Positions 1 through 26,780 of a stretch of DNA of 26,780 bases are shown here, in pieces; positions within the stretch are counted from its first letter, which is position 1, and each line of letters starts with the position of its first letter. A program made the translations under genes and the position numbers. The DNA comes from a virus (Duplodnaviria > Caudoviricetes). The stretch is from IMG/VR virus record IMGVR_UViG_3300046779_000422, positions 1-26,780 of that record; one strand, 5' to 3'. The notes below the pieces were generated by a model. It saw nothing but the letters and a program-made list of their open reading frames with translations. It had not been told where the DNA came from and made no database searches.

Positions 1-323
1 GTGTGGAAGAGTTCTTGGTCATGGAGACCGTGAAGAACACCGCTGGCGAAGGTCTGGCTGAATCGAACGCCTTCATTGGTGGCAAGTCGGCTGCTCTGTA
101 TTACCGTCCCCGCGCTGCGGGCCTGATGGTTCCTTCGGCTGGTTACACCTTCACTTGGGACGAACTGGAAAACGCTTCGGGCCACGGCATCAGCATCAAG
201 TCGTATCGTGGTGACTACCTCGCCATCGACGGCATCGCTGAAGTGCTGGAAGCCAATCTGGCCTACGACCACAAGGTTGTGTCGGCTGATCTGGGCGCTT
301 TCATCGCTACTGTTGTCGCCTAA
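1..323 (+). CDS. Major capsid protein, C-terminal part (truncated by window edge)
   Basis: Strongly biased codon use. GKSAALYY...PSAGYTFTW...DLGAFI resembles C-termini of major capsid protein E-like proteins. Lies just upstream of head-tail connector genes. Confidence 0.75.
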   Translation, partial: VEEFLVMETVKNTAGEGLAESNAFIGGKSAALYYRPRAAGLMVPSAGYTFTWDELENASGHGISIKSYRGDYLAIDGIAEVLEANLAYDHKVVSADLGAFIATVVA

Positions 324-342
324 TAAGTAAGGAGAGGGAAGG

Positions 343-750
343 ATGACCCGACACATTCTTCCCTTCTTCGAATCTTCCCGGCCTGTATTTGTCAAGATTG
401 ATGGGTTGCAAGCTGCTGGTAAGATTTGGAAGAAGGGTGAACGCTTCAATTGGGAGTTCTTCGGAATCCCCCATGACGTAATTCAGACTTTGTTCTTTCA
501 AGATTATCTTCACCACAACGAAGAGTTGGAAGAAGAGGTTGCTAAAAAAGTTATCGTTGGCGATGGCCTAGATGACCTGAGTGTTGAGCAACTTCACATT
601 ATTGTTGGTAAGATCAACGCCAAGGTCAAAGAGAAGACTAAAAACACTTCTGAGTTCATGCAGAAAAAGTGCGCTCAGTCCAATATTAAGAACAAACAGA
701 TTGGACACATCCGTAAGTGGCGAACTTCTTACGGTGAACTTGAAAACTAA
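343..750 (+). CDS. Hypothetical protein (135 aa) after capsid gene
   Basis: SD-like AAGGAGAGGGAAGG before ATG; fills the gap between capsid and adaptor genes. Confidence 0.75.
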   Translation: MTRHILPFFESSRPVFVKIDGLQAAGKIWKKGERFNWEFFGIPHDVIQTLFFQDYLHHNEELEEEVAKKVIVGDGLDDLSVEQLHIIVGKINAKVKEKTKNTSEFMQKKCAQSNIKNKQIGHIRKWRTSYGELEN

Positions 751-765
751 GACAGAGGGACGGCT

Positions 766-1239
766 ATGGCGTGGTCTTATGATGCTTCTAATTTGAACAC
801 TACGACTGCCTCTGGCCGTCTCAATTCTGTAAGGTTCCTTGTTGGTGATACCGATACTTCGGACCAACTTGTGCAGAATGAAGAGATTAACTTCGGGCTT
901 TCTCAAACAGGCGACGACATCTACAAAGCCGCTTCTTGGGTTTGTCGTGGTATTGTTGCAAAGTTCAGCCGTCTGGTTGATACGCAACTTGATGGCGCTT
1001 TGAGTGCCAAATATAGCGACAAGGTTAAACAGTATCAAACCTTGGCTGTTCAGATCGAAAACCAAGGCAAGAAAGTCTCTGGGAAATCTCTTGGTGTGTT
1101 TGCTGGTGGCGTTTCTGTCTCTGACATGGGTGTTGCCAACGAAGACACGGATCGCTTTGTTCCTGCCTTTGGCATCAACACCTTTGATAACGTAGAGGCA
1201 GGGGACAACTACATCCCTGATGAGCCAAATGGCATTTGA
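766..1239 (+). CDS. Head-tail adaptor/connector protein
   Basis: MAWSYD...VRFLVGDTD...DQLVQNEEI pattern typical of siphovirus adaptors; SD GAGGG; synteny. Confidence 0.7.
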   Translation: MAWSYDASNLNTTTASGRLNSVRFLVGDTDTSDQLVQNEEINFGLSQTGDDIYKAASWVCRGIVAKFSRLVDTQLDGALSAKYSDKVKQYQTLAVQIENQGKKVSGKSLGVFAGGVSVSDMGVANEDTDRFVPAFGINTFDNVEAGDNYIPDEPNGI

Positions 1240-1591
1240 TCCGTATTCTCTGAGACAGATGATTAAGGAGCATGGGATTAGCCTCACGCTTCGTAAGCGG
1301 GCCGCTAGTGCCTATGATAACGACACAGGGACAATCACTCAGACAAACACAGACTACACTGTGCGTGGCTATTTCTACGACTATACGCCGGATATGGTTG
1401 ATGGTGAATCTATCCTCCGTGGTGATCGTCGTGTTGTCCTTGATTGCAAACAGACGAACAATTCCGCTACCCCTGAACCTGATGCCACAGACCAGATCAT
1501 TGGCCTTGGCGACACAGTGAACATTGTTAAGGTCATGGAGATTAAGTCTAGCACTAATACCATGTGCTATCTGCTACAAGTGAGGGAATAA
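1229..1591 (+). CDS. Head closure/stopper protein
   Basis: AYDNDTG...DGESILRGDRRV...YLLQVR pattern; synteny. Alternative start at 1220. Confidence 0.65.
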   Translation: MAFDPYSLRQMIKEHGISLTLRKRAASAYDNDTGTITQTNTDYTVRGYFYDYTPDMVDGESILRGDRRVVLDCKQTNNSATPEPDATDQIIGLGDTVNIVKVMEIKSSTNTMCYLLQVRE

Positions 1592-1592
1592 A

Positions 1593-2018
1593 ATGGTCCA
1601 GCGTTCCTTTGCTTCATTGCTCAAAAAAGTTGAAGATGACTTGGACGCTGTTAGAGACGAGTTTCTTAGACGGGTGGCAGAAGACCTTGTTAATTCCTCC
1701 CCTGTGTTAACCGGGACATATGTTAGAAACCACAGCATTACCACTTCAACAGGTTCTGGTGGTAAACAAAGTTCTCACGGTAAACCAAGAGATAACGGTT
1801 CTGCAAGGTCTGATGCACAAAATAAACTGAACGAACAAATTGCGGCCTTACCGAAAGAGACTACAACAGTCTATATTGCCAATAGAAGCCCCCACGCTAA
1901 TAGAGTAGAGTATGGTGGTTGGTCTGGCAAAGGTCCATATGCGGTTTACTCTGGTGTTAAATCTAGAGCCAAATACCATCTACAAAACGCTGTAAGTATC
2001 GTGAAGGGTAGGCAATGA
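1593..2018 (+). CDS. Neck/tail completion protein (HK97 gp10-like)
   Basis: SPVLTG...YIANRSPHANRVEYG motifs; synteny. Confidence 0.7.
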   Translation: MVQRSFASLLKKVEDDLDAVRDEFLRRVAEDLVNSSPVLTGTYVRNHSITTSTGSGGKQSSHGKPRDNGSARSDAQNKLNEQIAALPKETTTVYIANRSPHANRVEYGGWSGKGPYAVYSGVKSRAKYHLQNAVSIVKGRQ

Positions 2019-2497
2019 CAATCATTAATGATATTCGGGCTTGCCTAGATACGCATCTGTCAGGAACGGTTGGTGTCCCCGCTATCGCTAGGCAGAATGT
2101 TCCCTATGAACCAACAACAGGAACGACTTTCATCAAAGCAGACCTTATCCCAACGTCAAGGCGTCCTGCTGCAAGGGGTCTTAACCCGCAACAAAGATAT
2201 GATGGAATTTACAACCTTCTGATCTTTACCCCTGAAGGGATGGGTCCGGGTGCTGGTTATGATGTGGCAGACTTGTTGCTTGATAGGTTTAACTCCACAA
2301 CAGACATCCTTTACACTAACCCCACAGACACAATCTTGCAAGAAAGTGGCGATAGGCTTCTTTTAGAGAGTGGGGATAGGTTGCTTCTTGGAAGCCCTAC
2401 GATTGTGTCAATTGACTACTCCGAAGTCAGGACAAGTTTCCTTGACTCCCCTTTTTACTGCACACCCGTAATTGTTGCGTGGTATATCTACAATTAA
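2015..2497 (+). CDS. Tail terminator protein with short internal repeat insertion
   Basis: Directly before tail tube; QNVPYEP...GIYNLLIFTPEGMGPG pattern; ATGA overlap with previous gene. Confidence 0.65.
   Translation: MTIINDIRACLDTHLSGTVGVPAIARQNVPYEPTTGTTFIKADLIPTSRRPAARGLNPQQRYDGIYNLLIFTPEGMGPGAGYDVADLLLDRFNSTTDILYTNPTDTILQESGDRLLLESGDRLLLGSPTIVSIDYSEVRTSFLDSPFYCTPVIVAWYIYN
2342..2389 (+). repeat. Imperfect 2 x 24 bp tandem repeat encoding ESGDRLLL twice
   Basis: gaaagtggcgataggcttctttta / gagagtggggataggttgcttctt. Confidence 0.85.
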
Positions 2498-2512
2498 CAA
2501 AGGAAACTTACA

Positions 2513-3436
2513 ATGCCCTTAGCACAAGGTAGCCGTTCTGGCCTTTCTTATGTTGCAGAGTCGACTTACGGCACTACGCCGGGGACACCTTCTCTGATCC
2601 AACTGCCCTACACCACCAACTCGCTGAACCTGACGAAAGAGCGTGTTCAAGGTAACGACCTGCAACCCGACCGTATGCCCCGTGTTGACCGTCATGGCAA
2701 CCGCTCTGTGGCTGGCGATATTGTGGTTGACCTGCGTAAAGGCGACTACGATGCCTTCCTTGAATCGGCCTTTATGAACACCTTCAGCACGAACACGCTG
2801 AAGATCGGTTCCACGATCAAGTCGTTCTCGATTGAAGACGCTGCCACAGACATCACGCAGTTCCGCCTGTTCACTGGTTGTGTTGTTTCTCAGACCGCTT
2901 TCTCTATCAAGCCGAACCAGATGGTTACGACCACGTTCAGCATGATCGGTAAGAACATGTCGATTTCTGGCTCTTCGGTTGATGCCGTCAAGACTGCTGC
3001 TTCTAGCAACCAGCCGTTTGACGCCTATTCGGGCGCTCTGTCGATTGGTGATGCTGGTGGCTCTCTGACGTCATCTGCCATCGTGACAGGTATTGACTTC
3101 AGCGTCAACAATGCTCTGGCTTCGCGCTTTGTGGTTGGTTCTTCGACCACTGCTGAACTGGAATATGGCATGGCTACGGTTGAAGGCACGATCACTGCCT
3201 ATTTTGAAGATGCGGCTCTGATTAACCGCTTCATCAACGAAACCGAAACCGCCCTGCAAGTCTCGGTGGACGACCCCACTGGTTCTTCGGATTACACCTT
3301 CCTCTTCCCCCGTGTGAAGATTAACGGTGCTGAAGTCCCGGTCGATGGTCCGACCTCGCGCATCATCACCCTTCCCTTCGTGGCTCTGTATGACACCACT
3401 GAAGGCACCAACATTAAACTGACCCGCTCGGTTTAA
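2513..3436 (+). CDS. Major tail tube protein
   Basis: 307 aa, Ser/Thr-rich, highly biased codons; YVAESTYGTTP and EGTITAYFED motifs; SD AAGGA; followed by chaperone and tape measure genes. Confidence 0.85.
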   Translation: MPLAQGSRSGLSYVAESTYGTTPGTPSLIQLPYTTNSLNLTKERVQGNDLQPDRMPRVDRHGNRSVAGDIVVDLRKGDYDAFLESAFMNTFSTNTLKIGSTIKSFSIEDAATDITQFRLFTGCVVSQTAFSIKPNQMVTTTFSMIGKNMSISGSSVDAVKTAASSNQPFDAYSGALSIGDAGGSLTSSAIVTGIDFSVNNALASRFVVGSSTTAELEYGMATVEGTITAYFEDAALINRFINETETALQVSVDDPTGSSDYTFLFPRVKINGAEVPVDGPTSRIITLPFVALYDTTEGTNIKLTRSV

Positions 3437-3454
3437 TCTAATCCCGCAAGGGTA

Positions 3455-3497
3455 GGGTGGTTCGACTTGTCGGGGGTTGACCACCCGCTTTAATTTT
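3455..3497 (+). terminator. Stem-loop/attenuator-like terminator after tail tube gene
   Basis: gggtgg (3455-3460) pairs with ccaccc (3481-3486), extended by tcgac/gttga, followed by gctttaatttt. Confidence 0.55.
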
Positions 3498-3532
3498 ACC
3501 CCGACACATAACCCAACAAGGACATTCCCGAC

Positions 3533-3934
3533 ATGGCCGACCTGTTTAATCTCATCCCTACGGATGATACTATCACTATCACTATTCGTCACCCTATCAC
3601 TGACGAGGTTCTGACCAAAGATGATGGCAAAGAGATGACCATCACTGTCTATGCACCTCACTCGGCTCAGTATAAGGCTGTTATGCACGAACAGACCAAC
3701 AAGCGTCTGCAAAAGGCTTCCAAGACCAAACGCTTCACAATGACCGCTGAAGATATTGAGGTTGCAAGCCTTGAAGTTCTTTCCAAGACCACAAAAGATT
3801 GGAATATCCAACTTAATGGAAAGACACCGAAATTCTCCGAGAAAGAAGCTATGGAGATTTACTCCAAACTCCCGTGGCTCAAGCAACAAATCCTTGAAGG
3901 TCAAGAGGATTACTCTGCTTTTTTGAAGAACTGA
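3533..3934 (+). CDS. Tail assembly chaperone (lambda gpG-like)
   Basis: Between tail tube and tape measure; ends in slippery T TTT TTG. Confidence 0.85.
   Translation: MADLFNLIPTDDTITITIRHPITDEVLTKDDGKEMTITVYAPHSAQYKAVMHEQTNKRLQKASKTKRFTMTAEDIEVASLEVLSKTTKDWNIQLNGKTPKFSEKEAMEIYSKLPWLKQQILEGQEDYSAFLKN
3919..3925 (+). other. Programmed -1 ribosomal frameshift site T_TTT_TTG
   Basis: X XXY YYZ heptamer in frame with the chaperone; -1 frame is open from 3925 to the stop at 4281. Confidence 0.8.
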
Positions 3935-4281
3935 TCCTTGACCTAGAGGCATATGCAGAGTGGGATTTCAAACTCTCTGTGCCTGACAAAGACGGGGTTC
4001 CTCAAAGAGAACACTTATTAGAAGTTGAAAGGCAGATCGGACAGACACCACTAGCTTTGCAGGGACCAGAGTTTCCTGAGTTATTGGATCACGTCTGGTC
4101 TGCCTTTCTTTCTTTGAACAGAACTCGTGGTCAAGGGTTCAGCGGACCAGCATCAATCACCTATCAAGACATAAAGACTTGGCAGGAAATGACAGGGCAT
4201 AGGCTCCTTCCTTGGGAAGTTGATGTGGTTATCCGACTTGATACATTATTTTTGAAGGTTGTGAGCGATGGCAGACATTGA
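3925..4281 (+). CDS. Tail assembly chaperone, frameshifted extension (gpT-like)
   Basis: -1 frame reads EELILDLEAYAEWDFKLSVPDKDG...; HVWSAFLSL...ITYQDIKTW...PWEVDVVIRLD is typical of gpT-like proteins. Confidence 0.8.
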   Translation, partial: EELILDLEAYAEWDFKLSVPDKDGVPQREHLLEVERQIGQTPLALQGPEFPELLDHVWSAFLSLNRTRGQGFSGPASITYQDIKTWQEMTGHRLLPWEVDVVIRLDTLFLKVVSDGRH

Positions 4282-6538
4282 TATTCTTGTTGATAGCACT
4301 CAAGTTAAAACTGCTAAACAAGAACTTGCCGAACTCGGCAACTCTTTTAACTCTGCAGCTAAGTCTGCTTCGATCTTCATGCAGGCTTTCCAGAAGGCGG
4401 CTGCTCAATCCGCCCGTGACACGCAATACATCCGTGAAGCCTCTAGGGCTTATCAAGAACTCATTAACACTAACCTGAAGATTACAAACTCTTACAGTTC
4501 CGCTGAAGCATCTGCTAAGGCGATGGTTGAGGGTTTGCGGCAACAAGAGGCTCAAGCCCTTAAGACTGCTAGGGCTAATCAAGAGTTAATCAACGCTCAA
4601 CTTGGTGTTGGTGGACCTTCAGCTACGTCTGGTGGTGCTAGTTTCTCTGCTATGGAAGCTGAGATTAACTCTCTTGCCACACGATATAACTCTGTCTATG
4701 CGGCCTCGCAACTCTACGAAAAAGAACTTCAGAGCCTCAATAGGGCTAATCAACTTGGTGTGATTTCTACCAAGCAGTATGAAGCTGAGTTGGAGCGTCT
4801 TAACGCAGAGTATCAACAGTATGCTAACTCTGCGGAAGGGGCAGCTATTGCTAATAACAGGTTTGCTGCTCATGTGAACGCCACAAAGAGTGGTTTGAAC
4901 AACTTCGGTGTTGTTGCCCAGCAAGTCGGCTATCAGGTTGGTGACTTCTTCGTTCAAATCCAGTCTGGAACCAGTGCTTTTGTGGCATTTGGTCAACAAG
5001 CCACACAGTTGGCTGGTCTTATCCCCGGTATTGGTGGTGCTATTGCTGGTATCGGTATCTCTGTGGTTACAGCCTTTTTGTCGTTCAGAGAAAAAGCCCT
5101 TGAAGCTGCGGAAGGCACCAAAGAACTTGATGAGGCTGTCAAATCTCTGGATGAAAGCCTGAAGGAGTATTTTCGGACTCAAGAACTAGCAAGCCTCGGT
5201 ATTACACCAGATCAACAAACCGCTTTGGAAGCCTTGACACGGGCGCAAAATGATTTGGCAGATGCTCAAGAGAGATTACTAAATCCATCTGCAAGAACTG
5301 GTGGTGCTACATCAGGTGCCTTAAGGGATATTGCTGCTGCAACACAAGAAATCGCTGACGCTGAAGAACGTATCCTTCAGGTCAGATTGCGTATGGCAGA
5401 TGCATTGACCACTGAAATCAACGATCTAGCATACGCCCACCAGTTAGAGATGGCTAGGATTGAGTTTGGTGAAGATAGCCTTGTTTATAAGGATTTAGCA
5501 ATTGAAGCTGATCGGCGGGCTTTCGTTGAACGGGTTCGTGCGTTAGATATTGAAGAGAGTATGCAAAATGCTCTTATCCGAAACTACGATCACTTTAAGG
5601 CGCAAGAACAAGAGCTTCAAAAAACCACAGATCGTGCCAGAGAACTTGCAACTCTAATGGAAGAGTTCCACGGCAAAGAGTTCCAAGTTATCTTAAATGT
5701 TAATGCAAGACTCCCTGAGTGGATGGGTGATGTTCAGAATACTTTGGCTGCCCTTCAGGGTGGGTATGATCCTAACAACATCCCAAGGCCAATGCCTAGA
5801 CCTGTTGACACTGTTAACAATGAGTTGTTCCTTCCTGCTGAAACCAGTGGTGGTGGAACCGACCTAACCGACAGACTTCAAAGCGACCTTGACTCTCTTC
5901 GTCAATTCCTGATGGATGCTAAAGAAGCTGAAATGACCTCTTATCAAGAGCGTCAGGATACTCTGCAACAAGCCTTGGAACAGAAGTTAATCACCATTCA
6001 AGAGTATAATGAACTTGAAAGGGAATTGACTGAAAAGCACAACCAAGTTGTTGCTGAGATTGATGCTAAGAGGCGCTTCCAAACTCTGCAAGAGATGGGA
6101 ACTTTCTTTGGTGCTATGGCTAACTTGGCTCAGGCTGGTGGTCAGAAGTATATCAAAGTTGCTAGGGTTCTGGGTGCTACAGAAGCCTTGATTAACACCT
6201 TTATCGCTCAGAGCCAAGTTCTTCGTGATCCGAACCTTGGTTTCTTCGGTAAGATGGCTGCTTATGCTGCTATCGGTGCTGCTGGTCTTGGTCTTGTAGC
6301 CTCTCTGCGTAGTGGTTCAGATTCGGCCAGTGCTGCTGGTGGCGGTGGTGGGGGCGGTATGCCTAAAGGCTCTGCTACAGTTGCCTCTAACACAGGAACC
6401 CCCGGCCCTGCCCAAACGGTCTACATCAGTGGCCTTGACCCCAATGCACTGTTCACTGGTGAGCAACTTGCTAACCTGTTTGACAGCTTCTATAAAGAAA
6501 ACGACAACCGTGGAAAAGTATTCGTAGTAGCGAGATAA
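4268..6538 (+). CDS. Tail tape measure protein
   Basis: 756 aa, Ala-rich and helical; QQVGYQVGDFFVQIQSGTSAFVAFGQQATQL lambda-family TMP motif; synteny. Confidence 0.9.
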   Translation: MADIDILVDSTQVKTAKQELAELGNSFNSAAKSASIFMQAFQKAAAQSARDTQYIREASRAYQELINTNLKITNSYSSAEASAKAMVEGLRQQEAQALKTARANQELINAQLGVGGPSATSGGASFSAMEAEINSLATRYNSVYAASQLYEKELQSLNRANQLGVISTKQYEAELERLNAEYQQYANSAEGAAIANNRFAAHVNATKSGLNNFGVVAQQVGYQVGDFFVQIQSGTSAFVAFGQQATQLAGLIPGIGGAIAGIGISVVTAFLSFREKALEAAEGTKELDEAVKSLDESLKEYFRTQELASLGITPDQQTALEALTRAQNDLADAQERLLNPSARTGGATSGALRDIAAATQEIADAEERILQVRLRMADALTTEINDLAYAHQLEMARIEFGEDSLVYKDLAIEADRRAFVERVRALDIEESMQNALIRNYDHFKAQEQELQKTTDRARELATLMEEFHGKEFQVILNVNARLPEWMGDVQNTLAALQGGYDPNNIPRPMPRPVDTVNNELFLPAETSGGGTDLTDRLQSDLDSLRQFLMDAKEAEMTSYQERQDTLQQALEQKLITIQEYNELERELTEKHNQVVAEIDAKRRFQTLQEMGTFFGAMANLAQAGGQKYIKVARVLGATEALINTFIAQSQVLRDPNLGFFGKMAAYAAIGAAGLGLVASLRSGSDSASAAGGGGGGGMPKGSATVASNTGTPGPAQTVYISGLDPNALFTGEQLANLFDSFYKENDNRGKVFVVAR

Positions 6539-6540
6539 AG

Positions 6541-7881
6541 ATGACTATTAAGATTGAAAATACCCCGACAAGTCAAGATAGTCTTCCTACGATCTTGTGG
6601 AATAATATTTTCGCAAGTGGAACTCTCACAGCCTCTAGTGAAGCGACAGACTATCCTAAAGAGAATGCAGTTTCTGAAGCAACCTATAACGCTTGGAAAC
6701 CTACAACTCTTCCGGCTAGTCTGTCGATTGACAAAGGTGTTGCTACGGCTGCTGACTCCTTTGCTGTTGTTGCCCATGATCTTGGGACAAAGGGTTTAAC
6801 TGTTTCTCTGCAATCCTCTACTGACAACACAACTTGGACAACTCGTTGTGTTGTCTCTCCATCAAACAACACAAGTATCTTGGGTCTTTTCCCAAGTGTC
6901 TCTGCTCGTTATTGGAGACAGCAGTTCTCTGTCAAGAACATCCTGACTTATACGGAACAAGCAGATAATGCTATCTGGACTAAGAACAACGTCACGATCA
7001 CAGCCAATAGTGCAGTTGCACCAGACGGAACAACAACCGCTGATTCCATTGTTGAGACAGTGACGGCAGGAGATGCCTTCCATGAAATCCGACAGACTGC
7101 CTCCTGCACAGCCTCCACTGTTTATGTGGCTAGTGCTTATGTGAAAGCTGTTGTTGGTGGACGACCTGTTATCAGACTTCGCCTTGGCGATAGTTCTGGT
7201 CTACTTAACACTTGTGTTGTTACTTTAAGTAATGGTGCAGTGACTAGCCCAGACTCCACTAAGGGTGTCATTGACATTGGTAATGGCTGGTATCGTGTTT
7301 GGTGTTATGCCACAACAAATGCTGCTGCGACTACTATCAACACTTCTATCCAGATGATGAGTGACACCAGCGACTTCTTTTATCCGGGTGATGGAACATC
7401 TTCTGTCTTGACTTGGGGTTCTCAGATTGAGTTGGGATCGTATCCCTCAGACTACTTCGCTGTTGCAGCCGCTGCTACTGGAAATCAACCCATCGTTGGT
7501 GTAGCTATGGCTGGCACTAGGTTCAACTTCCCTGCTGGGGTTGTTGCTCCTTATAAGCCTGTGTGGTTGTCTCAAACTTATCAATTACTAACTGCTACCA
7601 CACTTGGTGGTCAGTTCCTTGGAAATCGTGTCCTGCGAACTGGCGGTCAGACTTCCATCAATCTGGTGGCTGTTGATCGGACCTTTGGTGAAACTACAAT
7701 TCTTCCTTTCCGTGAGCATTTCAATTCTGGTAAGGCTTTTGTGTGGGCTGCTGGTCCTTCTGTCTTTAGTAAAGATGTTGGCTATGTGTGGCGCACAGAG
7801 GGTTCTGTCCTTGCACCAACCTTCGATGAAACTGGTATCTGGATGAGTGTGGGTATGGAGGTTTATGCTTATGGCGAGTAG
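6541..7881 (+). CDS. Distal tail protein with inserted beta-sandwich (carbohydrate-binding-like) domain
   Basis: Immediately after TMP; Thr/Ser-rich; central module NILTYTEQ...APDGTTTAD...NGWYRVW...WGSQIE. Confidence 0.6.
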   Translation: MTIKIENTPTSQDSLPTILWNNIFASGTLTASSEATDYPKENAVSEATYNAWKPTTLPASLSIDKGVATAADSFAVVAHDLGTKGLTVSLQSSTDNTTWTTRCVVSPSNNTSILGLFPSVSARYWRQQFSVKNILTYTEQADNAIWTKNNVTITANSAVAPDGTTTADSIVETVTAGDAFHEIRQTASCTASTVYVASAYVKAVVGGRPVIRLRLGDSSGLLNTCVVTLSNGAVTSPDSTKGVIDIGNGWYRVWCYATTNAAATTINTSIQMMSDTSDFFYPGDGTSSVLTWGSQIELGSYPSDYFAVAAAATGNQPIVGVAMAGTRFNFPAGVVAPYKPVWLSQTYQLLTATTLGGQFLGNRVLRTGGQTSINLVAVDRTFGETTILPFREHFNSGKAFVWAAGPSVFSKDVGYVWRTEGSVLAPTFDETGIWMSVGMEVYAYGE

Positions 7882-9649
7882 AGAACCTATCCAGATCGTA
7901 GAGATTGATGTTGACTATTGCACCTTGACCTATGGGACGGCCCCCTGCACGGCTGTCCTTGGGACTACAGGCACCTATAAGTGTTTCAACACCTACGCTA
8001 CCTGTCAGGCTAAGACGGCTTTCACGAAGTCTGCAAAGACTCTGCGGTTTGTTAACAACAGGGCAAATCTTCCTAAAGGTCTTGTGGCTTTCCCTTGCCT
8101 TAACGAGAATGGTATCACTGCTTTCTCTTCGACGGTGAACATTGCTGGTTCTGACGATAAGATGAGTGCCTTTGGTCGTCGTGCAACAGTATCTGTCAAG
8201 TTGATGGATTTTGTTTACGACGATATTGGTTTTGATAAGTATCAGAGCCAACGTATAAGCGGTGCTGCCCAAACTGGTGGTGTTGGTTATGATCCAATCA
8301 CCAAGGGGACTTTCTTCACTAAGCTGAAGTCTCGTTTCCCTTACTACGCTGGTCGGGCGCTTCGTGTCATTGACGGTTATATTGATGATGGTGTTCTGTC
8401 TGACACTAAGACGCGCAACTTCATCATCACTGACATGAATGGCCCTGACAACAGTGGTAATGTTGTTTTTGAAGCCAAGGACGTTCTGGCTCTGGCTGAC
8501 AATGACAAAGCTGTTGTTCCCAAGGCTGGTCGTGGCAAGTTGGGTGCTAACGTGACTGCTGCTGTTGGTCAAACCTTCTCCCTGACACCTGCGGGTATCG
8601 AGTCTGAATACCCTGCCTCTGGTTGGGCTATTATTGGCTCTGAGATTGTGGCTTTCACTCGTGCTGCTGCTGTCATCACCTTGACGCAACGGGGTCTGTA
8701 TGGGACTGTGGCTGCTACACACAACATCAACGACACCTTCCAGCTTTGCTACAATGTAGTGAACCAAAGGGTTGATGATCTTATCTACGACCTGCTTGTT
8801 AACTACGCTGGTGTCCCTGCCTCTTATTGCAACCTGTCTACTGATTGGAAGACAGAGGTTGACACTTGGTTGTCTGGCTTGTTACTGAACACTGTTATTG
8901 CCAAACCCACTGGTGTGGCTCAGTTGATTGGTGAACTTGCCATTCTTGGCATTTCTATCTGGTGGGATGAAGTCAACCAAAAAGTCAGATTGCTGGTCAA
9001 TCACCCTGCCACAAGTGCTGCGACAACACCAATCTCCGACAGGAATAATGTCAAGAAGATTGTTCAAGAAGATCGAGATGAGGATCGTTTAACTCAAATT
9101 CACTTCTACAGTAAGCAGACTGACCCTACCAAGGACTACAAGTCCAAGGACAACTACAACCAAATCAATGTGACCATTGACACAGATGCTGAAAACACCA
9201 ATGCCTACGGCACACCGATTATTAAAGAGGTGTTTTGTCGTTGGTTGAATAATGGTGGTGCTGATGCCTTTGTGACCTCTATCTCTCAAAGACTGTTAAG
9301 CAGGTTTAACACTGCACCCAAGAGGTATACAATCCTCTTAGACGCTAAAGACAGAGACTTGGGCTTGGCAGAGGTTCTTAGCCTAGATAGCAGAATTGTT
9401 ACTGATCCTACGGGCAATGTTGTCACAACTCTGTTGCAGGTCATCAAGACTACAGAGAAACGATCTGGGCATGAATATGAGGTTGTTGCTCAAGCCTTCC
9501 AATACGATGGTCGGTATGGTTTCATCACCTCTAATACAACACCTGTTTATAGTCTTGCAACAGACGATCAGAAAAGGGTTGGTGCTTTCTTTGTAAATGA
9601 ATCAACCTTACTGTTTTCTGACGGCAGTGCGCCATATGCCCTAATTTAA
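7871..9649 (+). CDS. Baseplate hub/tail tip protein
   Basis: MASREPIQIVEIDVDYCTLTYGTAPC...KCFNTYATC Cys-containing N-terminus; synteny; SD GGAGG upstream of ATG 7871. Confidence 0.7.
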   Translation: MASREPIQIVEIDVDYCTLTYGTAPCTAVLGTTGTYKCFNTYATCQAKTAFTKSAKTLRFVNNRANLPKGLVAFPCLNENGITAFSSTVNIAGSDDKMSAFGRRATVSVKLMDFVYDDIGFDKYQSQRISGAAQTGGVGYDPITKGTFFTKLKSRFPYYAGRALRVIDGYIDDGVLSDTKTRNFIITDMNGPDNSGNVVFEAKDVLALADNDKAVVPKAGRGKLGANVTAAVGQTFSLTPAGIESEYPASGWAIIGSEIVAFTRAAAVITLTQRGLYGTVAATHNINDTFQLCYNVVNQRVDDLIYDLLVNYAGVPASYCNLSTDWKTEVDTWLSGLLLNTVIAKPTGVAQLIGELAILGISIWWDEVNQKVRLLVNHPATSAATTPISDRNNVKKIVQEDRDEDRLTQIHFYSKQTDPTKDYKSKDNYNQINVTIDTDAENTNAYGTPIIKEVFCRWLNNGGADAFVTSISQRLLSRFNTAPKRYTILLDAKDRDLGLAEVLSLDSRIVTDPTGNVVTTLLQVIKTTEKRSGHEYEVVAQAFQYDGRYGFITSNTTPVYSLATDDQKRVGAFFVNESTLLFSDGSAPYALI

Positions 9650-9661
9650 GGAAACCCGGCA

Positions 9662-10303
9662 ATGACTTCATACACAGCTATCACTGAAGCTGAAACTAAC
9701 CCAGAAGCCCCCCTAACCTCAGTTCTTGCCAAGAGGTTCAGAGATAACCCTATTGCTATCTCTGAGGGGGCTACATCTTCCCCTATCACAAGGGCTGGTT
9801 GGCACCCCTACAACAAAGTTACTGTAGGGGATGCTAACACTGGTGTGATCTACTCTTTCCCTACTAACGGGACTTTGGCAACAGTTACATCCCCTGATTT
9901 TGAAGACGGTTACGAATACGCCTTTTTTATAGATCAAATTAAGCCTTCTGGTGGTGCTGGTAGCCCTATCAACCTTAACCTCTACAGGCAGACTTCAGCG
10001 GCTTATTCTGGCACTTTTTCTGTGGGTGTTAGTGTAGGGACCACCAACCCTCTGGTGGCTTGGATTGAACTTCCGCTTATCCGTCAGGCTGAACCCGGTC
10101 ACTTTATTCCTGCTCAGTCTTTGGAATATCGTTATGGTAACAACACAACCCCTGCCACCTTTAGTTCTACAATTAACGCTGTGACTCACGCCACGCCACA
10201 GAAAATCCTTCGTGTTCAATTTTCTTTTGGTGGTAACAGTATTACTGGTGGTTCTGCCAGCACTGGCACTATCACAATGTATCGTAGAAAGGATTTCACC
10301 TAA
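9662..10303 (+). CDS. Putative tail fibre/receptor-binding protein
   Basis: N-terminal attachment-like segment (PLTSVLAKRFRDNPIAISEGA), beta-rich C-terminus, followed by a fibre chaperone. Confidence 0.55.
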   Translation: MTSYTAITEAETNPEAPLTSVLAKRFRDNPIAISEGATSSPITRAGWHPYNKVTVGDANTGVIYSFPTNGTLATVTSPDFEDGYEYAFFIDQIKPSGGAGSPINLNLYRQTSAAYSGTFSVGVSVGTTNPLVAWIELPLIRQAEPGHFIPAQSLEYRYGNNTTPATFSSTINAVTHATPQKILRVQFSFGGNSITGGSASTGTITMYRRKDFT

Positions 10304-10560
10304 TGCCTAAGACCTTAGAGTGGATCGACGGTGAAGCTGTTATCCGTGAGATGACCAAGGAAGAAGTTGCCGCTTTGGCTCCTAATGAAGGGGACATCAG
10401 AGTAAGACGCAATGCACTTCTTGTTGAAAGCGATTGGACTCAACTGAAAGATGCCCCTGTGGATCAAGTAGCTTGGGCTACCTATCGTCAAGCACTGAGG
10501 GACATTACCTCTCAGGAGGGCTTTCCTGCCAGCGTTATTTGGCCGGATAAACCACAATAA
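10303..10560 (+). CDS. Tail fibre assembly chaperone
   Basis: RNALLVESDWTQLKDAP...WATYRQALRDITSQEGFP...WPDKP family signature. Confidence 0.85.
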   Translation: MPKTLEWIDGEAVIREMTKEEVAALAPNEGDIRVRRNALLVESDWTQLKDAPVDQVAWATYRQALRDITSQEGFPASVIWPDKPQ

Positions 10561-10574
10561 GAGGATGACCGATT

Positions 10575-11048
10575 ATGTCTACTAAGAATAAGGCTACAGC
10601 CGTTGTTGCAGCAGCAGTGATTGCCACAGCAACGCCATTTATCGCTAAGTGGGAGGGTGTTAGTCTTGTTGCTTACAGAGACATAATCGGTGTCCCTACT
10701 GTCTGCTATGGAGAAACCCGTGGTGTCTCTATGAGCGACAAATACACTAAGCAACAGTGCGAAGAAAAATTAAAGGTTGCTGTAGCAGAGTATTATAGCG
10801 CACTGAAACCTTATATGACCAACCCCGATATTCCCATAGGTGTTCAGGCTTCCCTGCTTGAACTGGCCTATAATGTGGGTATAGGGGCTGCTGGTAAATC
10901 GACTATGATGAAGCTGGCTAACCAAGGCAAGTATAAAGAGGCCTGTCTTGAGTTAGACAAATGGGTTAAGGCTGCTGGTGGAAGAGTCCAAGGGTTAGTC
11001 AACAGAAGGGCAGAGAGTAAGACACAACTCTGTCAGAAGGGTTTGTAA
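10575..11048 (+). CDS. Endolysin, GH24 lysozyme, SAR-type
   Basis: Catalytic E-X8-D-X5-T (EGVSLVAYRDIIGVPT), YNVG and GLVNRR motifs; Ala-rich weakly hydrophobic N-terminal helix. Confidence 0.9.
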   Translation: MSTKNKATAVVAAAVIATATPFIAKWEGVSLVAYRDIIGVPTVCYGETRGVSMSDKYTKQQCEEKLKVAVAEYYSALKPYMTNPDIPIGVQASLLELAYNVGIGAAGKSTMMKLANQGKYKEACLELDKWVKAAGGRVQGLVNRRAESKTQLCQKGL

Positions 11049-11049
11049 G

Positions 11050-11367
11050 ATGAAACCCCTTATCTTCTTGTTGTTACTGTCGGCCTGTTCCTTAAACCCA
11101 CTGAAAGCCCTGACAGGTGGTCCTAGCCTGTCGGCAAATGTGCAAGCTGGTAAAGAAAATACCCAACAAGCTGTTGCGTATCAAGAGACTACACAAGCAG
11201 GACGAGATACCTACGAAGGTAGCCCTGTTGTGGCTGAACAAGTTAAGGAAGTGAATATCCAACAGACGCCTCTGTGGATGTTAGTCCTACTTATTCTTGG
11301 GTGGTTACTACCCTCTCCAAATGAAATTGCCAGATGGCTCAGGGGCTTATTTAAATGGACTACTTAA
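11050..11367 (+). CDS. Putative unimolecular spanin
   Basis: Signal peptide II with lipobox LSAC, plus C-terminal TM (LWMLVLLILGWLL); follows the endolysin. Confidence 0.75.
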   Translation: MKPLIFLLLLSACSLNPLKALTGGPSLSANVQAGKENTQQAVAYQETTQAGRDTYEGSPVVAEQVKEVNIQQTPLWMLVLLILGWLLPSPNEIARWLRGLFKWTT

Positions 11368-11588
11368 ACTATATCATAGGTTCTCTTGTCTCCGCACTTT
11401 TTGCGGGGATTACGTGGCTTATTCGCCGCGTGTTGACAAACGAGAAACAGATTGCGTTACTACAACTTGAAATCAGGGATAGAGACGTTAGACGACAAGA
11501 AGACCGTGAGATCATGCAAGAGATCAAAGCGGATTTAAAAGAAGTCAAGAGAGACATCATCGAATTATACAAGCGTGAACCTGAATAG
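11355..11588 (+). CDS. Holin-like membrane protein
   Basis: One N-terminal TM segment and a charged coiled-coil C-terminus, within the lysis cassette. Confidence 0.5.
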   Translation: MDYLNYIIGSLVSALFAGITWLIRRVLTNEKQIALLQLEIRDRDVRRQEDREIMQEIKADLKEVKRDIIELYKREPE

Positions 11589-11597
11589 ATATGAAAT

Positions 11598-11636
11598 AAC
11601 CCCGACAGGAGATTAATCCTGCCGGGGTTTTCTTTT
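11598..11636. terminator. Rho-independent terminator between convergent arms (probably bidirectional)
   Basis: aaccccgacagga-gattaa-tcctgccggggtt followed by ttctttt; A-rich upstream flank gives a weaker U-tract on the minus strand. Confidence 0.85.
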
Positions 11637-11706
11637 GTCTATTCGTCAGCGAAGAGGATATACAGCATGATTGCTGCACCTAAGATGAAGAAGTAAAGCC
11701 AGAAGA

Positions 11707-11913
11707 TCATACAGGTTCTCCCCAACCAACACACTGGAAGGCTGCTTGTTCAGGTGCTGCAAGTCCTTCCTTTTGTAGTTTAGCGTTGTCATCAATACGG
11801 GCGATAGCAGCTTGCTGACAAGCGTTGATGGTGGTGTATAGGTCTGGTGGCGCTGCTGTGTAGCACATCCCTGTAGCACTGTTACAGACCAAGAACACAA
11901 GGCTGAACATCAT
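11707..11913 (-). CDS. Small Cys-containing hypothetical protein with hydrophobic N-terminus
   Basis: MMFSLVFLVC...C...C...C pattern; SD AAGGA; overlaps upstream stop. Confidence 0.65.
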   Translation of the reverse strand: MMFSLVFLVCNSATGMCYTAAPPDLYTTINACQQAAIARIDDNAKLQKEGLAAPEQAAFQCVGWGEPV

Positions 11914-12191
11914 GAGTTATCCTTTTTGGACTCTAGTTCATTGATAAGAAGTTCTGCATAGTGAATGACTTTCTTAAGGTCTTGGATACCTGCCTTTTGT
12001 TTGTAGCGACAAGTATACTTGATGATGTTCCCTTCGCAGAACCCAAGCCCATTAGCAAGGATAAACTCAATGGGTTGGATTTTGAGAGACTTGTAGTGGA
12101 CACCACCAATCTGTTGTTTGAGTGGGTCGTAATCTCGGTTAGTCTTTTCTTCGGTCACAAGAACCCCATTTATTGTGGCTTCTGTCATCAA
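11910..12191 (-). CDS. DUF3310 / T7 gp1.7-like protein
   Basis: QIGGVHY...IQPIEFI...FCEGNIIKYTCRY...DLKKVIHY signature. Confidence 0.85.
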   Translation of the reverse strand: MMTEATINGVLVTEEKTNRDYDPLKQQIGGVHYKSLKIQPIEFILANGLGFCEGNIIKYTCRYKQKAGIQDLKKVIHYAELLINELESKKDNS

Positions 12192-12892
12192 ATCCCTTCT
12201 TTCTCAAACGCAATGATCCAGTCTTTGCAGATGTCACTACGGACAATATCTTCAACACCAAACTCAATGATAGGGATACCCATCATGTGCTTCTTGGCAA
12301 TGGTGGTGATCTTCGACAACCCAGAAGTCTCTTTGATGTCAGATTGACGAATATCCCCATTGATGATCACCTTAGTCCCTTGACCGATTCTTGTCAAGAA
12401 CATCTTCATCTCTGCCACAGTGGTGTTCTGTGCTTCGTCTAGGATGACTACAGAGTTCTTGAAGGATCGACCCCTCATCGTGGAAAGGGGAGACAGGATA
12501 ATGTTGCCATTCTTGATACCAGTTTCAAGTGTCCCTTTTCCCAATTGCTCTTCAAGGACATCCAGAACTGGTGCTGCCCAAGGTGCAAACTTCTCATTCA
12601 AATCTCCGGGGAAATACCCAAGGTCTTTTCCTACAGACACGTTAGGTCGCGTGAGGATGATCTTCTCTGCTTGCTTGGTTAGGTAGGCATTAGCAGCGAA
12701 GGTGGCTGCAATGTAGGTCTTCCCTGTCCCAGAGTAGCCACAAACAATCACTTGGTCTGAGGTCTTCAGAGCGTTGATGTAGAGGGCTTGGTTGTCGTTG
12801 TAAGGGGTAAGCCCCACAACTTTACCAACAGCCTCTACATCAGCTTGTTTGTAGCGAGATTGACGTTTGCCTTTAGGCTTTTCAAGGTTCAT
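12188..12892 (-). CDS. phoH: PhoH-family ATPase
   Basis: GYSGTGKT Walker A; LGYFPGD, MRGRSF, DEAQN and GDIRQSD motifs. Confidence 0.95.
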   Translation of the reverse strand: MNLEKPKGKRQSRYKQADVEAVGKVVGLTPYNDNQALYINALKTSDQVIVCGYSGTGKTYIAATFAANAYLTKQAEKIILTRPNVSVGKDLGYFPGDLNEKFAPWAAPVLDVLEEQLGKGTLETGIKNGNIILSPLSTMRGRSFKNSVVILDEAQNTTVAEMKMFLTRIGQGTKVIINGDIRQSDIKETSGLSKITTIAKKHMMGIPIIEFGVEDIVRSDICKDWIIAFEKEGI

Positions 12893-13125
12893 TTGTCTTC
12901 TTCTTCTTTCAGGTTCCAGTAAGCAACTAGAGCCTCATAACCACCAATATACTCATCGTTATGCCAGATTTGTGGCACAGTCTTCAGGCCAGCCTTTCGC
13001 ATGAGTTTCAGATAAAGAGGGTCATCACGGTAAGAGGAAGACACGAAGTCTTCCCCCTTTTCCGTAAGGAACTCTTTGGCCTTGTCACACCACGGGCAAT
13101 CCTCTTTAGTCAGGATCGTGAACAA
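12889..13125 (-). CDS. grx: Glutaredoxin
   Basis: CPWC active site, TVPQI and IGGY motifs; close to the RNR gene. Confidence 0.92.
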   Translation of the reverse strand: MFTILTKEDCPWCDKAKEFLTEKGEDFVSSSYRDDPLYLKLMRKAGLKTVPQIWHNDEYIGGYEALVAYWNLKEEEDK

Positions 13126-13294
13126 CAGGCTCTCCTTTGGCTAGATGCTTGGTCCGTTCTGCAAGTTGTGTTGCCGCAATAAACAGAACTTCACTGGTAA
13201 ACTCAAGTTTCTTAATCTTTTTGTTGGTATCATACATCCACCAAGCAAGAAGAGCAGCACCAGCAATGTTTAGCAAAGGGATCAAGTTTTCCAT
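13106..13294 (-). CDS. Small membrane protein
   Basis: N-terminal TM; TAATG coupling with RNR stop. Confidence 0.65.
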   Translation of the reverse strand: MENLIPLLNIAGAALLAWWMYDTNKKIKKLEFTSEVLFIAATQLAERTKHLAKGEPVVHDPD

Positions 13295-15213
13295 TAAGTC
13301 AGGTCCACAATTTCACACGAACCACCGACACATGCGAAAGTGCTAGTGCCTTTAGAAGTGTCTTCAGTTTCATACTCGCTCAGTTTAGACCAATCAATCC
13401 GTTCAGGCATCAAAGCCAGAGCGTCAAGATATTCACGTTCACTACACTCCTGATAAGGAGCCTGCTGATAAGTGTGATCAGAGTGTGGCAAGAAAGACAC
13501 ACCAGACACCTCATCGAAGTAAGCATAAACCCAAGCACCCACTTCCATCCATTCGTGGTCACGAACAGTGATGGTCACAGAAGGCTTGTGTTCACACCAG
13601 TAACGCTGATAGGTCAACCACAACTCAAGTTGCTCAATAGCAGTCATATCGTTGCGAGTGATAGCACCAGCAGGAGACTTCTGGGGGAAACTGAAAACGG
13701 TGGTGCTTTCAGGCTTCATAACATCAGGCTCATGCGGGATGCCTTGGTCAATCATAAACTGCGTCAGAGGGTCTTTGTTGTCGCCACGCACAGTGCGAAT
13801 ATAATAGGCTGAGTGACGAGCATGAATCCCACTAGCGGAATCAACCAATTGGGACACTGTGCCTGACGGTTTGACGCAAGTGATAGCAGCAGAAGCAGGA
13901 ATACTGAGGCGTTCAGCCCACTCAGCGTTAGTAGCAATAGCGACATTCTTCAGATGCTCCAAGGTTTTAGCGAGTTCAAATGTGTCTTTGCTGGACATAT
14001 GGACATTATCCATAATCCCCGTAAGAGAAACACCCAACAGACGCTCTTCCTCAGTGTTATCCTTCCACACCTTACGCAGATAAGGGAAATGCGTATAGGT
14101 CGATTGGATAGTGCCAAGGATGGTTGCAAGGCGAACCTTATGCTCAAGGTCTTCTAGAGTGTCGGTTGCACGAACAACAACTTCCGACAGGTTACAGAAC
14201 TGATACGGACGAAGGATAATTTCCGAACAGGGATTCGTGCCAAACTCGTAGTCAGGGTTACGACGACCATTCTTTGCAGCCTGCTTCTTAGAGGCAGGAC
14301 GAGAGAAGATGCCACGCTCACCACTCTTGCTTTCCACCAGAGACAGCCACTCACGCATGAAGGTTTCCATGTCGGGCTTCTCAGTGTAGGCCACAGAGTT
14401 ATTAGCCAGAGCGCGTTGACCGTTGCCATCCCACCACTGACCGCTCTTAGCGTGACGCATACGGTCATCAGATAGGTTCGACAGAGAGATCATTGCAGAG
14501 CGACGAACACCACCCACAACAACAACTTCACCAATCTTACACATAATGTCGTGGCATTCCAGCGAAGACAGCTTGCGACCCTTTGCAGCAACAAACGTGT
14601 TAATCACGAAGTTGAACAACTCCACCAGTGGAGCAGGACCAGAAGCACGACCACCAAAAGTCTTGAGTTTAGCGCCAGCAGGACGAACCTTCGACACATC
14701 CCAAGTGGGAATTTCCCCTGCATACAGCAGACTGATAAGCTGACGCAGGGCCTTTGCCCAACCCTCTTTGCTATCCTTCACCACAATGATCGTTTCGCTC
14801 TTGAACATCTGCTCAGGAACTTCAGGCAACTTACTGACGTATTGACGCTCAACAGAGAAGCCCACACCAGTGCCACAGAGCAGGATGAACATAGCCTCAT
14901 CAAACGACTTGGGGTCATCTACAGGCAGGTAGGAGCAGTTGTAGCCAGCAGTGTTGTCGCGTTCCAGAGCAGGGCCAGCAGTCATCATAGCCCGCATAGA
15001 AGGCATGATACTCAGGCTCAGAATAGCCTCATGGATTTCATCCACAGCCAAGGCATCGTCCCCAATCTTAGGGTAGACAATGTTTGTCATGTAGCGTTGA
15101 ACCGTCTCAGCCCAAGTCTCACGACGATTTTCAGACTCGATCCAACGGGCATAGCGCGAAGTTGCAATGAATGCCGAGTAGTCAGTAGGCAAATAGTTAC
15201 TCTTAGTGACCAT
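13294..15213 (-). CDS. nrdJ: Class II (adenosylcobalamin-dependent) ribonucleotide reductase, monomeric RTPR-like
   Basis: YNCSY, GTGVGFS, GGVRRSAMI, NPCSEI, KPSGTVS, CEHKPS and C-terminal CVGGSCE motifs; no beta-subunit gene in window. Start taken at ATG 15213 (SD GGAG). Confidence 0.92.
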   Translation of the reverse strand: MVTKSNYLPTDYSAFIATSRYARWIESENRRETWAETVQRYMTNIVYPKIGDDALAVDEIHEAILSLSIMPSMRAMMTAGPALERDNTAGYNCSYLPVDDPKSFDEAMFILLCGTGVGFSVERQYVSKLPEVPEQMFKSETIIVVKDSKEGWAKALRQLISLLYAGEIPTWDVSKVRPAGAKLKTFGGRASGPAPLVELFNFVINTFVAAKGRKLSSLECHDIMCKIGEVVVVGGVRRSAMISLSNLSDDRMRHAKSGQWWDGNGQRALANNSVAYTEKPDMETFMREWLSLVESKSGERGIFSRPASKKQAAKNGRRNPDYEFGTNPCSEIILRPYQFCNLSEVVVRATDTLEDLEHKVRLATILGTIQSTYTHFPYLRKVWKDNTEEERLLGVSLTGIMDNVHMSSKDTFELAKTLEHLKNVAIATNAEWAERLSIPASAAITCVKPSGTVSQLVDSASGIHARHSAYYIRTVRGDNKDPLTQFMIDQGIPHEPDVMKPESTTVFSFPQKSPAGAITRNDMTAIEQLELWLTYQRYWCEHKPSVTITVRDHEWMEVGAWVYAYFDEVSGVSFLPHSDHTYQQAPYQECSEREYLDALALMPERIDWSKLSEYETEDTSKGTSTFACVGGSCEIVDLT

Positions 15214-15646
15214 ATTCTTCTCCAATATTTTCAGTTTTACCATTCAAAGCACGATAAACAGTCATGGTGCTAACTTTTACAATCTCGGCTATTTGTTGGT
15301 AGTATAACCCTTGCTCTCTCAACTCCCTGCTTTTTTGAACTTGATCAGGGGTTAGTTTTAGCAAATGTTTGCCATTCGGTTTGTTGTAAAGTGGTTTGTG
15401 TTCTCTGATAAGACCTTGTTCAATTTTACAAGCCTCTTTTTTGGGAAGACCTGTTGTAACAATTTCTACCCAATCTGTAGCTACAAAACCATCTTGGGTT
15501 AATGCCTCTAGATGATCTAGGTGATCTTGACTTCTTAAAACAGAGCGTTTGCTCCCATGTATCCAAGCTCTTCCTCTACACCCATGACCAATGTAAAGTA
15601 ATTCGCTTGTTCTTGGGTCTATGTGTTTATAGACATAATATATCAA
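15203..15646 (-). CDS. Free-standing GIY-YIG endonuclease-like protein with C-terminal HTH
   Basis: YYVYKH...LYIGHG...R...E...YN motifs; YQQIAEIVKVSTMTVYRAL HTH; AT-rich. Start taken as TTG 15646. Confidence 0.75.
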   Translation of the reverse strand: MIYYVYKHIDPRTSELLYIGHGCRGRAWIHGSKRSVLRSQDHLDHLEALTQDGFVATDWVEIVTTGLPKKEACKIEQGLIREHKPLYNKPNGKHLLKLTPDQVQKSRELREQGLYYQQIAEIVKVSTMTVYRALNGKTENIGEEYGH

Positions 15647-15659
15647 GTTAGTCTTTCTT

Positions 15660-15824
15660 TTAGTCAATGAGGATTGCAAGACGGTGGGCCTGAACAATAA
15701 GCCTGTTTGTGGTCAGATCAACTTTAGACATCATAGGGTTCTGGATTGACCACTCAGCCAGCACCACAGGGACGCTCTTGTCTTTGATTGTCTCTAGTTT
15801 GTCAATCAGTTCTTGGATAGTCAT
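15660..15824 (-). CDS. Hypothetical protein, 54 aa (MTIQELIDKLETIKDKSVPVV...)
   Basis: Read by hand; ATGA overlap with the MazG-like stop; fills the gap. Confidence 0.7.
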   Translation of the reverse strand: MTIQELIDKLETIKDKSVPVVLAEWSIQNPMMSKVDLTTNRLIVQAHRLAILID

Positions 15825-16153
15825 CGTTCATCACCCGATCCAGAGATAACATTGCGTTCTTTACGATCCTTGAGTTTGTTAAGGACAAGATCGGCAATCT
15901 CGCTCAAGTCATAACCAAGAGCATCTGCTGCCGCTGCAATATACCACAAGCAGTCACCGAGTTCATGTGCAGCCAGTTTGTCATCAATGTGACCGTCACG
16001 AATCCACTTCTTGACTTTACCTGCGAACTCACCAGCCTCAGAAGCCAGACCCAAAGCCGTATACTCTAGGGCTTTGTTGGAGGGGTAGATGGCCGTAGAC
16101 ATAGCCGCTTCTTGAAATTCGTCAAATTCAGATTTGAGTTCCCACTTAGTCAC
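15821..16153 (-). CDS. MazG-like nucleoside triphosphate pyrophosphohydrolase
   Basis: LGLASEAGEFAGKVKK and ELGDCLWY motifs; C-terminal GSGDER. Confidence 0.9.
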   Translation of the reverse strand: MTKWELKSEFDEFQEAAMSTAIYPSNKALEYTALGLASEAGEFAGKVKKWIRDGHIDDKLAAHELGDCLWYIAAAADALGYDLSEIADLVLNKLKDRKERNVISGSGDER

Positions 16154-16294
16154 TCAGAGGCTCCTTGCAATGATTTGGGTTTCTAGTTGACTGATCTTCT
16201 TGGCAAGCAAAATCAGAACTTCGTCAAGAGACATATACTTGCAGTTCGTCACACCAAGGAAGTCACTCATCCACCTAACGTCAGAGTCTGTCAT
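16154..16294 (-). CDS. Hypothetical protein, 46 aa (MTDSDVRWMSDFLG...)
   Basis: Read by hand; ATGA coupling upstream; stop abuts the MazG-like start. Confidence 0.65.
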   Translation of the reverse strand: MTDSDVRWMSDFLGVTNCKYMSLDEVLILLAKKISQLETQIIARSL

Positions 16295-16440
16295 TGTTGA
16301 TCCATTTCATATCTTTCTAGGAAGACGTAACCCATGTCATCCAAGATTTCAAGTGTTTTCCACAAAGTAAGGTTATGGTCTTTCAGGATGCTGGTGAAGC
16401 CACGCTCTTCGATAAGTTTGATAATCTGCTCTTTAGTCAT
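16291..16440 (-). CDS. Hypothetical protein, 49 aa (MTKEQIIKLIEERG...)
   Basis: Read by hand; ATGA overlaps at both ends. Confidence 0.7.
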   Translation of the reverse strand: MTKEQIIKLIEERGFTSILKDHNLTLWKTLEILDDMGYVFLERYEMDQQ

Positions 16441-16997
16441 TTTCTCGCATACAGTTTTGTGGTCCCAATAAAGTCTCCATCAAACAGATACCAAGCAAAG
16501 TCATCTGTGCTTGACTGCTTGCTGTCTTCTATCCATTTGACACGACCAATTGGGACTACCTTCTTGCACATTTGCATGTAGACACCCATTCGCTTGTTGC
16601 AAGCATAACTGAAGGGCAACAACAACCAAGTGGGCTTTAAGGTTGGTAGGTGATCTAGCATAGGCTTGAGCATTTCCCACTGGAAGGGTGGGTTAGTGAT
16701 GATCAAGTCTACACCAACAACATCAGCGTCAGCCAACGTCAGGGCGCTTCTCTGTTCTACAAGACTTGCCCTTGGGGTGACATCACAAGCATATCGACAC
16801 ACAACACCATAGTCAGTCAGAGATTCGATATGTTTTACCAGATCACCAGCACCAGCGCAAGGCTCAATGAAGTTGCCATACTCGAACAAGTGAGGCAGCA
16901 GAGGTTCAACAGCCTTACGTGGTGTAGGGTAGAAGTCGTCCTTACGTCTTTCCTTGGTCGTGATGTTGTTACTACTCACATTTGCTTTCTTACCCAC
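16437..16997 (-). CDS. Orphan DNA amino-methyltransferase (probably N6-adenine)
   Basis: DFYPTP, EPCAGAG (SAM binding) and ITNPPF (catalytic) motifs. Confidence 0.85.
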   Translation of the reverse strand: MGKKANVSSNNITTKERRKDDFYPTPRKAVEPLLPHLFEYGNFIEPCAGAGDLVKHIESLTDYGVVCRYACDVTPRASLVEQRSALTLADADVVGVDLIITNPPFQWEMLKPMLDHLPTLKPTWLLLPFSYACNKRMGVYMQMCKKVVPIGRVKWIEDSKQSSTDDFAWYLFDGDFIGTTKLYARK

Positions 16998-17205
16998 CTA
17001 GCCAACTCTCCGCTTCGTTCCAAGACATGAAGATGTTGCTTGGGTCATGTTGAAGAAAACTGATGTAGCACTCAAAACACATTGTGGCGTAGCCAATACA
17101 AGGGTTTCCCCTTTCTGAGAAGTCCTTGTAGTAGACGGGCCAACCTGTGACCCGCCGCCATTTGTCTTCGTGACCACAAGAAAGGTGGATTTTACCTGTT
17201 TCCAT
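16990..17205 (-). CDS. Hypothetical protein, possible Zn-binding (CGH...CxxC)
   Basis: SD GGAG before ATG 17205; overlaps both neighbours. Confidence 0.6.
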   Translation of the reverse strand: METGKIHLSCGHEDKWRRVTGWPVYYKDFSERGNPCIGYATMCFECYISFLQHDPSNIFMSWNEAESWLGG

Positions 17206-17971
17206 ACTCTTTCTCCAAGGACTTGAGGCTAACCCAAGTAAGGTCATAATCACCGTTGTCGATGTGACGCTTGATGACTACACCTTTGCTCCACTCTGCG
17301 TTTGCTTGTCCAGCCCAAGACTCCTCTTTACCTTTAAAACATCCTGCGACAAGCCCATTAAGAGGAGTAGGTCTAGCATCAGCTTTGCGATAATAATGAA
17401 ACTTATGGCTATGACCAACGGTGCAGCTATGAGCCAGCTTTTCAACAAGGCTATACCCATGATGCTTAGTAGACATAGCAGAGCCAAAATTTCCACTACT
17501 AACATAGTGACCATATAGGACGCCATCGTAAGAGACAAGTGCTGGACCTGAGTTTTTGTATTCGTGGTATTCGTCAAACCAATGGTCCGTTTGTAGGTGT
17601 GAAAATGAGATTCCATAGAGACTTCCCTCTAATCGTGGATCATGTGCAATTGCCTTCTTAATCCTGTTTTCGTGGTTGCCTTCAAAACCAATGCGGAAGG
17701 GGCGCTTCTTCTTGCTAATCTTGTAGCGTCCCCAAATCCGATCCATTGCCTCGTTGTATGCCTCAATGTCTTTCTGATAAGACTGCGACACAATTGCTTG
17801 AGGATACCTAGTATCATAGGTATTCAGGCTCTGCATGTCGGCACCATCACCAAGGTCAACCACATAGTCAGGTTTGACATCTTCGATCAGATCACCAAGC
17901 CACGAGAACCGCTCATTACTTGCGTCAGGATGAGCATGAGCGCAAGTATAGATGATTGCAGTTTTGGTCAT
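17192..17971 (-). CDS. Calcineurin-like metallophosphoesterase
   Basis: GDGAD, GNHE and GHSH motifs; the first motif reads CAH instead of DxH. Confidence 0.85.
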   Translation of the reverse strand: MTKTAIIYTCAHAHPDASNERFSWLGDLIEDVKPDYVVDLGDGADMQSLNTYDTRYPQAIVSQSYQKDIEAYNEAMDRIWGRYKISKKKRPFRIGFEGNHENRIKKAIAHDPRLEGSLYGISFSHLQTDHWFDEYHEYKNSGPALVSYDGVLYGHYVSSGNFGSAMSTKHHGYSLVEKLAHSCTVGHSHKFHYYRKADARPTPLNGLVAGCFKGKEESWAGQANAEWSKGVVIKRHIDNGDYDLTWVSLKSLEKEYGNR

Positions 17972-18210
17972 ACAGTATCTTCCCAAAGAATCCAACTGAT
18001 TTGTGCAGTAAAGTGGTCAATCAGGTCAATGGCCGCTTCACGTTCAGCGAACTGAAGTTCTTCAACCCCAACAGAGCCATCTTCTCGTTGTGCCTTAACA
18101 ACCAAAATCCAGCATTGACCGAAGGGAAAACCAAAGCCGTCATCCACTTCGTCGTAGTCTGGGTAGTTACTAGAGTGGATCGGTCCCTCAAGAACATCAA
18201 GGATTTTCAT
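17968..18210 (-). CDS. Acidic hypothetical protein
   Basis: Overlaps both neighbours in the operon. Confidence 0.7.
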   Translation of the reverse strand: MKILDVLEGPIHSSNYPDYDEVDDGFGFPFGQCWILVVKAQREDGSVGVEELQFAEREAAIDLIDHFTAQISWILWEDTV

Positions 18211-18607
18211 TTAGCCATTCCTCTGGAATAAGTTTGTCAGCATATAGGAAACCATGCTTGTTGCACCAGTCTCCGTAGGTGGTCTTAGAGCCTTTACTAA
18301 TCTTAGCCTTAGAGTCGGAAAAGACAAAACGAATGTCATACAAAGGATACTGCTTACGGATCATTAAGTGCTTCATCCTGTCAGCAGTCACGAAGCGTCC
18401 CTTGGTTTCGATAATGATCCCATTGGGCAACCAAAAGTCTGGTGTATACGTCTTAACTTGATTAACCACATATTTGATCTTTGTGGTTTCATATTCAACA
18501 GCAACACCAGCTTGCTCAAGTTGCTTTGCTACGACATCTTCTAGACCTGATCGGTAGCCATGTTTAATGGCGGGGTCCAGAGTTGATTTTCTTCTCTTCG
18601 TAGCCAC
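18197..18607 (-). CDS. T7 gp3-like endonuclease I (Holliday junction resolvase)
   Basis: YRSGLE, YTPDF, IETKGRF, DIRFVF and TYGDWC motifs. Confidence 0.93.
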   Translation of the reverse strand: MATKRRKSTLDPAIKHGYRSGLEDVVAKQLEQAGVAVEYETTKIKYVVNQVKTYTPDFWLPNGIIIETKGRFVTADRMKHLMIRKQYPLYDIRFVFSDSKAKISKGSKTTYGDWCNKHGFLYADKLIPEEWLNENP

Positions 18608-19242
18608 AACAACCTCGCATTAAGGATTACTCGTTCAATGTCACCCTCATAAGCATCAACACAGACTTTGAACATCTCAAGTTCGTTCTTGCATGGATCA
18701 AGAAGTTTCTTTGCCTTCACAGGTCCAACTTTGTGAACACCAATGATGTTGTCCACTCTATCACCAACAAGAACTTGCTCATAGAAGTTAAACATAGCAG
18801 CACCCTCAGTGATCTTTTCCCACATACCTTTTTGTGGATTGTAGATCGTTCCGGGGATTTGCCTAAAGTCCTTATCAATAGAAACAATGACACAATCGGG
18901 ATAGAGCCTAGTCGCTTCGATAGCAATATCATCGTCAGCTTCTTGGCCCTCAGACACCCTAGCGTCATAAGTGTCTATCATGTATTGCCTAGCCAGATTA
19001 AGTAAGATGGGCTTTTCCTTATCCACCCTATTGGCTTTATAGGTGTCAGTCAGTTCATGCCTATAATTTCCTTTACCAGTAAGGAAGATGATATAATCAT
19101 TCTTTGTTGCAAAAGGGTTGGTGGCTTCTAGGATATTCTGAAGCAACTCATCCAGCTTATCGCAGATACCACCAACAGTTTGTCCTTCTTGAGAAAACGC
19201 TGCCCTATAGGTTAACGTATCTCCGTCAATTAGAAGTTTCAG
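18541..19242 (-). CDS. T7 gp6-like 5'-3' exonuclease, likely CTG start
   Basis: LIDGD, YKANR, EADD, DKD and GDRVDNIIG motifs. Frame is open upstream of the tracked start to CTG at 19242, with SD AAGGAG 7 nt upstream. Confidence 0.88.
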   Translation of the reverse strand: MKLLIDGDTLTYRAAFSQEGQTVGGICDKLDELLQNILEATNPFATKNDYIIFLTGKGNYRHELTDTYKANRVDKEKPILLNLARQYMIDTYDARVSEGQEADDDIAIEATRLYPDCVIVSIDKDFRQIPGTIYNPQKGMWEKITEGAAMFNFYEQVLVGDRVDNIIGVHKVGPVKAKKLLDPCKNELEMFKVCVDAYEGDIERVILNARLLWLRREENQLWTPPLNMATDQV

Positions 19243-19492
19243 ACTGCATCTCCTTCACAAACTTTTTATACTCATCTACAGTGGTATAGTATTCAAGAAC
19301 ACGATACAAAGAGGAAAGAAGGTGGCTTTTGTTATCTTGAGTCTCATGAATGTCATGATCTTGTTTACTTACATCCTTGATTTGCTCTTTAAGGGCATCT
19401 ACAATCAGTTGTTCAGTAACCTCATGAAAGATATTAAAGTAGCCACTATCATCCATAAGCAAAACTTTAAGAGCTTCAGCTTTTGAGTTCAT
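19226..19492 (-). CDS. Hypothetical protein
   Basis: ATGA overlap with thyX stop. Confidence 0.7.
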   Translation of the reverse strand: MNSKAEALKVLLMDDSGYFNIFHEVTEQLIVDALKEQIKDVSKQDHDIHETQDNKSHLLSSLYRVLEYYTTVDEYKKFVKEMQSETSN

Positions 19493-20163
19493 TCAGTCAG
19501 GGCCTTCCATGAAACAGGGAACAGGGGTTCAATGATCTGACCCACCATACGGGCTAGGTCTTGGATTTCCTTTTGTGCGTGGCTGTCAGTCCTTTTGTTG
19601 TAGAAATTGGCGAAGGCGTAGAGATTGCCCGTCCAAATCCACTGGACCTCACAGCCTTGAGGTAGGACGAAGCGGGCCTGTTCAGGACAGACACCATCAG
19701 CGATCATGTCTTCGTAGGTTTCCAAGGCACGGTTGCAGATGATCTGGTATGTCGCCCGCCATGACGGACTGTTGTAGTGAGGACCATCGCTGCCTTGTTT
19801 GACTGAGCCTTGGGGCTTTTCCCTAAACTGGTCAGGAACGAATAAGGTAGGCCGACCACTGATATACCGCCGACTTTCCTCGTTCTCGACCAACCCTTGC
19901 TTGTGCTTGAAGCATTGCGTCCTGATCGGGACAGGTGCTTGCATACGCAGCGAGATGCTGGTGTGGGCAAATGGGGTCCAGTGGTCGTGCTTGGCGAGGT
20001 AGGTGATCAGCTTGCGGTCGGCTTCTGAGAGGGTCTGGTAGGAACCACCGTTGAACCCTGCCTCTTCGACCCACTCCCATTCACTCTCCTTGTCGAAGCT
20101 GACCCGTGCGGCGTTCACCACCGAGATGTCAGACCCCATGTAGTCGATCAGTTCAGCTTTCAC
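19489..20163 (-). CDS. thyX: Flavin-dependent thymidylate synthase
   Basis: VVNAARVSF, HWTPF, NEESRRY, EQARFVLP and HAQKEI motifs. Confidence 0.93.
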   Translation of the reverse strand: MKAELIDYMGSDISVVNAARVSFDKESEWEWVEEAGFNGGSYQTLSEADRKLITYLAKHDHWTPFAHTSISLRMQAPVPIRTQCFKHKQGLVENEESRRYISGRPTLFVPDQFREKPQGSVKQGSDGPHYNSPSWRATYQIICNRALETYEDMIADGVCPEQARFVLPQGCEVQWIWTGNLYAFANFYNKRTDSHAQKEIQDLARMVGQIIEPLFPVSWKALTE

Positions 20164-20345
20164 AGCGTGGAAACCTCATCGCCATTATCTTTGACTGCAA
20201 CAATGCGCTTGACATAAGTGTAACCAGTCCCTTGAAGGAACGACAAGAACAACTCTAGAACGTCACCAAGATATTCCACGTCATCTTGAGAAACCGTGAT
20301 TTCCCGGCCATCTTCGTAGTCTTTACCATGAAATTCGTATTGCAT
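20160..20345 (-). CDS. Hypothetical protein, 61 aa (MQYEFHGKD...)
   Basis: SD AGGA before ATG 20345; GTGA overlap with thyX start. Confidence 0.7.
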   Translation of the reverse strand: MQYEFHGKDYEDGREITVSQDDVEYLGDVLELFLSFLQGTGYTYVKRIVAVKDNGDEVSTL

Positions 20346-20369
20346 TTGTGGTCCTGTTAAAAGATTGAT

Positions 20370-20446
20370 TGGTCGGGGTGGCGGGACTTGAACCCGCAAA
20401 ACCAAGATTTTAAGTCTCGTATGTATACCATTTCCATCACACCCCG
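20370..20446 (-). tRNA. tRNA-Leu(UAA), 77 nt, encoded CCA, short variable loop
   Basis: CGGGGTG TG ATG GAAATGGTATA CAT A CGAGA CT-TAA-AA TCTTG GTTTT GCGGG TTCAAGT CCCGC CACCCCG A CCA folds into a complete cloverleaf. Confidence 0.93.
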
Positions 20447-20451
20447 TGGTG

Positions 20452-20467
20452 TGGCCCCGAAGGGCCA
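20452..20467 (-). other. GC-rich hairpin with C(UUCG)G tetraloop just 5' of the tRNA
   Basis: TGGCCC-TTCG-GGGCCA on the minus strand; no U-tract. Confidence 0.7.
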
Positions 20468-20480
20468 ACTGGTTTAGGGA

Positions 20481-21083
20481 TTATTCCCAGCCACCACTAC
20501 CAGCACCAGCATACTCAACGAGATTGGTGATACCAATACCCATCAACTGAACTTTAGAGAACTTCTTCCCCTTAGCCTTACCTTGAGTGCCAATGCCAAA
20601 CGAGATAGACAGTTTGACCTTAGCCTTCGTGCCATTACCAATCAGACCATCTTGGACAGTCCATTGGGTAGCGTATTGATCCAGACGACCTTTCTCGCCA
20701 GCTTCTTGCCAAGCCTTCTTAGCTGCTTCCAGATCGAAGGTTTGCGGGGGACCAAGGATCAGACGCTGATCGGTCGGGTTGTTGTTTTCATCCATGACCA
20801 TGAACTTCGGATGGATGTGAGGACGACGAACAGTAAACTTGTAGAGCGTCTTACCGTCACGCTCAAAAGGCTTGAACTGAGCAAAAGCACCTTGCTTCTC
20901 AGGGCAACCCCCTGCAATGGCTTTATCCTTGTTCTCTTCATCAAGGATCAGCGTCACCTTGTAGACACCATCCGTATCGGAATGGTCCACATGCTCATTT
21001 CCCATGTCACGGTTCTCATAGAAAACCTGTGCGTATTCCAGTTCAGCATCAAGGGTGACGTATTTGGTTTTGTTCTGCGACAT
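20481..21083 (-). CDS. Single-stranded DNA-binding protein (T7 gp2.5-like)
   Basis: Position after DNA polymerase; GVYKVTL, LIGNGTKAKVK and NLVEY patterns; aromatic C-terminal tail. Confidence 0.65.
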   Translation of the reverse strand: MSQNKTKYVTLDAELEYAQVFYENRDMGNEHVDHSDTDGVYKVTLILDEENKDKAIAGGCPEKQGAFAQFKPFERDGKTLYKFTVRRPHIHPKFMVMDENNNPTDQRLILGPPQTFDLEAAKKAWQEAGEKGRLDQYATQWTVQDGLIGNGTKAKVKLSISFGIGTQGKAKGKKFSKVQLMGIGITNLVEYAGAGSGGWE

Positions 21084-21112
21084 ATTAAGCCTTTGTCTTT
21101 TGCTTCGGGTTG

Positions 21113-21143
21113 ATATAGATAACACTATCTAGTGTTTATTCAA
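21113..21143 (-). promoter_or_regulatory. Candidate promoter with palindrome in spacer, upstream of SSB
   Basis: TTGAAT (21143-21138) followed by TATCTATAT; perfect inverted repeat AACACTA-N2-TAGTGTT at 21121-21136. The -10 placement is ambiguous. Confidence 0.35.
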
Positions 21144-21202
21144 GTCATTGCTACAAAGAAATGTTTGTAGAACTCAATATATTCTTCGTAGGTCATGTCC
21201 AT
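21140..21202 (-). CDS. Possible 20-aa peptide MDMTYEEYIEFYKHFFVAMT
   Basis: SD GAGGTG overlapping the polymerase stop; too short to confirm. Confidence 0.35.
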   Translation of the reverse strand: MDMTYEEYIEFYKHFFVAMT

Positions 21203-21210
21203 ATTACACC

Positions 21211-22635
21211 TCAGTGAGTTTCAGCGTAGTTATTACCAAACTGAACGTCCACACTAAGGGGGATATTCAGTTTAAGTTTCTTGTTTGTTGCCTCAATGGC
21301 TAACAGAAGTTTCTCTTTGTGGTTTTCTTCATCTCCTACTTTCAGGTATGAACCCTTTTCGTCGTGCATCTGGAAGTTAACAACAACATTCTGCTTACGC
21401 ACATAGAACAACCAAGTATCGAAGGCGTAGACCCCCGTAGATTGGTTCACAGTAGAGAAGGCGTCTTTCTCTGAGCGAAGGTTATGCCAGAAGCCAGATA
21501 CAGGGTTCTTGACCCACATATACGGCCCAACAGTCTTCATCTCAAATTGCTCAACAGCTTTCTTAACAGAGAAGTTACGCTTCCAGTAATCTTCAATTAG
21601 TTTCTCTGCTTGCTTGACAGGGATGCCAATCGTTCTTGCCAACTTGGCTTTACCAACGCCATACACACAACTGTAGTTAGCAGCCTTATATTGGCTCCTG
21701 ATGGCCTTGAGGTTAATCTCCCCATTCTTGTGGCGCTCTACATCTTCTCTAGACACAGCCCCAGCGAATGCAGCCAAGTCCAAGTGAGGATCAAAACCCT
21801 CTTGGCTCATTTCCTCTACATAGTCAGGGTCAAAAGGCTGCATGTAGTGTCGCTTGGTGGTGTCTTCCAAACTTACCATATCAGAGCCACAAAGAACCAT
21901 TCCCTCTGGGGCTACGATAGAGCCACGAATTTCCTTACCCCAAGGTTTGTCGATCTTGGGAAGGTTCACAATAGGCTTCCTGTGCTGGAACCTGAAAGTG
22001 TTCGTAAGACCACCAACACTAGCCACAACCTTGCCATTTACCTGATTGTCGATAAGGGACTTGAACACACCCTTACGATGCTGGATGATGCCCATATCAA
22101 CAAGAAGCTGGATTTCAGGAACCTCTTCTGCCAACTCAACAACACTGTCACACAGGTCATCCCCGTTCTTGATCTGGGGGATACTGCGCTCAGAGCCATC
22201 ATCTTCCTTGACATACTTGAAGGTCTTAGGCTTCCAGCCAAGAGAGAACAACCAATCCTTTACTTGTTCGTGGCTATTAGGGTTTCCGTCTTGATAACCG
22301 ATCAACTCATTGACAGGACCAGCGGTGTTCTCTGGTAGTTTCATCTCCTTCAGTTTACCGAACCAAGCAAGACCATGTGCGCTCAATGAACCATCTTTCT
22401 TATACAGGTTCTTGGGCTTGTTGATGGCCTTGTATAGGGGCTTCTTAGGCATCACCTTGGACAGTTCGTTGATCTTGTCTCGTTGCAGGGTTTCCAGCTT
22501 GTCGAAGTTAAGGCGAACATTTTCCATCTGTAGGGTGATAGGATTAGCCTCTTGTTCCCTAGCGCAGTCAGCCTTTAAGCCAAGATACTGGATTAGACGA
22601 ATTGCATCATCACTGAGTTGTTTCAACAAGCCCAA
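21211..22635 (-). CDS. polA: DNA polymerase family A, polymerase domain only (split gene, part 2)
   Basis: Motif A (SDMVSLE), B (RSQYKAANYSCVYG) and C (MHDE); no exonuclease motifs. True start probably TTG 22629 or 22626 given SD AAGGA at 22640-22636. Confidence 0.92.
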   Translation of the reverse strand: MGLLKQLSDDAIRLIQYLGLKADCAREQEANPITLQMENVRLNFDKLETLQRDKINELSKVMPKKPLYKAINKPKNLYKKDGSLSAHGLAWFGKLKEMKLPENTAGPVNELIGYQDGNPNSHEQVKDWLFSLGWKPKTFKYVKEDDGSERSIPQIKNGDDLCDSVVELAEEVPEIQLLVDMGIIQHRKGVFKSLIDNQVNGKVVASVGGLTNTFRFQHRKPIVNLPKIDKPWGKEIRGSIVAPEGMVLCGSDMVSLEDTTKRHYMQPFDPDYVEEMSQEGFDPHLDLAAFAGAVSREDVERHKNGEINLKAIRSQYKAANYSCVYGVGKAKLARTIGIPVKQAEKLIEDYWKRNFSVKKAVEQFEMKTVGPYMWVKNPVSGFWHNLRSEKDAFSTVNQSTGVYAFDTWLFYVRKQNVVVNFQMHDEKGSYLKVGDEENHKEKLLLAIEATNKKLKLNIPLSVDVQFGNNYAETH

Positions 22636-23416
22636 TCCTTTCTAGATTTTTATAGGGATGATTACCAAGTAGATTGGCAATAGGCCAATAGATTGAGTTA
22701 CCTACTTGTTTAAGTCTGTCCATCCTTCGGGGTAGAGGAACATCCATTCTGCGAAGCAAGGGTTCAGGCCGACTACCGAATCTTCCGAAGGGATTGTCGT
22801 AGACTTGTTGCAAATCCTTTTTGCCACCCCATCCCCCTTGTCCAGTTTCGCCAAGATACTGAAGCGGGACCAATCTCGACCTTCCCTCGCAGCTACGGTA
22901 GGCAAGTATCCAGATTCTGTCCCTTTGGTGACACGCGCCAAGGGCGGAAGCGGGGATACAATGCCACTCTGCATCATACCCGACCTCATTGAGGCCACGA
23001 AGGACTTCTCCCAATCCCCTAGTGCGAAGGGCTGATACGTTTTCAATGATAACCCCTTTAGGTTTAATCTCAGAAATCAGACGAAGATATTCAAACCAAT
23101 GCCCTGATCTTTCCCCATCAAGACCCTTACCAAGACCCGCATAAGAGATGTCCTGACAAGGAAAACCACCAGTAATGATGTCAATGTTAGTATATCCAGC
23201 TACACCACATTCCTCACTATATAAATACCCAGACTTATATTCTAGTGATTTAATATCTCCATAGCAATAAACAGAAGGCCAATGCTTCTTAAGCACTTGT
23301 CTCGCGCTATTATCCCATTCACAAAAAGCAACAGTCTCAAAAAGATTTGTCTTCTCTAAACCTAGAGTAAACCCACCAATACCAGCAAACAAATCTAGAA
23401 CTTTTAGTTTTTCCAT
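22610..23416 (-). CDS. DNA C5-cytosine methyltransferase, large (alpha) polypeptide
   Basis: Motifs I (LFAGIGG), IV (GFPCQ), VI (ENV), VIII (QRDRIW) and X (RLKQVGNS); no canonical motif IX. Confidence 0.92.
   Translation of the reverse strand: MEKLKVLDLFAGIGGFTLGLEKTNLFETVAFCEWDNSARQVLKKHWPSVYCYGDIKSLEYKSGYLYSEECGVAGYTNIDIITGGFPCQDISYAGLGKGLDGERSGHWFEYLRLISEIKPKGVIIENVSALRTRGLGEVLRGLNEVGYDAEWHCIPASALGACHQRDRIWILAYRSCEGRSRLVPLQYLGETGQGGWGGKKDLQQVYDNPFGRFGSRPEPLLRRMDVPLPRRMDRLKQVGNSIYWPIANLLGNHPYKNLERIGLVETTQ
22702..23046 (-). CDS. Overprinted C5-MTase small (beta) polypeptide carrying motif IX
   Basis: 114-codon alternative-frame ORF nested in the MTase, ending LNPCFAEWMFLYPEGWTD; AAAGGGG upstream of TTG. 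Confidence 0.72.
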   Translation of the reverse strand: MKTYQPFALGDWEKSFVASMRSGMMQSGIVSPLPPLARVTKGTESGYLPTVAAREGRDWSRFSILAKLDKGDGVAKRICNKSTTIPSEDSVVGLNPCFAEWMFLYPEGWTDLNK

Positions 23417-23862
23417 CCGTAGAGGCTCCCTAGTTTTCTCTCCAGTTCCTTCCAGAGTTTCCAGTTGATCTTAACATCTTCAGAAACGCGATGGGCATAT
23501 TGTTCTTTGGTCAGGTTGTGCCAGTCATCAACCTTGGGCTTCGGGACACCATAGTAGATGCCATATTGCTCAAGGCCATGACGGTCACGATCAAAGTTCA
23601 CATACCACGAAAGAAACAAGGTGTCGACAAACTGAGTGTATTGCAGATCAAGTGAAAGCAGCCTGTTCAGCAAGGGCATGTCGTGCCTAATGGCGTTGTG
23701 GGCGACAAACATGCAGTCCTTCTGTGACAGGACAGCCTTCATCTCGTCGTAGTCATGAGTCACATTGATAGTTGCCCCGTCTTCGGTCCAAGAAAAGACG
23801 TGCAGTTTTGTGGCTTCATAGGCCAGACCATCACTTTCGGTATCGAAGACGATAAACTTCAT
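23404..23862 (-). CDS. polA: DNA polymerase family A 3'-5' exonuclease domain (split gene, part 1)
   Basis: Exo I (FDTESDG), Exo II (HNAIRHD), DTL and Exo III (HRVSEDV) motifs; SD GAGG; ends with its own TAA. Confidence 0.88.
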   Translation of the reverse strand: MKFIVFDTESDGLAYEATKLHVFSWTEDGATINVTHDYDEMKAVLSQKDCMFVAHNAIRHDMPLLNRLLSLDLQYTQFVDTLFLSWYVNFDRDRHGLEQYGIYYGVPKPKVDDWHNLTKEQYAHRVSEDVKINWKLWKELERKLGSLYGWKN

Positions 23863-23875
23863 TTGTTCCTCTTTC

Positions 23876-24064
23876 TTACGAATCTAGTCCACGAGAGACT
23901 TCTTCACGATCTGACCAGCCAGTGTTGTATCCCGTCTCATAAGTAAGACGTAGCATACCCTCTAGGTTATCCATCATTTCTTCAAAGAGGGCATCGAACA
24001 GATTGACCATCCGTGGTTCGTCGTTGCCCTCTTTCTGGTAGAACCAGTCATCAAATCCGCTCAT
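23876..24064 (-). CDS. Hypothetical protein (MSGFDDWFYQ...)
   Basis: GGGGG SD-like before ATG 24064. Confidence 0.65.
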   Translation of the reverse strand: MSGFDDWFYQKEGNDEPRMVNLFDALFEEMMDNLEGMLRLTYETGYNTGWSDREEVSRGLDS

Positions 24065-24221
24065 TGATTTCCCCCATAGTTTTGGCAACATAACCAGCAT
24101 AAAAAGCCCACTCCAAGTCTTTGAGGTTAATGTTCATAAGATCAGCGTATCCTTTACGGGTGTAGCTAGTGCCGGGCGTTTTTCCCTCAAGCCACTCTTT
24201 GAAAGCCTTATCAATATCCAT
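24051..24221 (-). CDS. Hypothetical protein, 56 aa (MDIDKAFKEWLEGK...)
   Basis: Read by hand; overlaps both neighbours and fills the gap. Confidence 0.65.
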   Translation of the reverse strand: MDIDKAFKEWLEGKTPGTSYTRKGYADLMNINLKDLEWAFYAGYVAKTMGEINERI

Positions 24222-24468
24222 GTTTCTTCAGTGCCTCCATGATGATCTTTGCGATGGTGTATGTTGCTTCAGTCTCAACGTGATCCATTCCATATTCGGG
24301 TTCCCAACCTTTGTCAAGTTCCCTTTTGGATGGGTAAGTGTCACCACCAAAAAGGTTGATGGTCACATGTTGCTTAAACCCGAAGATGTCTTCGACCTCA
24401 ACCCCGATACAAGTCTCATAGTATTTTTCTGTTAGTGGAAGGAGTTCTACGTCAATGATCTTCACCAT
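24211..24468 (-). CDS. Hypothetical protein
   Basis: Overlaps the helicase stop; SD AAGGAG upstream. Confidence 0.65.
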   Translation of the reverse strand: MVKIIDVELLPLTEKYYETCIGVEVEDIFGFKQHVTINLFGGDTYPSKRELDKGWEPEYGMDHVETEATYTIAKIIMEALKKHGY

Positions 24469-26072
24469 GTATCTGTCTTCTCCTTAAGAGTGAAAGATTC
24501 AGGATCGAAGAGCAACTCACCAGCTTCGCCTTCAAGTCCTGTCGGTCGGTTTTTCTTGATTAGCAGCTTTGTGGTGTTCCTGTCAAGAAGATTATCACTC
24601 TCTTTGTCACGTTCAATGTCGATCACCACAGAGGCTCGTTGGCCGATCATACGACAGTATTTGATTTCGCCCATCTCGTTGGTGTGAGCGATAGTGATGA
24701 TCCCTACGTTCAAGTCTGCTGCCAGCTTGGAGAGACGCACTGCAAGGTCAGCCAGAGCCGCCTCTTTACTGTCGTCGTTGCTGATCGTGATGACATCCTG
24801 AATGGGTTCAAACATGATGTATTCACAACCATAGACTTGCGACAGAACCCTGATCTGGTCCACTAGTTCTTCAGCACCATCCTCTTCACGAAGGTGGAAC
24901 TGCATGTAACCAGTATTGGCGCTAATCTCCTTGATAGCCTCTTCGACCTTTTCCAGCTTTCCTTTCTCGGTGATGAGGTCTTTACGGGTCAGGTTATCTT
25001 TCAGATAGTAGGACACAACACCAAGAAGGCTACGCAGTTTGGTTTCTTCAAGGTGCCATGTGGCAAACTTCACTTCGGGGTAGTTCTGGATGAAGTTGTT
25101 TTCCAGATACCGCATCAGTTCAGATTTACCAATACCAGTTGGGCCTTTGATAACAGTGAAATGACCACGCATCAGACCCAGCAGCTTCTCATCAAGGGCT
25201 TGAATGTTGGTCGGGATATAAGAGTGTTCAGGTGTATCGTGCAGAAGTTTCAGGAAAGCATCTTCGCTAGAGTAGATGTTGTCTGGCGTGAACAGTTTGG
25301 CATTGAACCAAGCGTTCTTGAACAACTGAGACTTGCCATCCTGAAGGAAAGCGTTGGCGTCTTTGTATTTGTCGTGTGGCACCTCATAGACACGACCCGG
25401 AAACAAGTGCATCAGAGACAAGGCAAACTTATCAGCCTTCTTGTCGCTATCAAAACTCAGGTAAATCTTCTCAAATGAACCAAGCCAATCCTTGCAGTTC
25501 TCAAGGAGTTTCTTGGAAGGAGTTGCCCCCGGAAGACTTACAACAGGATACTGGCTACCAAGCATCTGGAAAGCTGACAGAGCGTCAAGTTCCCCTTCCG
25601 TAATGGTCACAGCCCTTGACGATCCAGCAGGGAATTTGTCCATGCCAAACAGCATGTCAGACTTGAACCCATTACCAGTGTGGAAGTCTTTAGGGAACAC
25701 ACGGGTCTTGGTCGATCCGTTAGGGTAGACATAGACGTGGTTATGTGGTTCGTCGTTCTGGTTGAAGGTCTTGACGTTGTAGAACTCCATAGTGCCTTTG
25801 AGGACACCACGAATAGGGTGGAAGTATCCGTTAGAGTCGTCAACGACTTTCAGGTTAGCCTTGCTCATGGTTCTCTCTTCAAAGTCAGAGTTTGTGTTGT
25901 CGTTCTTGAGAGGGTAGCGTTCTGCTGCCCAATCCATGACGTGCATACCCTTAGATGGGTAGGCTTGTCCACAGGAATAGCAATAGCCAACATGCTTATC
26001 CACTGACCAAGAGAAGGCGTCAGAACTACCACAAGATTCATGTGGGCATGGTTGGTGGTTCAGATCACTCAT
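24462..26072 (-). CDS. T7 gp4-like primase-helicase
   Basis: Zn-binding CPHESC...CYSC, TOPRIM (TEGELDA, FDSD, KDAN), Walker A GPTGIGKS, and KNRPTG. Confidence 0.95.
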   Translation of the reverse strand: MSDLNHQPCPHESCGSSDAFSWSVDKHVGYCYSCGQAYPSKGMHVMDWAAERYPLKNDNTNSDFEERTMSKANLKVVDDSNGYFHPIRGVLKGTMEFYNVKTFNQNDEPHNHVYVYPNGSTKTRVFPKDFHTGNGFKSDMLFGMDKFPAGSSRAVTITEGELDALSAFQMLGSQYPVVSLPGATPSKKLLENCKDWLGSFEKIYLSFDSDKKADKFALSLMHLFPGRVYEVPHDKYKDANAFLQDGKSQLFKNAWFNAKLFTPDNIYSSEDAFLKLLHDTPEHSYIPTNIQALDEKLLGLMRGHFTVIKGPTGIGKSELMRYLENNFIQNYPEVKFATWHLEETKLRSLLGVVSYYLKDNLTRKDLITEKGKLEKVEEAIKEISANTGYMQFHLREEDGAEELVDQIRVLSQVYGCEYIMFEPIQDVITISNDDSKEAALADLAVRLSKLAADLNVGIITIAHTNEMGEIKYCRMIGQRASVVIDIERDKESDNLLDRNTTKLLIKKNRPTGLEGEAGELLFDPESFTLKEKTDTW

Positions 26073-26355
26073 TTGGTTGTTTTGCCTTTTCAAGCATAGT
26101 TTTCAATACTTCCTCTGTTGTTGTATTAACTGCGGCACAATACAGAGAAAAGCGGATACCGAGAGTTGCCATATCAATCGCAGCTTTCTTATTGATGTCA
26201 AAGGTAATAATACAACTACCGTCTTCTTGATCTTGAATATCAGTTACATCCAAGTAGTTTACCTCACTGTTATGCTTAGTCGTAGCAGCGCACCCATCCC
26301 CTGAAGGATAATTAATAGGTTCACGACAAGAAGGGCAAAGTTTAACTTCAGTCAT
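26065..26355 (-). CDS. Hypothetical protein with N-terminal CxxC
   Basis: SD AAGGAG before ATG 26355; alternative GTG at 26388. Confidence 0.7.
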   Translation of the reverse strand: MTEVKLCPSCREPINYPSGDGCAATTKHNSEVNYLDVTDIQDQEDGSCIITFDINKKAAIDMATLGIRFSLYCAAVNTTTEEVLKTMLEKAKQPNE

Positions 26356-26419
26356 AGTTTCTCCTTCGCCGCATTCACCCGCGCCCACTGATCCTTTCTT
26401 TCAACTAGATCAAGTGATG

Positions 26420-26539
26420 TCACATAAAGTCCTTCCACATACCAATTACAGCAGAAACCACTAGCGCCCACCAGAAGACTACAATAGGGACGAGGAATAG
26501 CAGAAGCACGGAAACAAAAACGATTTGTGGTGTGGTCAT
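26420..26539 (-). CDS. Small hydrophobic membrane protein, 39 aa (MTTPQIVFVSVLLLFLVPIVVFWWALVVSAVIGMWKDFM)
   Basis: Read by hand; ATGA overlap with upstream gene. Confidence 0.65.
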   Translation of the reverse strand: MTTPQIVFVSVLLLFLVPIVVFWWALVVSAVIGMWKDFM

Positions 26540-26780
26540 TGGTTGGTTTCTTTCTCATTCTGGATGAGGGCGAGGATGGCGGTGTAGGCGTTTCCAACGC
26601 CGATGTTCACATCAGGGCTTCCGTATTCCGGCAACTGTTCAAGTGCCTTCAGCGCTTCCCGCAGCGCCGCCTCACGGATCGCTTCAGCTTCGCTGATACT
26701 TACCTGCTTCGCGGGGGCGGGATCGGGCGGAAGCGGGTTGGCTTCCATGAAGGCGTCCAGCATATCAGGGTCCACCATCA
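26536..26780 (-). CDS. Hypothetical protein, C-terminal part (probably truncated by window edge)
   Basis: Open frame to the edge; GC-rich; AIREAALREA...AILALI pattern of small accessory phage proteins. Confidence 0.65.
   Translation of the reverse strand, partial: MVDPDMLDAFMEANPLPPDPAPAKQVSISEAEAIREAALREALKALEQLPEYGSPDVNIGVGNAYTAILALIQNEKETNQ

Follow-up and report, generated by a model that had tools for sequence, protein, structure and literature searches.

The family A DNA polymerase of this tailed phage is encoded as two genes, whose products are likely to rejoin non-covalently, and recombination is the probable route by which the break between them came in, as a ready-made cassette carrying a methyltransferase (MTase) gene. 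The window, i.e. the whole 26.8-kb stretch of DNA analysed, is a piece of a tailed-phage genome with a replication module on the minus strand. The module includes genes for a primase-helicase, the DNA polymerase, ThyX, an exonuclease, endonuclease I, and a class II RNR, according to Pfam and PHROG matches, and a likely SSB by position. The features of the polymerase locus and its neighbours are the following.

24462..26093, minus strand: primase-helicase, given for context (phrog_239, 9e-93)
23404..23862, minus strand: exonuclease chain of the family A DNA polymerase, 152 aa, with its own ATG and stop (phrog_17, 7e-24)
22600..23443, minus strand: exchanged tract (putative cassette), 844 nt, in place of which a near-identical strain has 46 nt
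23404..23443, minus strand: left arm, the new exonuclease C-terminus G-x-L-Y-G-W-K-N-stop, holding the SD GGGAG (23430–23426) and the start of the cargo gene
22610..23416, minus strand: C5 cytosine methyltransferase alpha chain, 268 aa (PF00145, 4e-42; TIGR00675, above cutoff)
22702..23046, minus strand: nested beta-chain ORF, +1 frame, 114 aa, with a TTG, an SD-like GGGGT and a motif IX-like end
22600..22640, minus strand: right arm, made of the SD AAGGA (22640–22636), TTG, and the new polymerase N-terminus M-x-K-Q-L-x-x-D/E-A, overlapping the cargo stop
21211..22629, minus strand: polymerase chain, 472 aa when counted from the probable start TTG, in a frame open from 22635 (PF00476; phrog_17, 1e-60)
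20481..21083, minus strand: conserved gene after the polymerase, a likely SSB by position, 77–83% identical in close relatives

The first-pass annotation had described exonuclease, MTase and polymerase as separate ORFs, the outer two in the same frame. ORF calls and family matches confirm the three ORFs, and the outer two are offset by 1227 nt. The exonuclease chain features residues D7, E9, D61, Y122 and D129, and shares 78–81% identity with the corresponding N-terminal domain in intact relatives; the polymerase chain retains the residues of motifs A, B (Tyr type) and C. The MTase ATG lies within the final exonuclease codons, overlapping the exonuclease stop by 13 nt as annotated, and the MTase stop lies within the first polymerase codons. 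An overlap of up to 26 nt had been assigned to the latter junction; overlap is found there, but it measures 20 nt, because the polymerase most likely starts at TTG 22629, and not at 22635. TTG 22629 is served by the SD-like AAGGA (duplex of −5.4 kcal/mol, vs +0.2 for 22635), and aligns with the TTG starts of two other split loci, L017 and L163. The start at 22635 was discarded, SD pairing being absent, as was TTG 22626, which is missing from the strain of run X9 and from L017. The hand counts of GC residues reported earlier (64/180 at 23221–23400, 88/180 at 23581–23760) are exact, and a foreign origin of the MTase agrees with the GC3 of its 5' part (0.26, vs 0.60 in the exonuclease and 0.53 in the polymerase). 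The gene at 20481..21083 had no Pfam or PHROG match, and a scan for promoters and terminators gave results at or below chance level.

The layout is not due to misassembly, as assemblies made in other studies also have its junctions. Parts of the stretch are contained in 20 of the 22 runs listed, and seven different runs were compared (X7 and X10, which have their longest record and a loose end at 22599 in common, were counted once; X1 and X2, possibly the source of the record, were not counted). Contig 18 of run X5, from another study, runs across the two junctions and shows 62 differences from the window over 2517 nt; contigs of X9 and X3 also bridge the polymerase side. Misassembly, the objection raised beforehand, is ruled out by the bridging contigs of these runs, which come from three studies other than the possible source.

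An intact-length allele segregates in the same species-level population as the split allele. Contig 26 of run X7 is identical to the window at 1198 of 1228 nt (97.6%), but skips 22600–23443, joining 22599 to 23444 with 46 other letters in between. The net loss of 798 nt leaves 1854 nt from the exonuclease start to the polymerase stop, corresponding to 617 codons plus a stop; 617 codons is the length of the intact relatives L002–L008, and the allele lacking the MTase is in frame by length. The reading of its linker covers 30 of the 46 letters, on the polymerase side, the first 16 not being among them. Translated by hand, these letters give H-L-Y-S-S-K-E-D-M-V, then R-L-I, with no stop; the part read, the last 10 of 15 codons, resembles intact linkers, such as that of L150, and is unlike the arms of the window. 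Run X7 also has an MTase-bearing contig, so that both alleles occur in one sample. As the exchanged tract is 22600–23443, the swap takes about nine exonuclease codons and the first polymerase codons, as well as the MTase. Within this species, change could also have run in the opposite direction, the strain lacking the MTase having a re-fused allele, because the closest relative of the window (L001, 80%) is also split.

Junctions were surveyed in loci with an exonuclease at least 40% identical and a readable junction (128 loci, 85 of them non-redundant). The widest viral scan took the best 80 of 593 matches, and the counts are not an estimate of frequency. Among the matches listed, 18 of the 85 loci, window included, are split at the break point of the window. 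In six of these (L001 and five others) the two ORFs overlap directly. In the other 12 the gap is filled, by an MTase in three loci, by an HNH endonuclease in one (L172), and by small ORFs in eight, with no Pfam match among those scanned. L172 belongs to another clade, and its HNH gene illustrates how such a break could first arise. None of 11 distant relatives found in genome contigs (binned MAG contigs, which point to no particular host) is split at the loop used in the window. No cultured-phage homologue reaching at least 60% was found for exonuclease, polymerase or MTase; the closest cultured relative of the window polymerase, that of phage CRP-6 (48%; PMC6918029), is intact. The order exonuclease-MTase-polymerase, for which a search had been recommended, is found again in L017, whose contig alone was matched by an exact junction pattern in viral contigs; a metagenome scan with an alignment of the MTase C-terminus (21 loci) gave no further complete case, and one partial case in L135.

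A polymerase tree was built from 36 chosen rows, junction columns removed. Eleven rows make an all-split clade (support 100/99) with gene ends of its own; for both genes, dN/dS stays at 0.08–0.13 in each of the 9 comparisons made within this clade, at a dS close to 1. The remaining four split rows (window, L001, L017 and L163) are dispersed over three distinct groups that also contain intact relatives: the window falls with intact L002–L009, L017 is nearest to intact L098 (90% identical), L163 to intact L168 (88%). The grouping of these four rows as one clade was rejected (p-AU 1.2e-5, for a group named from the junction sequence after the first FastTree tree had been seen). L001 has no cargo, and its spacing is that of intact genes plus one base; it could represent the empty state, what a deletion left behind, or an error. 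The polymerase piece of L017 is frameshifted near residues 240–246, which may be an error or decay.

Sequence comparison indicates that the same arms recur in three distant polymerase lineages, with differing cargo between them. Exonucleases ending in G-x-L-Y-G were found in none of 63 fused rows and in 4 of 12 split rows read (window, L001, L017, L163), 75 of the 85 rows being readable by pattern; in the same rows, the ending Y-G-W is restricted to the window, L017 and L163. These three also have in common a polymerase beginning x-K-Q-L-x-x-D/E-A, which overlaps the cargo stop. The right arm of the window is identical to that of L017 at 23 of 30 nt, and to that of L163 at 18 of 30; split and intact alleles, when compared with each other, agree at 9–10 of 30 only. 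The cores next to the arms track instead the intact sisters, as L017 and L098 have 46 of 48 nt in common in the core, and 7 of 18 in the arm. The cargo of L017 is the same C5 MTase (82%), set in a polymerase only 44–67% like that of the window. The cargo of L163 is an amino-methyltransferase of the N6/N4 type (PF01555), unrelated to the C5 enzyme, and its final codons match those of the C5 enzyme. Flanking codons go along with the insert, as in genes fractured by homing endonucleases. Part of the arm likeness could be convergent, above all in L001, because arms measure 6–10 codons only, and a glycine codon doubles as SD.

In the AlphaFold model of the intact L002 polymerase (pLDDT 90.8), which has a T7-like fold and T7 DNA polymerase as best PDB match (E 2.6e-28), the break falls in a two-residue loop (149–150), between helices 119–148 and 151–173; the next long helix, at 180–204, is read as the thumb. 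This places the break at the exonuclease/polymerase boundary, as the first-pass annotation had it. The polymerase chain of the window, modelled alone (pLDDT 89.9), has the same elements, with its first six residues in coil. Catalytic residues are retained in the other split rows where these are covered, except for one position in the partial L140. The proposal of a two-subunit polymerase stands as regards the presence of two genes with neither intron nor intein; non-covalent binding of the chains is suggested by the position of the cut, in a two-residue loop between helices.

Pfam family PF00145 covers residues 4–175 of the MTase alpha chain, in which a stretch read by eye is presumably motif X; the end of the nested beta ORF is presumably motif IX. 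Compared with L017, the alpha chain has a dN/dS of 0.08 in its single-coding part; over the nested stretch, pS in the alpha frame falls from 0.61 to 0.18, and dN/dS in the beta frame is 0.21. These substitution patterns indicate that the nested ORF, which is open also in L017, L030 and L135, is under selection. Of 80 rows of MTase homologues, 47 match a strict beta motif pattern, always in the +1 frame, the misses including a reversed copy of the window. The description of the locus as one of four polypeptides is a fair reading, given the drop in pS and the beta-frame dN/dS, and MTases of this type are common. The 21 non-redundant MTase homologues (at least 58% identity) reside in various places: one in the gap, two before a polymerase piece (L135 and L030, in which the C5 homologue directly precedes this piece and the upstream piece lies beyond the contig), six right after the polymerase, four elsewhere in the replication module, and eight in loci with no replication gene match. 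By this distribution, the MTase is likely a roaming passenger that is not linked to the polymerase in any particular way. Coupling to match replisome levels, suggested earlier as the reason for the arrangement, found no support, because close homologues sit at many other places of the early region. Nor is it supported that MTase insertion created the split, because L001 and an entire clade are split with no MTase present, and L163 has the same ends with an MTase of a different class. Relatives split in this way had been named as a finding that would make the insertion simply intergenic; such relatives exist, but the insert does not lie in a lineage simply split beforehand, because the 97.6% identical strain has intact spacing. 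Motif depletion gave no target for the MTase, and eight sites in the window for YGGCCR, the specificity of M.EcoHK31I, an enzyme that needs both its chains for activity, point neither way. Orphan MTases of phages can confer an anti-restriction benefit, and this is the likely benefit of the candidate MTase.

Could the split be old and inherited, with intact relatives produced by repeated re-fusion and the MTase fallen into an existing gap? We deem this unlikely. The nearest relative, L001, is indeed split and has no insert, and a whole clade is split at the same loop, with varied cargo or none; however, alleles of the cassette type each occur as an isolated tip next to intact relatives, in three separate clades, and the all-split clade has different ends. 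From one of these clades to the next, moreover, intact linkers have the same length (gap 6) and a sequence of helix type, which would hardly be obtained by repeated re-fusion. Placement of the MTase for a function, by coupled expression or by contact with the polymerase, so as to methylate nascent DNA at the fork, is improbable. It draws on the two MTase classes found in the same gap (C5 in the window and L017, amino type in L163), on the two further C5 homologues directly before a polymerase piece, and on starts and stops that overlap at both junctions; yet just 1 of 21 homologues resides in the gap, 9 of the 12 filled gaps hold genes other than MTases, and the near-identical strain lives without the enzyme.

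Production of a single polypeptide, by splicing or by ribosomal bypass across the insert, is very improbable. Exonuclease and polymerase are in frame, and a GGA codon is found near both junctions, for which T4 gene 60 is the precedent of ribosomal bypass; but no stop directly follows the first GGA, the second is altered in the X9 strain (at 22636), a conserved SD and TTG precede the polymerase piece, and several other split alleles do not preserve the frame (gaps 1, 7, 19 and 205). The insert is coding throughout, in part in two frames, and Rfam searches with E as high as 1 matched no intron family, the output being two chance snoRNA matches at E 0.5. Group I and group II introns were discarded on these grounds, as no non-coding room is left; the exclusion of an intron in the first-pass annotation is upheld, as is that of an intein, there being stops in the polymerase frame and fewer than 10 extra residues on each piece, too few for intein halves, and no intein family among Pfam and PHROG matches. 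A homing-endonuclease insert was likewise discarded: the insert has the MTase alpha and beta ORFs only, and HNH was found only in L172. Least probable is a dispensable exonuclease chain or a decaying locus, with a polymerase working without proofreading. The frameshift in the polymerase piece of L017 would suit this, as would the fact that binding of the chains is deduced from the model. Against decay, exonuclease catalytic residues are intact in each of the 15 split rows whose exonuclease is complete, variants of X5 (40 of 184 table rows listed) change nine exonuclease codons synonymously and one non-synonymously, and the MTase allele is present in several studies.

Arrival of the break by recombination, with two chains made from two genes, is the reading we prefer. 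Near-identical phages differ in whether they have the break, which seems to move as a cassette. This would consist of the last 6–9 exonuclease codons and stop, the cargo gene, an SD, a TTG, and about nine new polymerase codons. The three ORFs would be translated from one message by coupled reinitiation. The cassette may have spread via crossover in conserved codons at either side, between genes about 50% identical, the cargo may be swapped between the arms, and the whole may be kept since methylation protects the phage from host restriction. The broader proposal, of a mobile fission cassette free of nuclease and intron, endowed with its own stop, ribosome site and start, which splits polA genes about 50% alike at one loop and has an exchangeable MTase cargo selected on restricting hosts, is tentative, and we regard it as possible rather than probable.

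Fission of PolA into exonuclease and polymerase has been described in S-SBP1-like cyanophages (Czernecki et al. 2023, PMC10201439), and an exo/pol split defines clade B cyanophages and is known in S-TIP37 (PMC12695635). The likeness to the window is at the domain level: a family A enzyme, a T7-like fold, separate exonuclease and polymerase ORFs with catalytic residues, new chain ends where the two domains meet, and the absence of introns and inteins. In S-SBP1-like phages, however, a frameshift has left the ORFs directly overlapping and the whole clade has the split, whereas a cargo gene lies between them in the window, where no such frameshift overlap is found, and the split is scattered among intact relatives and polymorphic in one species-level population. 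By gene content and relationships, the window is an independent split, and not a member of the cyanophage clade, because an 807-nt gene separates the ORFs and close relatives are intact. The best reading of the sequences is that the phage polymerase would work like a two-chain PolA. Lentibacter phage ICBM2 and Roseobacter phage CRP-5, both cultured, also have PolA in two genes by GenBank annotation, and a split PolA is described in MEP401 and MEP402, with a small ORF in the gap of MEP401 (PMC10580990); in all of these, the breaks lie further into the polymerase part than in the window.

Genes split by homing endonucleases include Aeh1 nrdA/mobE, a T4 mobA case, and gp43A/43B of phages 25 and 44RR; as reported in the same source, the chains of split gp43 co-purify and are active, and cargo may invade a pre-existing split (PMC2988022). 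The window resembles them in that an insert splits an essential gene, two chains assemble, as predicted here, and flanking tracts travel along. Unlike Aeh1- and T4-type cases, its cargo is a methyltransferase with no nuclease domain. M.EcoHK31I is a C5 MTase described as having an alpha chain with the catalytic motifs and a beta chain in another frame with motif IX (PMC2836561); the window MTase matches it by this architecture of alpha and nested beta chains, rather than by sequence, and no partner restriction enzyme for the comparison was found in the window. The literature searched, which covers few subscription journals, gave no report of an MTase in a split PolA, or of lateral spread of such a break. 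Exo/pol-split PolA is already known, and cargo in the gap is known or recurrent too; what appears to be new is the transfer of the break into intact alleles.

A near-isogenic pair (about 97% identical), one member of intact length and one split, raises the question of what it costs to separate proofreading from synthesis. The loop tolerates a cut of PolA in several lineages, and polA-based surveys of phages would misread split genes as truncated. The data suggest that gene fission could spread sideways as a portable unit, with no need of an intron, an intein or a homing nuclease.

Homologues of the C5 methyltransferase located between the exo and pol genes of the window adjoin pol pieces in other loci. 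At L030 (2-1538), a methyltransferase 81% identical to that of the window resides directly upstream of a 340-aa PolA piece, which shares 74% identity with the second pol gene of ICBM2, the cultured Lentibacter phage in which PolA is broken deeper in the polymerase part; this arrangement suggests that the same methyltransferase sits in a different split site as well, the upstream piece lying beyond the contig end. At L135 (76-1359), a C5 methyltransferase 61% identical to that of the window overlaps a pol piece at its start; this piece begins at the same loop as the window's break and features an N-terminus resembling that of the all-split clade.

In five relatives (L013, L014, L101, L117, L168) the polymerase has a second split site, at around residue 300 in its pol part. 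The gap hosts an endonuclease VII gene (PF02945) in L013 (4851-5336) and L014; in both, the ORFs overlap, and the space for an intron is small.

A strain in run X5 (contig 15) carries 194 additional letters right behind the pol stop codon, at window position 21207. Endonuclease-like ORFs, read by eye, directly follow the intact pol gene in four close relatives, and differ among them:

L002, 5091-5693
L004, 4876-5325
L006, 5364-5951
L009, 1682-2128

Any of these ORFs could drive conversion of the adjacent pol sequence.

The window also contains two further genes:

16437-16997, minus strand, second small methyltransferase (phrog_799, NPPF motif), likely of the adenine type
15203-15697, minus strand, ORF preceding the RNR gene and a possible free-standing homing endonuclease; its start resembles GIY-YIG by eye, and an HTH lies at its C-terminus

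In L021-L027, a homologue of the window's C5 methyltransferase immediately precedes a gene similar to the phrog_799 methyltransferase.

Throughout the window (1-26780), CCWGG is absent, where ~42 occurrences of CCAGG and ~42 of CCTGG would be expected over both strands, as is GTAC, versus ~120 expected, pointing to a strong avoidance of restriction sites.
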